Origin: Candidatus Magasanikiibacteriota bacterium
Lineage (GTDB): Bacteria; Patescibacteriota; Patescibacteriia; Magasanikbacterales; UBA922
Direction: 5' to 3'
NCBI GenBank assembly: GCA_016193335.1
Contig: JACPSK010000001.1
Location: forward strand, 422,962-486,961
Length of the DNA: 64,000 bases
The notes under the pieces: model-generated
The model's database searches: none
What the model was told of the DNA's origin: nothing
Seen by the model: the letters and a program-made list of their open reading frames with translations, nothing else
Made by a program: the position numbers and the translations under genes
Shown here: positions 1 to 64,000 of the stretch, in pieces
Position numbering within the stretch: position 1 is the stretch's first letter
Layout: each line of letters begins with the position of its first letter

Positions 1-1975
1 AAACCGCGGACAGCTCGGACAATATCCAACGATCGGCCAAAGTCCAGGGCTCAGGTTTTGTTAGATTTTGTACCGGTTCTTCCATGTTCAAAAGCATGAA
101 ACGGGAAATATTCCACAATTTATTGGTAAAATTCCGGAATCCGGCAATTTTTTCCTCTGACAGGCGGGAATCCACTCCCGGGCTTGACCCAATAAGCAAA
201 GATAAACGAGTCGCGTCTGTGCCATATCTTTCGCACATATCCAAAGGATCAATGATATTGTCCAAAGATTTGCTCATTTTTCTGCCTTCGGCGTCGCGGA
301 CCAAGCCATGGAGATAGACTGTCTTAAACGGAATTTCTCCCAACAAAAAACCGCTCATAAGAATCATGCGAGCCACCCAGAAAAAAAGAATATCATAGCC
401 TGTTTCAAGTACGCTCGTGGGATGGTAATTCGCCAGATCATTCTGAGGTCCAGGCTCGCCCGCCTTGGGATTCACAAAATCAGGCCAGCCAAGAGGAGAA
501 AAACTAAAAAGTCCGGCGCTAAACCAGGTATCCAAGGTGTCTGGATCTTGCCCTAACTTCGCTGTGCCGCAATGCGGGCAGTTCTTTGGATCTTCAATGG
601 AGACAATCGGCTCTTTGCATTCCGGTTTGCATGCTCCCTCCCCCGCGCAGTACCAAGCCGGCACTTGATGCCCAAACCAAATCTGTCGTGAAATGCACCA
701 GTCTTCTAAATGTTCGATCCAATGAAAATATGTTTTTTCAAATCGCTCGGGCACTATATCCACTTGTTTTGATCGGACAACATGAAGCATCAATTCTTTG
801 AGAGAGGTTTCTTGGCCCGCGGCGATACCATTGATGTGAGAATGAGACATTTTGAATTTTTTATCCACATCCACCCACCATTGTTTCATGATCTGCGGCT
901 CAATTTGGCCGCCGCCGCGGCTGTTCACGGCAAGAGAATGTTCATACGTTTCGTCAACGCGGGTGAGCAGACCTTTGTGTTTTAATTTTTCCACGATCTT
1001 AGGCCTGGCTTCTAAAATATTCATTCCCGCAAATTCACCGGCCACAGACAATAATCTCCCCTCCAAGTCTATAATCTGTTGTTTGTCCAGACCATGGCGT
1101 TCGGCTATAAAAAAATCATTGTTGTCATGCCAAGGAGTAATGGTCATTACGCCACTGCCAAATTCAGGATCCACGGCTTCGTCTTTTATAACTGTAGCAA
1201 TAATAGGCCCGTTGATCCATTCACATTCAAAGGTGTCCCCTTGTTTATATTGTTTATAGCGCTCGTCATCAGGATGCATAACCACGTATTTGTCTCCGAA
1301 TTTCGTTTCCGGGCGCGCTGTTCCAATTTCAAAAGGACCATACTGAAAATAATAAAAGGGCGCTTTTTCTTCTTTTCGAAAAACTTCTATATCCGAAACA
1401 TTGGATTGCATCTTCGGATCCCAATTCACGATACGGTCGCCCCTATAAATGAGCCCCTCATCATACATGCGCTTAAATGCAGTCCTCACCGCCCGGTTTC
1501 GTTTTTCATCCAAAGAATAATACTCCCGGCTCCAATCCATGGACGTGCCCATTCGTTTGGCTTGATTTACGATGGTATCGTGCGAATTCCGCGCGTAATT
1601 TCGAACCCTCTCCAAAAATGCTTCACGACCCAGATCATGGCGGGTGCGCTTCTCTTCGTTCCACATAATTTTTTCCACCTTCTCTTGAGTAGCGATGGCC
1701 GCGTGGTCTGTGCCAGGAACCCAGAGCGTGCGGTCACCCTTCATCCGGTGATAACGTATCATCACATCTTCTATGGCAAGCATCACCGCGTGGCCTATAT
1801 GAAGCGTGCCCGTAACATTCGGCGGAGGCAAAACAATGGAAAAAGCGGGCGCGTCCTCTTTTGAAATGCCCTGCTTTACGCAAAAATCCGGATCAAAAAA
1901 TCCACTGTCTTCCCAGCGTTTGTATATATTATTTTCGTATCTTTCGGCTTCGTAGGCTTTGGGCAATTCCTTCAT
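1..1975 (-). CDS. valS: valyl-tRNA synthetase, partial (N-terminal ~658 aa; C-terminus runs off window start)
   Basis: Minus-strand translation from ATG at 1975 gives MKELPKAYEAERYEN... It contains PPPNVTGTLHIGHA (class I HIGH motif in its ValRS context) and KMSKSLDN (KMSKS) near position 260. No stop lies before position 1, so it is absent from the ORF track. Confidence 0.85.
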   Translation of the reverse strand, partial: MKELPKAYEAERYENNIYKRWEDSGFFDPDFCVKQGISKEDAPAFSIVLPPPNVTGTLHIGHAVMLAIEDVMIRYHRMKGDRTLWVPGTDHAAIATQEKVEKIMWNEEKRTRHDLGREAFLERVRNYARNSHDTIVNQAKRMGTSMDWSREYYSLDEKRNRAVRTAFKRMYDEGLIYRGDRIVNWDPKMQSNVSDIEVFRKEEKAPFYYFQYGPFEIGTARPETKFGDKYVVMHPDDERYKQYKQGDTFECEWINGPIIATVIKDEAVDPEFGSGVMTITPWHDNNDFFIAERHGLDKQQIIDLEGRLLSVAGEFAGMNILEARPKIVEKLKHKGLLTRVDETYEHSLAVNSRGGGQIEPQIMKQWWVDVDKKFKMSHSHINGIAAGQETSLKELMLHVVRSKQVDIVPERFEKTYFHWIEHLEDWCISRQIWFGHQVPAWYCAGEGACKPECKEPIVSIEDPKNCPHCGTAKLGQDPDTLDTWFSAGLFSFSPLGWPDFVNPKAGEPGPQNDLANYHPTSVLETGYDILFFWVARMILMSGFLLGEIPFKTVYLHGLVRDAEGRKMSKSLDNIIDPLDMCERYGTDATRLSLLIGSSPGVDSRLSEEKIAGFRNFTNKLWNISRFMLLNMEEPVQNLTKPEPWTLADRWILSELSAV

Positions 1976-2119
1976 AAAAAAATTCTCTCTCCTGCAAGAA
2001 CCGCAAGATGCTAAAGTTCCTGTATTGTAATTAGAGAAAGACAAAAAATCAAGCGTGGACTAAAAAAATAGGCATTTTTGTCCCCCGGACAAGGCTCCTC
2101 ATCCATAGCTCTTTTTCCT

Positions 2120-2149
2120 GTTGACAAAGCGAAAAAACACTGCTACACT
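2120..2149 (+). promoter_or_regulatory. sigma70-like promoter TTGACA-17-TACACT
   Basis: TTGACA at 2121-2126, a 17-nt spacer, then TACACT at 2144-2149. The TTG start the ORF track lists at 2121 lies inside the -35 box. Confidence 0.5.
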
Positions 2150-2186
2150 GAGCAACTATTTAAAAAATAGCAGACTTGTCTTTTTT

Positions 2187-3341
2187 ATGTCACTCCACAT
2201 ATACGAGCAGATACAAAAACAAATTGAGGGTAAAAAACATATTTTGATATGTTTTGACAAGAACAGCAAAGGCGACGCAATCGGAAGCGCCGCGGCTTTT
2301 GCGTCTTTTCTAAAACAAAAAAGCCAACGCTTTGATATTGTTTCGGCCGACTTTGCCTTGCCCAAAGAATACGAATTTTTAAAAGAGACCAAAAACATAC
2401 AAAACGCCCTAAGCAAAGCCAGAAAATGTATACTTTCCATTGACATAAAAAACACGGGCCTCAAAGAACTGAGCTATGATCTCTTGGAAAATAAACTCCG
2501 CATTTTTATTACTCCAAAGCAAGGCTCCATACATAAAGAACAGATCAGCACCGCGCAATCCGAATATGTATATGATCTCATCATTGTCCTCGACACCCCG
2601 GATCTTCTCTCGCTCGGGACGCTATACACGAACAATACCGATTTGTTTGATCGCACTCCCATCATCAATATAGATCACAAACAGTCCAACGAACATTTCG
2701 GCCACATCAATCTCGTGGACATAACCGCGAGCAGCACTGCCGAAATTGTGTTTGCCCTCCTTGGCCGCGTCAATGGAGAATACATAAACGCGGAAACGGC
2801 CACCGCCCTCCTCACCGGCATGATCGGGGGCACAAACAGTTTTAAGGCAGAAAATGTAAAAACCCAGGCCCTTTCAGCCGCAAGCGAACTGGTGCGTTTG
2901 GGAGCGGACAGAAACTATATCATCAAAAATTTGTACCGAACCAAATCCATAGCCACCTTCAAACTCTGGGGCTCGGTTTTGTCTCACCTGGAATACGACA
3001 AAAATGCAGGCCTTGTCTGGTCTCTCATCACCAGAGAAGACTTCGCGCGTTCCGGAGCTCAAGAATCGGATCTGCACGCCATCATCAAAGAGCTTATTTC
3101 AAACGCCCCTGAAGCAAAAGTAATCCTGCTTCTCCACGAACATCCGGGAAGCGCAGATGCAGGAGCGATACACGGCATCGTGGAAAGCAACGGATCTGCC
3201 GATGCTCTGGAACTTAGCAAACGCTACAAAGGATCAGGCTCTCGCCAAAGCGCTTCTTTCACTATCGAAGAAGGAAAAAACCTCAAAGAAACGGCGGACG
3301 AAGTCCTGGATTATATCCGATCCTTACTGAAAATGAGATAA
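2187..3341 (+). CDS. DHH/DHHA1 family phosphoesterase (NrnA-like); start probably ATG 2187, downstream of the promoter
   Basis: A DHH-like segment (NIDHKQSNEHFGHINLVD), a GGT motif and overall DHH-DHHA1 architecture. This is a family-level call only. Confidence 0.65.
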   Translation: MSLHIYEQIQKQIEGKKHILICFDKNSKGDAIGSAAAFASFLKQKSQRFDIVSADFALPKEYEFLKETKNIQNALSKARKCILSIDIKNTGLKELSYDLLENKLRIFITPKQGSIHKEQISTAQSEYVYDLIIVLDTPDLLSLGTLYTNNTDLFDRTPIINIDHKQSNEHFGHINLVDITASSTAEIVFALLGRVNGEYINAETATALLTGMIGGTNSFKAENVKTQALSAASELVRLGADRNYIIKNLYRTKSIATFKLWGSVLSHLEYDKNAGLVWSLITREDFARSGAQESDLHAIIKELISNAPEAKVILLLHEHPGSADAGAIHGIVESNGSADALELSKRYKGSGSRQSASFTIEEGKNLKETADEVLDYIRSLLKMR

Positions 3342-3404
3342 ACTCATAAGGAATTTTAATTTCTAATTTTTAATTTTTAGTTTTTAAACAATTTTTGATG
3401 GCTT

Positions 3405-3490
3405 ATTTTTAATTATCTAAACGAAATACCGCTATCTGAAAGATACCTTCGCAGACTTGATCATTAGAAATTAAGAGAATAGAAATTCAT
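3405..3490 (-). repeat. intergenic repeat family copy A (core attctcttaatttctaat...ggtatctttcagatagcggtatttcgttt), inverted relative to copies B and C
   Basis: The reverse complement of 3413-3487 aligns at ~85% with 9178-9263. The core is flanked by AT-rich aatttttaattt/aaattgtaaattaaaaatt tracts. Confidence 0.6.
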
Positions 3491-3520
3491 TAAAAATCAT
3501 AAATTTTAAATTAAAAATTG

Positions 3521-5098
3521 TTAAATCAAAGGTCTTCCGGTCATCTCTTTGGGCGCTTTTACTCCCAAAATAGAAAGCACAGTCGGGGCCACATCCGCGA
3601 GCATGCCCACCGGATGAAGCAAACTCAAATCTCCGTTCGGCGGATCTCCGGCAGGGCCGCTCTGTCCATGATAGGCAGAACCGACAATGAGGAGAGGCAC
3701 CGGATTGGTGCTGTGTTCTTTATCTTTCTCACCGGTTTGCAAATTGATTACTTCTTCCGCGTTTCCATGATCGGCCGTAATGATGAGCACACCACCCTTG
3801 GCCAAAATTTGTTCGGCAATCTGTCCCAGGGCCTTGTCAACGGCCTCGCATCCTTTAATGGTCGCGGCGAGATTTCCTGTATGGCCCACCATATCCGCGT
3901 TCGCGAAATTAAGCATAATCAGATCATAAGAATCTGAATCTATGGCTTTGAGTACCTGCTTGGCGATTTTCAAAGCCGACATTTCCGGTTCTTTGTCATA
4001 AGAAGATACTTTCGGAGAAGGAATAATTTTACGATCCTCACCTGGGAAAGGATCCTCAATCGTGCCATTTATGAAAAAGGTAATGTGCGCGTACTTTTCT
4101 GTTTCAGCTATATGAAATTGTTTCAAACCTTTTTTACTTATCACTTCGGCGAGACAATTCGTTACCACCACTGGCGGATATGCCACCAAAACCGGTATGT
4201 CTTTTTCGTATTCTGCCATGGTCACAAACAAAAAATCTTTTATGGTTTCCCTGTGAAATTTGGCAAAGCTCGGCAGGGCGAATGCCTCAGTAAGCTGGCG
4301 GGCTCGGTCTGGTCTGAAATTAAAAAAAATCGCCGCGTCGCCTTTTTCAATCCTCGCCACCGGCTCATCCGCTTTGCCCATGACAACCGGCACGAACTCT
4401 TCATCAAAAATTCCCTTGTCATAAGAAGCCTTTACCGCGTCTTCAGGGTCTTTGTAATATTCGTCAGAGATTCCTTCGGCCATGGCCCGATAGGCCTTTT
4501 CAATTCTATCCCAACGGTTATCTCTGTCCATGGCCCAGTATCTTCCTGAGACAGAAGCAATCTCGCCTACTTTTATTTTTTTCATTACTTTTTGAAGAGC
4601 TTTCACAAAATCAATTGCGCTCTTTTCTTGAGTGTCGCGACCGTCGAGTATGGCGTGGACAAAAACTTTTTTTATTTTCTGTTTTTTGGCAAATTCCAAA
4701 AGAGCGTATAGGTGATCTTGGGCAGCGTGCACATTCCCCGGACTCAGCAAACCTATAAAGTGTAACCGCGTTTTTTGTTCTCTTACATGTTCAGCAGCTC
4801 TTAAAAAATTTTCATTTGAAAAAAAAGATTTATCCGCGATGCTCTTATTTATTCTGGGAAAAGTTTGATAATACACGCGACCCGCGCCAATGTTCAGATG
4901 TCCGACTTCCGAGTTGCCCATTTCACCGAAAGAAAGCCCTACTTCATTTCCAGACGCGTAAAGAGTCATGGCCGGATATTCTGCCATAAATTTATCCACG
5001 TTGGGCGTGTTGGCTCTCGCGATTGCGTTGCCTTCATGATCAGGCGCTATGCCCCAACCGTCAAGAACCGCGAGAACCACTGGTTTAGGATGGTCCAT
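3521..5098 (-). CDS. gpmI: 2,3-bisphosphoglycerate-independent phosphoglycerate mutase
   Basis: MDHPKPVVLAVLDGWGIAPD..NSEVGHLNIGAGRV; full-length iPGM. The ORF could extend to 5122. Confidence 0.9.
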   Translation of the reverse strand: MDHPKPVVLAVLDGWGIAPDHEGNAIARANTPNVDKFMAEYPAMTLYASGNEVGLSFGEMGNSEVGHLNIGAGRVYYQTFPRINKSIADKSFFSNENFLRAAEHVREQKTRLHFIGLLSPGNVHAAQDHLYALLEFAKKQKIKKVFVHAILDGRDTQEKSAIDFVKALQKVMKKIKVGEIASVSGRYWAMDRDNRWDRIEKAYRAMAEGISDEYYKDPEDAVKASYDKGIFDEEFVPVVMGKADEPVARIEKGDAAIFFNFRPDRARQLTEAFALPSFAKFHRETIKDFLFVTMAEYEKDIPVLVAYPPVVVTNCLAEVISKKGLKQFHIAETEKYAHITFFINGTIEDPFPGEDRKIIPSPKVSSYDKEPEMSALKIAKQVLKAIDSDSYDLIMLNFANADMVGHTGNLAATIKGCEAVDKALGQIAEQILAKGGVLIITADHGNAEEVINLQTGEKDKEHSTNPVPLLIVGSAYHGQSGPAGDPPNGDLSLLHPVGMLADVAPTVLSILGVKAPKEMTGRPLI

Positions 5099-5198
5099 AG
5101 AAAAAACATCTTGAAAAATCAATTCCTTCTCAATAGATTTTTGAAATTTTAACTTTCAATTTATAAATTTTTAAACAATCTTAGAGAATGATCCTCGC

Positions 5199-6797
5199 TC
5201 AATATCTGCCCAAGAGAGAGGCGCCGGTCATTTCTTTCGGCTTTTTTATGTTCATCAATTGTAGCAATGTAGGAGCCACATCGGCAAGCCTCCCGGTCCT
5301 TTTGCGGCAGCGCCTGCCTTTGAGATCCTGCCTAACCACTACAAAAGGTACCATATTGGCGGTATGCTCAGTTAAAGCTTCCCCGCTTTTTTCGTCAAGC
5401 ATGGTTTCCGCGTTTCCATGATCCGCCGTGATTATCACCTGTCCATATCTTTTCAAAACCGCCTGTACCAACCGATGGACTTGTTTATCAAGAAGCCGTA
5501 TGGCTCTCTGAGCCGCCTGGATATTCCCCGTATGACCAAGCATATCGGCATTAGGAAAATTTACAGCCACAAAATCATATTCCTTTTTTCGTATGTGCTC
5601 AAGTATTCGGGACGCCACAGCGCTCGAACGCATGCCCGGATTCTGTATATACGAATATTCATCCCCGGAACGAATGAGCTCCCGTTTTTCTCCATTGATT
5701 GGCTGAGGATAGCCACCATTGATAAAATAAGTAACATGAGCGTATTTTTCTGTCTCAGATATGTACAATTGTCTATAGCTTGAACCTATGGCCTTGGCCA
5801 GGCACTCTGATATATCCGGGCTTGGAAAAGCGGTAAGCATATTGGGAAGATCCGGACCAAAATCCGTCATAGCTACAAAACGTATATCTTTGGGCCAACG
5901 TTTTCTTTTGAATGATCCTGGATTTTTTTTTGCGAAATCAGGCTGGACAAAAGCCTTGGCCAATTGCCGAGCTCTGTCGCTCCTGGCATTGAAAAAAAAC
6001 ACAGCGTCATTGTCTCCTACCGTGGCTATGGGACGCCCGGCTTTGCATATGATACTCGGCTGTATATATTCATCATTTTCACCTCGGTTGTAAGCTTCGG
6101 CTATAGCGTCTTCCGCGCTTCCGTCTTTGAGACCAGAACCCAAAACCATGGCATGGTAAGCCTTCTCGGTCCTCTCCCATAATTTATTCCGATCCATGGC
6201 GTAGAAACGTCCGATGACAGTGGCGATTTTCTCGCCATTCTTCATGCGCGCTCTCAGGTTGCTGAGATATCTAACCGAAGAATGGGGAGAAGAATCTCGT
6301 CCATCAGTAAATAAATGCAAAAAAACTTTTCTATGTTTATTCCTTCTGAAATAATCCAAAAGGGCGTAAAGATGATCTGGATGAGCATGGGCGCTCTGCC
6401 CATCAGTGAGCAAACCCATAATATGGGCGGCTGTATTGTGTTTTTGTATGTGACACAGAGCTTGGTGAAAAGCTTCATTTTTAAAAAAAGTGCCGTTTTT
6501 GATCGCTTCGGAAATCATCAGCAAATCTTGTTTAAGCACCCGACCGGCGCCGATGTTTAGATGCCCTGCTTCGGAATTTCCGGCTTGCCCGGGAAACAAA
6601 CCGACATCAACTCCGTGCGCCTTAAGACGGGCGCTGGGATAAGAACGCAGATATTCAAATATATGAGGAGCCTGCGCCGGAGTTATGGCGTTTCCTTTAC
6701 GAGTGAAATCGGCCAAGCCGAAGCCATCCAAAATAATAAAAAGAGTGAGCCGCTTTTTATTATCATCACTTATCTTTTTTTTAGTTTTTATTACCAT
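5199..6797 (-). CDS. second, divergent iPGM-family paralogue (phosphoglycerate mutase-like, alkaline-phosphatase superfamily)
   Basis: LFIILDGFGLAD..GNSEAGHLNIGAGRV and a C-terminal ADHGNAE motif. It lies in tandem with gpmI. Confidence 0.8.
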   Translation of the reverse strand: MVIKTKKKISDDNKKRLTLFIILDGFGLADFTRKGNAITPAQAPHIFEYLRSYPSARLKAHGVDVGLFPGQAGNSEAGHLNIGAGRVLKQDLLMISEAIKNGTFFKNEAFHQALCHIQKHNTAAHIMGLLTDGQSAHAHPDHLYALLDYFRRNKHRKVFLHLFTDGRDSSPHSSVRYLSNLRARMKNGEKIATVIGRFYAMDRNKLWERTEKAYHAMVLGSGLKDGSAEDAIAEAYNRGENDEYIQPSIICKAGRPIATVGDNDAVFFFNARSDRARQLAKAFVQPDFAKKNPGSFKRKRWPKDIRFVAMTDFGPDLPNMLTAFPSPDISECLAKAIGSSYRQLYISETEKYAHVTYFINGGYPQPINGEKRELIRSGDEYSYIQNPGMRSSAVASRILEHIRKKEYDFVAVNFPNADMLGHTGNIQAAQRAIRLLDKQVHRLVQAVLKRYGQVIITADHGNAETMLDEKSGEALTEHTANMVPFVVVRQDLKGRRCRKRTGRLADVAPTLLQLMNIKKPKEMTGASLLGRY

Positions 6798-6855
6798 ACA
6801 GACTATACAAGCGGGTTGCCCCGCTTTATATTATATCTTTTCCCGAATAGAATTT

Positions 6856-8112
6856 CTAAAATCCCAATTCATCCTCTATTTCCATCAGCCTATTATACTT
6901 TTCCACCCGCTCTGATCTCGAGAGCGAACCTGTTTTGATGAATTCGGCGTTCACGGCAACGGAAAGATCTGATATAAAGGTATCTGAAGTTTCTCCCGAA
7001 CGATGAGAGACTGAAATCGCGTATTTATGTTTCTGCGCCAGAGAAATCGCGTCAATCGTTTCGCTGAGTGAGCCTATTTGATTTACTTTTATAAGCACCG
7101 CGGTCGCCACATTCATTTCTATCGCTTTTTTGATGCGCTCGGTATTGGTAACGAGGAGGTCGTCACCAACGATGTGAATTTTCCCTTTAACCTGCTTGGT
7201 ACATTTCTGCCAAGCTTCCCAATCGTCTTCATCGAGCGGATCCTCGACAGAAATAATCGGATATTTTTTTATCCAAGTTTCTAGTATTGAAATGATATGG
7301 TCTGAATCGATAGCGGATTTCGCGTCGGCAAAATAATATTTCCCTTTGCGATGAAATTCACTCGCGGCCCAATCCATGGCTATCATTACTTGTTTCCCCG
7401 GCGCGTAGTCCGCTTTTCTTATCGCTTGGACAATATAACGCAGAGCTTGTTCATTATTTGTCAATTCAGGCGCAAATCCTCCCTCATCCCCCACGCCGGT
7501 CGCGAATCCTTTTGAGCGCAAAATACGGTGGAGAGCTTGGAACACCTCGGCCCCCATACGCACACGCTCAGAAAACCGGCGATTGATCGGCACAATCATG
7601 AATTCCTGAATCGAAAGCCCATTGTCCGCGTGCCGTCCGCCGTTCAAAATGTTCATGGTCGGGACCGGCATACGCCAACTCTTATACGAAAGGCCGAATG
7701 TTTGGCGAATGTGTTTGTACAAAGGCTGGCCTTTGCTCTCTGCGGCCGCTCTCGCGCAAGCAAGTGAAACGGACAAAATGGCGTTAGCGCCAAGTTTGCT
7801 TTTGTTTGGCGTTCCATCGAGCGCAAGCATGACCTTATCTATATCGCGCTGTTTTGAAGCGTCCACCCCCGCGAGCGCTTTCCTTATAAGGGTGTTTACA
7901 TTTTTTACGGCTTTCAAAACTCCCTTGCCATTGTAACGTCTCGCGCCGTCTCTCAGTTCTAAAGCTTCGTGCGTACCCGTAGAAGCTCCGCTCGGCACCG
8001 CCGCCTCCGCTTTACTGCCGTCCTGAAGGATAACCCATGTCCTCAGGCTGGGGTTGCCTCGTGAATCCAAAATTTCTCTGGCTATTATCTGTTTTATGCT
8101 TTGTGCAACCAT
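6856..8112 (-). CDS. eno: enolase
   Basis: MVAQSIKQIIAREILDSRGNPSLRT..SHRSGETSDTFISDLSVA; canonical enolase motifs. Confidence 0.95.
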   Translation of the reverse strand: MVAQSIKQIIAREILDSRGNPSLRTWVILQDGSKAEAAVPSGASTGTHEALELRDGARRYNGKGVLKAVKNVNTLIRKALAGVDASKQRDIDKVMLALDGTPNKSKLGANAILSVSLACARAAAESKGQPLYKHIRQTFGLSYKSWRMPVPTMNILNGGRHADNGLSIQEFMIVPINRRFSERVRMGAEVFQALHRILRSKGFATGVGDEGGFAPELTNNEQALRYIVQAIRKADYAPGKQVMIAMDWAASEFHRKGKYYFADAKSAIDSDHIISILETWIKKYPIISVEDPLDEDDWEAWQKCTKQVKGKIHIVGDDLLVTNTERIKKAIEMNVATAVLIKVNQIGSLSETIDAISLAQKHKYAISVSHRSGETSDTFISDLSVAVNAEFIKTGSLSRSERVEKYNRLMEIEDELGF

Positions 8113-8132
8113 AGCTTCGAAAGTTCAAACAT

Positions 8133-8981
8133 TTACTGTATTTCCAACACCACGTTCACGTTCATGCGAATTTCCATACTTCCGGAAGACACCTCCGGCG
8201 CGGCTCCTCCGCCCATTCCGGATTCCATTGAGTACAGTCTCCCATCAAGGTTTCCGGGAGACACTTCAAATTCGCTATAAGAAGCAAGGCCCAAAACTCT
8301 TACTCCAAGAGATTGAGTAAGGCCGAGCGTTTTTTCTTTTATGCGCTCCAGAGCTTTTCTACGCGCTTCTGCCACATACACTTCTTTATCATCTATAGTA
8401 AAATTCAATCCGCTTACACTGTTTGCCCCCACTTCGCCTGCCAAATTCAAAACAGCGCTTGCGTTTTCAAGATTACGAATTTTAATTTCCAATTGTTGAT
8501 TCACTTCATAACCTTTCAAAACTCTACCTTCCTTTTCCGTATAATCGTACATGGGATAAATATTATAAGCCACGGTCCTCATGTCTTTGGATTCCACCCC
8601 AAAGGCCTGCAATCTTTCTGTCAGCTTGTTCATCACCTCTGTGTTTTTTTGTTGTGATTCCGCCACTGTCTTCCCCTCTGAAATCATGCCTATAGTTGTG
8701 ACAGCGATATCCGGCCTGGCTGTAGCCGCTCCTTCGGCTTCTATGTTTATAGTCCGTTGAAGATGCTCGGCTTCCCCGATGGCCTCGTAGGTTTTGAGAT
8801 TATTTCTAATGATAGTGGCAACCCAAACGATAATATACACAAGGAGAATTCCGAGAAGTGTTACAAGCATCTTTTGAACAAAATGATTTGACCAGCAAGA
8901 AGAGGATGTCGCGCTTGGATGGCAGAGTCCACTGTTTCCACAGCAGTCTCCTTTTTTGTTTGAACTTTTTTTGACAGGCAT
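8133..8981 (-). CDS. SIMPL/DUF541 domain protein, N-terminal membrane anchor
   Basis: One TM helix (LVTLLGILLVYIIVWVATII) followed by a SIMPL-like fold (…NIEAEGAATARPDIAV…LEIKIRNLE…). It sits between eno and pgk. Confidence 0.6.
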   Translation of the reverse strand: MPVKKSSNKKGDCCGNSGLCHPSATSSSCWSNHFVQKMLVTLLGILLVYIIVWVATIIRNNLKTYEAIGEAEHLQRTINIEAEGAATARPDIAVTTIGMISEGKTVAESQQKNTEVMNKLTERLQAFGVESKDMRTVAYNIYPMYDYTEKEGRVLKGYEVNQQLEIKIRNLENASAVLNLAGEVGANSVSGLNFTIDDKEVYVAEARRKALERIKEKTLGLTQSLGVRVLGLASYSEFEVSPGNLDGRLYSMESGMGGGAAPEVSSGSMEIRMNVNVVLEIQ

Positions 8982-9177
8982 ACAGTGAAAATTTATAATT
9001 TGTAATTTGTAATTTTTAATTTAAATGATAATTTGAAAATCTTTACAGTGGCATTATACCATACAAGAAAAAAACAAGAAATCCATCATTTGTCTCAAAC
9101 ATAATCATACCAATGCGAGAGGAACTAACATTTTAATTTTTAATTTATAATTTTTATCCAATTTTCAATCTTTAAAC

Positions 9178-9263
9178 AATTTCTATTCTCTTAATTTCTA
9201 ATAGCTGAGTCTGCTATAAGGTATCTTTCAGATAGCGGTATTTCGTTTGGATCATTAGAAATT
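9178..9263 (+). repeat. intergenic repeat family copy B
   Basis: aatttctattctcttaatttctaat…aaggtatctttcagatagcggtatttcgtttggatcattagaaatt, flanked by AT-rich tracts. Confidence 0.6.
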
Positions 9264-9294
9264 ATGTCATTACAAATTGTTTAAAAATTATAAA

Positions 9295-10491
9295 TTAACG
9301 CAAAGCTTCAATCCCCGGCAGTTTTTCGCCGGACAAAAACTCAAGCATCGCTCCTCCGCCCGTTGACACCAAATCAATATATTCTGTCATGCCCGCCATA
9401 TCCATACTTTGTAAAGTTTCACCACCGCCTATCACGCCATAGGCTTTACCTTTTGAACGGGAGGCAACGAGACGAGCTACGGCCAAAGTAGCCACATCAT
9501 AAGGCTTTTGTTCAAATACTCCCATGGCGCCGTTCCATACGAGAGTCTTGGCTTGTTTTATATAAGACGCGAAAAGACGAACGGTTTTCGGCCCCATATC
9601 AAAAATCGCTTCATTTTTTTTGCAGATCAGATGCGGCTTTTTCTCAATATCCACCACTCTAAAAGAACTGCCTCGCGGATTTCCCACCACCAGGTCCAGC
9701 GGCTTAATGACTTTTTTATTTTTGCCGTAAAGCATCGCCTTCCGCGCAAGGTCTTTCTGGACCAAAGAAGCTCCCACACCATAGCCGCGGGCGTATAAAT
9801 AGGTGTTTACCAAAGCTCCTCCGAGCAATATATTTGTTACCTGAGGCAAAAGATGTTTGATAACCGGAATTTTGGTCTCAAGTTTGGCTCCGCCCAACAC
9901 AAGCACAAAAGGTCTTTTTGGCCTTTTCATCACTTTTTCCAAGCCTCTTATTTCTTTTTCCAAAAGCAAACCGGCGTAAGACGGGAGAAAACGCGTGATT
10001 CCAAGCACCGAGGCCGCGGGACGATGAGCCACCGCAAAGCCGTCGAGCACAAATATGTCGGCCAGGCTTGCGAACAGCTCTGCCAATGACTTGTCATTTT
10101 TTTCTTCTCCAGAAGAAAAACGCGTATTTTCAAGCATGGCGATTTGAGAATCTTCCAGATGATTTATTTCAAAACGCACTTTATCCGCTCGCTTCTCAGA
10201 CCAGCTCCAATTTCCCGTATTTATATATTTCACGCCCTTGCCGAGCATAATGCCAAAATGTTCGGCCACCGGAGCAGTAGAAAATGATGGCACTATTTTG
10301 CCCCCCGGCCTGCCAATATGAGTAAGCAAAATAATCTTAGCTCCTTTTTCCATTAAATACTGAACTGTGGGTAAAGATGCTTGCAAACGAGAATGATCAA
10401 GCACTCGGTTCTTCAATAGAGGTACGTTAAAATCCACTCTCAGCAAAACGCGCTTTCCCTTCAATTTTTTTAAACTTTTGATGGATTTCAT
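9295..10491 (-). CDS. pgk: phosphoglycerate kinase
   Basis: VLLRVDFNVP…; full length. Confidence 0.95.
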   Translation of the reverse strand: MKSIKSLKKLKGKRVLLRVDFNVPLLKNRVLDHSRLQASLPTVQYLMEKGAKIILLTHIGRPGGKIVPSFSTAPVAEHFGIMLGKGVKYINTGNWSWSEKRADKVRFEINHLEDSQIAMLENTRFSSGEEKNDKSLAELFASLADIFVLDGFAVAHRPAASVLGITRFLPSYAGLLLEKEIRGLEKVMKRPKRPFVLVLGGAKLETKIPVIKHLLPQVTNILLGGALVNTYLYARGYGVGASLVQKDLARKAMLYGKNKKVIKPLDLVVGNPRGSSFRVVDIEKKPHLICKKNEAIFDMGPKTVRLFASYIKQAKTLVWNGAMGVFEQKPYDVATLAVARLVASRSKGKAYGVIGGGETLQSMDMAGMTEYIDLVSTGGGAMLEFLSGEKLPGIEALR

Positions 10492-10507
10492 AGCAGGAGT
10501 CTTTTCT

Positions 10508-11536
10508 TCACTTCTTTTTTAAAGTCTTCCCTACCTTTTCAGCCATCTCCACCAGACGGTTGGCATAGCCCCATTCATTGTCATACCAAGCCAATACTTT
10601 GACCAAATTTCCTCCGACTACAAGGGTAAATTCAGCGTCTACAATGGAAGAATGGGTGTTGCCGATAAAGTCGCTGGACACCAAAGGCTCGTTTGTAACA
10701 TCAAGTATGCCTTTTAAATATGTCCGAGACGCTTTATCCAGAACCATGTTAACTTGTTCTTTGGTCACCGTTTTCTTCAAGACAAACGTGAAATCAGTAA
10801 GAGAAACCGTAATGGTGGGAACTCGAACAGACAAGCCGTCGAATTTACCAACCAAACTGGGAATCACTTTCGCAGTGGCTTTTGCCGCTCCAGTGCTGGT
10901 CGGGACCATATTTTGTGCCGCGGCGCGAGCTCTTCTCAAATCTTTGTGTGGACCGTCTTGCAAGTTTTGGTCCGCGGTATAAGAATGAATCGTGGTCAGC
11001 ATTCCCTTTTCAATGCCGAAAGAACGCTCCATGACTTCGGCCACCGGAGCAGCCGAATTGGTGGTGCAGGAAGCATTGTCTATGATCAGTTCGTCTTTAT
11101 AAGATTCGCAATTTACTCCGCGCACGTAGGTCTTTACTCCTTCGCCTTTTGCCGGAGCGGAAATGATAACCCGCTTCGCGCCTGCCGCGAGGTGAGCGGC
11201 GGCTTTTTCTTTGCTGGTAAAAACTCCGGTTGATTCTACCACCACGTCAATGCCCAATTTCCCCCATGGTAATTTTGACGGCTCTTTTTCGGCCGATGTT
11301 TTGATTTTTTTACCATCAATAATGAGATGCTCTTCATCATACTCCACACGATGAGCAAAATCTTGATACGCGGTGTCATATTTCAAGAGGTGAGCCAAGG
11401 TACGAGTATCGGTCAAATCATTTATAGCCACCACTTGGATGCCCTTTTTCTCCCAAGCCACTTTGCAAGCATGCCGCCCGATCCTTCCGAATCCATTGAT
11501 TGCGATTTTAATCATAGAATTGTTTAAAAATGTCAA
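10508..11536 (-). CDS. gap: glyceraldehyde-3-phosphate dehydrogenase
   Basis: IKIAINGFGRIGR, SCTTN (catalytic Cys) and WYDNEWGY. The start may be the internal Met at 11515. Confidence 0.95.
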   Translation of the reverse strand: MTFLNNSMIKIAINGFGRIGRHACKVAWEKKGIQVVAINDLTDTRTLAHLLKYDTAYQDFAHRVEYDEEHLIIDGKKIKTSAEKEPSKLPWGKLGIDVVVESTGVFTSKEKAAAHLAAGAKRVIISAPAKGEGVKTYVRGVNCESYKDELIIDNASCTTNSAAPVAEVMERSFGIEKGMLTTIHSYTADQNLQDGPHKDLRRARAAAQNMVPTSTGAAKATAKVIPSLVGKFDGLSVRVPTITVSLTDFTFVLKKTVTKEQVNMVLDKASRTYLKGILDVTNEPLVSSDFIGNTHSSIVDAEFTLVVGGNLVKVLAWYDNEWGYANRLVEMAEKVGKTLKKK

Positions 11537-11626
11537 AACCAGTATACCAAATCATGAATATATAATTCAACAACAGACAGACCGGGCGCAATAGATATTA
11601 CAATTTTTAATTTATGATTTTTAATC

Positions 11627-11702
11627 AATTTTTATTCTCTTAATTTCTAATGACTAAATCCGCACGGTATCTTTCGGACAAGGATATTTTGTTTAGAGGA
11701 TC
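11627..11702 (+). repeat. intergenic repeat family copy C (more diverged)
   Basis: aatttttattctcttaatttctaatgac…ggtatctttcgg…gatattttgttt, followed by aaaattgtaaattaaaaatt. Confidence 0.5.
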
Positions 11703-11750
11703 AAAATTGTAAATTAAAAATTAAAAAAGAACGGGTTTACCCGTTCTTTT

Positions 11751-12398
11751 TTATTTCAGTTGTTCGGCGACTTCGGAGACAAAATCGCATGCCTGTTTTT
11801 CTATACCCTCGCCCAGCTCATAACGCACAAAGCGACGAATACTTATTTTCTCCCCTATTTCGACCGTTTTTTCTTGCAACAATTGTTCTATGGTTTTGTC
11901 TTCATCTTTTACGAATTTTTGTTCCAGAAGACAAATCTCCTGATACCATTTTGCCAGTTTTCCTTCAAGAATTTTTTCCAACATTTCCGCCGGTTTGCCT
12001 TCATTTTTGAGTTGTTCGCGATACACGTCTTTTTCTTTTTCGATTTCTTCGGCAGATACTTCTTCTCGAGAAAGATATTTTGGAGAAGACGCGGCTATAT
12101 GCATGGCAATGTCCTGAACCAAGGCGCTGAATTGTTCATTGCGGGCCACAAAATCCGTTTCGCTATTTACTTCCACGAGCACGCCTATTTTGCCGCCGGC
12201 ATGAATATAACTCGCCACTTTGCCTTCGGCCGCTATTTTGCCCGCGCGCTTGGCAGCTTTGGCTATGCCCTTTTTCCTAAGGATTTCTACCGCCTTTTCA
12301 AAATGGCCGTTTGCCTCGTCCAAAGCCTTTTTGCAATCGAGCATCCCTGCTCCGGTTTGAGTTCTAAGTCTGGAAATATCTGAAACCTGTGTAGACAT
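11751..12398 (-). CDS. tsf: elongation factor Ts
   Basis: SRLRTQTGAGMLDCKKAL…; the start is taken at MSTQVSDISRL. Confidence 0.9.
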   Translation of the reverse strand: MSTQVSDISRLRTQTGAGMLDCKKALDEANGHFEKAVEILRKKGIAKAAKRAGKIAAEGKVASYIHAGGKIGVLVEVNSETDFVARNEQFSALVQDIAMHIAASSPKYLSREEVSAEEIEKEKDVYREQLKNEGKPAEMLEKILEGKLAKWYQEICLLEQKFVKDEDKTIEQLLQEKTVEIGEKISIRRFVRYELGEGIEKQACDFVSEVAEQLK

Positions 12399-12569
12399 AA
12401 TAGAAATACGTATTAACCACTCCACGACAATCTGCGGCAGACTGGGGAGAGCCAAATTGAAAATTGTAATTTTTGAGAAAATTAAAGTCGCGATAAGCTA
12501 CAAAATCAGAAGCATGCGAAAACTCTATTTTCTCTCCCAAAAGACGAGACGAGGAAACGGGATTGAAAT

Positions 12570-13352
12570 TTATTGATCCGAAGCCACGGCAGCTTCAGAC
12601 GGCACGGGTTCGGCGATCTTCTTCTCTTCGACTTTAGAAGACTTGCCGCTTTGCTGTTGTTTCTTTTCCCATTCTTCTTTTCCGCGCTTCACCGCTCCGG
12701 CAACCAAATTCACCAACAAAGTAATGGATTTCACCGCGTCGTCATTGGCAGGAATGACATATTCCACTTTGTCCGGATTCGCGTTGCTGTCGCAGATACC
12801 TATAATGGGTACGCCCACGCGCCGCGCTTCTGCCAAGGTTGTTTTTTCTTTCTGAACCGCGGGGAGAAACAAAGCGTCCGGCATGCGTTCCAAAGTGGAA
12901 AGACCTTCCAAGTAGGAACTCATTTTCTCAACTTGACGCGCGATCTCCAACTGTTCTTTTTTTGTGTAGAGTTCAAAAGCTCCCTGAGCCTGCTTTTCTT
13001 TGAGATCATTGTATTTTCTGATCAGTTTTCTGATTTCAGAAAAATTGGTAAGCATGCCGCCCAGCCAACGATCCACGAGGTACGGCATGCCCACTTCAAT
13101 AGCCGCTTTTTTTACGATTTCTCGAGCCTGAGCTTTGGTGGAAACAAAAAGTATCTGTTTGCCTTCGGCAGCCATTTTTTCCACGACCGCGAGCACCTCT
13201 TTGAGCTGTTCCAAAGTTTTCTCTAAATTAATAATATGGACGCCGTTACGCTCCATATATATGTATGGTTTCATTTTCGGATGCCAACGAGATACCTGAT
13301 GCCCAAAATGGGCTCCGGCCTCGAGCATGTCCACGAGACTGGGAAGATTCAT
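12570..13352 (-). CDS. rpsB: 30S ribosomal protein S2 with a charged C-terminal tail
   Basis: MLEAGAHFGHQVSRW, then a C-terminal tail EEWEKKQQQSGKSSKVEEKK. Confidence 0.9.
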   Translation of the reverse strand: MNLPSLVDMLEAGAHFGHQVSRWHPKMKPYIYMERNGVHIINLEKTLEQLKEVLAVVEKMAAEGKQILFVSTKAQAREIVKKAAIEVGMPYLVDRWLGGMLTNFSEIRKLIRKYNDLKEKQAQGAFELYTKKEQLEIARQVEKMSSYLEGLSTLERMPDALFLPAVQKEKTTLAEARRVGVPIIGICDSNANPDKVEYVIPANDDAVKSITLLVNLVAGAVKRGKEEWEKKQQQSGKSSKVEEKKIAEPVPSEAAVASDQ

Positions 13353-13520
13353 AGAAAATATTTCCTTTATCCTCCTCCATCCTGCCCGCGCGCGTCTTGG
13401 CGCTTTGGGAGGAAATAAAATGGATAGAGTGAGGGATATAAATTAAGTATGCGCAAAGTGTATAGGATACTTAAAATTTTGTCAATGCTAATGTATCAAA
13501 ACTTGAATCTTAAAATTTCA

Positions 13521-13613
13521 CAAAAGAACTGTTTCAGGAGACTGCGGAGCGCGATCTGGCGCGAGCCTGAGCGAAAATTCAGCAGAATTTTACGCGTGCT
13601 CCTGAAACAGTTA
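13521..13613. repeat. perfect 14-bp inverted repeat (aactgtttcaggag / ctcctgaaacagtt) enclosing a 65-nt GC-rich loop
   Basis: Read directly from the sequence. It lies upstream of rpsB on the minus strand, adjacent to the GC island. Confidence 0.5.
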
Positions 13614-13662
13614 TTTTGTGAAATAAAATTTTAAAATAAATAAAAACACTTAGAAATGAAGA

Positions 13663-13700
13663 AGGACGGCCACGCATCTGCGCAACCGTCCTTCCAAGGG
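13663..13700 (-). terminator. candidate intrinsic terminator for the GC-rich gene
   Basis: On the minus strand: gaaggacgg…ccgtccttc (9-bp GC stem) followed by a U-rich tract. Confidence 0.35.
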
Positions 13701-13726
13701 TAGCTTCTGCCACCCTACTCCTTACT

Positions 13727-15322
13727 TCACTTCTTTTTGTTCTTACCACCACCCTTCTTCGGGTGGTCCTCCTTGGCCGGCGCCTCGGGCGCGGGGACCT
13801 GGTCCGAGGCCGTGGGCACCTCGACCTGATCGGCCGCGGCCTCCGCCACCTCGTCGGGGACGGACGGCATGGTCTCCGCGGCATCGGCCTCGGCCGTGGG
13901 CTCCGTGGCCAGGACGACCTCGGTGGCCGGCTCCGGCGCGACGGCCATGCCCTGGTCGGCCTTGGCCACCGCCTCGTCCTCGACGACCGACGTGGGCTCC
14001 GCCACAAGGTCAGCAGACGCGACCGGCACCGCCTTCGGCTCCCGCTTGGGCTCGGGGAGGCCGAGCTTCCGGCGGACCATGCGGTCCAGCTCGGTCGAGC
14101 TCATACCCCCCGCGGCCTTACGGAAGGCCTCGGCCACCGGTTCGACCCGATCATCCGCGGGGTTCTCCTGGTGGTGCTTGGCCTGGCGCTCGGCCGCGGC
14201 CTCCTTGAGGAGGCGCGTGACATCGAGGTTCCCGAGATCCGCGTCCTCGGGGAGAGCATCGACGATGCGCCTCGCCGACTTGTTGGCGGACTTGACGGTG
14301 GGCACGCCGCCCATCCTCACCAGCCGCTCCCCGATCTCATCCACGAGTCGCTTCTTCGCCATGCGACGCGTGCGCTTGGCCTCGTCGGCCTCGGCCAGCG
14401 CCAGGAGCTCGGCACGCTCGGCCTCGATCTCCTCGCGGCTCCGCGGCCGGGGCATGCTGAAGAGCATGGCCAGCTCGGGGAGCTTGCGGGCCTCCCGAGC
14501 GATATTCATCTTCTGCGGGTCATCGGCGCTGATCTCTCGGATCTGTTCCTTGGTCATCACGCCGTGAGCCCGGAAGACCCTCTCCAGCTTGTCGAGCAGA
14601 TTCTGGAGCGTCCGAACCCGCTCCCGGTAGAGGCCGACGGCCTCGCCGGTGAGGTTCGGCTGGTCCTTCCGGAGCATGCCCTGGAGCTTGCGCATGTGCA
14701 TCTCCGTGAGGATGACGAAACGCATACCCGCGGACCACTTGGCGTTCCGCCAGACCAAGTCCGGGAAGATCCCGGCCAGCTCGGTCCGCAGGGGGTGCCC
14801 CACCTCGATGGGCCCGCGCTCCGGCGGCGGGGCGACCACGCGGGCCGTCTGTCCGCCCTCGTCCGCCAGCATGGCCGTGCCGGCCTTCGAGTGGCCGTTG
14901 CCACCGACCTTGCCCTTGGGGGTCTCGACGGCGGGCGGCGGGGCCACGGGCGCGGGCTCGGCGGGCTCCTCGTCGTCCTCGAACAGGAAGGCCATGGCCG
15001 CGGCCTGGGCCGCCTTGGCCTCGGCGATCTGCGCCTCGACGCCGCGCTTCCACTTCGTGACCATGAGGCCGCGACCCTCGGGGGTCGCGAGGAGATCCTC
15101 GGCCTTCATCGCAGCCAGACCGCGGAGGATCCGCTCGGACTTGGCCTTCGCCGCCTCGTCCTTGGCCACGGCCTGTTCGGCCTTGGCCTTCGTCGTCTTC
15201 TCCTCGATCAGCTGGACCGCGGTGGCCAGCAGCTCCTCGTTCGTGGGCTCACGGACGGTCGTGCCGTCCGACGTGAAGAAACCCGACTCGGATGCCACAA
15301 CCGCCTGCGTCTCATCGCTCAT
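13727..15322 (-). CDS. hypothetical acidic Ala/Glu/Lys/Pro-rich protein (~533 aa) in a high-GC island; no family recognised
   Basis: Continuous minus-strand ORF with G/C at nearly every third codon position. The start is taken at MSDETQAVV, and the tail ends KKGGGKNKKK. The flanks are AT-rich. Confidence 0.55.
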   Translation of the reverse strand: MSDETQAVVASESGFFTSDGTTVREPTNEELLATAVQLIEEKTTKAKAEQAVAKDEAAKAKSERILRGLAAMKAEDLLATPEGRGLMVTKWKRGVEAQIAEAKAAQAAAMAFLFEDDEEPAEPAPVAPPPAVETPKGKVGGNGHSKAGTAMLADEGGQTARVVAPPPERGPIEVGHPLRTELAGIFPDLVWRNAKWSAGMRFVILTEMHMRKLQGMLRKDQPNLTGEAVGLYRERVRTLQNLLDKLERVFRAHGVMTKEQIREISADDPQKMNIAREARKLPELAMLFSMPRPRSREEIEAERAELLALAEADEAKRTRRMAKKRLVDEIGERLVRMGGVPTVKSANKSARRIVDALPEDADLGNLDVTRLLKEAAAERQAKHHQENPADDRVEPVAEAFRKAAGGMSSTELDRMVRRKLGLPEPKREPKAVPVASADLVAEPTSVVEDEAVAKADQGMAVAPEPATEVVLATEPTAEADAAETMPSVPDEVAEAAADQVEVPTASDQVPAPEAPAKEDHPKKGGGKNKKK

Positions 15323-15497
15323 GGTCGCAATCTCCAATCGAACGCCGATGCGTTCGATATCAAAAAAATTAAGAACACACTCAAAAGCCTCGCAAACCCA
15401 AGGTACGACCCCAAGAAAGCGTGACTCGAGCCAGAGACTATAGCGAATGATAATGAATTTGTCAAGTATAGGCCTCAACAGAGCGAAAAAATCGCCC

Positions 15498-15526
15498 TTG
15501 ACAGCGAAAAAGCCGAGTGTTATACT
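15498..15526 (+). promoter_or_regulatory. consensus sigma70 promoter TTGACA-17-TATACT
   Basis: TTGACA at 15498-15503, a 17-nt spacer, then TATACT at 15521-15526, ~40 nt upstream of the rpmE ATG. Confidence 0.6.
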
Positions 15527-15564
15527 GTTTTAACTTTACTTATCTAGAATTTTGCGAGCAAAGT

Positions 15565-15933
15565 ATGAAGCAAAATATCCATCCGAAATCTCACCCCGTG
15601 GTTTTTGTGGACAGCTCTTCTCATACGGAATTTATCACCACTTCCACTTTAAGTTCAGAAAAAACCAGAGACATAGACGGCCTCACTCATTTTGTAATCC
15701 CCATAGAAATTTCTTCTGCCTCTCATCCCTTTTTCACGGGCAAACAAATCTTGGTGGACACTGCCCGGCGCGTGGAAAAATTCAAAGAAAAAATGGAAAA
15801 AGCAGTAAAGGCTTCCGGCGAGCGCAAAGGCAAAAAAGTAAAACGAGTAGCCCGCGCCAAAAAACAAGGGGATAATGAAAATGAAATTGAAAAAAAGAAA
15901 ATAGAAGAAGTAAAAGCCAAAGAAACAAAATAG
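15565..15933 (+). CDS. rpmE: 50S ribosomal protein L31 (type B-like, no Cys motif) with a Lys-rich C-terminal extension
   Basis: MKQNIHPKSHPVVF…SHPFFTGKQ, then a KK-rich tail. The track ORF from 15517 starts inside the promoter. Confidence 0.8.
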   Translation: MKQNIHPKSHPVVFVDSSSHTEFITTSTLSSEKTRDIDGLTHFVIPIEISSASHPFFTGKQILVDTARRVEKFKEKMEKAVKASGERKGKKVKRVARAKKQGDNENEIEKKKIEEVKAKETK

Positions 15934-15946
15934 CTAAGCGCAATGA

Positions 15947-15976
15947 TAAAACAGGCTTCTTTGGCCTGTTTTTGAT
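15947..15976 (+). terminator. intrinsic terminator after rpmE
   Basis: aaaacaggc-ttctttg-gcctgttttt. Confidence 0.6.
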
Positions 15977-16113
15977 TTGAGAAATGAGCCACGCCTCTTG
16001 GACTTATTTTAAAAAATGGAATCTACAAAAATACAGAACAGAATCATAATCCTTGAGCCTCTCAAAGCTTTAGACGCGAGCGAGGTCTTCTCATTCACTT
16101 TAATGGATATCCT

Positions 16114-17184
16114 ATGAACCAAAAATATCAAGAATTAAAAAATAAATTCAAGGCACTCGAAACAGAGCTGCAAAATCCGGCTCTTGTTCGGGACGGCCAA
16201 AAAATGAAAGAACTGTCTCAAGAATTCAATGAATTAAAAATAATAATGGGAAAAATACAGGCCCTCGAAAAAACCGAGAATGACCTTTCTCAAACCGCAG
16301 AACTGCTGGAGCATGAAAGCGACGCTTCTCTCAAAGAACTGGCAGAACAAGAATTAAAAACACTCGAGGAAACACAAAATATCTTGGAACAAGAGCTCTC
16401 TGAACTCTGCCGCCCCAAAGATCCTCTGGACAAAAAAAATGTAATCATGGAAATCCGGGCCGGAGCCGGAGGAGACGAAGCGGCTCTCTTTGCCGGCGAT
16501 CTTCTGCGCATGTACCTGCGCTATGCTGAAAACAAAAAATGGAAAACAGCGCTTCTGAGTGAAAATCAAATCGGCATAGGAGGCTACAAAGAAGTGATTT
16601 TTTCCATGGAAGGAAGCAATGTATTCAAAGACATGAAGTATGAAATGGGCGTCCACCGCGTGCAACGCATACCGGAAACCGAAAAATCCGGACGCGTCCA
16701 CACCTCCACGGCGAGCGTGGCCGTGCTTCCTGAAATAGAGGAAACCGAATTTGAAATCAATCCCGGCGATCTGCGCATAGACACTTTTTGCGCGGGCGGG
16801 CATGGAGGCCAGAGCGTAAACACCACTCATAGCGCAGTGCGCATTACCCATATCCCCACAAACACAGTCGTGCAATGCCAGGATGAGCGATCTCAAACTC
16901 AAAACAAATTGAAGGCTATGAATGTTCTTAGAGCCCGTCTCTACGAAATGGAAAGAGAAAAACAAAAAACAGAGCTTGATCAAAAACGAAAAAGCCAAAT
17001 CGGAAACGGAGACCGAAGCGAAAAAATACGAACTTACAATATACCCCAAGACCGCATTACCGATCACCGGATCAAAGAGAGCTGGAATAATATTCAGACT
17101 ATTTTGAACGGGAATCTGGAAAATCTCATTGAAACTTTGAGGGCGGCGGATTATAAAGATCAAAGCGATTCAGTAGACGCATAA
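16114..17184 (+). CDS. prfA: peptide chain release factor 1
   Basis: A PET (PxT) tripeptide and GGQ in [22 protein letters not shown]. Confidence 0.9.
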
Positions 17185-17205
17185 GTATTCCATTGCTCCG
17201 TATTT

Positions 17206-18135
17206 ATGCAGACAATTCAAAAACTCTTAAACCGGACAGCGAAGCGCCAGACCGAAAGGCTGGACGCGGAATTGATACTTGCTCACAGTCTCGGCAAAAC
17301 AAGAGAATGGATTATCGCTCATCCTGAGCACGCGCCACCACTTCTGGAACGCTGGCGCTTCAAGAGAAATGTTTCAAAACGAATGCACGGCCTTCCTCTC
17401 GCGTATATCACCGGGTACAAAACATTTTTCGGGCTGAATTTCGTGGTAAACAAATACACACTCATCCCAAGGCCGGAAACAGAACTCCTCGTAGAAGAGA
17501 CCCTGAATATTATAAAAACTGAATCCAAAAACATTCCAAAAAAAAACACGCTTCTTATCGATATAGGCACAGGTTCAGGCTGTATTCCCATTTCTATACT
17601 AGAGTCCATCTCAAAAACCCTTGGCAATTCAGAAAACAATCAGCGCATAGCAACGATAGCCACCGATATTTCCGGAAAAGCGCTCAAAATCGCCAAAAAA
17701 AATCAAAAAAAACATGCAACAAAGATAAAATTCATAAAACAGAATCTCCTTCCACCCGCTTCCGTGCTGGTCTCTTATCTCAAAAAAACCGATCTGATCC
17801 TCATCACAGCCAATCTCCCCTACCTCAGCGAAGAACAATGGAACTCTGAATCTTCCATAAAATATGAACCGAAAGCCGCGCTCGTGGCTCCGGACCAAGG
17901 CTTGGGATTATACAAAAATTTGTTCCGGCAGATTGTCGATGTCATCCAAAAGGATGAAACAGAATTGAAACAAAAAAAAATCTATATACTCTGTGAAATT
18001 GGTCCCTGTCAATCGGCAAGACTCACGACATATATCAAAAAAATAATCAAAAACGCGGACATTAAGATAAAAAAAGATCTCTCCGGACTCGAGCGCTGCT
18101 TCATAATTCGGATTGACAAAAAGCTTTGTTTGTGA
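17206..18135 (+). CDS. prmC: release factor glutamine N5-methyltransferase (HemK/PrmC)
   Basis: DIGTGSGCI (SAM-binding) and NLPY (NPPY-type); immediately downstream of prfA. Confidence 0.85.
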   Translation: MQTIQKLLNRTAKRQTERLDAELILAHSLGKTREWIIAHPEHAPPLLERWRFKRNVSKRMHGLPLAYITGYKTFFGLNFVVNKYTLIPRPETELLVEETLNIIKTESKNIPKKNTLLIDIGTGSGCIPISILESISKTLGNSENNQRIATIATDISGKALKIAKKNQKKHATKIKFIKQNLLPPASVLVSYLKKTDLILITANLPYLSEEQWNSESSIKYEPKAALVAPDQGLGLYKNLFRQIVDVIQKDETELKQKKIYILCEIGPCQSARLTTYIKKIIKNADIKIKKDLSGLERCFIIRIDKKLCL

Positions 18136-18173
18136 TGAGATACCCCCATTCTTTTAAAACGTGAAAGAGTGGC

Positions 18174-18560
18174 GTGAACAAGTCAAGGAGTATATTAATG
18201 AAAGCGGACAAAAAAGGCGTTATGAGTCCCTTCGTGGACGAAGGACGCATAGAGACTTGGCTGGCCCAGGAAAATCCCTCCGACGGGTTGGCGCTAAAGC
18301 TGGCGAGAATTATTTCTCGCTGGCACATGGAAGAAGGAAGACCGCTCGAGGTGGTCCTCCAAGCCATGCGCGACTATGGCGCAAAACGTCTGAGCTGGGA
18401 CAGCCTGAAACTTCGCGAGAGTCTTGAGCTTCTCGCGAATACGGGGACGCTCCGGCTTTCGGTTGCTCAAATCGAGGCCTTGGTCCGGAATGCGGCCCGC
18501 CTTCAGTCCAAACATTTGACTCAGAGGTACTCCTCTGAACCGCGTCGTCCTCGATGCTAG
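18174..18560 (+). CDS. hypothetical small protein (moderately GC-enriched)
   Basis: ORF only. It is followed by an intrinsic terminator. Confidence 0.35.
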   Translation: MNKSRSILMKADKKGVMSPFVDEGRIETWLAQENPSDGLALKLARIISRWHMEEGRPLEVVLQAMRDYGAKRLSWDSLKLRESLELLANTGTLRLSVAQIEALVRNAARLQSKHLTQRYSSEPRRPRC

Positions 18561-18618
18561 CCCGCCGGACCGCAGTAGTCAGCTCCAACGCCACTACACT
18601 CTTTCGCGTTTTACAAAA

Positions 18619-18648
18619 AATCAAGGGTTTATAAGCCCTTGATTTTAA
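18619..18648 (+). terminator. intrinsic terminator
   Basis: atcaaggg-tttataa-gcccttgat followed by tttt. Confidence 0.55.
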
Positions 18649-18796
18649 AAATCCAAAAAAAATTCTGCTACAAGACCGCCAAAAAAGTATTATAAAAACT
18701 AAAACCTTTCCAAGAGATCCCCCACCGGGGAGAATACCACAGAACTGATTAATAAAAAGTAAAACGGTTAGAGAACAAGACAAATGTCAATAAAAT

Positions 18797-19900
18797 TCAA
18801 TTCCAGACACCGGAGTCTGAGCTATAATCAAGAACAGAAATCTGGTTGAGCACCTCGATCCAAATCTTCCCGGCTTTCAAAGCAATATCTTGTCCATCTG
18901 CGTCAACCCAGCTTGTTTTAGACTCCAGAGATTCTTTGATCCATCTGCCTTCCACAACATAGCCATCCCTAAAAATCATTGCCGACCCAGCGCCTATCGT
19001 GTCCATTTCTTTGCGCCCTATGGCGTCTATGGTTTTTGTATTTACTCTTTGCACAATGACCGTGTCCGCGCTCATCACTGAGCCATCTTGATTCAAGTGG
19101 GGCTCTTTCATTTGGAAACGTTCGTATTTGCCTGTGGACGTATTATATTTCCACTCCACCGTGTATACAGGACTCCCAAAATTAATTTCAATGGAGCCGG
19201 CGCAATTCACTGCACAGGATTCTGTTTCAGAATAATGCCAGGAACTGCTGGTAAATTCTTTCTGGTCTTTGGCATATTGGTCAAAAGCTTTTTTCCAAAG
19301 CTTGCTCGAAGTATAAGTATTGTGCGGCGCCAATCTGTCCGAACTCCGCCAAAAATACCAGCCATGATAAAATTCGTTTATATCAAAAATGTCAGTTTCT
19401 GAAATACGAGAAAGAGCTTGGGGCGAACCTCCCACATGCATATACAATGGACGGCCATACTCAAGGAGCCAATCCAGATAATAGGGCCGAGCACTGCGCA
19501 CTGGCCCAACTTTATGTACCTCATCATCCAATAAATACAAAGCCATAAAACGCGGGATATTCCCTTCCACCGGCGCTTCATATACAATGCGCGCTTTATC
19601 AAGTCCGGATTGGGGCCAAGATTCAAAATGGTTTTCCACCATTATAGCCAAAACCTCCCGCTCTGTTTCATAAGCGGTAGCAACACAGACTCCGTCCAAA
19701 ACTCTCCGATGAACGCAGTCCTGAACTTCCAACGTGTCTGAAAGCGGCGCGGTATCATTATGATCTTGCGGAAAAAATCTTGCGTTTCCGTAAAATTGAT
19801 ACAAAAAATAGGCAAGCAGACACAGAGAAACAGAAACTATCAGCAGCCCAAGAGCATATACATAAGAAAGCTCGTCTTTCACTTTTTTTTCTTTCAACAC
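18797..19900 (-). CDS. DUF3048-like membrane-anchored protein (YerB-like), GTG start
   Basis: An N-terminal TM helix and a large extracytoplasmic domain. The DUF3048 assignment is from recall, at moderate confidence. Confidence 0.55.
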   Translation of the reverse strand: MLKEKKVKDELSYVYALGLLIVSVSLCLLAYFLYQFYGNARFFPQDHNDTAPLSDTLEVQDCVHRRVLDGVCVATAYETEREVLAIMVENHFESWPQSGLDKARIVYEAPVEGNIPRFMALYLLDDEVHKVGPVRSARPYYLDWLLEYGRPLYMHVGGSPQALSRISETDIFDINEFYHGWYFWRSSDRLAPHNTYTSSKLWKKAFDQYAKDQKEFTSSSWHYSETESCAVNCAGSIEINFGSPVYTVEWKYNTSTGKYERFQMKEPHLNQDGSVMSADTVIVQRVNTKTIDAIGRKEMDTIGAGSAMIFRDGYVVEGRWIKESLESKTSWVDADGQDIALKAGKIWIEVLNQISVLDYSSDSGVWN

Positions 19901-20014
19901 AGTGTGATTTTTATCCCCTCCTTTACTAAGGAGGGGGTGTAGGGTGTGGTTGTATGGAGCTTAGAGGGATATTTGTATGATGAAATCATGGGATTCTGTC
20001 TATACTAACAAATT

Positions 20015-20046
20015 ATAAGCCAAACATAAAGGCGCCGGACAAGCGG
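20015..20046 (-). terminator. intrinsic terminator downstream of rplY (bidirectional shape)
   Basis: aaaggcgccg-gacaa-gcggcgccttt. Confidence 0.5.
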
Positions 20047-20068
20047 CGCCTTTATGTTTTGTATGTAT

Positions 20069-20755
20069 TTATTTCTTTGTTTCTTTATTTGCTTCTGCTT
20101 CAGCGGGGGCTCCTTCTTCTTCAGCTTTCTTTTCTTTGCCAGCCACTTCTATCTGATCAAGACTCGCCGGTTTCACTTCTTCCATAGCCTTCAGTTGCTC
20201 TTCACTGAGCGGAGCTTCCACAGCCACAACCATGGTTTCCAAATCACCCATAATAGTGATAGTGGACGGAATCCTCAAATCTTTTACTTTAATCACATCA
20301 TTAAAAGTTTTCAAAACCGATACATCAACATCTATATGACTCACCAGATCCTTGGGCAGACATTTTATATCCACATGAGTGAGATTTTCCACCAAAGTCC
20401 CTCCAAGCTCCTTTACCGCGAGCGACTCACCCAAAATTTTAAGCTCTACCGTCGCCGTCATGGCTTCTCCCATTTTAATTTGCTTAAAATCAGCATGCAA
20501 AACTTTTCCTTTGGCAGGATCATATTGCACGTCTTGGATAAGAACTTTTACCGGCTCTTTTTCTCCCTCCACCTGAAAATCGATAAGAGTAGCTTCTCCC
20601 ATCTGATCGTAGAGTTTTTCAAATACAGAAGTCTCAATGCTTATATGCGCGGAACCCTGTCTATCTCCCCCGTATACCACCGCCGGAATAAAACCACTGG
20701 CCCGCAGTTCCGTGGGCTTTACGTCTTCCCGTCTTTTTACCGTGACTAATGCCAT
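20069..20755 (-). CDS. rplY: 50S ribosomal protein L25 / general stress protein Ctc
   Basis: An L25 N-terminal domain (RASGFIPAVVYG) plus a Ctc-type C-terminal extension ending in a charged tail. Confidence 0.85.
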   Translation of the reverse strand: MALVTVKRREDVKPTELRASGFIPAVVYGGDRQGSAHISIETSVFEKLYDQMGEATLIDFQVEGEKEPVKVLIQDVQYDPAKGKVLHADFKQIKMGEAMTATVELKILGESLAVKELGGTLVENLTHVDIKCLPKDLVSHIDVDVSVLKTFNDVIKVKDLRIPSTITIMGDLETMVVAVEAPLSEEQLKAMEEVKPASLDQIEVAGKEKKAEEEGAPAEAEANKETKK

Positions 20756-20761
20756 ATCTCT

Positions 20762-21115
20762 TTATTTATTGATAAAAAATTTAGCTAAGCTCTGGTTATG
20801 GATAACGTTATAAAATTCGAGTAATTCATCTTCACTGAGAGACCCCCTGCTCCGAGCTCGGAGCATATCTTGCCTGCTCAAATCAGTTATCATGCCCACC
20901 AAGCCCATCCCAACGAGCGTAGGACCGAGCCAGGCAAGCATAGAGTGTTTGCAATGAGGACACTGTATATGCAATAAGCTCACTTCATCTTGCCTATCAA
21001 TGAGAGTGATATCTTTATCGTGATACTCTTTCGCGCATACTCCGCAAGTCCGGAGAATCTTTGGCTGCTGAGCCGAAGACCCGAGGACGCCAACATTTGA
21101 TATGTCTTCTATCAT
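20762..21115 (-). CDS. hypothetical zinc-ribbon protein (CxxC…CxxC)
   Basis: CGVCAKEY … CPHCKHS. Confidence 0.4.
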   Translation of the reverse strand: MIEDISNVGVLGSSAQQPKILRTCGVCAKEYHDKDITLIDRQDEVSLLHIQCPHCKHSMLAWLGPTLVGMGLVGMITDLSRQDMLRARSRGSLSEDELLEFYNVIHNQSLAKFFINK

Positions 21116-21237
21116 ATATCTTGCAAAGAGTGAATAACACTATAGGCAATACGGCAAAAAATGTCAATAGGACAATCCTTCAATCCGATACCGAAACCTT
21201 ATATATTTTTAGTATACCTCAAACGTATAAAATAATC

Positions 21238-22341
21238 CTAAAATTGTGTGGACGAACGAAGCGCGCTTTGCGCTATACCAATCAACAAGCAGTTAATAAG
21301 TAAAGACGAACCCCCATAACTGACAAAAGGCAAGGTAACTCCTGTAACAGGCAGCATACCTATGGCAGCGCCTATATTTACCAAGAGCTGGAGCAAAAAC
21401 ATGAGAGCTATCCCCAAAACCGTGTAGGCGCCAAAATCACTCCGGCAGATCCGGGCGCTATGCACAAGACGCCAAAGAAGCACGGAATACACCAGCAAAA
21501 GAAGCAAAGCGCCCATAAAACCAAGTTCTTCTCCAATCACAGAAAAAATAAAGTCAGTCTGAGCCTCAGGCAAAAAATGCAATTGGCTTTGAGAACCAAA
21601 ACCAAGACCCCGGCCAAGCCATTTTCCAGACCCCACCGCGATAATTGATTGGCTTACATTATAGCCGGCGCCCAAAGGATCGCGTTCAGGATTCAAAAAT
21701 GTCAACAAACGTTCCTTCTGATAATCCTGGAAGAAAAAAAACCATCCCAATACCATGGCCAACACTACAAAACCGACCAAGGAAACAATATAGCGTTTCT
21801 TTGTTCTCGAAACCAAGAGCAAAGAAAACCAAATACCGGCGAGAATTGCCGCTGAACCGAGATCCGGCTGAGCAATGATAAGCCCAACCAAGAGAAAAGT
21901 CATAAAACCCGTGGCAAGGACAAACTGCCACCGGTCAAACCTCCGCCCCTGTCTTTCTATGCGCCAGCCCAAAAACAATATCAAAGCGAGTTTAGCAAAC
22001 TCAGCCGGCTGAAAGGAAAAGCCGGCGACACGAAACCAACCTGTTGTGCCGCGTATCGTCTGCCCAAAAAACAAAACAAGCACCAGGAGAAAAAACGCAG
22101 ACAGGTAAGCCAAAAGGGCTTGTGATTCAAAAAAGGAAATATGAACAAAACCAAGAACCAAAATAGCCAAAAAACCCAAAGACAGAGCCAAAAGCTGAGT
22201 CGGAAAAAAAATAAGATCCTCTCCCCGAGACAGATCCACGCTGTATATGGCGGCCATACCCACCATGCTCAGAATCAAGACAGCGGCCACCAATATCCAG
22301 TCGAAGCTTCGCAAACCCAATCCAATGTGTGTAGAGCGGGA
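21238..22341 (-). CDS. SEDS family peptidoglycan glycosyltransferase (RodA/FtsW)
   Basis: Polytopic; the start is taken at MSRSTHIG. Confidence 0.8.
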   Translation of the reverse strand, partial: SRSTHIGLGLRSFDWILVAAVLILSMVGMAAIYSVDLSRGEDLIFFPTQLLALSLGFLAILVLGFVHISFFESQALLAYLSAFFLLVLVLFFGQTIRGTTGWFRVAGFSFQPAEFAKLALILFLGWRIERQGRRFDRWQFVLATGFMTFLLVGLIIAQPDLGSAAILAGIWFSLLLVSRTKKRYIVSLVGFVVLAMVLGWFFFFQDYQKERLLTFLNPERDPLGAGYNVSQSIIAVGSGKWLGRGLGFGSQSQLHFLPEAQTDFIFSVIGEELGFMGALLLLLVYSVLLWRLVHSARICRSDFGAYTVLGIALMFLLQLLVNIGAAIGMLPVTGVTLPFVSYGGSSLLINCLLIGIAQSALRSSTQF

Positions 22342-22387
22342 CATGAAAAAAAGACAAATGTCGTGTTGTTGTAACCGCGTCACTCCG

Positions 22388-23320
22388 CTACAAGCCGGGC
22401 GGTATGTAAACGTTTGTATCAAATATATCGAGTTCAGGCAATACTTCAAGCTCGGTTACTCGCAAAGATTCGGCCAAAGATTTAATTTCCACTTTACGCG
22501 TTTCTCCGCTTTTAAAGCGATCTATCTCCACGCGGGCAATCCCCACCGGTGTTCTGTTATCTTTATACATAACATAAAAATAGGGCTGCCAATAACCGTA
22601 CACGCTATTATTCTTGATATCGAAACTGACCGTATGGACAAAAATGCCTTCGCTCTTCCGAGCGGGAAGAAACTCAAAGCTGTTGACTTCAAAATTGACG
22701 CGTTCTTGGATGTATGCCACAGGATTTGAAACCGCATGAGGGTCTATCCTTTGCCATTTTATGTCCAAAATTTCAACTCGAAGTCCGCTCGGATAACTGG
22801 CGGCTGTTTCTCCCAAACGAGTCATCACCAGTTCGCTGAGCGGCAGTACGAGAATATTTCCAGTCCCCGTCTTCCCTCCGCTGTAAAAAAATTGATAGCT
22901 CACCAGGGCTTTCCATATTCTGTTTGGGTTGCTCACCCGAGCGGCGAAATCATATTTTCCGGGACCGTCATCAAAAACCGCCACACTCTTAATCTCCAAA
23001 TCTCTGGGCGCGCTACGAGCCAGATAGCGCTGTGTCTCGGCGTTTGGACGGGTTAAATCGTAGAGGAGCTGTTCGGTGCGAGTGTAATCGAAAAAAAAAT
23101 ATTTGCCCCATCCATATATATTAAAAGTAACCAAAAAAACGTTGAGAGTCACCAAAAACCAAACCAGGGTTTTTCCAAGCCTTGTTTGGTGTTTTAGATA
23201 CCATTCTGCCAGGGTCAAGCTTCTATTGCTAAAAGTGCCGCTCGTGTCGAGGTATTCTTTCAAATTCGGTTTTTTACGCGCCCCTTCTTCTTTTTTCTTA
23301 AACAAAAAATTCTCAAGCAT
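22388..23320 (-). CDS. hypothetical membrane-anchored protein
   Basis: ORF with one N-terminal TM helix (LVWFLVTLNVFLVTF). No family recognised. Confidence 0.4.
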   Translation of the reverse strand: MLENFLFKKKEEGARKKPNLKEYLDTSGTFSNRSLTLAEWYLKHQTRLGKTLVWFLVTLNVFLVTFNIYGWGKYFFFDYTRTEQLLYDLTRPNAETQRYLARSAPRDLEIKSVAVFDDGPGKYDFAARVSNPNRIWKALVSYQFFYSGGKTGTGNILVLPLSELVMTRLGETAASYPSGLRVEILDIKWQRIDPHAVSNPVAYIQERVNFEVNSFEFLPARKSEGIFVHTVSFDIKNNSVYGYWQPYFYVMYKDNRTPVGIARVEIDRFKSGETRKVEIKSLAESLRVTELEVLPELDIFDTNVYIPPGL

Positions 23321-23361
23321 ATGCGTACAGTATACCAGAAAGGCAAGGAAGCATTAAGACC

Positions 23362-25577
<2,216 letters not shown>

Positions 25578-25656
25578 AATATTTCCATTCCATTGCATGG
25601 AAGCCTTTGCTTAACATTCAATGGAATGGAAGAGTTCGTATTGGCGAACTCTTTAA

Positions 25657-25992
25657 TCAAGGGCTTGCGGCCGCGGTCTCCTCGAGAGGGGGCCCGCAGA
25701 CCAACACCTGCGTGCCGTAGCTCATGCGGCGCGCGGAGCCCTCATCGAGACCATTGCAGGCCAAGGTGTGAGGCAAGGTAGCCCCCCGGGACCGGTACTG
25801 GTCCACTCGGGTGGCAACCCGCTCCCCGTCGGTCAGACGGACATTCTCCTCGATCACTCGCCAGGAGTTGGGGATCTCTTGGCGAGGAGCCTCAACGGGC
25901 TCTGCGATGGCCCCCCTCCAGGCGAGGACCGCCCAAACCCAAACACCTACAATACAAAGTCCGAAAACGAACCAGCCAATCAATCTCTTCAT
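25657..25992 (-). CDS. hypothetical small protein with an N-terminal signal/anchor, in a GC-rich island
   Basis: MKRLIGWFVFGLCIVGVWVWAVLA…. There is a GGAGAG RBS 4 nt before the ATG, and third codon positions are G/C-rich. The 3' end runs through a NotI-SacII-XhoI-ApaI site cluster. Confidence 0.45.
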   Translation of the reverse strand: MKRLIGWFVFGLCIVGVWVWAVLAWRGAIAEPVEAPRQEIPNSWRVIEENVRLTDGERVATRVDQYRSRGATLPHTLACNGLDEGSARRMSYGTQVLVCGPPLEETAAASP

Positions 25993-26087
25993 GTGCCTCT
26001 CCTATGTTGCCCTCATACATTCTCGCAAGAATACATAAAGGCCACATAGGATACAAAAACAACTCAACATAGCATATTTATCCACTT

Positions 26088-26103
26088 TTGTCAAGCTTGA
26101 CAA
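26088..26103. promoter_or_regulatory. perfect 16-bp palindrome TTGTCAAGCTTGACAA overlapping the -35 of the secE-nusG promoter; candidate operator
   Basis: Read directly. TATAAT lies at 26109-26114 and TATAGT at 26120-26125. A DnaA-box-like tttatccac lies at 26077-26085. Confidence 0.4.
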
Positions 26104-26167
26104 TATCATATAATGAAGCTATAGTGTAAGCATCAATCGGCCACAGGCCGTTTTTAAATACAAAAAT

Positions 26168-26359
26168 ATGGCTTTATTCGGCAAAATTTCTCTTTATCTT
26201 AAAGAATCGATCTTAGAGCTCAAAAAAGTGGTCTGGCCGAGCAGAACACAGACCATCAACCTTTCTATAGTGGTAATCGCCATGAGCATAGGCGTGGCTG
26301 TATTTTTTGCGGTTCTCGACAATGTATTTAATCTGGGAGTTGAATATCTGATCAAATAA
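26168..26359 (+). CDS. secE: preprotein translocase subunit SecE
   Basis: 63 aa with a single TM helix; immediately upstream of nusG-rplK. Confidence 0.8.
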   Translation: MALFGKISLYLKESILELKKVVWPSRTQTINLSIVVIAMSIGVAVFFAVLDNVFNLGVEYLIK

Positions 26360-26410
26360 GACCAGCCTCTGGACGCTTGGCGCGGCCCGGCTTCCGAATC
26401 CTATAAAACT

Positions 26411-26956
26411 ATGGCAAAACAAAACCCAAACTTAGGCAAACGCTGGTACGTGATTCACACGTATAGCGGTTACGAAGAAAACGTAAAACAAAACCTGGAA
26501 CAGCGCATCGAATCTTTTGATATGCAGCACAAAATTTTCAGTGTTTTGGTTCCCAAAGAAAAAAAGATAAAGATAAAAAACGGGAAACGGACTTCTGTGG
26601 AAGAAAAAATATTCCCCGGCTACGTGCTGGTGGAAATGATTGTAACCGACGACTCTTGGTACGTGGTCCGAAACACTCCCAATGTAACTGGTTTCGTGGG
26701 CGCCGGCACGGTTCCAACTCCCATTGACTTAAAAGAAGTTCAATCTCTGATGGAAAGAATGACTGCGGAAGAACCCACGCACAAGATAGATGTGGAAGTG
26801 AATTCCCCTGTCCGTATCAGTGACGGCCCTTTCAAAAATTTTGAAGGCAAAGTGAGCGCTGTTGATGAAAATAGAGGCAAAATAAAAGTGATGGTAAACA
26901 TGTTCGGACGAGAAACACCGGTGGAGCTTGATGCTTTGCAAGTAAAAAAAATATAA
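26411..26956 (+). CDS. nusG: transcription termination/antitermination factor NusG
   Basis: RWYVIHTYSGYEENV (NGN) and a KOW-type C-terminus. Confidence 0.9.
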   Translation: MAKQNPNLGKRWYVIHTYSGYEENVKQNLEQRIESFDMQHKIFSVLVPKEKKIKIKNGKRTSVEEKIFPGYVLVEMIVTDDSWYVVRNTPNVTGFVGAGTVPTPIDLKEVQSLMERMTAEEPTHKIDVEVNSPVRISDGPFKNFEGKVSAVDENRGKIKVMVNMFGRETPVELDALQVKKI

Positions 26957-27085
26957 GATGGGTTCAAACTAAATGAGGCGGATGGATCCCCTGGGGATCG
27001 CTTCTCTTCCGCTCTCAACAAAAGCTACCCTTAATTATCATAATAGTGACTATTAACACCGATCAAATATCGCTACACAAAAAAT

Positions 27086-27511
27086 ATGGCAAAAAAACTG
27101 ACAACTCAAATTAAATTGCAAATTACCGGCGGAGCGGCCAACCCGGCGCCTCCGGTAGGACCGGCTTTGGGCCAGCATGGGCTCAACATTCAAGATTTCT
27201 GCGGCAAGTTCAACAGCGCGACCGCCGACCGCAAGGGCGAGATCGTTCCCGTGGTTATCAATGTCTATGATGATAGAACTTTTGATTTCATCACCAAAGT
27301 CGCGCCGGCCAGCGAACTTATAAAACAAGCCGCTGGAATAAAAAAAGGCGCGGGGAATCCGCTCAAAGATAAAGTGGGATCGATCAACAAAAAACAATTG
27401 CGCGAAATCGCGGAGAAAAAAATGTCCGACCTCAACGCCCATGATGTGGAAGCGGCTATGAAAAGTATCGCCGGAACAGCGCGTCAGATGGGCGTAAAAG
27501 TGGAAGAATAA
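27086..27511 (+). CDS. rplK: 50S ribosomal protein L11
   Basis: [32 protein letters not shown]. Confidence 0.95.
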
Positions 27512-27678
27512 ACAGGGCCTTGTGGGTCATGGATTCATCACCAAGCAGATCTTGCATGAGCAGGGCCTTAAAAAGGTCCTGTTTTTTGTACAAGTCTATC
27601 CCCCGGCTTGGCTTTCCGCCTTTTGCCCTTTTTGATATAATCCAGCCGCTCTCGCACCCATATTTTAACAATTTTTAT

Positions 27679-28695
27679 ATGCTCAAAAACAAACCGATCT
27701 GCGCGATGTACAACAGCCTGACTCCGGATCTTTCGGGATATATCAAAAAAAAACTTCCCGCCGTGTCTTTCCAGGTTTTTAGCGAGGCCATAAACAAAAA
27801 AAACATTTTGAGACGAACCGAAATTTTGGGCATTTTCGTAGACTCCAAAATAGACAAAGCGGTATTTTCACAAATGCCGTCTCTGCGTTTTATCGCAACT
27901 TTTTCTACCGGTTTTGACCACATAGACCTCAAAGAAGCCCAAAAACGCGGTGTGATTGTCTCCAATGTGCCCAAGTACGGCGAACAAACCGTGGCCCAAC
28001 ATGCCCTGGCTCTCATGCTTGCACTTTCGAGAAAACTTTTTCAATCCGTAAAGAGGGTGAAAGAAGGAGTTTATGATTTCCACGGTCTGAGAGGTTTTGA
28101 CATGGAGGGAAAAACAATAGGCATTATAGGCACGGGAAATATAGGCATTCAACTCATCAAGATGCTCCGAGGGTTTGACCTGCGCGTGCTTGCTTATGAT
28201 GTAAAAAAAAACATGAAAGCCGCGAAAGAATACAAATTCGCTTATACGTCTTTTGAAAAACTCTTATCCGAATCCGACATCATCTCTTTTCATGCTCCCT
28301 TGCTTGAATCAACATATCATTTGATACACAAACAAAATATCAAAAAACTTAAAAAGGGGGTCATTATCATAAACACGGCTCGAGGCGGGCTTATAGACCC
28401 GGAAGCTCTGCTATTGGGATTGGAGCAAGGGAAAATCGCGGGAGCGGGCCTTGATGTTTTGGAAGAAGAAGACGCTTTGCGCGATGCCGAACGACTTATA
28501 TACAGCGAGCATAAAGACAGACTCATCCGCACCAGTCTTATGAACAATCTACTTATAGACCATCCGAACACTATTGTAACGCCTCACAATGCTTTCAACA
28601 GCCATGAGTCTGTGAAACGTATTCTCGATACCTCGGCAGAAAATATATGCGCCTTTATGAAAGGCAAGCCCCAGAATCAAGTTTTGGTGTCTTAG
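27679..28695 (+). CDS. D-isomer-specific 2-hydroxyacid dehydrogenase (D-lactate dehydrogenase-like)
   Basis: GIIGTGNIG (NAD-binding) and a catalytic His (TPHNAF). The start is uncertain (27679 or 27706). It is inserted between rplK and rplA. Confidence 0.8.
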   Translation: MLKNKPICAMYNSLTPDLSGYIKKKLPAVSFQVFSEAINKKNILRRTEILGIFVDSKIDKAVFSQMPSLRFIATFSTGFDHIDLKEAQKRGVIVSNVPKYGEQTVAQHALALMLALSRKLFQSVKRVKEGVYDFHGLRGFDMEGKTIGIIGTGNIGIQLIKMLRGFDLRVLAYDVKKNMKAAKEYKFAYTSFEKLLSESDIISFHAPLLESTYHLIHKQNIKKLKKGVIIINTARGGLIDPEALLLGLEQGKIAGAGLDVLEEEDALRDAERLIYSEHKDRLIRTSLMNNLLIDHPNTIVTPHNAFNSHESVKRILDTSAENICAFMKGKPQNQVLVS

Positions 28696-28719
28696 GCAGT
28701 GCGCTCTCTAAAATGCGCC

Positions 28720-28748
28720 TTGACAGGGGCCGACATATCGGGTATAAA
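28720..28748 (+). promoter_or_regulatory. promoter TTGACA-17-TATAAA for rplA; the structured leader that follows (28757-28837) may be an L1 autoregulatory site
   Basis: Motif read from the sequence. The leader contains agtgggacctcgaccactcgagggttatcaccact with nested inverted repeats. Confidence 0.45.
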
Positions 28749-28837
28749 TATAGCTGTTTTATCTTAGTGGGACCTCGACCACTCGAGGGTTATCACCACT
28801 CAAGGCGTCCCAAAAAAAGACGTCTGAAAATACAGAT

Positions 28838-29518
28838 ATGTCAAAACGGATGAAAGACCTAAGGACCAAGGTCGACAAAACAAAGGTCTATACGCTCGAT
28901 GAAGCCCTGCGATTGGTTAAAGAAACCAGCAATGTGAAATTCGACGCCAGTGTGGAAGTACACGTACGTCTGGGCATCAACACCAAAAAAAGCGACCAAC
29001 AAATTCGATCCACCGTAAGTCTGCCCAGTGGCAGCGGCAAAACGAAACGCGTCGCCGCCTTTGTGGGCCCAAACGACGAAAAAATGGCCAAAGAAGCCGG
29101 AGCGGATAGAGTGCTTGGAGAAGAGGATATAAAGACCCTAAAAGACGGAGCGAAAATCGATTTCGACGTAGCGGTGGCCACTCCTGAAATGATGCCAAAA
29201 CTGGCGATGGCGGCCAAAATACTCGGCCCCAAAGGTCTGATGCCGAACCCAAAAACAGAGACCGTAGGGACAGACATAAAAAAAATGGTAGAAAGCCTTA
29301 AAAAAGGGAAACTCGCTTTCAAAAATGATGAGGGCGGCAATGTGCATGTGGCTATAGGTAAAGTAAGTTTTAATGAAAACGCCCTGAAAGAAAACTACAC
29401 CGCCTTCATGGATGTATTGAAAAAAATAAAACCAAGTTCAAGCAAAGGAATCTATATCAAACAGGTGTATCTGACCACTTCAATGGGGCCGAGCATAAAA
29501 ATGGAAAAACCCGAATAA
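28838..29518 (+). CDS. rplA: 50S ribosomal protein L1
   Basis: Full-length L1. There is no rplJ/rplL/rpoB downstream. Confidence 0.95.
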   Translation: MSKRMKDLRTKVDKTKVYTLDEALRLVKETSNVKFDASVEVHVRLGINTKKSDQQIRSTVSLPSGSGKTKRVAAFVGPNDEKMAKEAGADRVLGEEDIKTLKDGAKIDFDVAVATPEMMPKLAMAAKILGPKGLMPNPKTETVGTDIKKMVESLKKGKLAFKNDEGGNVHVAIGKVSFNENALKENYTAFMDVLKKIKPSSSKGIYIKQVYLTTSMGPSIKMEKPE

Positions 29519-29523
29519 ACCAC

Positions 29524-29556
29524 AAAAAATCCTCTTAAATAAGAGGATTTTTTAAT
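29524..29556 (+). terminator. intrinsic terminator after rplA
   Basis: atcctctta-aa-taagaggat followed by tttttt. Confidence 0.6.
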
Positions 29557-29600
29557 TTGCCTCGCTTGTTCTTTTTTGATATACTTTTTTTATAATTTCT

Positions 29601-30068
29601 ATGGTCCAACATCGCACAAACTATATATCTTGGGATGAATGTTTCATGCGCATGGCGCATGTGATTGCCGAACGTTCCAAAGACCCATCCACTCAGGCGG
29701 GGGCCGTAGTAGCCAATCAAAGAAACGTGGTATTGGGGCTGGGATACAACGGCTTCCCGAGAGGCATACCGGAAGATCAATTTCCATGGGAACGAGAAGG
29801 AAGTCTGGTAAACACAAAATACGCCTATGTCTGTCACGCCGAAGAAAACGCGATATACAATTCAAACAATACCACGGCAGACTGTAAAATCTATTGTACC
29901 TTGTTCCCCTGCAACGAATGCGCCAAAACCATAATCCAAAACGGCATACGAGAAGTTATCTACGAAAGCGACAAATACCATGATATCGAAGCTTTTGTGG
30001 CCTCCCGCCGTTTATTCGACGCGGCCGGTATCAACTACAGACAATATCAATCCGAGTGGACACCATAA
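29601..30068 (+). CDS. dCMP deaminase (cytidine/deoxycytidylate deaminase family)
   Basis: HAEENAI and PCNECAK (zinc-binding). Confidence 0.85.
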   Translation: MVQHRTNYISWDECFMRMAHVIAERSKDPSTQAGAVVANQRNVVLGLGYNGFPRGIPEDQFPWEREGSLVNTKYAYVCHAEENAIYNSNNTTADCKIYCTLFPCNECAKTIIQNGIREVIYESDKYHDIEAFVASRRLFDAAGINYRQYQSEWTP

Positions 30069-30166
30069 ACAGGGTCAAGCTCGGCACGAAACATAATCAG
30101 TACAAACACCCGGGCATCTTTGATTAGAGCCCATCTCAAAAATCCGACACGATAAGACAAACATAC

Positions 30167-30721
30167 ATGCAAAAAATAATCATAGGCATTGCTGGTGAAA
30201 TGGCATCGGGCAAAACAACCATAACCGAGTATTTAAAAAAAAAATACAACGCGAGCACGTTTAGATTTTCAGATATTTTAAGAGACGTTCTCAAAAGAAT
30301 CTGGGTAGAACCGAACCGGAGCAATCTTCAAGATCTTTCCACCTTTTTACGCGGTCGTTTTGGAGAAGATCTCTTGTCAAAAGTGCTGGCCAAGGACGTC
30401 CGCGAATCCAAGGCAGCTTTCATTATCACCGAAGGCATCAGACGCCCGAGCGACATTGTATATTTGAAAAAAAACAAACATTTTTATCTTATAGCTCTCG
30501 AAGCCGATGAACGCACGCGCTTTGAACGCATCAGCGCGCGTTCGGAAAATCCGGACGATCAAAACAAGACATGGAAAGCTTTCAAAAAAGAGGGCGAACA
30601 AGAATCCGAACAAAAAATCAGAAGAGTTATGAAAGAAGCGGACTTCACTATAGACAACAACGGAAATCTGAAATCTTTATACGAGCAAACCAAAAAAATC
30701 GTCTCAAGCATAATGCGCTAA
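30167..30721 (+). CDS. P-loop nucleoside/nucleotide kinase (dNK/CoaE-like); specific substrate not assignable
   Basis: Walker A motif GEMASGKTT; lies between the dCMP deaminase and dut. Confidence 0.55.
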   Translation: MQKIIIGIAGEMASGKTTITEYLKKKYNASTFRFSDILRDVLKRIWVEPNRSNLQDLSTFLRGRFGEDLLSKVLAKDVRESKAAFIITEGIRRPSDIVYLKKNKHFYLIALEADERTRFERISARSENPDDQNKTWKAFKKEGEQESEQKIRRVMKEADFTIDNNGNLKSLYEQTKKIVSSIMR

Positions 30722-30750
30722 GCAAAAATCAAAAACATAATGGAAATCGT

Positions 30751-31182
30751 ATGCGAGTAAAAATTAAACGAGTCGATTCGAGTTTGCCCTTACCCGAATA
30801 TCATACCGAAGGATCGGTGGCATTTGACATCTATACCAGAGAAGAAACCACTATAGAGCCCCATTCATTTGCCGTTGTACCCGGCAACTTTATCTTAGAA
30901 ACTCCGCCCGGCCATATGCTGGTGATAGCCGCCCGATCAAGTTCAGCGAAGAAAAAGGGGCTCAGCATGAGAAACGGCATAGGAATAATAGACCAGGATT
31001 ATTGCGGCAATGAGGACGAGATACATATCATGCTCCAAAATTTAACGTCTGATCCTGTAAGCGTAAGCCGGGGAGAACGCCTGGCACAGGGCGTATTCGT
31101 GAAGATAGAAAAAGCCGATTGGCAAGAAGTGGATAGTATGGCAAAAACCAACAGAGGCGGTTTTGGAAGCACCGGTTCATAA
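30751..31182 (+). CDS. dut: dUTP diphosphatase
   Basis: ARSSSA, GIIDQDYCG and RGGFGSTG. The start is taken at MRVKIKR, not the upstream in-frame ORF. Confidence 0.9.
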   Translation: MRVKIKRVDSSLPLPEYHTEGSVAFDIYTREETTIEPHSFAVVPGNFILETPPGHMLVIAARSSSAKKKGLSMRNGIGIIDQDYCGNEDEIHIMLQNLTSDPVSVSRGERLAQGVFVKIEKADWQEVDSMAKTNRGGFGSTGS

Positions 31183-31188
31183 CTTTGT

Positions 31189-31362
31189 ATGACAAAATAT
31201 ATCACAAACATTATGCGGATTTTTGCCAAGGCCTTTGATCGTTTTCAAAAAAAAGACCTGGAAATCAAACGCGAAGCTCGCGCCATTTATGAACAAGAGA
31301 TACAAAATACTGAAAAACAAAATCTCGAACATATTAGAAAAAAAATAGACTCTTTATCTTAA
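31189..31362 (+). CDS. possible 57-aa small protein (below the track threshold)
   Basis: ATG…TAA ORF read by hand (MTKYITNIMRIFAKAFDRFQKKDLEIKREARAIYEQEIQNTEKQNLEHIRKKIDSLS). Confidence 0.25.
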   Translation: MTKYITNIMRIFAKAFDRFQKKDLEIKREARAIYEQEIQNTEKQNLEHIRKKIDSLS

Positions 31363-31372
31363 CCAAACATGT

Positions 31373-33991
31373 ATGGCAGCACTTTTCAGAAGAAGGGAAT
31401 CTGTACCAGAACCGCATACTGAACCAGCCGAGAACGATGGCGGAGATTTCGACGCGGACACAAAAAAATGGTTCGCGGAATTTGAGGGTGATAATCCGTA
31501 TGCCAAACCGGGCATGATGGCCAAAGTAGCCGCGTCGGACAGAGCAGACGCAGAATACAGGGCAAGAATGAAGGCTCCTGAACCAAAAAAAATGCGCGAG
31601 CCAAACAGACTGGCCAAATTTTTGGGCCTGGGAGTCTTGAGAAATTGGGAAAAAGAAGCTGCGTGGCTTGAAGAGCAGGAAAAGATGAACAGAGAAACAG
31701 CGGAACGCATAGCCGCTGAGCATACGGTGGAACAAAATCTTAAAAGGGCCGGCGAAGAGGCCGAAGAGACTCAAGCGGCCCTAAGACAAGCTCAAGGTAA
31801 GGCTGGTGAAGGAACCCCCGGGGCTCTGCGCCTCCGTGTATTATCTGGGGAAGCAAGACAAAATAAAAGAGCTCTAACATTTGCGGCCAGGAATGCCAGG
31901 GCAGAGCTTAGAATGGTAAGACCGGTAGACCCCAAAAGCGTCCCCGAGAAACGTATTCAAGAGCTTCTCGACGAGGCTGAAGACGAAGATACACTTTCCT
32001 ACGGCCAAGACGGGCATATGCCTTTTGAGTCTTCAGGACAAAAACCAAAAGCAGAAGATACTCAACAAGCCAACGCAGAAAACGCCGAAGACCCAGCTCT
32101 GGAAACTGTAAAAGCAGAGCTCTTGGCCATGTTTAAGGCGGAAGAAAACGAAGGTGTGCATCCTGAAGTCTTGGCAGACGATATAGTAAAGAGTGATTTT
32201 GTGCTTGGGGATCCTGAGCAGGCTCTCAAAGCTCTCTCTGATACCATTAGTGGACTCAAAAAAGGATTGCTAAAAAGAGGCATACGCGTAAGTGAGGAAG
32301 GCACCGTACTTCTTGATAAAGGATCCACGCGAGAAAAGCATCGGGAATATGAAAAACACAGAAAAACAGTGGATTGGCTGCAGGCTCTGATACTTGCGAA
32401 GGAGAAACTGGAGGCTAAGCAAGATACAGATGTGGCGGCTGGTGAAGATGACGATGACCAGCAAGAAAATCAAAATGCAGAATCAGATAATGCAAGAACA
32501 AGCGACAGAAAAAGTGAGGAAACTGAAGAGGGCGAAGGCGCGGAAAAAACTCTAACAGCAGAAGATCTCCTCGCGCAGATTGACATGGACGGAGAGCTCG
32601 TGGATGTGGTGCACCAACTGGCAAAGTTCGACGCATTGGACACTTCCAACACCGCAGGCCGACACCATGTTGATGATCTAATTGCCGAATTAAAAATAGA
32701 TCTTGAAGACCAAGGATATGAATTCGATGAAACAGGAGCAATAAAGCTTGATGATGAATCGAACCCAGTAACCGGAATAAAATACAAAAATCCCGATGAT
32801 AAAGGAAAAATAAAACTTCTACAAGGCTTATACGAAATGAGAGAACTCGAATCTTCTTCTCGCAAACAAAACGACGCCGTGGGATACGGCGAAGGCCAAG
32901 AATTTCCTTTTGATTCTTCCACTCCGGAAGAATATATAGGAAAAGAAGCGGACGAAGACGTTAAAAGACTCGCCTTGCGGATAAAAAACATGAAAAAAAT
33001 ATCAAATCCGCATGAAGGTCTTAAACGCAGGATCGCGGAGTTGCAGGGAGAACTGAGAGATTTAAAAAAAGGCAAAAAGAAAAAAACAGACCCGGAAAAA
33101 CCTCAAGCTACCCTTCACGAACAAACAGATATAGCAAGAGATGGAGAAGATGGAAACAGACCTTCAGAACTTGCGCCAGACCTGTCTGTTGAAAACGCTC
33201 AAGGAGACCATACGGAAGAAGACCCGAAAGAAATTGCTCTACGAAAGGTAAAAGCAGAGCTCTTGGCCATGTTTAAGGATGGGGATAATGAAGGCGTGCA
33301 TCCTGAAGTATTGGCAGGCGATATATTGGACAGTGATTTTATGCTAGAGGATCCCAAACTCGCGCTTGAGGCAGTGTCTGACTCAATTAGTGGTCTGAAA
33401 GATGGTCTCTTGAAAAGAGGCATACGAGTAAGTGACGAAGGAGCTGTCCTGCTTGATAAAGGATCTACCCGCGAACAAAACCCGAAGCACGAAAAACACA
33501 GAAAAACAATAGATTGGTTACAGGCTTTTATTAAGGTAAAAGAAAAACTAGAAAGACAATTGCAAAATCAAAACGACAAAGCCACAGCCTACGGCGAAGA
33601 CGGAGAAATGCCTTTCGAATCTCCAAAACTAAGCTTAGACGAGCGGATAAAACGGCTTACTCTGCGCGTAGAAACCATGAAAAAAATAACAAAGAAACCA
33701 CATGAAGGTCTTAAACGCAGGATCGCGGAATTGGAAGAGAGATTGGAAGCACTCAAAATGAAAAAAACAAAAGAAAAAGAAACCCAAGAACCTAAATCAG
33801 AACTTGCAGGCCGCCAAAAACCCCGAAGTACAAAGAAAGACGATATCCGAGCTCTTGGAGAAGAAATACAAAAATTGGATATCGAAGAGTTGGCCGAACG
33901 GCATAGAAACCCGCGGCGTGCCTTAGTCAGACAAAGCGGACCAAAAAGAGGGGCAGATGGAGACAAGGATACGCTTAAAAAAGCGGCCTGA
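31373..33991 (+). CDS. hypothetical 872-aa acidic, charge-rich protein with internal ~107-aa and ~60-aa repeats
   Basis: Two ~320-bp DNA repeats (32095-32415 and 33235-33555, ~80% identical), plus PHEGLKRRIAEL-containing repeats. No signal peptide and no family recognised. Confidence 0.6.
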   Translation: MAALFRRRESVPEPHTEPAENDGGDFDADTKKWFAEFEGDNPYAKPGMMAKVAASDRADAEYRARMKAPEPKKMREPNRLAKFLGLGVLRNWEKEAAWLEEQEKMNRETAERIAAEHTVEQNLKRAGEEAEETQAALRQAQGKAGEGTPGALRLRVLSGEARQNKRALTFAARNARAELRMVRPVDPKSVPEKRIQELLDEAEDEDTLSYGQDGHMPFESSGQKPKAEDTQQANAENAEDPALETVKAELLAMFKAEENEGVHPEVLADDIVKSDFVLGDPEQALKALSDTISGLKKGLLKRGIRVSEEGTVLLDKGSTREKHREYEKHRKTVDWLQALILAKEKLEAKQDTDVAAGEDDDDQQENQNAESDNARTSDRKSEETEEGEGAEKTLTAEDLLAQIDMDGELVDVVHQLAKFDALDTSNTAGRHHVDDLIAELKIDLEDQGYEFDETGAIKLDDESNPVTGIKYKNPDDKGKIKLLQGLYEMRELESSSRKQNDAVGYGEGQEFPFDSSTPEEYIGKEADEDVKRLALRIKNMKKISNPHEGLKRRIAELQGELRDLKKGKKKKTDPEKPQATLHEQTDIARDGEDGNRPSELAPDLSVENAQGDHTEEDPKEIALRKVKAELLAMFKDGDNEGVHPEVLAGDILDSDFMLEDPKLALEAVSDSISGLKDGLLKRGIRVSDEGAVLLDKGSTREQNPKHEKHRKTIDWLQAFIKVKEKLERQLQNQNDKATAYGEDGEMPFESPKLSLDERIKRLTLRVETMKKITKKPHEGLKRRIAELEERLEALKMKKTKEKETQEPKSELAGRQKPRSTKKDDIRALGEEIQKLDIEELAERHRNPRRALVRQSGPKRGADGDKDTLKKAA

Positions 33992-34002
33992 AATTTTATA
34001 TT

Positions 34003-34875
34003 ATGAGAGCGTATCTCGATATAGTCGACAAAATTTTAAAAGAAGGAAAAGAAAAAAAAGACAGAACAGGCGTGGGCACCCTGGCCGTGGCCGGAGCCAT
34101 GTTTGAGCATGACATGGCAAAAGGTTTTCCTCTTCTCAGCACCAAAAAAATGCCTTTTAAAATCATAGCCACTGAACTTGAATTTTTCATAAAAGGCATC
34201 ACAGACAAACAGTGGCTGCAAGAGCGGGGCAACCATATTTGGGACGAATGGGCGCATCCCAAAAAAGCTCCTTATGGACATGACGAAGCATCAAGAAAAC
34301 GGATGGCCGAAGAAAGAGATTTGGGAGCGGTGTATGGTTTTCAATGGCGGCATTACAATGCTCTATACCAAAATTATGATTCCGATTACTCGGGCCAGGG
34401 AGTGGACCAGCTCAGATACGTAACAGACACGCTCAAAAAAAATCCAAACGACAGACGCATGATCGTATGCGCATGGAATCCTTCCATGCTCAATGAGATG
34501 GCTTTGCCGCCTTGCCACTTTGTGTTTCAGGTGACCGTAATAGAAAACCGATTGAATCTTATGTGGAACCAACGTTCGGTGGATCTTATGCTCGGTCTGC
34601 CCTTTAACATAGCAAGCTATGCTTTATTACTACATCTTCTGGCAAAAGACGCTGGCCTAAAAGAAGGCAGACTCGTTGGCTTCTTGGGCGATGTACATAT
34701 ATATCTCAATCACATTGAGGGAGCCAAAGAACAACTTTCAAGGGACCCTGGGACACATCCCCTCTGTTCAATTGAAACCCAGCCTTTTACTTCGATATTC
34801 GACTGGCAAGCAGAGCATACAAAACAAATCGGGTACACCAGCTATCCAAAAATCAGCTTTGAAATAGCGATATAA
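34003..34875 (+). CDS. thyA: thymidylate synthase
   Basis: RTGVGTLAVAG, a catalytic Cys (PPCH) and DLMLGLPFNIASYALL. Confidence 0.95.
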   Translation: MRAYLDIVDKILKEGKEKKDRTGVGTLAVAGAMFEHDMAKGFPLLSTKKMPFKIIATELEFFIKGITDKQWLQERGNHIWDEWAHPKKAPYGHDEASRKRMAEERDLGAVYGFQWRHYNALYQNYDSDYSGQGVDQLRYVTDTLKKNPNDRRMIVCAWNPSMLNEMALPPCHFVFQVTVIENRLNLMWNQRSVDLMLGLPFNIASYALLLHLLAKDAGLKEGRLVGFLGDVHIYLNHIEGAKEQLSRDPGTHPLCSIETQPFTSIFDWQAEHTKQIGYTSYPKISFEIAI

Positions 34876-34877
34876 AT

Positions 34878-35351
34878 ATGTCCATATCTCTCATCGCGGC
34901 TGTGTCCAAAAATAATTGCATCGGAAAAAATGGCGAGCTCCCTTGGCATATTCCCGAAGATATGAAGCATTTTAAAGAAAAAACAATGGACACTGTGGTT
35001 ATAATGGGTAGAAAAACCTGGGAATCCATACCCGAAAAATTCAGGCCTCTCAAAGGACGCAAAAATGTTGTTATTACCAGACAAGATCAATATCCTGCTC
35101 CGCTTGGAGTGGAGATACACCATAGTCTGGACAAGGCTTTGGAAGCTCACCGAAATGAAAAAATTGCCATTATCGGCGGCGGCCAAATGTATGATCTGAG
35201 TATTGATAAAGCAAATCTGCTCTATATCACTCATGTGGACCGTGTAGTGGAAGGAGACACCTTTTTCCCTGATATTGACAAGAATGCGTGGAGAGAGACA
35301 GAGCGAGAAAACAGAGAAGGATTTTCCTTTGTAACATATGAAAGAATATGA
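34878..35351 (+). CDS. folA: dihydrofolate reductase
   Basis: ISLIAAVSKNNCIGKNGELPW, VIMGRKTW and IIGGGQMY. Confidence 0.9.
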   Translation: MSISLIAAVSKNNCIGKNGELPWHIPEDMKHFKEKTMDTVVIMGRKTWESIPEKFRPLKGRKNVVITRQDQYPAPLGVEIHHSLDKALEAHRNEKIAIIGGGQMYDLSIDKANLLYITHVDRVVEGDTFFPDIDKNAWRETERENREGFSFVTYERI

Positions 35352-36025
35352 AAGGATTGTTCATCATGATAGAAGGGACGGACGGCTCAGGAAAAACCGT
35401 TCAGACCGAACTTCTCAGCGAACGCATCAAAAAAAACGGCCGCCGCGTTGAATTGATCAGTTTCCCTCAATACGGAAAACGCAGCGCCGCTCTTGTGGAA
35501 GATTATTTAACCGGTAAATTCGGCAAAGCCGAAGAAGTGGGGCCTTACCGCGCCTCTATTTTTTATGCTTGCGACCGCTACGCCGCGAGCGAACAGATAC
35601 GACAATGGATCAGAGAAGGATCAATTGTCATAGCAAACCGTTATGTGGCCTCAAATTTAGGCCACCAAGGCGGGAAAATTAAAGATAAAAAAGAGCGGAG
35701 GCGTTATTACGAATGGGATTATCATATAGAATATGATATTTTCAAAATCCCTAAGCCTGACGTCAATATCATATTGCATGTCACGCCCGAAATATCTCAG
35801 TCGCTCGTGGATAAAAAAGAAGCCCGCGCCTATCTGAAAGGAAAAAAGAGAGACATCCACGAAGAAGATCTCGAACACCTGGAAGACGCGGAACAAGCGT
35901 ATTTGGAGATAGCAAAATTGTTCCCTGAATTCAAACTCATTGAATGCGTGGAGTCCGGCTCCATACTTCCCGTTGAGCGCGTACAAGAACATATTTGGGA
36001 TTACGTACGCCCATATATCGAGTAA
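35348..36025 (+). CDS. tmk: thymidylate kinase
   Basis: FIMIEGTDGSGKTVQ. It overlaps folA by 4 nt. Confidence 0.9.
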   Translation: MKGLFIMIEGTDGSGKTVQTELLSERIKKNGRRVELISFPQYGKRSAALVEDYLTGKFGKAEEVGPYRASIFYACDRYAASEQIRQWIREGSIVIANRYVASNLGHQGGKIKDKKERRRYYEWDYHIEYDIFKIPKPDVNIILHVTPEISQSLVDKKEARAYLKGKKRDIHEEDLEHLEDAEQAYLEIAKLFPEFKLIECVESGSILPVERVQEHIWDYVRPYIE

Positions 36026-36096
36026 AAATACCGTCGTTTTATTGTTGGAGCAGACCATCTGTGCTATACTAAGAATACTTATATTTATAAAATCCT

Positions 36097-36873
36097 ATGC
36101 TTATAACAGCACGCGATTTGGTGATACAGAGTTTCCTCCTGTACAAAAAACATTGGAAACTCATGTTTCAATTTTTGGGGCTTCTCTTTATCCCCTACTC
36201 CGTACTCGGAGTTTTGGGAAGCATTATCAAGCCGGTTGTAAGCCAAAGTTCAAGCTCTCTAGTATCAGCCGGTTTCGGAGTTGGGTACACGGTGCTCGTG
36301 GTCATTGCTTCAATTATCGGTTTTTGGATTTCAATAGCTTTGACAAAAGCAATAGCTGAAATCTACAGAAATGAAAAAGAGCAGCCCAAAACAAGCGAAG
36401 AACTCGCCGATGCCAAACCTTTTGTATGGCCGGCTATATTGGCCATTGTTCTTGGAGCTCTGGCCATAATAGGTGGCTTTTTATTATTAATAATACCAGG
36501 GGTTATATTGGCGCTTTGGTTCATCTTCTCCATCGAAGCAGTCATTCTAGACGGAAGAAAATCTCCGAAAGAAGCTCTCAAAGCAAGCCGGGAACTCTCT
36601 AGGGGCCGCTTTTGGGCGGTGCTTTGGAGATTGGTGGCGCCTTGGATCGTTTTTGGACTCATAGCTTTTATACCACAGCAATTATTAAAAATAATGCTTG
36701 TCCTTATAAAACAAAATATCGCGCTCGGGTCTTTCGAATATTTCATCAGTATGAACGCTCTGCAGATATTGCTTATCATCGTAAGCCTCTTGCTTACTCC
36801 GCTTACGGTATGCGCCAAAACCATTTTGTATCTCGAACTCCGAGATACTCAGCTTCCAAAATTAAAAAAATGA
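36097..36873 (+). CDS. hypothetical polytopic membrane protein
   Basis: Multiple hydrophobic helices. Similar in architecture to the protein encoded at 58887..59879. Confidence 0.45.
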   Translation: MLITARDLVIQSFLLYKKHWKLMFQFLGLLFIPYSVLGVLGSIIKPVVSQSSSSLVSAGFGVGYTVLVVIASIIGFWISIALTKAIAEIYRNEKEQPKTSEELADAKPFVWPAILAIVLGALAIIGGFLLLIIPGVILALWFIFSIEAVILDGRKSPKEALKASRELSRGRFWAVLWRLVAPWIVFGLIAFIPQQLLKIMLVLIKQNIALGSFEYFISMNALQILLIIVSLLLTPLTVCAKTILYLELRDTQLPKLKK

Positions 36874-36913
36874 AAAAAGAATGGTAACCATGCAACGCGC
36901 AAAAAATACCATA

Positions 36914-36939
36914 CAAAAAACCGCTCAGGCGGTTTTTTA
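36914..36939 (+). terminator. intrinsic terminator
   Basis: aaaaaaccgc-tcag-gcggtttttt. Confidence 0.6.
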
Positions 36940-37052
36940 CATATCTGAGGATCTCTTGCAATTCCGCTCTTTTCATCCAAAAGTCTTCGTGTTACCATAC
37001 ATACGCCTTTTGTCCGAATTTGATCTGAATTCAGGGGGAATTTACTTTTGAA

Positions 37053-38639
37053 ATGAGCCCTAATATGAAAACTATGGAAACACAATACACTACTATTATA
37101 GGCATGGAGGTCCATGTTGAGCTCAAAACTGAAAGCAAAATGTTTTGTTCCTGCAAAAACACTCCTGACTCGGGAGAACCCAATAGCTCTATTTGCGAAA
37201 TCTGCACGGCTCAGCCCGGCAGTCTTCCGGTCCCGAACCGAAAAGCAGTGGAATGGACTGTCCTTATTGGCCGAAGCCTTGGCTGTACTATTCGCGAAAT
37301 TTCCAAATTCGACCGGAAGCATTATTTTTATCCTGATCTGCCAAAAGGCTATCAAATATCACAGTACGACGAACCGATCGCCGAACAAGGAAAGATCGAA
37401 CTCTCATTTCCTGTTGAAGAAAACATACGGCCGAACGCCAAGATAGGCATCCACAGGGTTCATCTCGAAGAAGACACAGCGAAATTACTGCACAACAATA
37501 AGAAAGAAACTCTCGTGGATTTCAATAGAGCGGGAACGCCTCTCGTGGAAATCGTTACTGATCCTGATTTCAAAACAGCCGTAGAAGCCAAAACCTATTG
37601 TCAGGAATTACAAATGATCATGCGCTACTTAAAAGTGAGCGACGCTGACATGGAAAAAGGGCATATGCGCTGTGAAGCCAATGTTTCAGTCCAAAAAGCC
37701 GGAACATTCGAGATTGTAGACGGAATAGTGAGAGCTCTGGGAGACCATAAACTCAACAATAAAGTGGAATTGAAAAACATAAATTCATTCAGAGCCGTGG
37801 AGCGCGCGATTGATTATGAGATAGCTCGACAAATCTCCCTGCTAGAACAAAAAAAAACCTGGGAACAGCAGACGCGAGGCTGGGACGAAGACAAACAAGA
37901 AACCGTATTGCAACGCGTTAAAGAAAATGCCGAGGATTATAGATATTTCCCCGAACCGGACATCCCGCCTTTTCACCCGGCCACCATGGGTGCAGAGAAT
38001 CCTTTGCCAGAACTCCCCCAAGCCCGCAGAGCTCGTTTTCATGAAGAATTCGGTTTTTCTTACGCGAATTCCAAACTCCTGAGTGCAGATCCTCGTTGGG
38101 CCGATTTTACCGAACAAGTCATGACAGAAATGGTAGACTGGCTCTACTCTCTCCCTGAAATGAAAAAAGAAACCAGCGACGAAATCCGAGAAAATAAAAA
38201 AAATAAAATCGCCCGTCTGGCCGGCGGATGGCTAACCAGCAAATTGATGGGTTTCATGAATGAACGCAAAATTGATATTAAAATACTAAAAATAAAACCT
38301 GAAAACTTCGCCGAATTGATAGCCTTGATATACGCCGAACGGGTCAATTCCACCAATGCCCAAAAAATCCTCATCGAAATGCTGGACTCCGGGGTTGATT
38401 CAGATCCTTCTCACATTATGGAAGAAAAAGGCTACGGACAAGTCTCAGACGAGGTGACGATTGAAAATCTGGTCAAAGAAGTGATACAAAACTATCCAAA
38501 ACAAGTTGAAGAATTCAAATCCGGGAAAGAGCCTGTGTTGAAATTCCTTGTGGGCATGGCAATGAAGGCCACGGAAGGCAGCGCTGATCCGAAAATAGTG
38601 GAAAAAAAACTCAGAGAGAAGCTACAAGATCTTATATAA
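37053..38639 (+). CDS. gatB: aspartyl/glutamyl-tRNA amidotransferase subunit B
   Basis: IGMEVHVEL and VDFNRAGTPLVEIV; a C-terminal GatB/YqeY domain. The start may be 37074. Confidence 0.9.
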   Translation: MSPNMKTMETQYTTIIGMEVHVELKTESKMFCSCKNTPDSGEPNSSICEICTAQPGSLPVPNRKAVEWTVLIGRSLGCTIREISKFDRKHYFYPDLPKGYQISQYDEPIAEQGKIELSFPVEENIRPNAKIGIHRVHLEEDTAKLLHNNKKETLVDFNRAGTPLVEIVTDPDFKTAVEAKTYCQELQMIMRYLKVSDADMEKGHMRCEANVSVQKAGTFEIVDGIVRALGDHKLNNKVELKNINSFRAVERAIDYEIARQISLLEQKKTWEQQTRGWDEDKQETVLQRVKENAEDYRYFPEPDIPPFHPATMGAENPLPELPQARRARFHEEFGFSYANSKLLSADPRWADFTEQVMTEMVDWLYSLPEMKKETSDEIRENKKNKIARLAGGWLTSKLMGFMNERKIDIKILKIKPENFAELIALIYAERVNSTNAQKILIEMLDSGVDSDPSHIMEEKGYGQVSDEVTIENLVKEVIQNYPKQVEEFKSGKEPVLKFLVGMAMKATEGSADPKIVEKKLREKLQDLI

Positions 38640-38663
38640 ATAAATTTCGACAAATAATATCTT

Positions 38664-40103
38664 ATGAGACGTCGTGAATTCTTAAAAGGATTAGGGGCCG
38701 GAGCAGCTACTCTATTTTTTACTGGTGACAAAGATAACAAACCAACTCCAGCGCCAATGGAGTCCGAAACCGAGAATGAGAGAGAAAGACCTTTTAGTTA
38801 CAGTGACTTTCTGGAAGGACGCCCTGAATTTTCAAAAAACGCGGCATTGTCTGAACGCGTAGAACAAGCATGGGGAGACGGCACGGCCCTGCTCGATTAT
38901 GTGGCTGATCGCATTCCAGCTGTCATGTCCATTGATTTCCCAAAATCCAAACCTATCAACGAGCTCCTACGCAAAAATTATCCGAAAGTCGTCCCTAACA
39001 TTTTTCTGCAAGACCAGGCTGAAAATGAACTAAGACAAATAGGCCAATGGCTCAGTCTCCTCGCACATATTGCTGGCGCAGAAAGACCATACACGCCAAA
39101 GCTTGTGGACCAGGTGCTTGATTATCTCTACCAAAATAGGGGAACGGGCTTGGCTGATAGAAGTGAAAGTCACATCATGTCGCTCGAAGGCGAACTCGCT
39201 GAACATGCGCCGCAAGACTCTCGCCTACTGTCTCTCATCGAGCAAAGATACAAACAAGGAATTTCAAGCTCTTCGGGTAGTAATGACGACAGTGTTTGGC
39301 ACACAGAGGACGCCAGATTTCCAAGCACACCAGAATTAAGCTGGCTTATGGCCACAGCCGCTCGTTTGCATATGGGGTATGATGAAAAAAAATTTCGTTT
39401 AGTAGAAGAACTCGCTTACGACTTTGATACTGAAGGCAGACAAATATTCAATAACCGAATACCCGAAGTACAGGCATCACCACGAGATTTGGCTGAAGTG
39501 GCATTATACTATATGACTCCTCCAAAAAGTGAGTCAGATCGGCGACGTATTACCATGTCCGGAAATTGGGGCTTTATTGAACATGGCGCCCACGTTGTCC
39601 ATGGAGGACTGCTTCTTTTAGGAACTTACCAAAAAGAAATGGCTGATCGTGATCCTGAACTGCTCAAAAATTTACGCGCTCAGACTTACGAATCGATAAA
39701 AGAGATACTTTTCTATCGTCATTCAGACTCTATTAAAGACAAAAATAAACCTAACCAACAACGAGCGCACGAAGATTACCTCTACGGCGGCCACTTACTG
39801 CAAGCCGTGCTTGATGAACAAGCTGGCGCTATTTTTGAGATACAGGGTGAATTTTTCACCGCTCAGCAAGTCTATACCAAATACGGATCAGAGATTGCAG
39901 AACATGCGGAAAAAATAACAAAAAGTGAAAAACCTGTCACAGACTATGACGCGCTTGATGTATTAGCCACCATCGCAGATCTAGCCGCAAGCGACCTCAG
40001 ACCTGTCGTAGAACACAGCACAGCATCAAAAAGTTCGGTACCTTTTTATGTCGGCCACACCATAGCCGGGCTCAATAGATTAAGGGAAATTATAAAAAAA
40101 TAA
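38664..40103 (+). CDS. hypothetical secreted protein with a twin-arginine signal
   Basis: MRRREFLKGLGAGAATLFF (an RRxFLK Tat motif). No domain recognised. Confidence 0.5.
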   Translation: MRRREFLKGLGAGAATLFFTGDKDNKPTPAPMESETENERERPFSYSDFLEGRPEFSKNAALSERVEQAWGDGTALLDYVADRIPAVMSIDFPKSKPINELLRKNYPKVVPNIFLQDQAENELRQIGQWLSLLAHIAGAERPYTPKLVDQVLDYLYQNRGTGLADRSESHIMSLEGELAEHAPQDSRLLSLIEQRYKQGISSSSGSNDDSVWHTEDARFPSTPELSWLMATAARLHMGYDEKKFRLVEELAYDFDTEGRQIFNNRIPEVQASPRDLAEVALYYMTPPKSESDRRRITMSGNWGFIEHGAHVVHGGLLLLGTYQKEMADRDPELLKNLRAQTYESIKEILFYRHSDSIKDKNKPNQQRAHEDYLYGGHLLQAVLDEQAGAIFEIQGEFFTAQQVYTKYGSEIAEHAEKITKSEKPVTDYDALDVLATIADLAASDLRPVVEHSTASKSSVPFYVGHTIAGLNRLREIIKK

Positions 40104-40166
40104 ATTCAATATTTTATTTTATATGACGAAGCGACCCTGCGCAAGGATCGCTTTCTGTTTGCCCCC

Positions 40167-41105
40167 CTATTTTCGGCCGGCTTCAAAATCCAAGATCCAC
40201 TCGTTCGCCTCGGTGAACCTCTCGTAGAGCCAGGTCTTGATGGCCAGCTGATCTTCCGCCTCATCCGGCAGAACGCCAGGCGGCTCCACCAGCTCAAAAC
40301 GCACGAGAGCGCGAGTGCCCCCGTCTTGTGCTTTTCGAGCCAGCATATCCCAAGATTCGGTTTCACCATCCGGCTCAAGGCCGGGAGAAAACGCGGTGCT
40401 CATAAAGACCACCTGGGCTCCCGGAACCCCGCGGATCAAGGCCTGCGTCCCCCGGTAAGAAGGCGCGAGAGTCCGAAGGCTTTTTAGACTCAACAAAGGA
40501 TACCCCATGCCATGAAAGAAACGCAGGGCATCGGCGCGGCGGCCTCGGAAAGGCCTGCTCCTATCCGGAAAGAGCATAAAGAGCGGCGCCCGCTCACCAT
40601 TCAGGTTCGCAAGCCCTGCTTTGATAGCCGAGACCGCGGAGTCGCCCTTGCGCTTGCGGATAAACATGCCGCGAGCCAGCTTGACTCCAATGGCGAGCGG
40701 TATTGCTTGCCAGCGGTGCTTGGCGTCCGCCACCACGCGGGGCACCTTGCCACCGAACAAGTCAAGGATGTGTTCCACCATCCCCGGGATCACAGAGGTA
40801 AAGGGATGCGGGCCAATAAGCAGAATAGGTCGTTCATGGTCTATTCCCTCAAGACCCTGTGTCTCCCTTTCAACTTTCAAACCAAGGGATGGATAGCACT
40901 CCTTCATGGTCTCGACAATCCAGGACCGTACATAGGGCGCCATTTCCTTGCCCCTGATCCAAACCGCCCACAAAGCCCGCGCAAAAACCCAGCGGGTCAA
41001 AATCACCAACGCGCGCCACAAAATGCGTTTGCCGGAAACAAAATCAGGCGTTTTGCTCATCTCAGCCATGTTGCGTCCCTCCGTGTTTCCTATTTCTTCT
41101 ACCAT
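40167..41105 (-). CDS. hypothetical protein in a GC-rich island; weak acyltransferase-like resemblance (…LFPDRSRPF…)
   Basis: G/C-rich third codon positions. The family call is tentative only. Confidence 0.4.
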   Translation of the reverse strand: MVEEIGNTEGRNMAEMSKTPDFVSGKRILWRALVILTRWVFARALWAVWIRGKEMAPYVRSWIVETMKECYPSLGLKVERETQGLEGIDHERPILLIGPHPFTSVIPGMVEHILDLFGGKVPRVVADAKHRWQAIPLAIGVKLARGMFIRKRKGDSAVSAIKAGLANLNGERAPLFMLFPDRSRPFRGRRADALRFFHGMGYPLLSLKSLRTLAPSYRGTQALIRGVPGAQVVFMSTAFSPGLEPDGETESWDMLARKAQDGGTRALVRFELVEPPGVLPDEAEDQLAIKTWLYERFTEANEWILDFEAGRK

Positions 41106-41169
41106 TTTCAGAGTTCTGTGTCAATCGCTCTTGCTTATTTGTTTGTATTTGTTCGATTCATTTATAAAA

Positions 41170-41245
41170 CAAAAACCACCCTCGTCCGATCTACATAATT
41201 ATTATTATGAATATCGGACGTTTGAGGGTGGTTTTGATTTCTCCT
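41170..41245 (-). terminator. long hairpin terminator (aaccaccctcgtccgat…atcggacg…gagggtggtt) followed by tttttgtttt on the minus strand
   Basis: ~17-bp stem with a 22-nt loop, read directly. Confidence 0.5.
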
Positions 41246-41313
41246 GAGACAGCAGGACTCGAGCGTCGCGCAATTGCGCTTCGCGAGTTCTGCCGCCTAG
41301 TCAGGAAGCCTCT

Positions 41314-41694
41314 CTAGACCAGGTAGAGCACAGTGATCACCACCATGGCCACACCGATGAGAATGAGAACCAGGCCTTCGATGGCCTGGAGCCAGCGATC
41401 CTCCGCGGAACGCTCGATACTCCCGATGTCGTCGTCGATGTACTGGGACCGCTCGGTCACGGCCCTTTCGATCTCAAAAACTCCCAGGAAGAAAATCAGG
41501 CCTCCGGGGAGGCCAAGGAACATACTCGCCACCTGGCGAGCAATCCCCCAGTAACTCTCAGGAGGGGTGTACCGCGCGGCCAGGTACATCAGGCCGCTTA
41601 CAATGAAGGTCAGCAGGGTACCGAAGAACAGGAAGGCGAAGGCCGCCTCCCAAAGGGCCGCGGCCCTCTTCTTCAATTCGTCCAAAAAAAACAT
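41314..41694 (-). CDS. hypothetical small membrane protein in a GC-rich island
   Basis: Three predicted TM helices, and an AGGAAA RBS 6 nt before the ATG. Confidence 0.45.
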   Translation of the reverse strand: MFFLDELKKRAAALWEAAFAFLFFGTLLTFIVSGLMYLAARYTPPESYWGIARQVASMFLGLPGGLIFFLGVFEIERAVTERSQYIDDDIGSIERSAEDRWLQAIEGLVLILIGVAMVVITVLYLV

Positions 41695-41975
41695 GGTGGC
41701 TTTCCTTTCACAGTTTCACACGGGGGACACCTCTCTTTTTAGAAATTTTCCTAAAAAAGGAGCTGGCCCCTTCACAAGGTGTGAAGGAAAAAGTAAAAAA
41801 TGATCCTACTTTCTAATAAGTTAACGAATGAGTATAGCACAAAAATGGGCTTTTGTCAATCTTCTGTACCAAAAAACCCTTATTTAAGAGCTTTTTTATT
41901 CATTTGAAAAATCATCGGCTATACACACCAAAACACTTGAAAGCCAAAACCAAACCATGCTACAATAAACTAAAT

Positions 41976-43046
41976 ATGCGTGAAAAATCAGACATAACCG
42001 ATACAAAAAAATGGGGATCCGAAACCACCCGAAATGGGTGGTTTTTTATTGAACAGGGTTCAAAATTAAAAAATACAGAGTCTTGGAATCTAAGACAGCA
42101 ATTTCTTGAAACGATAAAACAAAAAGGCGGCTGGGTAAACTGCCACGCGCACATGGACAAGGCTTTTTATATTTCCAGACAAAGACTGCAAAAAGCGGGT
42201 TTGGATATGGCACAAAAATGGAGAATGAGTGATGATACAAAAAAGAAAGATACTCAGGAAGACGTTGAACATAGAATTAGAAAAGTCCTGGATATTATGA
42301 TAGCCCAAGGTGCGCGGCATGCGGCAACCTTTATAGACGCCTACGAGGCGATGGGGCACAGAGCTATAGACGCGGCTCTGAAGGTGCGGAAACTCTACAA
42401 AGATAAAATAACACTGACTCTGATCTCGCATCCGCTCGGCGGCCTCTTGGACAAAAAATCACAACGCCTGTACATGGAAATTACCGAGAAAGCCGACATC
42501 GCCGGGGGTCTGCCATCTTATGATAGGCCTTATGACGCAAAAAATTTTGATATCCTGTTCAGCATCGCACGGCATTTAAATAAGCCTCTGCACATTCATA
42601 TAGATCAAGAAAATAATCCCCATGAGCGGGACTCTGAAAAACTCGTGTATTACACAAAAAAGTACAAATACGAACATAGAGTAACTGCAATCCACGTCAT
42701 TTCCCTCTCATCCCAGAGTGAATCGTATCGAAAAAAAATCTATAGACAATTCGCCAAGCTTGGCATTTCGGTGATCGTCTGCCCTTCCGCGGCCATCAAT
42801 ATGCGCCAACTTGAGAACTATGAAGCGCCGGTACATAATTCAATAGCCAATGTACCTGAGATGCTCGAAGCCGGAGTGTTGGTAGGTCTGGGAGTGGACA
42901 ATATATGCGATTTCTACAATCCCTTCGGAGACGCGGATCTCTGGTTTGAAAGCCGCTTGCTCATGGATGCCTGCCGTTATTATGACTTTGATCGAATGAT
43001 AGATATATGCACTGAAAATGGAAAAAAAATTCTTGAAATAAAATAA
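41976..43046 (+). CDS. amidohydrolase-superfamily metal-dependent hydrolase (cytosine-deaminase-like)
   Basis: VNCHAHMDKAF (an HxHxD metal motif). A promoter TTGAAA-18-TACAAT ends 9 nt before the ATG. Confidence 0.65.
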   Translation: MREKSDITDTKKWGSETTRNGWFFIEQGSKLKNTESWNLRQQFLETIKQKGGWVNCHAHMDKAFYISRQRLQKAGLDMAQKWRMSDDTKKKDTQEDVEHRIRKVLDIMIAQGARHAATFIDAYEAMGHRAIDAALKVRKLYKDKITLTLISHPLGGLLDKKSQRLYMEITEKADIAGGLPSYDRPYDAKNFDILFSIARHLNKPLHIHIDQENNPHERDSEKLVYYTKKYKYEHRVTAIHVISLSSQSESYRKKIYRQFAKLGISVIVCPSAAINMRQLENYEAPVHNSIANVPEMLEAGVLVGLGVDNICDFYNPFGDADLWFESRLLMDACRYYDFDRMIDICTENGKKILEIK

Positions 43047-43130
43047 ACCAGGCCGGCTTGTCCAGCCATCACATCGGACTTAATTAAAAATTGTAAATTA
43101 AAAATTAAAAATTATTAATCATTATCTTCT

Positions 43131-44747
43131 ATGAAAGAACAAAGTACCTACACGCATATCGCCTCTTACGAGCCCAAGGATCCGAGCGAAGTAAAACGAG
43201 TGGTGCTCCTCTACTCCGGCGGACTCGATACTTCGGTAATGCTCAAATGGATTCAAGACAGATACCACGCGGAAGTGATAGCTCTTTGCTTGGACATTGG
43301 CCAGCTTGCCGATGACCTGGAATTTATAAAACAAAAGGCGCTTAAACTTGGCGCGATCAAAGCCATTGTGCTCGATTGCAAAGACGAATTCGCTGACAAA
43401 TATATTTCCCGGGCTATAAAAGCCAACGCCTGCTACCAGGGAGACTACCACCTCAGCACGCCCATCGGCAGACCTCTTCTCGCCAAAAAAGCGGTGCAAA
43501 TCGCTTTTGAAGAAAAAGCCGACACGATAGCCCACGGCTGTACGGGCAAAGGCAATGATCAGGTCCGCTTGGAAGGCACCGCCGTTACGCTCAATCCGGA
43601 CATCAAAATTATCGCCCCTGTCCGCGAATGGGGCATGGGGAGAGACGAAGAAATAGCTTACGCGGAAAAACACGGTATTCCCATAAGCCATAGCGCAAGC
43701 AAGCCCTACAGCCATGATGACAATATGTGGGGCGTAACCAGCGAAGGCGGAGAAATAGAAAATCCGGAACTCATCCCGCCCCTCGAAAATATTCTTGAAA
43801 TAAGCACTCCGCCCAAAAAAGCTCCGGATCAGGAAGAATTGGTACATCTCGAATTTGTAAAGGGCCTACCAGTTTCTCTCAATGGAGAACAAATGAAACT
43901 GAGCGAATTGGTCATACGGCTCAATCGCTTGGCCGGCAAACATGGGGTGGGAATCGTGCACCATCTGGAAGACAGGGTGGTGGGTTTGAAAGTTCGAGGC
44001 TTGTACGAACAGCCCGCGGCTCATGTCATTATCAAAGCACATAAAGAACTGGAAAAATACGTCTGTACCCGGCATGAAAACAAATTCAAAGAATTGGTAG
44101 ACCAAGAATGGGCATACCTGTGCTACGGAGCGCTTTGGTACGAACCGCTCATGAAAAATCTTTCCGGTTTTATAGACACGGTGAATGAAAAAGTAAATGG
44201 CACGGTAACCCTAAGACTGTACAAAGGAAATTGCGACGTGGTGGCTCTCAAAACTCCTGATGCCCTGTTTGACGAAAAACTGGCCACCTTCAATAAAAAC
44301 GATTTGTTCAATCAAAATGCCTCACCCGGTTTCATTGAGCTGTGGACTTTGCAAATGAAGATGGCTCGACAGACCAAAAAAAATATCCTGTTTACGGTGA
44401 GCGGAGCAAAAAAACAAGAATTACTTCAAAGTATGCGAGACTTGCAAAAATTAAATTGCATATTGTACGCCACCAAACATACCAGCGAATTTATGGAACA
44501 GCATGACATCGTCAACAAACTGGTGCACAAAATTTCAACCCAAGAAAGGCCGAACATTGAAACGCTCATGCGAGAACGCCGTTTTGACCTTATCATCAAT
44601 ATACCTTCTCCAGAAGGAAACGGAGAACAAAAAACCGATGGGGAAAGAATGCGAGAACTGGCCGTGGAGCACAATGTCCCTCTCGTCACTGACGTGGATG
44701 TGGCCAAAAGCATGGTGGAAAAACTCAAACAAATATACGAACGCTAA
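43131..44747 (+). CDS. argG: argininosuccinate synthase fused to a C-terminal MGS-like (CarB C-terminal type) domain
   Basis: N-terminal part: VLLYSGGLDTSV…AHGCTGKGNDQVR (ArgG). The C-terminal ~130 aa (ILFTVSGAKKQELLQ…LYATKHTSEF…DLIINIPS…) resembles a methylglyoxal-synthase-like domain. Confidence 0.8.
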   Translation: MKEQSTYTHIASYEPKDPSEVKRVVLLYSGGLDTSVMLKWIQDRYHAEVIALCLDIGQLADDLEFIKQKALKLGAIKAIVLDCKDEFADKYISRAIKANACYQGDYHLSTPIGRPLLAKKAVQIAFEEKADTIAHGCTGKGNDQVRLEGTAVTLNPDIKIIAPVREWGMGRDEEIAYAEKHGIPISHSASKPYSHDDNMWGVTSEGGEIENPELIPPLENILEISTPPKKAPDQEELVHLEFVKGLPVSLNGEQMKLSELVIRLNRLAGKHGVGIVHHLEDRVVGLKVRGLYEQPAAHVIIKAHKELEKYVCTRHENKFKELVDQEWAYLCYGALWYEPLMKNLSGFIDTVNEKVNGTVTLRLYKGNCDVVALKTPDALFDEKLATFNKNDLFNQNASPGFIELWTLQMKMARQTKKNILFTVSGAKKQELLQSMRDLQKLNCILYATKHTSEFMEQHDIVNKLVHKISTQERPNIETLMRERRFDLIINIPSPEGNGEQKTDGERMRELAVEHNVPLVTDVDVAKSMVEKLKQIYER

Positions 44748-44765
44748 AAAGACGGCATAATTTTT

Positions 44766-45689
44766 ATGAGTAAACCGAATATTTCGGTATCTTTCGCAGG
44801 CATAACACTAAGGAACCCAACTATCTTGGCTTCCGGCATTTTGGGAGTGACAAAATCTTCCCTAAAGTACGTAATAAAACACGGAGCCGGAGCCTGCGTG
44901 ATCAAATCAATAAGCCTTGAACCGAGAAGCGGCCATAGGGCACCCAATATGCATCCCGTGGAAGGAGGATTTTTGAACGCGGTCGGTTATTCCAATCCCG
45001 GCTTGGAAGAAGCAAAACGAGAATTTTTACATCTATCAGACCTGCGAGCTCCGGTGATAGCGAGCATCATAGGAAAAGACGCTGAAGAATTTGCCAAAAA
45101 TGCTGAACTTTTTTTGAGCGATGAATTCGCAGCCGTGGAAGCTGTACTGTCTTGCCCACACACACCCGGATACGGGACTCTCGCAGGCCAAGGCAGTCCG
45201 GAAGCTACTGAAAAAATTACCAAAGCGATTAGAGCAAAAACCAAACTGCCTTTATTTATAAAATTATCCCCTCAGAGCGAACCAATCTCAGAAGTCGCGA
45301 AAGCGGCGGAAGCCGGCGGAGCGGATGGCATCACGGCGATCAACACCGCGGGCCCGGGAATGTATATAGACATAAAAACACGAGCGTCTGTGTTACATTT
45401 TGGCATGGGAGGACTTTCAGGACCGGCGTTGAGGCCCATTGCCGTGCGATGCGTTTATGATATATACAAGTCAGTAAAAATTCCCATAATAGGAGTAGGC
45501 GGCATCCAATCCGGAAGAGATGCCATAGAAATGATGATGGCAGGGGCGCAGGCCGTACAGATCGGAACCGGAATTTATTACAAAGGCATTGACGTGTTTA
45601 AGCAAGTTACGGACGAGATAAAAATATTTATGGAAGAAGAGGGCATAAAAAAACTTTCAGAAATAGTCGGGGCAGCACATAAAAAATAG
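44766..45689 (+). CDS. pyrD: dihydroorotate dehydrogenase catalytic subunit (class 1B)
   Basis: LRNPTILASG…; an FMN-binding TIM barrel. Confidence 0.9.
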   Translation: MSKPNISVSFAGITLRNPTILASGILGVTKSSLKYVIKHGAGACVIKSISLEPRSGHRAPNMHPVEGGFLNAVGYSNPGLEEAKREFLHLSDLRAPVIASIIGKDAEEFAKNAELFLSDEFAAVEAVLSCPHTPGYGTLAGQGSPEATEKITKAIRAKTKLPLFIKLSPQSEPISEVAKAAEAGGADGITAINTAGPGMYIDIKTRASVLHFGMGGLSGPALRPIAVRCVYDIYKSVKIPIIGVGGIQSGRDAIEMMMAGAQAVQIGTGIYYKGIDVFKQVTDEIKIFMEEEGIKKLSEIVGAAHKK

Positions 45690-45710
45690 AATAGCTTTCT
45701 GACGCGGAGT

Positions 45711-45822
45711 TGCCTACTTATCCCTTTATAACATATTTTTATGAATCCTGCGGAGTCAGCTCGCTTCGCTCTCGCATTCATCCTTAGGCTTTCTAAAATA
45801 TGTTATAAAGGATAGGTTCCCG
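45711..45822. repeat. ~105-bp palindromic element, copy 1 (terminal inverted repeats atccctttataacatatttt / aaaatatgttataaaggat)
   Basis: Homologous to 62121-62232 along its whole length, including the cgcttcgctctcgca core. Confidence 0.6.
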
Positions 45823-45850
45823 GATTTATATAATGCATAATATCCGGACT

Positions 45851-45949
45851 GAAGCTTCGTACATAATGTTTTTTACAATGGCAACTGTTTGAGTCCGGCT
45901 TCGGCCGGGCGAGTTTTGCCATTGTAAAAAACATTATGTACGAAGCTTC
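45851..45949. repeat. perfect 34-bp inverted repeat flanking a 31-nt loop that contains a ccggc-UUCG-gccgg hairpin
   Basis: The arms are 45851-45884 and 45916-45949, exact reverse complements. The right arm contains the first ATG of the pyrK ORF. Confidence 0.6.
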
Positions 45950-45974
45950 TCCAACAAAATCCCCTATAAATTAT

Positions 45975-46805
45975 ATGAAAGACATACTGCCTGATGTGCA
46001 AAAAACCCTGCCCATCAAAAATATCACGAACGAAAATCCGCATGTAAAAACCTTTTGGTTTGAACATACTCTGCACTCCAAACCGGGTCAATTTGTGATG
46101 CTCTGGATTCCCGGCCTGGACCAAAAACCCTTTTCAATTTCTTATGATTATGGAGACAAATTCGGTTTGTCCATATTTTCGGTGGGTCCTCTGAGCTCTG
46201 TATTGTTTAATACCACAAAGGTTGGGGACAAGATTGGAATCACCGGCCCTTATGGAAAATCATTTTCAACCGGAAAGCACAAACACTACATTGCCGTTGG
46301 CGGAGGATACGGGTCGGGGCCTCTCGGATTTCTGGCTGAAATTTTGGAAAACACGGGCGTCACCCTTGACTTCTGCGTAGGGGCCAAAAACAAGGATTTA
46401 CTTCTTTTTGAAGAGCGAGCAGCAAGACTTTCTCATGTTAGCGTGCATGTGGCGACAGACGACGGTTCCAAAGGACACAAAGGATACGTTACAGAATTGC
46501 TTGAAGATATATTAAAAAAAAGAAAAGATAAAAAAGACATCATCGTTTCGGCTTGCGGCCCTGAGCTTATGGAAAAAACGGTTCTTGATCTTGCGAACGC
46601 GTATGACGTCAACTGTGAGCTGAGCATCGAACGTTATATGAAATGCGGTTTCGGAATCTGTGGACAATGCTCGGTGGATCCACTTGGTATTCCTTTATGC
46701 ACAGAAGGCCCGGTGCTTTCAAAAGATACGGCGAACAAGCTGACTGAATTCGGAGCTTATCACCGGAATAAATGCGGGGGAAAAGAATATTACAAACCAT
46801 CATAA
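45975..46805 (+). CDS. pyrK: dihydroorotate dehydrogenase electron-transfer subunit
   Basis: An FAD/NAD-binding domain and a C-terminal 2Fe-2S cluster motif (CGFGICGQCSVD). The start is taken at MKDILPD, outside the hairpin. Confidence 0.85.
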   Translation: MKDILPDVQKTLPIKNITNENPHVKTFWFEHTLHSKPGQFVMLWIPGLDQKPFSISYDYGDKFGLSIFSVGPLSSVLFNTTKVGDKIGITGPYGKSFSTGKHKHYIAVGGGYGSGPLGFLAEILENTGVTLDFCVGAKNKDLLLFEERAARLSHVSVHVATDDGSKGHKGYVTELLEDILKKRKDKKDIIVSACGPELMEKTVLDLANAYDVNCELSIERYMKCGFGICGQCSVDPLGIPLCTEGPVLSKDTANKLTEFGAYHRNKCGGKEYYKPS

Positions 46806-46822
46806 ATTTTGTTCTACTATCT

Positions 46823-47443
46823 ATGAATAATGTAATACAAATTCTCATTTCTGTGGGCGCCATTATGCCTAATGATCATTTTGTGGGTACTTCCGGCAGG
46901 CATCTTGAAGCTTACATAAACAAAGACGCTTTGTATCCTCATACCAAAGAGACTTCCCTTATCGGAGCTTATTTCGCCGAGGCACACAAAGGACTGGACA
47001 TACACCTGGTAGCAGGCCCCGCCATGGGTGGGATTATTCTTTCACAATGGACTGCCCGACATCTTTCTGAACTAAAAGAAAAAGAAATTCTTAGCGTCTA
47101 TGCTGAAAAAAAAGAAGGAGTCTTAACCTTAACCCGAGGTTATGACGCGCTGGTAAAAGGTAAAAATGTGCTTGTGGTTGAAGATCTCACCACCACGGGA
47201 GGATCGCTTGCCGCCGTGATAGACTTAGTCAAAAAAGCCGGGGGCTCTGTGCTCGCGGCGTCTGTAATGGTAAATAGAGATCCTGAATATGTGTCTGAAT
47301 CCAGTTTCGGAGTGCCATTCACAAGTCTCGCCGAATACAGAACCCCATCCTACACGGCCGAAGAATGCCCCATGTGCAAGCAAAATATGCCCATCAATCT
47401 GTCTCTCGGCCATGGAGCAAAATTCCTCGCGGAAAAAAAATAA
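46823..47443 (+). CDS. pyrE: orotate phosphoribosyltransferase
   Basis: VLVVEDLTTTGGS (PRPP-binding). Confidence 0.8.
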   Translation: MNNVIQILISVGAIMPNDHFVGTSGRHLEAYINKDALYPHTKETSLIGAYFAEAHKGLDIHLVAGPAMGGIILSQWTARHLSELKEKEILSVYAEKKEGVLTLTRGYDALVKGKNVLVVEDLTTTGGSLAAVIDLVKKAGGSVLAASVMVNRDPEYVSESSFGVPFTSLAEYRTPSYTAEECPMCKQNMPINLSLGHGAKFLAEKK

Positions 47444-47458
47444 TCTCATACATCATAT

Positions 47459-48242
47459 GCCCAGTTACTCCGAGCGATCAAAACTTTGTCCCAACCCAAC
47501 CGCCAAAGCTCTCTTGGAACTCATGGAACAAAAGGAGAGCAACCTTTGCGTGGCCGCGGATCTTTTGAACAAACAAGAAATACTAAACCTTACTGACAAC
47601 ATAGGAGCAGAAATTTGTGTGCTCAAAACGCATATAGATATTGTGGAAGATTTTGACAATGAATTTATTATCGAACTCCAACGGCTTTCGGAAAAACATA
47701 ATTTTTTTATTTTTGAGGACAGAAAATTCGCGGACATCGGCAACACGGTCGTTCATCAATACCAAAACGGAATCTATCACATCGCTGACTGGGCCCACAT
47801 CACCAACGCTCACAGCATACCCGGGCCCGGGATCATAGAAGGACTCAAAAAAGTAGGCCTGCCCAAAGGTAGAGCTCTTTTGCTTCTTGCGGAAATGAGT
47901 TCAGAAGGAAATCTTGCACAAGGCGCATATACAGAAAAAACCATCAAGATGGCGGAACAACATAGAGATTTTGTGATTGGTTTCATCAACACCAAAACGA
48001 TTTCCAAAAATTCGTCTTTTATCAATTTTAGTCCCGGTGTCCAGTTCAAAACAAAATCAGACAGTCTGAAACAAAATTATCAGGACCCTGAAGAAGCCAT
48101 TCTGCGGGGATCAGACATTATTATAGTAGGCCGCGGTATCTATGCTTCGGCAGACCCTGTCCAATCCGCGCAAAATTATAGAAAAAAGGCCTGGGGGGCC
48201 TACAAGAAACGCGAATCTTTACAAATCAATCCAAATCCTTGA
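47459..48242 (+). CDS. pyrF: orotidine-5'-phosphate decarboxylase, eukaryote-like (URA3-type)
   Basis: LCVAADL, and IFEDRKFADIGNTV…IADWAHITNAH, which closely matches the yeast URA3 / human UMPS ODCase motif. Confidence 0.9.
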
Positions 48243-48898
48243 TCAATTTTTTGAAATCTTTATAGTCTTCGTAACTTATCTTTCCTTCTTTGTGAGCTTT
48301 GTAAAATTTCCCCCTCATTTTTAACCTATCTTTTCTGTTGATGGCTTCTCCCGTACGTTTGTACTTCAAAGTATTCTCAAGTGTGTCTTGAAACAGTTTT
48401 CTATCAGCCATTGAAACATTTTTGTACGTTGCCCGCTTCGTACGTATCAAATTACCCAATCTCATTCGGTACCCGGTAGGTCCGGTTTTCCTCATACTTC
48501 CGCCCGTGCCAACATGGAATCCTTTTTTTTGGTGTTTGGCCGCTTCTGCGGCAGCCTCTTCTTGGCGTTTTTTTATGAGGCGACGCACAAAACTATAGCG
48601 CCGGTAATCAGCTGCTTCATCAGGTTCATCTACTTGATTGACGCTATGCTGGGGCCTTGTCTCTTGGTCGCCTTGCGACATACTATCACCCAGATGAGAG
48701 GCAGAAGTGCTTGGCCTGCCGCCCGGCAGATTGCCGCTCATAACCCGGCTCATGGACACGGCCGCGCTTTCCCTTTCCTTTCTCTGTTCTAATTTTGAAA
48801 CAGAAAAATCTTGAGCATGCTCCATGCCCAAATTTTGAGGAGCCAAAGGGACTGAAGGCCCGATTTTAGGTAAAACAGGAGGAAGATTGTCAGACATA
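48226..48898 (-). CDS. hypothetical basic protein
   Basis: ORF only. The start is taken at MSDNLPP. Confidence 0.35.
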
Positions 48899-48916
48899 TA
48901 GTACACTTTAAGTATA

Positions 48917-49849
48917 TCAAGTCTCCAAAAACTCCTCAACCAACTTCTCGCAGTCTTCATAAGAATCCACCCAGTGGATCCGCGTGTCCCTTTTGAACCA
49001 AGTCATCTGCCTCCTCGCGAAACGTCTTGTATCCCGCTTCAAAATTTCCACGGCCTCGGCCAAGCCCAGGCCGGTTTCGAAGTAATCTTTGAACTGTCTG
49101 TATCCTATGCCATTCATGCTTGAAAGCTCCCAGCCGTACTTTTGGGAAATCAATTTTTGAATTTCATTCAAAAGACCTTTTTCAATCATGGTATCAACTC
49201 GTTCAGAAATCCGCGCGTGCAAGACTTCTCTCGCTACTTTCGGGGCTATCTGCAAGACATCGAACAGAGCTTCTCCTTTCTGTTTTTGATCTGAAAATGA
49301 AGCTCCGCTTAAAATACAAACTTCAAGAGCACGGACTACGCGGCGCTTATTGCGCTGATCTATGTTCGAAGCAGCCTGAGGATCCATTCTTTTAAGCAAA
49401 TCAATGAGTTCTTCATTGGTTTTTTCTCCCAGACTTTCGCGCAATGTCGTGTTGCCCGGTACCTTTGGTATGCTAAAATTATCAACTATAGAATTGATAT
49501 AAAGACCGGTGCCACCAACCAAAATCGGAACTTTTTTTGACCTCTGAACCGAGCGAATATGTTTTATGGCCTTGTCTTTAAATTCAGCCACGGAAAAATG
49601 TTTTCCAGGATCCAAAAAATCAATCAAATAATGGGGTATACCCTCCACATAATAGGCTCCTTTCAAACCGTTTCGCCTCCATTCACCCTTGGCCTTGGCT
49701 GTGCCGATATCCATTTTTTTGTAAATCTGTCTCGAATCCGCTGAAATAATTCTTCCATCGAATTTTTGAGCAAGCCCAAGGCTCCAGGGGGTTTTGCCAC
49801 TGGCCGTAGGGCCAAGAATAACGATGAGTTTGGGCAATTTTTTCTTCAT
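48917..49849 (-). CDS. miaA: tRNA dimethylallyltransferase
   Basis: IVILGPTASGKT…ISADSRQIY. Confidence 0.9.
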   Translation of the reverse strand: MKKKLPKLIVILGPTASGKTPWSLGLAQKFDGRIISADSRQIYKKMDIGTAKAKGEWRRNGLKGAYYVEGIPHYLIDFLDPGKHFSVAEFKDKAIKHIRSVQRSKKVPILVGGTGLYINSIVDNFSIPKVPGNTTLRESLGEKTNEELIDLLKRMDPQAASNIDQRNKRRVVRALEVCILSGASFSDQKQKGEALFDVLQIAPKVAREVLHARISERVDTMIEKGLLNEIQKLISQKYGWELSSMNGIGYRQFKDYFETGLGLAEAVEILKRDTRRFARRQMTWFKRDTRIHWVDSYEDCEKLVEEFLET

Positions 49850-49915
49850 ACAAGAGTCCCCATTTTTTTAGAAACACGAATCAATCCGCCGATCGTCGAT
49901 TTTATCATGCGTTAA

Positions 49916-51280
49916 TTATGAGAGGGATTTATATTTCTTTCCCCACAAAACCCATTCTTCACAGCGTTCAAGCAGAATCGGAATCATTTTCCCCACATCG
50001 CTTTCATCCCCCTGAAAATGCGCCCGCTTCATCTCCCTTGAATTTCCTTTACACCAGCCATTATCATGCTGGTCTACCAAAACACTCGCCACAGTTCCCT
50101 TGTATGCCTGATTTTTCTCGAGCGCCCGCTTCTCCATGAGATTCTGCAAAATCCACCATCTCCTTTTTTTCTCTTCTTTTGAAACGGTATCTTGAAAGAC
50201 TTTGTATGAAACCGTGCCGCTCCGAGGTGAATATTGGGCATTATACGATATGTCAAAATCACAGCGTTGATACAAACTCACGGTATCTTGAAACATGGCC
50301 TCGGTCTCTCCGCAAAATCCCACTATAATATCAGTCCCTATGGCCATGGCCGGGTGCTTTTCTCTGATACGATCCACGGTTTGGATATAATATTCTCGGT
50401 CATGGCGCCTGTTCATCTTTTTGAGTATTTCATCATTGCCGGATTGCACCGGCAAATGAATATAATTTACTTGTTTCGGAAGCCCGAGCGCGTCTACGGC
50501 TTCCTCGTCCATGTACAAGGGATGAGGCGCGGTAAAATGAACCCGGTCTATGCCGGGTATCTGATTTATTTCCCAAAGAAGCTTCGCAAAATCATTTCGC
50601 GAGTATGGATTGGCAGAAGAAAAATGCCGCGGATCAGGAGCGATATAGTGATTTACAATCTGTCCGAGCAGGGTTATTTCCAGACATCCCTTGTCCGCGA
50701 GTTCACGAATTTCATCAAGGATATCTCTCAGACTCCTATTTTGTTCCAGCCCACGAGAAAAGGGAACCACGCAATAGGTACAAAAATGATTGCAGCCTGT
50801 CTGTATAGTGACAAAAGCCTGAAAGGATTTTTGGTAACTTGGACGCAATTGGAGATAATCTTTTTCTATATTCTCCATTGAGCGCAAATTCGGATTCAAC
50901 TCTGAAAGCCATTTGGGGAGATACACCATGTCTTTGGTGGGAAAATACAAATCAACTCCATTTAATTTTGCTTTCATTTTGCCATCTTTATCTCTTCCCG
51001 GCATACAGCCAGTGACGCAGACGATAAGGTCCGGTTTATTTTTTTTATACTCCAAAAATTTCTGACTAAGCCCATATATCCTGTCTTCGGCGCTTTTTCG
51101 GACAGAACAGCTATTCATAACAATCAAATCGGCCATTCCCGGATTTTCTGTTTTATTCATGTCAAGGCCGAGCAAAATAGACTCCAAGCGTTCTGAGTCG
51201 TTTTTGTTCATCTGACAACCCAAAGTGATGATATGATATTGGAGCTCGGGCTTTGTTTCCATTTTTTGATCTGTTGTCAT
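49916..51280 (-). CDS. miaB: tRNA-i6A37 methylthiotransferase (radical SAM)
   Basis: CNHFCTYC (radical SAM) and an N-terminal MTTase domain (ITLGCQMN). The start is taken at MTTDQK. Confidence 0.9.
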   Translation of the reverse strand: MTTDQKMETKPELQYHIITLGCQMNKNDSERLESILLGLDMNKTENPGMADLIVMNSCSVRKSAEDRIYGLSQKFLEYKKNKPDLIVCVTGCMPGRDKDGKMKAKLNGVDLYFPTKDMVYLPKWLSELNPNLRSMENIEKDYLQLRPSYQKSFQAFVTIQTGCNHFCTYCVVPFSRGLEQNRSLRDILDEIRELADKGCLEITLLGQIVNHYIAPDPRHFSSANPYSRNDFAKLLWEINQIPGIDRVHFTAPHPLYMDEEAVDALGLPKQVNYIHLPVQSGNDEILKKMNRRHDREYYIQTVDRIREKHPAMAIGTDIIVGFCGETEAMFQDTVSLYQRCDFDISYNAQYSPRSGTVSYKVFQDTVSKEEKKRRWWILQNLMEKRALEKNQAYKGTVASVLVDQHDNGWCKGNSREMKRAHFQGDESDVGKMIPILLERCEEWVLWGKKYKSLS

Positions 51281-51341
51281 AGACTTAAAAGTCCTCGGAG
51301 TATAGCGAGAGAATAACAAAAAATCAAGGTTCCCGAGCGTA

Positions 51342-51370
51342 TTGACCGAAAAAAAAATTTACCATATACT
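51342..51370 (+). promoter_or_regulatory. orphan strong promoter TTGACC-17-TATACT followed by ~250 nt without a convincing ORF; candidate sRNA or long 5' leader
   Basis: Motif read directly. The track ORF at 51342 starts inside the -35. Confidence 0.35.
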
Positions 51371-51624
51371 TCTACGGCGGTTCTTTAAGAATTTTTGTGA
51401 CTGCGACTTCTGCCCCAGAATCTCAATAATCGGATGCACATGGAGCTATCTTCAAACAAAAACAACTCTTTCGGGGGGAAATTTTAAAATCGAGGAATAC
51501 AGACGTATGGGAACACTATTCGGAAATATCTGCTACTACCGCCTTAACCCAAATAATTTTGAACGATCCTAGAGATTAAAGATTTCAAATTGTTTAAAAA
51601 TTGTAAATTAAAAAAATTTAAATT

Positions 51625-52191
51625 ATGTCTACTTTCCCACACGAAGGACTCCCCGTACAGCCACTACAAAACGAAGACCAAAAACATCCCCAAAGACGTC
51701 ATCTGAGAGCTGTAACCGATCCGGATGAAACAGAAACTCAAAGCAGGGAAGCACTGCTCAGACAGAGGCGAGAGCTTCTCGAGAGAAAAGCGCAAATAGA
51801 ACGCGATTTTGCTAGCCAGATAGCGGCACTGAACGAAGAGTTAAAAACAGTAAACGACTCCATATTGGGCATTTCGGATACGCATAATTCGGGAGTCCGC
51901 AATCGCAAACGCGAAAAGGCACTTGAGGCATACGCAAGAAGCCCTGAATCTCTCATTGAGCATTGTATAATAACAATCACACTGAGACGCACGGACATAG
52001 AACGTTACCAAAGTATGCTCGCTGGAGAACGAAAACGCCAAATAAGCGAAAAAGACAGGCAAGCTTTGACAGATGAAAAAATCGAAGCAAACATCAAGAC
52101 GCTCCAAGAAGATATAGATAGAGCCTGGGACCGAATTAAAGAAATAAGCTCAAACATAAATGAATCCGAAAGAGAACAAAAGGTCGCCTGA
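51625..52191 (+). CDS. hypothetical coiled-coil protein
   Basis: ORF rich in heptad-like E/K/R. It is preceded by an aaattgtaaattaaaaa motif. Confidence 0.4.
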   Translation: MSTFPHEGLPVQPLQNEDQKHPQRRHLRAVTDPDETETQSREALLRQRRELLERKAQIERDFASQIAALNEELKTVNDSILGISDTHNSGVRNRKREKALEAYARSPESLIEHCIITITLRRTDIERYQSMLAGERKRQISEKDRQALTDEKIEANIKTLQEDIDRAWDRIKEISSNINESEREQKVA

Positions 52192-52294
52192 GCGCAGAAC
52201 CCAATTCTTTGTTCGATGATGATAAAATACCTAAAGCCCATAAAAACACAACGCGCTCAGCCGGTTGCTGAGCGCTCATTCCTCCTTCTCGTTG

Positions 52295-52666
52295 TCATCC
52301 TTCCCCCGCCTCGGTGCGAGACAGCCAGGTCTCCGCGTCGTTGCTATGTCTTATCAGCATACCGCCGAGCAAGGATGCTTCCACGGCTTCATCGGCCGAG
52401 AAGACGAGCAAAACCGCTCCCGGCAGAACCGCTTCCTCGGAGGCCACATAGACCTCTAAGTCTTCGGGGGGGAACCCTTTTCCTCTCATATCTTCAAGGA
52501 GCAAATCTATCCAGATAATCTCCGCGGCCCGGAGAATCCAGGCCAGCTCGCCTGACTCCGAACGGCTCTCACAGAGAACCTGGATCTCAAACTTGCCCAC
52601 CTCGGGGCGCTCAATACAACGGACCACCAAAGGCGGCCCCAAAACCACAACTCCTGCGTTCCGCAT
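52295..52666 (-). CDS. hypothetical small acidic protein (GC-rich)
   Basis: ORF with G/C-rich codons. A hairpin gcgctcagc-cggtt-gctgagcgc lies downstream. Confidence 0.35.
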   Translation of the reverse strand: MRNAGVVVLGPPLVVRCIERPEVGKFEIQVLCESRSESGELAWILRAAEIIWIDLLLEDMRGKGFPPEDLEVYVASEEAVLPGAVLLVFSADEAVEASLLGGMLIRHSNDAETWLSRTEAGEG

Positions 52667-52735
52667 TTGCCGTCTCCTTTAGTGTTCCGAATATAGGACT
52701 CTACTGTAATAGGGACGACTTGTCAAGTAGGGGGG

Positions 52736-52939
52736 TACGGATAGCACGGATCTACAGATCAACAGATAATACAAACAGTGCATTATTGTGGGGTGTGATA
52801 CAAAATAGATAACTTTGATCTGGGAATCCGTAGATCAGTAGATCCGTGCTATTTTACAGGTCAACGAGTAATTCAAATGGTGGATTATGTAGAATGTGAT
52901 TTGGAAATCCGTAGATCAGTAGATCCGTACTATCCGTAC
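52736..52939. repeat. three copies of a ~26-32-bp GATC-rich motif (…atccgtagatcagtagatccgtRctat…): one inverted (52736-52761) and two direct (52826-52857, 52905-52939)
   Basis: Read directly, in a 310-bp non-coding region between divergent genes. Confidence 0.55.
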
Positions 52940-52998
52940 TTTACAATAGACAAAAAAACTGCTATACTAAGGGTAATTTATATTTCTTCTTTTCATAT

Positions 52999-53754
52999 AT
53001 GGGTGAAACAAGCAGATTCGCCGCGGAACCCGGGCTGAGAAAGCCAAGCGAACCGAAGCATGATGATCATGCGATTAGTCCTGGCGAAGAAGAGTGGTTC
53101 GAAACGCGCACAGACCTTCCCTATCCCACTGACCCTCAAGAAACACGGACCATGGTAGATTGGGATGGCACCGACATCGGGAGCCCCAAAGAGAGCGGTC
53201 AACTGCGCGACGACAGACCACGATCAAAGCTAGAACGGAGAAAACGATACAGCCAAGAAGAGGCTGATGTTTTGGTTGGCGACTTGGCTTCTGTGGCCGC
53301 GGAGTTAAAACAAGAACCGCAAGCCGCTTCTGACACAAAACCAAGAGCCGGGCAAAATAAGGACGTTTCTTCAACTAGCCTCAAAGAGGTCGGCATTAAA
53401 CTCGAAGTCCTCGGAAACAATCTCAATCTTCTGAAGAGACTCCAATCCATGCCGGATGATAACGCTGAAAAACAATTACACCTGCGGCAGATGGGCTTTC
53501 CCAACAATTTAGAACTTGAGACACGAATTGATCAGGTGCAAAAACAAATCATGGAAGCGCAGGAACACAGAAATTTTCTTGAAATTGCTCCTCCCACTGA
53601 TTACGAAAAGGAACATGGCAATACTGGCTTCGACCAGGCGGCATGGTTCGCCGATGAAGATGAAGCGCCACGAGTAGTCGAACGCATACTGCGTGAAAAA
53701 GGAGAACAACAACTAGAGCCGGAAGACTTTGATGAGATGAATGAAAGACTCTAA
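52999..53754 (+). CDS. hypothetical acidic protein
   Basis: ORF only. Confidence 0.4.
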   Translation: MGETSRFAAEPGLRKPSEPKHDDHAISPGEEEWFETRTDLPYPTDPQETRTMVDWDGTDIGSPKESGQLRDDRPRSKLERRKRYSQEEADVLVGDLASVAAELKQEPQAASDTKPRAGQNKDVSSTSLKEVGIKLEVLGNNLNLLKRLQSMPDDNAEKQLHLRQMGFPNNLELETRIDQVQKQIMEAQEHRNFLEIAPPTDYEKEHGNTGFDQAAWFADEDEAPRVVERILREKGEQQLEPEDFDEMNERL

Positions 53755-53773
53755 AAATTAATCGCAACATTTT

Positions 53774-53800
53774 AAAAACACCCGGAAGACGGGTGTTTTT
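53774..53800. terminator. bidirectional intrinsic terminator (aacacccg-gaaga-cgggtgtt flanked by A and T tracts)
   Basis: Lies between convergent genes. Confidence 0.6.
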
Positions 53801-53835
53801 ATGTAACATTAAAGCTCAAATTCGAAATTCTTTTG

Positions 53836-55584
53836 TCATTTAACTCTATTCTGAATTTCTTTCTGGAGCCTGGCCACAAATTCTTTTTTGGAAATCATTT
53901 CCTGGTCTGCTTGCCCCCGGAACCGTATGTTCCAATCCTTGCCGCTGATTTCGTTTTCCCCCACTACCACAATGTATGGAATTTTTTGTTTCGTGGCTTT
54001 GCGAATTTTTTTGCCCACGGTCTCGTCTGTACTGTCCACTTGAACGCGAATGTTTTGCGCTTTCAATTCATCGGCGAACCGCTTTGCTCCATCCGCATGT
54101 TTGTCATTGGACACGGGAATAAAATGGACTTGCACGGGCGACAGCCACAAAGGAAAATTGCCTGCCGTGTGCTCTATGTACACGGACAAAAACCGCTCTA
54201 TGGAGCCCATCAGCGCGAAATGAACCATAACCGGTGTTTTATCTTCTCCGTCTTTGTCCGTATAGGTCAAGCCAAAACGAGCCGGCTGTACAAAATCAAG
54301 CTGTGGAGTGGCCACCTGCCATTCGCGGCCAATCGCGTCCAAGGCCATGAAATCTATCTTCGGGCCGTAAAAAGCCGCTTCTCCAAAGGCCTCGTAATAA
54401 TCAAGTTCATTTTTCTTTGCTATATCAAGAATGATACTCTCGGCTTTGTCCCATAACGCCGCTTCTCCCAAATATTTTTCCGGCTGAGCTTTATCCCGAT
54501 ACGACAAACGCGCGCGGAGCTTCATACCAATGGTTCCATAAAACTCTTTTACCACTTTTATGAGAGCCCCATATACTTCTTCAATTTGTTCGGGCGTGCA
54601 AAAGGTGTGGCTGTCGTCCTGGGTTATCGAACGCACGCGGGAAAGCCCCAGTAATTCTCCGGCCTTTTCATCGCGGTAAATCGTGGTCGTTTCCATAAAT
54701 TTAAGCGGCAAATCACGGTAACTCCGAGGTTCTGACGCGTATATCTGCTGATGATGCGGACAATTCATGGGTTTCATTACCATTTGATCATCCGTTTCCT
54801 GGCTCTTTACCAAAAATAATTCAGCGCCGAATTTGGCCCAATGTCCGGAGGTTTCGTATAATTCTTTTTTCGTGATATGCGGAATCCAGACTCTCTGATA
54901 TCCGATCCCAACGCGCAAATCTTCCGAATAACGAGTGAGTTCGTCGCGGAGTACGGTTCCTTTTGGAGTAAATAAGGGGAGACCGGAGCCTACCATTTCC
55001 GAAAAAGTAAAAAGTCCCAATTCTTTTCCGAGTTTCCGATGATCGCGCTTTTTAGCTTCTTCGAGCATGTTTATATAAGCATCCAACTCCTCTTTAGTCG
55101 GGAAACAGGTTCCATAAATTCTGGTCAGCATCTGGTTTTTTTCATCCCCGCGCCAGTAGGCCCCCGCGACCGACAAAAGCTTGAAATGCTTCATGTCCTG
55201 ATAAGGTTTCTCGCAATGCCCGCCTTTGCAAAGGTCCACAAAATTTCCCGGATCATTGATCGTTATTTTTTTGCCCTTTTTGGCGAATTCCTCAAGAAGT
55301 TCCAATTTATAAGGATTATCCTGAAAGAGCATCCTTGCTTCATCAAGATCCACCTCTTTATGTTCGAAAAATTTCCAACTCCTTACGATTTCACGCATTT
55401 TTTCTTCAATTTTTGGAAGATCATTTTCTGAAATTTTTACCCTGCCAAAATCAAAATCCTGATAAAATCCATCTTCAATAGAAGGCCCAATAGCGTTATG
55501 GGTCCCCGGCCACAATTCTTTAACAGTCTTGGCGAGCAAATGGGCGCAGGAATGACGGAGATTGTTGAGATGTTCTGAATTCAT
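53836..55584 (-). CDS. thrS: threonyl-tRNA synthetase
   Basis: HSCAHLLA (editing domain), class II motifs, and a C-terminal anticodon-binding domain. Confidence 0.95.
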   Translation of the reverse strand: MNSEHLNNLRHSCAHLLAKTVKELWPGTHNAIGPSIEDGFYQDFDFGRVKISENDLPKIEEKMREIVRSWKFFEHKEVDLDEARMLFQDNPYKLELLEEFAKKGKKITINDPGNFVDLCKGGHCEKPYQDMKHFKLLSVAGAYWRGDEKNQMLTRIYGTCFPTKEELDAYINMLEEAKKRDHRKLGKELGLFTFSEMVGSGLPLFTPKGTVLRDELTRYSEDLRVGIGYQRVWIPHITKKELYETSGHWAKFGAELFLVKSQETDDQMVMKPMNCPHHQQIYASEPRSYRDLPLKFMETTTIYRDEKAGELLGLSRVRSITQDDSHTFCTPEQIEEVYGALIKVVKEFYGTIGMKLRARLSYRDKAQPEKYLGEAALWDKAESIILDIAKKNELDYYEAFGEAAFYGPKIDFMALDAIGREWQVATPQLDFVQPARFGLTYTDKDGEDKTPVMVHFALMGSIERFLSVYIEHTAGNFPLWLSPVQVHFIPVSNDKHADGAKRFADELKAQNIRVQVDSTDETVGKKIRKATKQKIPYIVVVGENEISGKDWNIRFRGQADQEMISKKEFVARLQKEIQNRVK

Positions 55585-55925
55585 ACAAAAAATATATAAA
55601 GGTTTTATACCTGTATTATCTCCTCAGCTCGGAAATGGAAAAACTACCATTTTTCCATTTCGCTCGCCTACGTCGATAATAAAAACCCCGATACGCTTCT
55701 CTGCACGACGCATAGAGACGTATCGGGGCCCTAAATTTTTAGGACGGTTCCACCCGACATTTTACTTATATGGCATGTCCCGACACTCCCGAAGTGGTGC
55801 CTGGCGCTGTCTCTGAAGATGGCTCTCAATGTTGCCATCTCTCCCTGTCAGAGATTGTTACGCTGGACTGGTTTCGGTTCAAACGTGTCAACATAAACAT
55901 TACTCCAGCTCAAAATCCTTGTCAA
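55585..55925 (-). promoter_or_regulatory. thrS promoter (TTGACA-17-TAATGT, 55897-55925) plus a ~310-nt leader with a T-box-like core and terminator; candidate T-box riboswitch
   Basis: The minus-strand leader contains aaaatgtcGGGTGGaACCGtcc (T-box consensus AGGGTGGnACCGCG), followed by a ccccgatacg…cgtatcgggg hairpin and then TTTTT. Confidence 0.45.
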
Positions 55926-55938
55926 GCGCTCTAAAATC

Positions 55939-57090
55939 TTATTCAACTTGGCGTAAAACAATCTGCACATGATCTCCCACATGGGGCACGGTGCGATTCC
56001 ACAAGGGTCTAAAATTCGTATCCACGCTCTGCACATGATCAAGAGAAAGCAAATACCTTCGCACTTCATCTTCTGTTTTTCCAAAAAACATGATTTTTTG
56101 AAGATCTTTGCTGTTTGGATCAAGAGTCGCCAGAGCGCTAAAAGAAACTTCGAGCGTAGCTTCCCATTTTTCTACATTGTAATCACCCAAGGCCGCCGAA
56201 GGTTCGAGATCACTTGATTGTATCATTTCATTGGAATCCACGATTTGTTTTCCAAGCATGGTAAGAGCTTGGGACTTCAGTTCGGCCTCATCGTACAGTA
56301 CGCCAAGGGCAGTGGCTCTGCCCTTCAATGTAAAGGAATCTGTTTCAGTTCCCACTTCGACATCTGATTCCACAAGCTTTTGAATCAATGAAACGAGTAC
56401 CTTCTTGTCTGGAAACTTTTCTTTGAAAAGTGTTTCCGCCTTTTTCTTTAACTCTTCTTCTACCAGTACAGACGCGGAATCTATGTCCTCTTTACTGACT
56501 ATGCCCACCTGTTTGATCCCACCGGACATGGATTCCAAACTTTTGGCGTATATAACTTTTTGCAAAGTCTGATTAAGACCAGGAATAATAAAATCACCAG
56601 GGGGGATATCACCGCTTGGTCCCGACTGATCCGCGTATACTTCCGCCTCAATGGAGGAAGCGGCCGGAACCAAAACGCGCTGTTTTAGTCTAAATAAAAC
56701 TTGATCTTTATTCAAAAGACGGGTGGTGGCGACGAGGGGCTGGTCCGCGGATCCATCATTATACAAGGTTACCCGTCCGGATGCTATGCCGTTTTCTTCG
56801 CGAACACCTTTTGGTTTAGCCGTTTGCTCGTCGGTCACCACGGTACTGGTAACAAACCCGGATACAGGGCTTGCTTTTACTTCTTCCAACCTTCCCAGAC
56901 TGACGGAAAAATGAGTTTCCACTGGCTCCGGCTTAGTCGTTACCGTGATAGTAGCCCGTTTTGATGACATAAAAACAATCAGAGCGAGTAAAATTATGGT
57001 AAGCACCAAAAAAGATAAGGCAACGAATTTATAAAATCGAACAGGCTGTCCCAGGGGATCATTTATCTGGCCTCTTTTCTTATGAACCAT
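55939..57090 (-). CDS. hypothetical membrane-anchored protein, possibly pilus-associated
   Basis: An N-terminal TM helix; immediately downstream of the pilB-like gene on the same strand. Confidence 0.4.
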   Translation of the reverse strand: MVHKKRGQINDPLGQPVRFYKFVALSFLVLTIILLALIVFMSSKRATITVTTKPEPVETHFSVSLGRLEEVKASPVSGFVTSTVVTDEQTAKPKGVREENGIASGRVTLYNDGSADQPLVATTRLLNKDQVLFRLKQRVLVPAASSIEAEVYADQSGPSGDIPPGDFIIPGLNQTLQKVIYAKSLESMSGGIKQVGIVSKEDIDSASVLVEEELKKKAETLFKEKFPDKKVLVSLIQKLVESDVEVGTETDSFTLKGRATALGVLYDEAELKSQALTMLGKQIVDSNEMIQSSDLEPSAALGDYNVEKWEATLEVSFSALATLDPNSKDLQKIMFFGKTEDEVRRYLLSLDHVQSVDTNFRPLWNRTVPHVGDHVQIVLRQVE

Positions 57091-57107
57091 ACGAAAAAGG
57101 AAAAAAA

Positions 57108-58856
57108 TCATTCAATAACCCTAAATATTTCTTCAAGACTCGTTACTCCGGCGAGCGCTTTCAATATTCCGTCTTGAACCATGCTCAACATGCCATTTTC
57201 CTTGGCAATGGCCGCAACTTCAAATTCGGTTACCACGCCGGATGAAAAAGCGGCTTCTATTTTTTCATCCACTTTAAGCAATTCAAATATTCCTATTCGT
57301 CCTTTGTACCCCAAACCACTGCACTCTTTGCAAGCTTGAGGAAGATAGAAAAACAAATTTTCAAGAGACGGAATCTTGTCCCTTTCAGGCAATTGCGATA
57401 GATGATGCATTACTTTTTCTCGGAGACCAGATTCAAACGACTCTAATGATACCTTTTTTTTGCAAGTTTTACAAATTTTCCGCACCAAGCGCTGGCCTAT
57501 AAGGAGATTAAGTGCGGCACTCAGCAAAAAAGGCTTGGCGCCGATGGATAATAACCTCGGTATGGCCCCTGCCGCTGTGTTGGTGTGAACGGTTGAAAGC
57601 AAGAGATGCCCGGTCAGCGCGGCCTGCACAGCGATATCCGCAGTTTCGAGATCTCGTATTTCACCAACCATTACGATATCCGGATCTTGTCTCAAAAGAG
57701 CGCGGAGTCCTTTGGCAAAGGTATAATCTTTGTCCCGATCTATTTGACTCTGGTTAACACCGGCCAAGCGATATTCCACCGGATCTTCCAAAGTAATTAT
57801 TTTGACATCCGGCTTATTCAAAATACGCAAAATCGCGTACAAACTGGTGCTCTTCCCGCTCCCAGTAGGGCCGGTGGCGATTATCATCCCGTTTGGGCGC
57901 GCTATTTCCTGTTTGATAATATCAAGCCTATAGCCAACCAGACCGAGCTCATCCAAAGTAATCCCCTTTTCACTTTGTCTCAAAAGACGCATCACTACGC
58001 TCTCTCCGTGCATGGTGGGAATAATGGATACACGAACATCCACTTCCCCTCCCTCGGCCTTTATGGTAAATCTTCCGTCCTGCGGCTTGTCCGTTATATT
58101 TATTTTTAAGGAAGCAATCAATTTGATGCGAGAAAGTAATTTCTTGGGAGCTTCTTTAGGCAATTCTGCCACATCATGCAGGATGCCGTCTATCCTAAGA
58201 CGAACCATTACTCTGTTCTCTTCATTTTCAATGTGAAGGTCAGAAGCGTCTAATTTTAAACCCGCCGCCAAAATAATAGTGAGGATGTCAGTAGTCTGTT
58301 TAAGATGCAAAGCTTCCTCAACGCCCTCAAAATTGTGTATATCGGCTTTTACGGATTCGATATCAGTGGCTTCAATTTCAAGATTCTTGCTGATAGGTTT
58401 GATGATGGGCAAGGTATTGTACAAATTCAAAACATGAGCAAAGCTCGCTTCTGAAATAATATACAGAGCTCCTTGAGCATGATTGCGCTCTTCTATTTCA
58501 TGAACGAGTTCGTCCACTTCATCATTGTCAGGATCCAAGGTTCCTATTCTAAACTCATCCGGCGTTATAAAAAAACAAATACTTCGCAAACGCTTCGCTC
58601 TTTCAAGATCTATTTGGCGCAAAGCTTCCTGGCTGATCGGAAATTTTTCCAAATTAATATAAGGATACGCCCCGCCCAAATCTTCGGCTGTCCGTTTTGT
58701 CTCCACTTCAAGCTCATGTCTCTTTATTTGAGCCATCTTTTTGGTGAAACGTTCTTCAGTGTCTTTGGAAGCCACCGAAAGGCCGGAATGACTTTGAGCA
58801 GGATTCTTTCCTTTCTTGCCAGACAACAAATCATCAATAGAAGGGAGAACACTCAT
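57108..58856 (-). CDS. type IV pilus / type II secretion assembly ATPase (PilB/GspE family)
   Basis: Walker A motif GPTGSGKST; Asp box, Walker B and His box (…VGEIRDLETA…TGHLLLSTVHTN…); a C-terminal tetracysteine (CKTCKK…CKEC). Confidence 0.85.
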   Translation of the reverse strand: MSVLPSIDDLLSGKKGKNPAQSHSGLSVASKDTEERFTKKMAQIKRHELEVETKRTAEDLGGAYPYINLEKFPISQEALRQIDLERAKRLRSICFFITPDEFRIGTLDPDNDEVDELVHEIEERNHAQGALYIISEASFAHVLNLYNTLPIIKPISKNLEIEATDIESVKADIHNFEGVEEALHLKQTTDILTIILAAGLKLDASDLHIENEENRVMVRLRIDGILHDVAELPKEAPKKLLSRIKLIASLKINITDKPQDGRFTIKAEGGEVDVRVSIIPTMHGESVVMRLLRQSEKGITLDELGLVGYRLDIIKQEIARPNGMIIATGPTGSGKSTSLYAILRILNKPDVKIITLEDPVEYRLAGVNQSQIDRDKDYTFAKGLRALLRQDPDIVMVGEIRDLETADIAVQAALTGHLLLSTVHTNTAAGAIPRLLSIGAKPFLLSAALNLLIGQRLVRKICKTCKKKVSLESFESGLREKVMHHLSQLPERDKIPSLENLFFYLPQACKECSGLGYKGRIGIFELLKVDEKIEAAFSSGVVTEFEVAAIAKENGMLSMVQDGILKALAGVTSLEEIFRVIE

Positions 58857-58886
58857 AACTATAAACAAATTAAGCCAGACAAAAAT

Positions 58887-59879
58887 CTAAGCCGAAAGAC
58901 GCATCCAGTGCAATACACGACTTTTTATTCCGTTTTTGTGCATCTTCACGAACAAAAAAGTCCAGACATTTATGACAAACACAGTAAAAATGCTCCATAA
59001 TAAAATGACAGAGAAAAGGAAAAGCCCATACCCCACGAACACTCCTATTTTGAACACCGCGAGACTGGCAAAAGCCTGAGCGAAAAAAGTGCCGAGCAAA
59101 ACCGGAAGCAAAAATAAATACACCAAAGCACCCATAGCAAGCACTAGCATCGCTACGTTGGCCGCAAGAAGCAAAAAACCCACTTCAAAAGAAACCACCC
59201 AGTGGCTAATAAATAATTTCCATGCCGAAGACAGAGCTCGCCAGAACGGATATTCTTCCACCACCACATAGGACGCCGCATACACAAGCAAAAAAGAAAC
59301 GACCAAGCCCACCAGAGAAGACAAAATAAAAATCATGAAAAATAACACAATATCAAATCCCGAAGGTTCTACCAAGGCATTCACGGTGGACCACAATACG
59401 GCCAAGGCCATGAGAATAAAAACGAATTTTCTCGCGAGATTTAATGAAAGAAGACGCCAGAAATGACTCACTCCTTTGTGCCAGGCTTCTGCATCGTCTG
59501 GAAAGGATGATTGCCGTTTGGCATACTGAGCCGCGCTATACACTATTGCACCCTGGGACACCACAGCAGCGAAGAGCAAAGCAAAAGCCAAACCAAAAAC
59601 AATAAGCAACATCCATACAAACCACAGCCAACCGTCTGCACCCCAATGCGAAGAATTAAAAAATTGGCTCCAGGCATCAGGACTTAAAAAAAATACAATA
59701 TATGACCACAGGCCTCCCGCACGGACGCTGCTCGAGGCCAGGGCTACTTTCGCAAGCAATTCAACCACGCCGAGCTGCCCGAGCAGCATAGCAAAAAGAC
59801 CAAAAGCCCAGAGGCCCTTGTGTTGCCAGGCGAGTTTGGAGCTCGATCGCAGAGCATCACGGTAAAGGGGTGTTTTCAT
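58887..59879 (-). CDS. hypothetical polytopic membrane protein
   Basis: Eight or more hydrophobic segments. Confidence 0.45.
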   Translation of the reverse strand: MKTPLYRDALRSSSKLAWQHKGLWAFGLFAMLLGQLGVVELLAKVALASSSVRAGGLWSYIVFFLSPDAWSQFFNSSHWGADGWLWFVWMLLIVFGLAFALLFAAVVSQGAIVYSAAQYAKRQSSFPDDAEAWHKGVSHFWRLLSLNLARKFVFILMALAVLWSTVNALVEPSGFDIVLFFMIFILSSLVGLVVSFLLVYAASYVVVEEYPFWRALSSAWKLFISHWVVSFEVGFLLLAANVAMLVLAMGALVYLFLLPVLLGTFFAQAFASLAVFKIGVFVGYGLFLFSVILLWSIFTVFVINVWTFLFVKMHKNGIKSRVLHWMRLSA

Positions 59880-60013
59880 AGATATTTAATTTAAAAATAG
59901 TCAACTCAAAATAAATTAATATTTAATAAATAGTAGTATACCATACTTTTCTTCGTATTACATGAAAAATGATACCAGGCTTTGTATCTAGAGGCCATGC
60001 TCTCTGCTCAAAA

Positions 60014-60040
60014 CAAAAACCCTGGTTAGGGGTTTTTGTC
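60014..60040 (-). terminator. intrinsic terminator downstream of ftsH
   Basis: aaaaaccc-tggtta-gggttttt. Confidence 0.55.
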
Positions 60041-60063
60041 ATAACTGCATTTTTATTTTTGTC

Positions 60064-61968
60064 TCAGGCTTGTTTTCCTGTTTCTGGCAAAGAAGACAGG
60101 GTCTTGGCTGAATCTGGTAAAGCAGGTTTTGTTTCAATCGCTTCTCCGTTCATAACTTTCAAGAATTCACTGCGTTCCACGGTTTCTTTCTCAAGCAAAA
60201 CTTTTACAAGACGTTCAAGCTCGGAAGCACGTTCACGCAAAACTTTTTCCGCGCGGTTTTTCGCTTCTTCTAGAAAATGATCAATTTCCATGTCTATAAG
60301 TTCAGCGGTTTTTTCGCTGTAATTTTTCTTTTGATGGATTTCTTCTGCCAAAAAAATCAATCCTTCATTTTCTCCATACAAGCGGGGGCCCAATTTTTCG
60401 CTCATGGCATAGCGCATCACCATGCTGGTGGCGGTTTCCGTGGCGTTTTTCAAATCGCTCGAAGGCCCGGTGCTTAAAAATTCATCCCCATACTGCTTCT
60501 TTTCTATCACATAACCGCCCAACATCATGGCAAGATCATCCTTGAACTTTGCCAAAGTCCTATATCTGATATCTTCGTCCGGGACACTCAAGGTATAACC
60601 TCCTGCCATTCCTCTCCCGATAATGGATACTTTTCTCACCGGGTCGCAGTGCTCAAGAAAATGCCCCACCACTGCATGACCAGCCTCGTGATAAGCGGTC
60701 ATTTCTCTATCTTTTTGCGTCATGACTCTTGATTTCTTTTCAGGACCGAGCATGACCTTTTCTATGCTTTCCAAGATAAGATCATTATGAATTTCTTTCA
60801 CTTCTTTTCTCACCGCCAGAATGGCGGCCTCGTTGAGCAAATTGGCCAAGTCTGCTCCTGCGAAACCCGGAGTACGCTCGGCTATTTCTCGAAGTGAGAC
60901 ATCGGACCCAAGGGGCTTATTTCCCGCGTGCACCTGCAAAATCTTTTCTCTGTCGTCTATGTCTGGCAAGTCTATCACCACTCTTCTGTCAAAACGGCCC
61001 GGTCTCAGCAAGGCCTTATCAAGAACATCAGGGCGGTTCGTGGCGGCCATCACAATGACTCCGATATTCGGATCAAAGCCATCCATTTCAACGAGGATCT
61101 GATTCAAAGTCTGTTCCCGCTCGTCATGAGAACCTCCCAGTCCTGATCCGCGTTTTCTTCCCACCGCGTCTATTTCATCTATAAAAACAATGGCCGGCGC
61201 CGCTTTTTTTGCCTTGTTAAAAAGATCTCTGACTCTGCTCGCGCCCACCCCAACGAACATTTCCACAAATTCCGATCCGCTGATATGAAAAAAAGGCACG
61301 TTCGCTTCTCCTGCAACCGCTTTGGCGAGCAAAGTCTTGCCTGTGCCAGGCGAGCCCATCAATAGAACACCTTTGGGAATTTTTGCCCCCATGTCAGTGA
61401 ACTTTTTCGGATGTTTCAAAAATTCGACTATTTCTTCCAATTCTTCCTTCGCTTCTTTGGCGCCAGCCACATCCGCAAAGGTCTTTTTATTTTTGTCATC
61501 TTGTTCGGCTTCTCTTGCTTTGCTTTGACCAAATCCCATTGCTCTGTTGTTTACACCCTGTACTTGTCTGCTCATAAAAAATATAAGGCCCAAAATGAGC
61601 AAGACCGGCAGAAGATACGGCGCTATGACGCTCACCCAAAAAGCAAAACCACTTTCCTGTTTTACCATTACTCCCACTTGCTGCAATTTCTCCGGATTCA
61701 CCCCATAATTATCCATCAGTTCGGAAAACGATTGCCCCGGTTCTTTTTTTACTTTCTGTTTAGGCGCTTCTTCATCATTAAGAGTAATCTGAAGTGTATC
61801 TCCCCGCACCTCCACATTCTTAACTTTTCCTTGGTCTATTTCACTTATCAATACATTGATGCCTATTTCCGTTGGCTCTTCGGTGCTGAATTTCGAAAAA
61901 CTCAGCAGAGCGGCTATAAGCAAAAGAGATAGCACGATAACTCCGAATTTTTTGATAAAATCTTTCAT
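60064..61968 (-). CDS. ftsH: ATP-dependent zinc metalloprotease FtsH
   Basis: Two N-terminal TM helices, an AAA domain ([13 protein letters not shown]) and a zinc motif (HEAGHAVV). Confidence 0.95.
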
Positions 61969-62073
61969 AATATAAATATGATTACAGACAAATATAGATG
62001 GGTCCCCATAATAACTGTGCGTCTATAATGTTGACCAAGTATAGGGAATGAAACGATACTTGTCAATCTTGAA

Positions 62074-62105
62074 GAGAAAAACCGGCTTTCTGGCCGGTTT
62101 TTCTC
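62074..62105 (-). terminator. intrinsic terminator downstream of rpsA
   Basis: gagaaaaaccgg-ctttct-ggccggtttttctc. Confidence 0.55.
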
Positions 62106-62120
62106 TAGTGATTGTGGAAA

Positions 62121-62232
62121 TGTGAAAGCCTATCCCTTCATAACATATTTTAAAAATCCTACGGAAGTCATCCCGCTTCGCTCTCGCACTCGTCCTCCGG
62201 CTTTTTAAAATATGTTATGAAGGGATAGGCGT
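62121..62232. repeat. ~105-bp palindromic element, copy 2 (perfect 24-bp terminal inverted repeat gcctatcccttcataacatatttt / aaaatatgttatgaagggataggc)
   Basis: Aligned by eye to copy 1; the core cgcttcgctctcgca is conserved. Confidence 0.6.
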
Positions 62233-62269
62233 CGAAATGTGTTGTTCCCATCCTCTATTTTTTCAGTTT

Positions 62270-63538
62270 TCAGACTGCGGCTTCTACACCATCCTCTGCT
62301 GTCTTCTCCATAGAAGGAAGAATTTCATCTGGAGGGTTCAGAGACTCTCCGACCGTTTCTGTCCGCTGTTTCTTTGAAACTTCCGCGTCTGGAGTCTCTC
62401 CTATGGATTCGTCTTTCCTCCGAGCTCTTCCTTTAACACCTTCTAACTTCAAACCCAAACGATGTTCAGCAGGCTCTATGGACAAAATCTCAAATTTTCT
62501 CTTTTCACCTACAGAAAATTGGCTCAAAAAACCTTGGCTATCTCCAATCGGTTTATCCGAGAGATCTGATATATGAGCCAGCCCATGTATCTCTTCGTCA
62601 AGACGCACCATAAGACCAAAGGCTTCCACTTTGTGAATTTCACCCTCTATAATCTGTCCGACCTTGTATCGCTCTTTCGCCTGTTTCCACGGATCGTCTA
62701 TCAGACGCTTCAAAGACAAATAAATTTTTGACTTGTTCAAATCTATGATCTGGGCTTTTACTTTATCTCCTATTTTCAAAATATCTTTGGGGTGATCTAT
62801 GCGCTGCCAAACGATCTCAGAGATATGAATCAAGCCTTCCAAACCATCGCCAAACTTCATAAACGCACCGAAAGGAGTAAGGGCCCCTATGGCGCCTTCT
62901 ACCACATCCCCGATTTTGTAAGATTCAAGGATACTCTTTTGTTCATCCTCCCACACGGCCTTTTCCGAGAGGATCAATTTTCCTTCTTCCGGGTTGGCGT
63001 CTAGGATTTTTACTTTGATGGCCGTATCGACAAATTGTTTGAGATGATCCAAAATTCTGTTCTTGTCTCCTCCCGGGACTCTTGGATAATGTTCAGGGCT
63101 GAGCTGAGAAACAGGCAAAAAACCGTTTACCGCATCCACCTGCAAGAGTAAGCCGCCTTTATTGGCTTGAATCACGCGCGCGGAAACAATTTTGGATTCT
63201 TTTTTGGATTCAAGCATCCTATCCCATACCAGTTTGTGTCCTGCTATGCGGAAAGACAGCTCCATTTCTCCGTTTTCGTTTTCTTCTTCTACAACGGTTG
63301 CTTCCACTTGATCCCCCACTTTAACCTCGGAAAACTCTTTAGACTCATTAAACAACTCTTCTCCCCGCACGACACCTATAATCATGCCATTTATATCCAC
63401 TCGAACCTCGCCCTTATCTATGGAAATAACCACGCCTTTTACCAAGTCACCTACCAGGGGAATCTTGGAAAAATAATCTTTAAGTAGTTCCCCAAAATCT
63501 TGAGGATTGGGGACTTTGGCGGCTGAATCGTCTGACAT
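62270..63538 (-). CDS. rpsA: 30S ribosomal protein S1 (four S1 domains, short form)
   Basis: Repeated S1 OB-fold motifs (GxVxG…). The start is taken at MSDDSAAK. Confidence 0.8.
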   Translation of the reverse strand: MSDDSAAKVPNPQDFGELLKDYFSKIPLVGDLVKGVVISIDKGEVRVDINGMIIGVVRGEELFNESKEFSEVKVGDQVEATVVEEENENGEMELSFRIAGHKLVWDRMLESKKESKIVSARVIQANKGGLLLQVDAVNGFLPVSQLSPEHYPRVPGGDKNRILDHLKQFVDTAIKVKILDANPEEGKLILSEKAVWEDEQKSILESYKIGDVVEGAIGALTPFGAFMKFGDGLEGLIHISEIVWQRIDHPKDILKIGDKVKAQIIDLNKSKIYLSLKRLIDDPWKQAKERYKVGQIIEGEIHKVEAFGLMVRLDEEIHGLAHISDLSDKPIGDSQGFLSQFSVGEKRKFEILSIEPAEHRLGLKLEGVKGRARRKDESIGETPDAEVSKKQRTETVGESLNPPDEILPSMEKTAEDGVEAAV

Positions 63539-63882
63539 ATATATCTTTATTCTGAGACAGACACATAAGCTATCTGTCTTTCTTAACCGAGTATAAAACC
63601 CAGTTACCCGATTAGGGGCTAAATTAAAGTCCAACTACTATAGCAAAGCGAGGGCGCAAATGCAAGACCTCCAACCAAGCTCCGCCACTCATCTCCACTC
63701 TTGCGCCAAGGCGAAGTTTGGGCTATAATAGGCTGGTATAATGAGTTTTATTTTGCTTTTGTCTTCCTCCTCTAAAGAAACCAAAGGGCAACGAAAAGCA
63801 GTGTCTTTGGGCTCTCTTGACCGAACAAAAAAATAAAGACGTAAAATACTTCATAAATCATTTCTTTGAAAGGAACTAAGCT

Positions 63883-64000
63883 ATGCATATATCGTGGCTC
63901 GGAAGGACCGCCTTTAAAATACAGGCAAAAACAAATGAAGGAGACATCAATATCCTCATAGACCCTTATAAAATGGAAATCGGCTCCTGCCCAAGAAATC
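63883..64000 (+). CDS. possible MBL-fold metal-dependent hydrolase, N-terminal fragment (runs off the window)
   Basis: MHISWLGRTAFKIQAK…ILIDPY resembles the N-terminus of UPF0173/MBL-fold proteins. Confidence 0.35.
   Translation, partial: MHISWLGRTAFKIQAKTNEGDINILIDPYKMEIGSCPRN

Follow-up and report, generated by a model that had tools for sequence, protein, structure and literature searches.

The leader of the threonyl-tRNA synthetase gene thrS in a 64,000-nucleotide stretch of DNA (hereafter the window) very probably acts as a transcriptional T-box that reads tRNA-Thr(GGU), with tRNA binding and charge sensing assigned by analogy to the paradigm of the T-box family. We demonstrate the anatomy of this leader, the mutual exclusivity and relative energies of its 3′ structures, the invariance of its ACCA and UGGAACC motifs, and the covariation of its helices. 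A T-box had been proposed in an earlier, sequence-only reading of the same DNA, and this interpretation is now supported by a Stem I, a specifier, mutually exclusive 3′ folds, and covariation across 11 leaders. The element is a reduced variant, which has neither a Stem II with IIA/B pseudoknot nor a Stem III hairpin nor a recognizable S-turn, and in which the base of helix A2 is a G-C instead of a G·U pair. While the mechanism as such is textbook, the reduced discriminator and the presence in CPR bacteria are the parts of interest.

All features of the locus described here lie on the minus strand. The regulated gene (53836–55584, ATG at 55584) encodes a threonine-tRNA ligase of 582 amino acids that comprises the Pfam domains tRNA-synt_2b and HGTP_anticodon and has no TGS domain at its N-terminus. 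The protein is 100 % identical to one from Candidatus Magasanikbacteria, and the guess of a CPR-like genome, made from the letters alone, was right. Pfam scans revealed no other aminoacyl-tRNA synthetase gene among 20 of the window's largest open reading frames, and there is no tRNA gene within the 64-kb window. No tRNA-Thr was present in the related CPR loci examined either, the tRNA genes seen there being those for Val and Leu only.

The leader is bordered by a promoter (55897–55925) on one side and the thrS ATG on the other, all in the orientation of the gene. As read from the sequence, the promoter consists of the −35 box TTGACA (55925–55920), a 17-nt spacer, and the −10 box TAATGT (55902–55897), exactly where it had been placed before. 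Since the −10 box fits TATAAT in only three of six positions, the promoter is missing from the output of a consensus promoter scan; the arrangement TTGACA-17-TAnnnT is, nevertheless, kept at the equivalent place in all ten related leaders introduced below. Transcription would start about 7 nt past the −10 box, and from this presumed start near 55890 the leader extends over ~306 nt to the ATG, in good agreement with the previous estimate of ~310 nt. Folded as a whole, it reaches a z-score of −5.97 as compared to shuffled sequences. Between the terminator and the ATG, a second hairpin is found (55632–55661; 12 bp, loop UGGUAG, −19.1 kcal/mol, z = −4.4) that occurs only once in the window and is missing from all ten related leaders; it is lineage-specific and may lie outside the switch. 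A function of this unconserved hairpin as a mimic of a ThrRS operator would be speculation and was not adopted.

In both the minimum-energy and the centroid fold, a long Stem I of ~108 nt is formed (55782–55889; −35.5 kcal/mol, z = −2.5). From its base upward, it is composed of helix P1 (GACAC/GUGUC, 55889–85/55786–82), an asymmetric GA/K-turn-like internal loop (GUUUGAA, 55884–78, opposite GA, 55788–87), P2 (CCGAA/UUCGG, 55877–73/55793–89), the Specifier loop, the two short helices P3 (55868–66/55801–799) and P4 (55863–60/55807–04), and P5 (UCUCUGA/UCAGAGA, 55854–48/55816–10). The distal platform region (55824–55847) encompasses a 7-nt AG bulge (CAGGGAG, 55847–41), the distal helix P6 (AGAUGGC/GCCAUCU, 55840–34/55823–17), and a 10-nt apical loop (AACAUUGAGA, 55833–24). 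Most of the related leaders' Stem I regions give the same architecture when folded singly; in one of them (L092), the whole distal half of Stem I is missing. The AG bulge is conserved as a 7-nt CAGRGAG, with ACAGGGAGA aligned to AGAGA of the model, and the flanking helices P5 and P6 covary. The apical loop measures 10–11 nt and has a conserved UGAGA end, yet is unlike the consensus GNUGGUGAAA. At the position of the GUUUGAA/GA loop, Rfam puts UGA…GA; the same form recurs in L091 and L092, and the loops of the other relatives differ or run longer. Judged by sequence, a K-turn looks convincing in the window, L091, and L092 only.

The Thr codon ACC (55798–55796) and the conserved purine A that follows it (55795) constitute the putative specifier (55795–55798). 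In the minimum-energy fold, ACC-A is left unpaired within the 3′ strand (ACCAC) of the internal loop that forms the Specifier loop, and ACCA is identical in all 11 leaders, for which the mean column identity is 47 %. An ACC triplet in this leader had been put forward as a candidate Thr specifier, and both its position and its constancy speak for it. ACC is the codon to be expected of a threonine T-box and is used by thrS and thrZ of Bacillus subtilis. No recognizable S-turn (AGUA/GAA loop E) is present in the Specifier loop, which has no GAA; its strands consist of CCAG(U/C)C on the 5′ side and GG(U/C), immediately preceding ACC, on the 3′ side. The register of P3 is ambiguous, as it may form either by GYC/GGY abutting ACC or by CC(A)/(U)GG one base off. 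A pairing between the specifier segment GGUACCACU and the T-box GGGUGGAACC was proposed by RNAalifold and not adopted; the columns involved are all invariant.

The discriminator core, that is, the antiterminator (55721–55759), is built from helix A1 (UGUCGGG, 55759–53, with CCCGAUA, 55727–21), the 7-nt T-box bulge (UGGAACC, 55752–46), and helix A2 (GUCCUAA, 55745–39, with UUAGGGC, 55734–28), and it folds into precisely this arrangement on its own (−15.8 kcal/mol). The T-box sequence (GGGUGGAACCG as RNA, GGGTGGAACCG as DNA; 55755–55745), already recognized as a T-box core in the sequence-only reading, begins the search for GGGTGGNACCG and ends it, as no second exact match exists in the window; its distance to the thrS ATG is 161 nt. 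The pair that closes A2 is G-C in all 11 leaders, where canonical T-boxes have a G·U wobble as steric sensor of the aminoacyl group; G-C is a rarer yet functional variant (PMC11404447).

The intrinsic terminator (55681–55728) is a hairpin followed by U5 (55685–81), in which CCCCGAUACG (DNA CCCCGATACG, 55728–55719) pairs with CGUAUCGGGG (DNA CGTATCGGGG, 55695–55686) and the stem is further extended by UCUCU/AGAGA. The hairpin and the TTTTT next to it had likewise been spotted beforehand, and the fold reaches −29.9 kcal/mol (z = −6.1). It was not listed by a terminator scan because its loop exceeds the length permitted by that scan, and RNAalifold recovers it with seven covarying pairs. The 5′ arm of the terminator re-uses the last base of A2 and the entire 3′ strand of A1; antiterminator and terminator are mutually exclusive, with the terminator being the stabler of the two (−29.9 vs. 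−15.8 kcal/mol). When the 3′ domain is folded whole, the terminator prevails (−36.4 kcal/mol), which implies that the off state is the default and that the antiterminator needs stabilization from outside, in keeping with the logic of T-boxes. The terminator ends 96 nt before the ATG and no Shine-Dalgarno sequence is sequestered, the sole GAGGAG being located downstream of the terminator.

Canonical T-boxes feature a K-turn, an S-turn, a double T-loop platform, a Stem II domain, a Stem III with 5′-RRRxG…AA-3′ flanks, and a G·U pair at the base of A2 (PMC7583486, PMC11404447). Between Stem I and A1 of the present leader, there is merely an unstructured linker of 22 nt (55760–55781), too short to accommodate Stem II and the IIA/B pseudoknot, which most non-glycyl T-boxes possess; in reviews, the absence of Stem II is considered a trait of glycyl T-boxes (PMC7583486). 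The linker ends in a purine string (AAGUAAAA, 55767–55760) that is the counterpart of the Stem III flanks RRRxG…AA, fused without an intervening hairpin. In alignment A3, a contiguous AAAG-YR-AAAA is seen in 11 of 11 leaders, none of which has a Stem III hairpin. Nine of the 11 linkers fold with 0 to −2.9 kcal/mol, no better than shuffled sequences, and the remaining two contain an unrelated insertion beside Stem I. A long-range "Stem III-like" pairing of the segment following Stem I with the 4–5 nt before CGGG (GACAU/AUGUC in the window) was considered and rejected: in most leaders the complement comprises 3–5 bp at shifting positions, which is about chance level.

Related leaders were retrieved by exact-protein look-ups of ThrRS homologues with 69–81 % identity, which gave ten distinct sequences (L082–L086 and L089–L093) and, including the window, a set of 11. 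All ten relatives have a length of 170–270 nt and carry ACCA, GGUGGAACCG, and a terminator with U5–U8. When the 11 leaders are aligned with MAFFT, ACCA, GGUGGAACCG, and GGTGGAACCG are invariant at the said mean column identity of 47 %. In three cases (L082, L084, and L085), the leader is followed first by a 162-aa open reading frame of the Asparaginase family and then by thrS. A metagenome scan with a pattern of the Stem I distal region returned only a twin of L086 and a chance match in coding sequence (L087).

Covariation was assessed on the uncurated MAFFT alignment, using the structure derived from the window with its 45 pairs in Stem I and the antiterminator. As many as 82.6 % of the cells are paired, as compared to 35–46 % when the 3′ partners are slid by 1–3 columns; 30 of the 45 pairs change on both sides (11–18 in the slid controls), and the covariation score amounts to 0.387 (≤0.128 in the slid controls). 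None of 500 shuffles reached the observed values. Covariation is evident in P2, P4, P5, and P6 of Stem I. In the distal helix, each of the seven pairs shows changes in both of its bases, with 91.5 % of the cells paired; this helix is also recovered independently by RNAalifold. One position of P5 alternates between G-C, U-A, and C-G. In the antiterminator, the second pair of A2 is U-A in eight leaders, C-G in two, and U·G in one, and one pair of A1 is G-C in ten leaders and A-U in the remaining one (L090, CAGG/CCUG). A structure-guided alignment made by hand gives 436 of 467 paired cells, a value that serves as support only, with this alignment being biased towards the structure.

At gathering thresholds, Rfam yields no match in the 64 kb. 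In E-value mode, the T-box model RF00230 reaches 13.6 bits (E = 1.3) against a cut-off of 93, however, with an alignment that runs over the full length of the model (positions 1–219) onto 55890–55721. Several landmarks are in register, namely the basal GA motif of Stem I, the AG bulge, the distal hairpin, and the specifier region. The model also aligns GGGUGGAACCG with the T-box and AAGU with the segment that precedes Stem III, while its Stem II and Stem III positions are dropped. Among the relatives, only L089 is reported by RF00230 (27.5 bits). These scores remain below threshold because the leaders depart from the canonical T-box in several sub-motifs. According to the sequence-only reading, the lack of both an RF00230 match and a foldable Stem I with specifier would refute a T-box; there is indeed no match at the cut-off, yet a foldable Stem I and specifier, the more important part, are found. 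The arrangement had been called canonical, with its departures in several of the defining sub-motifs overlooked.

By analogy to characterized members of the family, Stem I would be the first part to fold and offer ACC and the adjacent A in its internal loop, where ACC-A could decode tRNA-Thr through its anticodon GGU. At the distal end of Stem I, AG bulge and apical loop probably provide a stacking surface for the tRNA elbow. The 3′ end of an uncharged tRNA (predicted as UCCA, with U73 as the discriminator base that matches the variable base A of the bulge) would then pair with UGGA of the bulge and thereby stabilize the weak antiterminator, allowing RNA polymerase to continue into thrS. With a charged tRNA, or none bound at all, the 3′ strands of A1 and A2 would instead be captured by the far stabler terminator and transcription would stop at the U run.

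Among the alternatives, the one that survives best is a decayed or repurposed T-box relic that, after loss of Stem II and Stem III, has ceased to sense tRNA and functions as a constitutive or protein-controlled attenuator (e. g., one bound by ThrRS or another factor). In reviews, Stem III is described as common to all known T-boxes and as a requirement for binding of the tRNA by the discriminator, and an antiterminator without it as displaying no appreciable tRNA binding (PMC7583486); the missing Stem III and S-turn may be read in this sense, as may the loop UGGUAG of the second hairpin in the window, which holds the Thr anticodon GGU and recalls the operator mimic of E. coli thrS. This hairpin is, however, found in no relative, and a relic would not be held as tightly as the leaders are: ACCA and UGGAACC, precisely the residues expected to contact the tRNA, are constant in all 11 of them despite a column identity of 47 %, the geometry of the 7-nt bulge and both helices are kept by compensatory changes, and even the purine string, the usual flank of Stem III, is conserved. 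Overall, we regard a relic as improbable.

Less credible still is a translational T-box of the kind known from Actinobacteria, in which the tRNA would free the ribosome-binding site. Although translational control is frequent among T-boxes from outside the Firmicutes (PMC7583486) and the distant CPR leaders L014, L029, and L005 (see below) share with that class its typical ultrashort Stem I, all 11 leaders of the alignment have a GC-rich hairpin with U5–U8 as the alternative helix, and the distance of 96 nt from the terminator to the ATG as well as the lack of a sequestered Shine-Dalgarno sequence make such a mechanism very unlikely for the thrS leader. Finally, a plain terminator or attenuator that ends an upstream operon or damps thrS and is accompanied by a T-box-like 11-mer through chance could draw on the missing gathering-level match in Rfam and on the fact that near-matches are not rare (GGGTGGNACCG occurs five times vs. 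two expected if one mismatch is permitted), but appears effectively refuted already by the comparative data, since the leader is separated from the upstream gene by a conserved promoter, the exact 11-mer is unique in the window and placed where a T-box is expected, Stem I, specifier, and antiterminator are conserved and covary in ten other genomes, and the same motif precedes thrS in other CPR classes.

To look at the wider distribution, a covariance model of the discriminator (R1) was built from the 11 leaders of alignment A3. In the window, R1 has a single match (67.9 bits, by construction). Beyond the close relatives, it matches immediately upstream of thrS in Doudnabacteria (L014, 29.4 bits, E = 0.005) and in two Saccharimonadia loci (L003, 25.4 bits, E = 0.03; L029, 20.2 bits, E = 0.34), while ~60 thrS loci of Bacteroidota gave no true match and one spurious partial one. 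These sequences stem from a ThrRS scan of a genome collection, in which the matches listed have at most 53 % identity and are mostly from Bacteroidota (used as negative controls); at least four distant CPR leaders and no close relatives are among the matches listed. L003, L005, L014, and L029 all have UGGA in the bulge. When L014 and L029 are folded, ACC is exposed by the 7-nt terminal loop of an ultrashort Stem I. A clear Stem III is seen in L005 and L029 (both Saccharimonadia) and none in L014 (Doudnabacteria). Such an element is missing from many of the other CPR thrS loci sampled; the distribution of T-boxes within the CPR is patchy and their architecture variable.

No relevant paper emerged from a literature search for T-boxes or riboswitches in CPR, Patescibacteria, Parcubacteria, Saccharibacteria, or TM7, and within the literature searched both T-boxes in CPR and a class without a Stem III hairpin appear to be undescribed. 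Whether the thrS leaders of the Magasanikbacteria-like clade and of Doudnabacteria represent a natural minimal T-box class, with a discriminator that works without Stem III or Stem II and senses a non-glycyl tRNA, and whether T-boxes are a regular, unannotated device of CPR bacteria that is invisible to Rfam, is in our judgment evenly balanced. If such a minimal class exists, it would contradict the view of Stem III as universal and indispensable. The leaders could be seen as a natural deletion experiment, in which the Stem III hairpin has been lost while selection maintains its purine flanks together with the bulge and both helices, and the question of what a minimal aminoacylation sensor requires could be addressed with an element of ~200 nt. 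As CPR bacteria have tiny genomes with few recognizable regulators, the switch would also mean that they have kept amino acid-responsive control over at least one synthetase. The TBDB collections rest on the Rfam model and an Actinobacteria model; with RF00230 scoring the present leaders 65–80 bits under the cut-off, Rfam-based pipelines and TBDB would miss them, and a clade-specific covariance model would probably reveal more of their kind.

Among known systems, the thrS and thrZ T-boxes of B. subtilis (class I transcriptional, RF00230) share with the present leader the regulated gene, the ACC followed by a purine, the UGGNACC bulge, and the competition of antiterminator and terminator upstream of the coding sequence. 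By the canonical consensus, however, they possess Stem II and IIA/B, Stem III, an S-turn, and G·U in A2, all of which the present leader lacks (PMC7583486). Features in common with the glyQS T-boxes are a long Stem I that carries an AG bulge and an apical loop, the absence of Stem II, and a single-stranded, purine-rich linker leading to the discriminator, and a G-C pair closing A2 is known from streptococcal glyQS (PMC11404447). In contrast to the present leader with its fused flanks and no hairpin, glyQS keeps a Stem III with RRRxG…AA flanks, and its specifier is for Gly rather than Thr. The translational ileS T-boxes of Actinobacteria illustrate that Stem I can be drastically short outside the Firmicutes, and the thrS leaders of Saccharimonadia and Doudnabacteria resemble them by presenting ACC in a 7-nt terminal loop, whereas in the present leader Stem I is long, the Specifier loop is internal, a terminator is used, and the Stem II domain that is essential in the actinobacterial elements is lacking. 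The translational operator of E. coli thrS concerns the same gene and an RNA logic related to tRNA-Thr, but its mechanism is wholly different: ThrRS binds hairpins that mimic the anticodon arm at the ribosome-binding site. Apart from the unconserved hairpin at 55661–55632 as the sole resemblance, the leader in the window displays a codon instead of an anticodon and is equipped with a terminator.

In the window (55939-58868, minus strand) and in five thrS loci of close relatives (L089-L093), the T-box leader is embedded in a gene order that the clade has conserved, in which a PilB-like T2SSE ATPase is followed by a protein of ~380-390 aa, the leader, and finally thrS; the protein encoded directly upstream of the leader has no Pfam match. 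In three loci of close relatives, the Thr T-box leader and thrS are separated by an Asparaginase-family (PF00710) ORF of 162 aa (L082:2489-2977; L084:276-764; L085:1495-1983), which constitutes, together with thrS, a two-gene operon under the switch. The window is devoid of this ORF.

Downstream of the T-box terminator and ahead of the thrS ATG, the minus-strand RNA contains a perfect 12-bp hairpin, GAAAUGGAAAAA-UGGUAG-UUUUUCCAUUUC (55632-55661), for which folding gave -19.1 kcal/mol and z = -4.4. It occurs once within the window and has no counterpart in any related leader. Its loop, U-GGU-A, resembles positions 33-37 of tRNA-Thr(GGU), a likeness that could be due to chance or could reflect a ThrRS-binding mimic.

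tRNA genes are absent from the window (1-64000, of a genome of ~0.69 Mb), as are Rfam families at gathering level. In a close relative, a tRNA-like sequence lies on the minus strand ~1.7 kb downstream of thrS (L083:4307-4377); it scored 31.9 bits with the tRNA-Sec model (cut-off 47; E = 1e-4 in a local search) and was not called by ARAGORN. Its T arm and acceptor stem are good, and it may represent an atypical tRNA.

Elsewhere in the window, a GC-rich island (12000-16000; GC 0.544 as compared to ~0.44 in the remainder) carries long ORFs on both strands, including one (13727-15478, minus strand) for a low-complexity, Ala/Glu/Pro-rich protein of 583 aa without Pfam match. Cofactor-independent phosphoglycerate mutase is encoded by two paralogues in tandem (3521-6797, minus strand) that adjoin enolase, with PGK farther along on the same strand, and at 43131-44747 (plus strand) a C-terminal MGS-like domain is fused onto argininosuccinate synthase.

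Within the leader itself, RNAalifold paired the specifier segment GGUACCACU (55801-55793) with the T-box sequence GGGUGGAACC (55755-55746), corresponding to columns 135-144 and 208-217 of alignment A2. All columns of this pairing are invariant, and there is thus no covariation for or against such a self-sequestering fold. The specifier and its purine, ACCA, are similar to a tRNA 3' end.

Comparison of four CPR thrS T-boxes (those of the close relative L092, the Doudnabacteria leader L014 and the Saccharimonadia leaders L005 and L029) revealed that Stem I architecture differs among them. In L092 (1809-1980), a K-turn-like loop and an internal Specifier loop are kept without the distal platform; L014 (2290-2430) and L029 (1240-1390) display ACC in a 7-nt terminal loop. 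Canonical Stem III is absent from L014 and the window's clade, and present in L029 and L005 (2200-2440).
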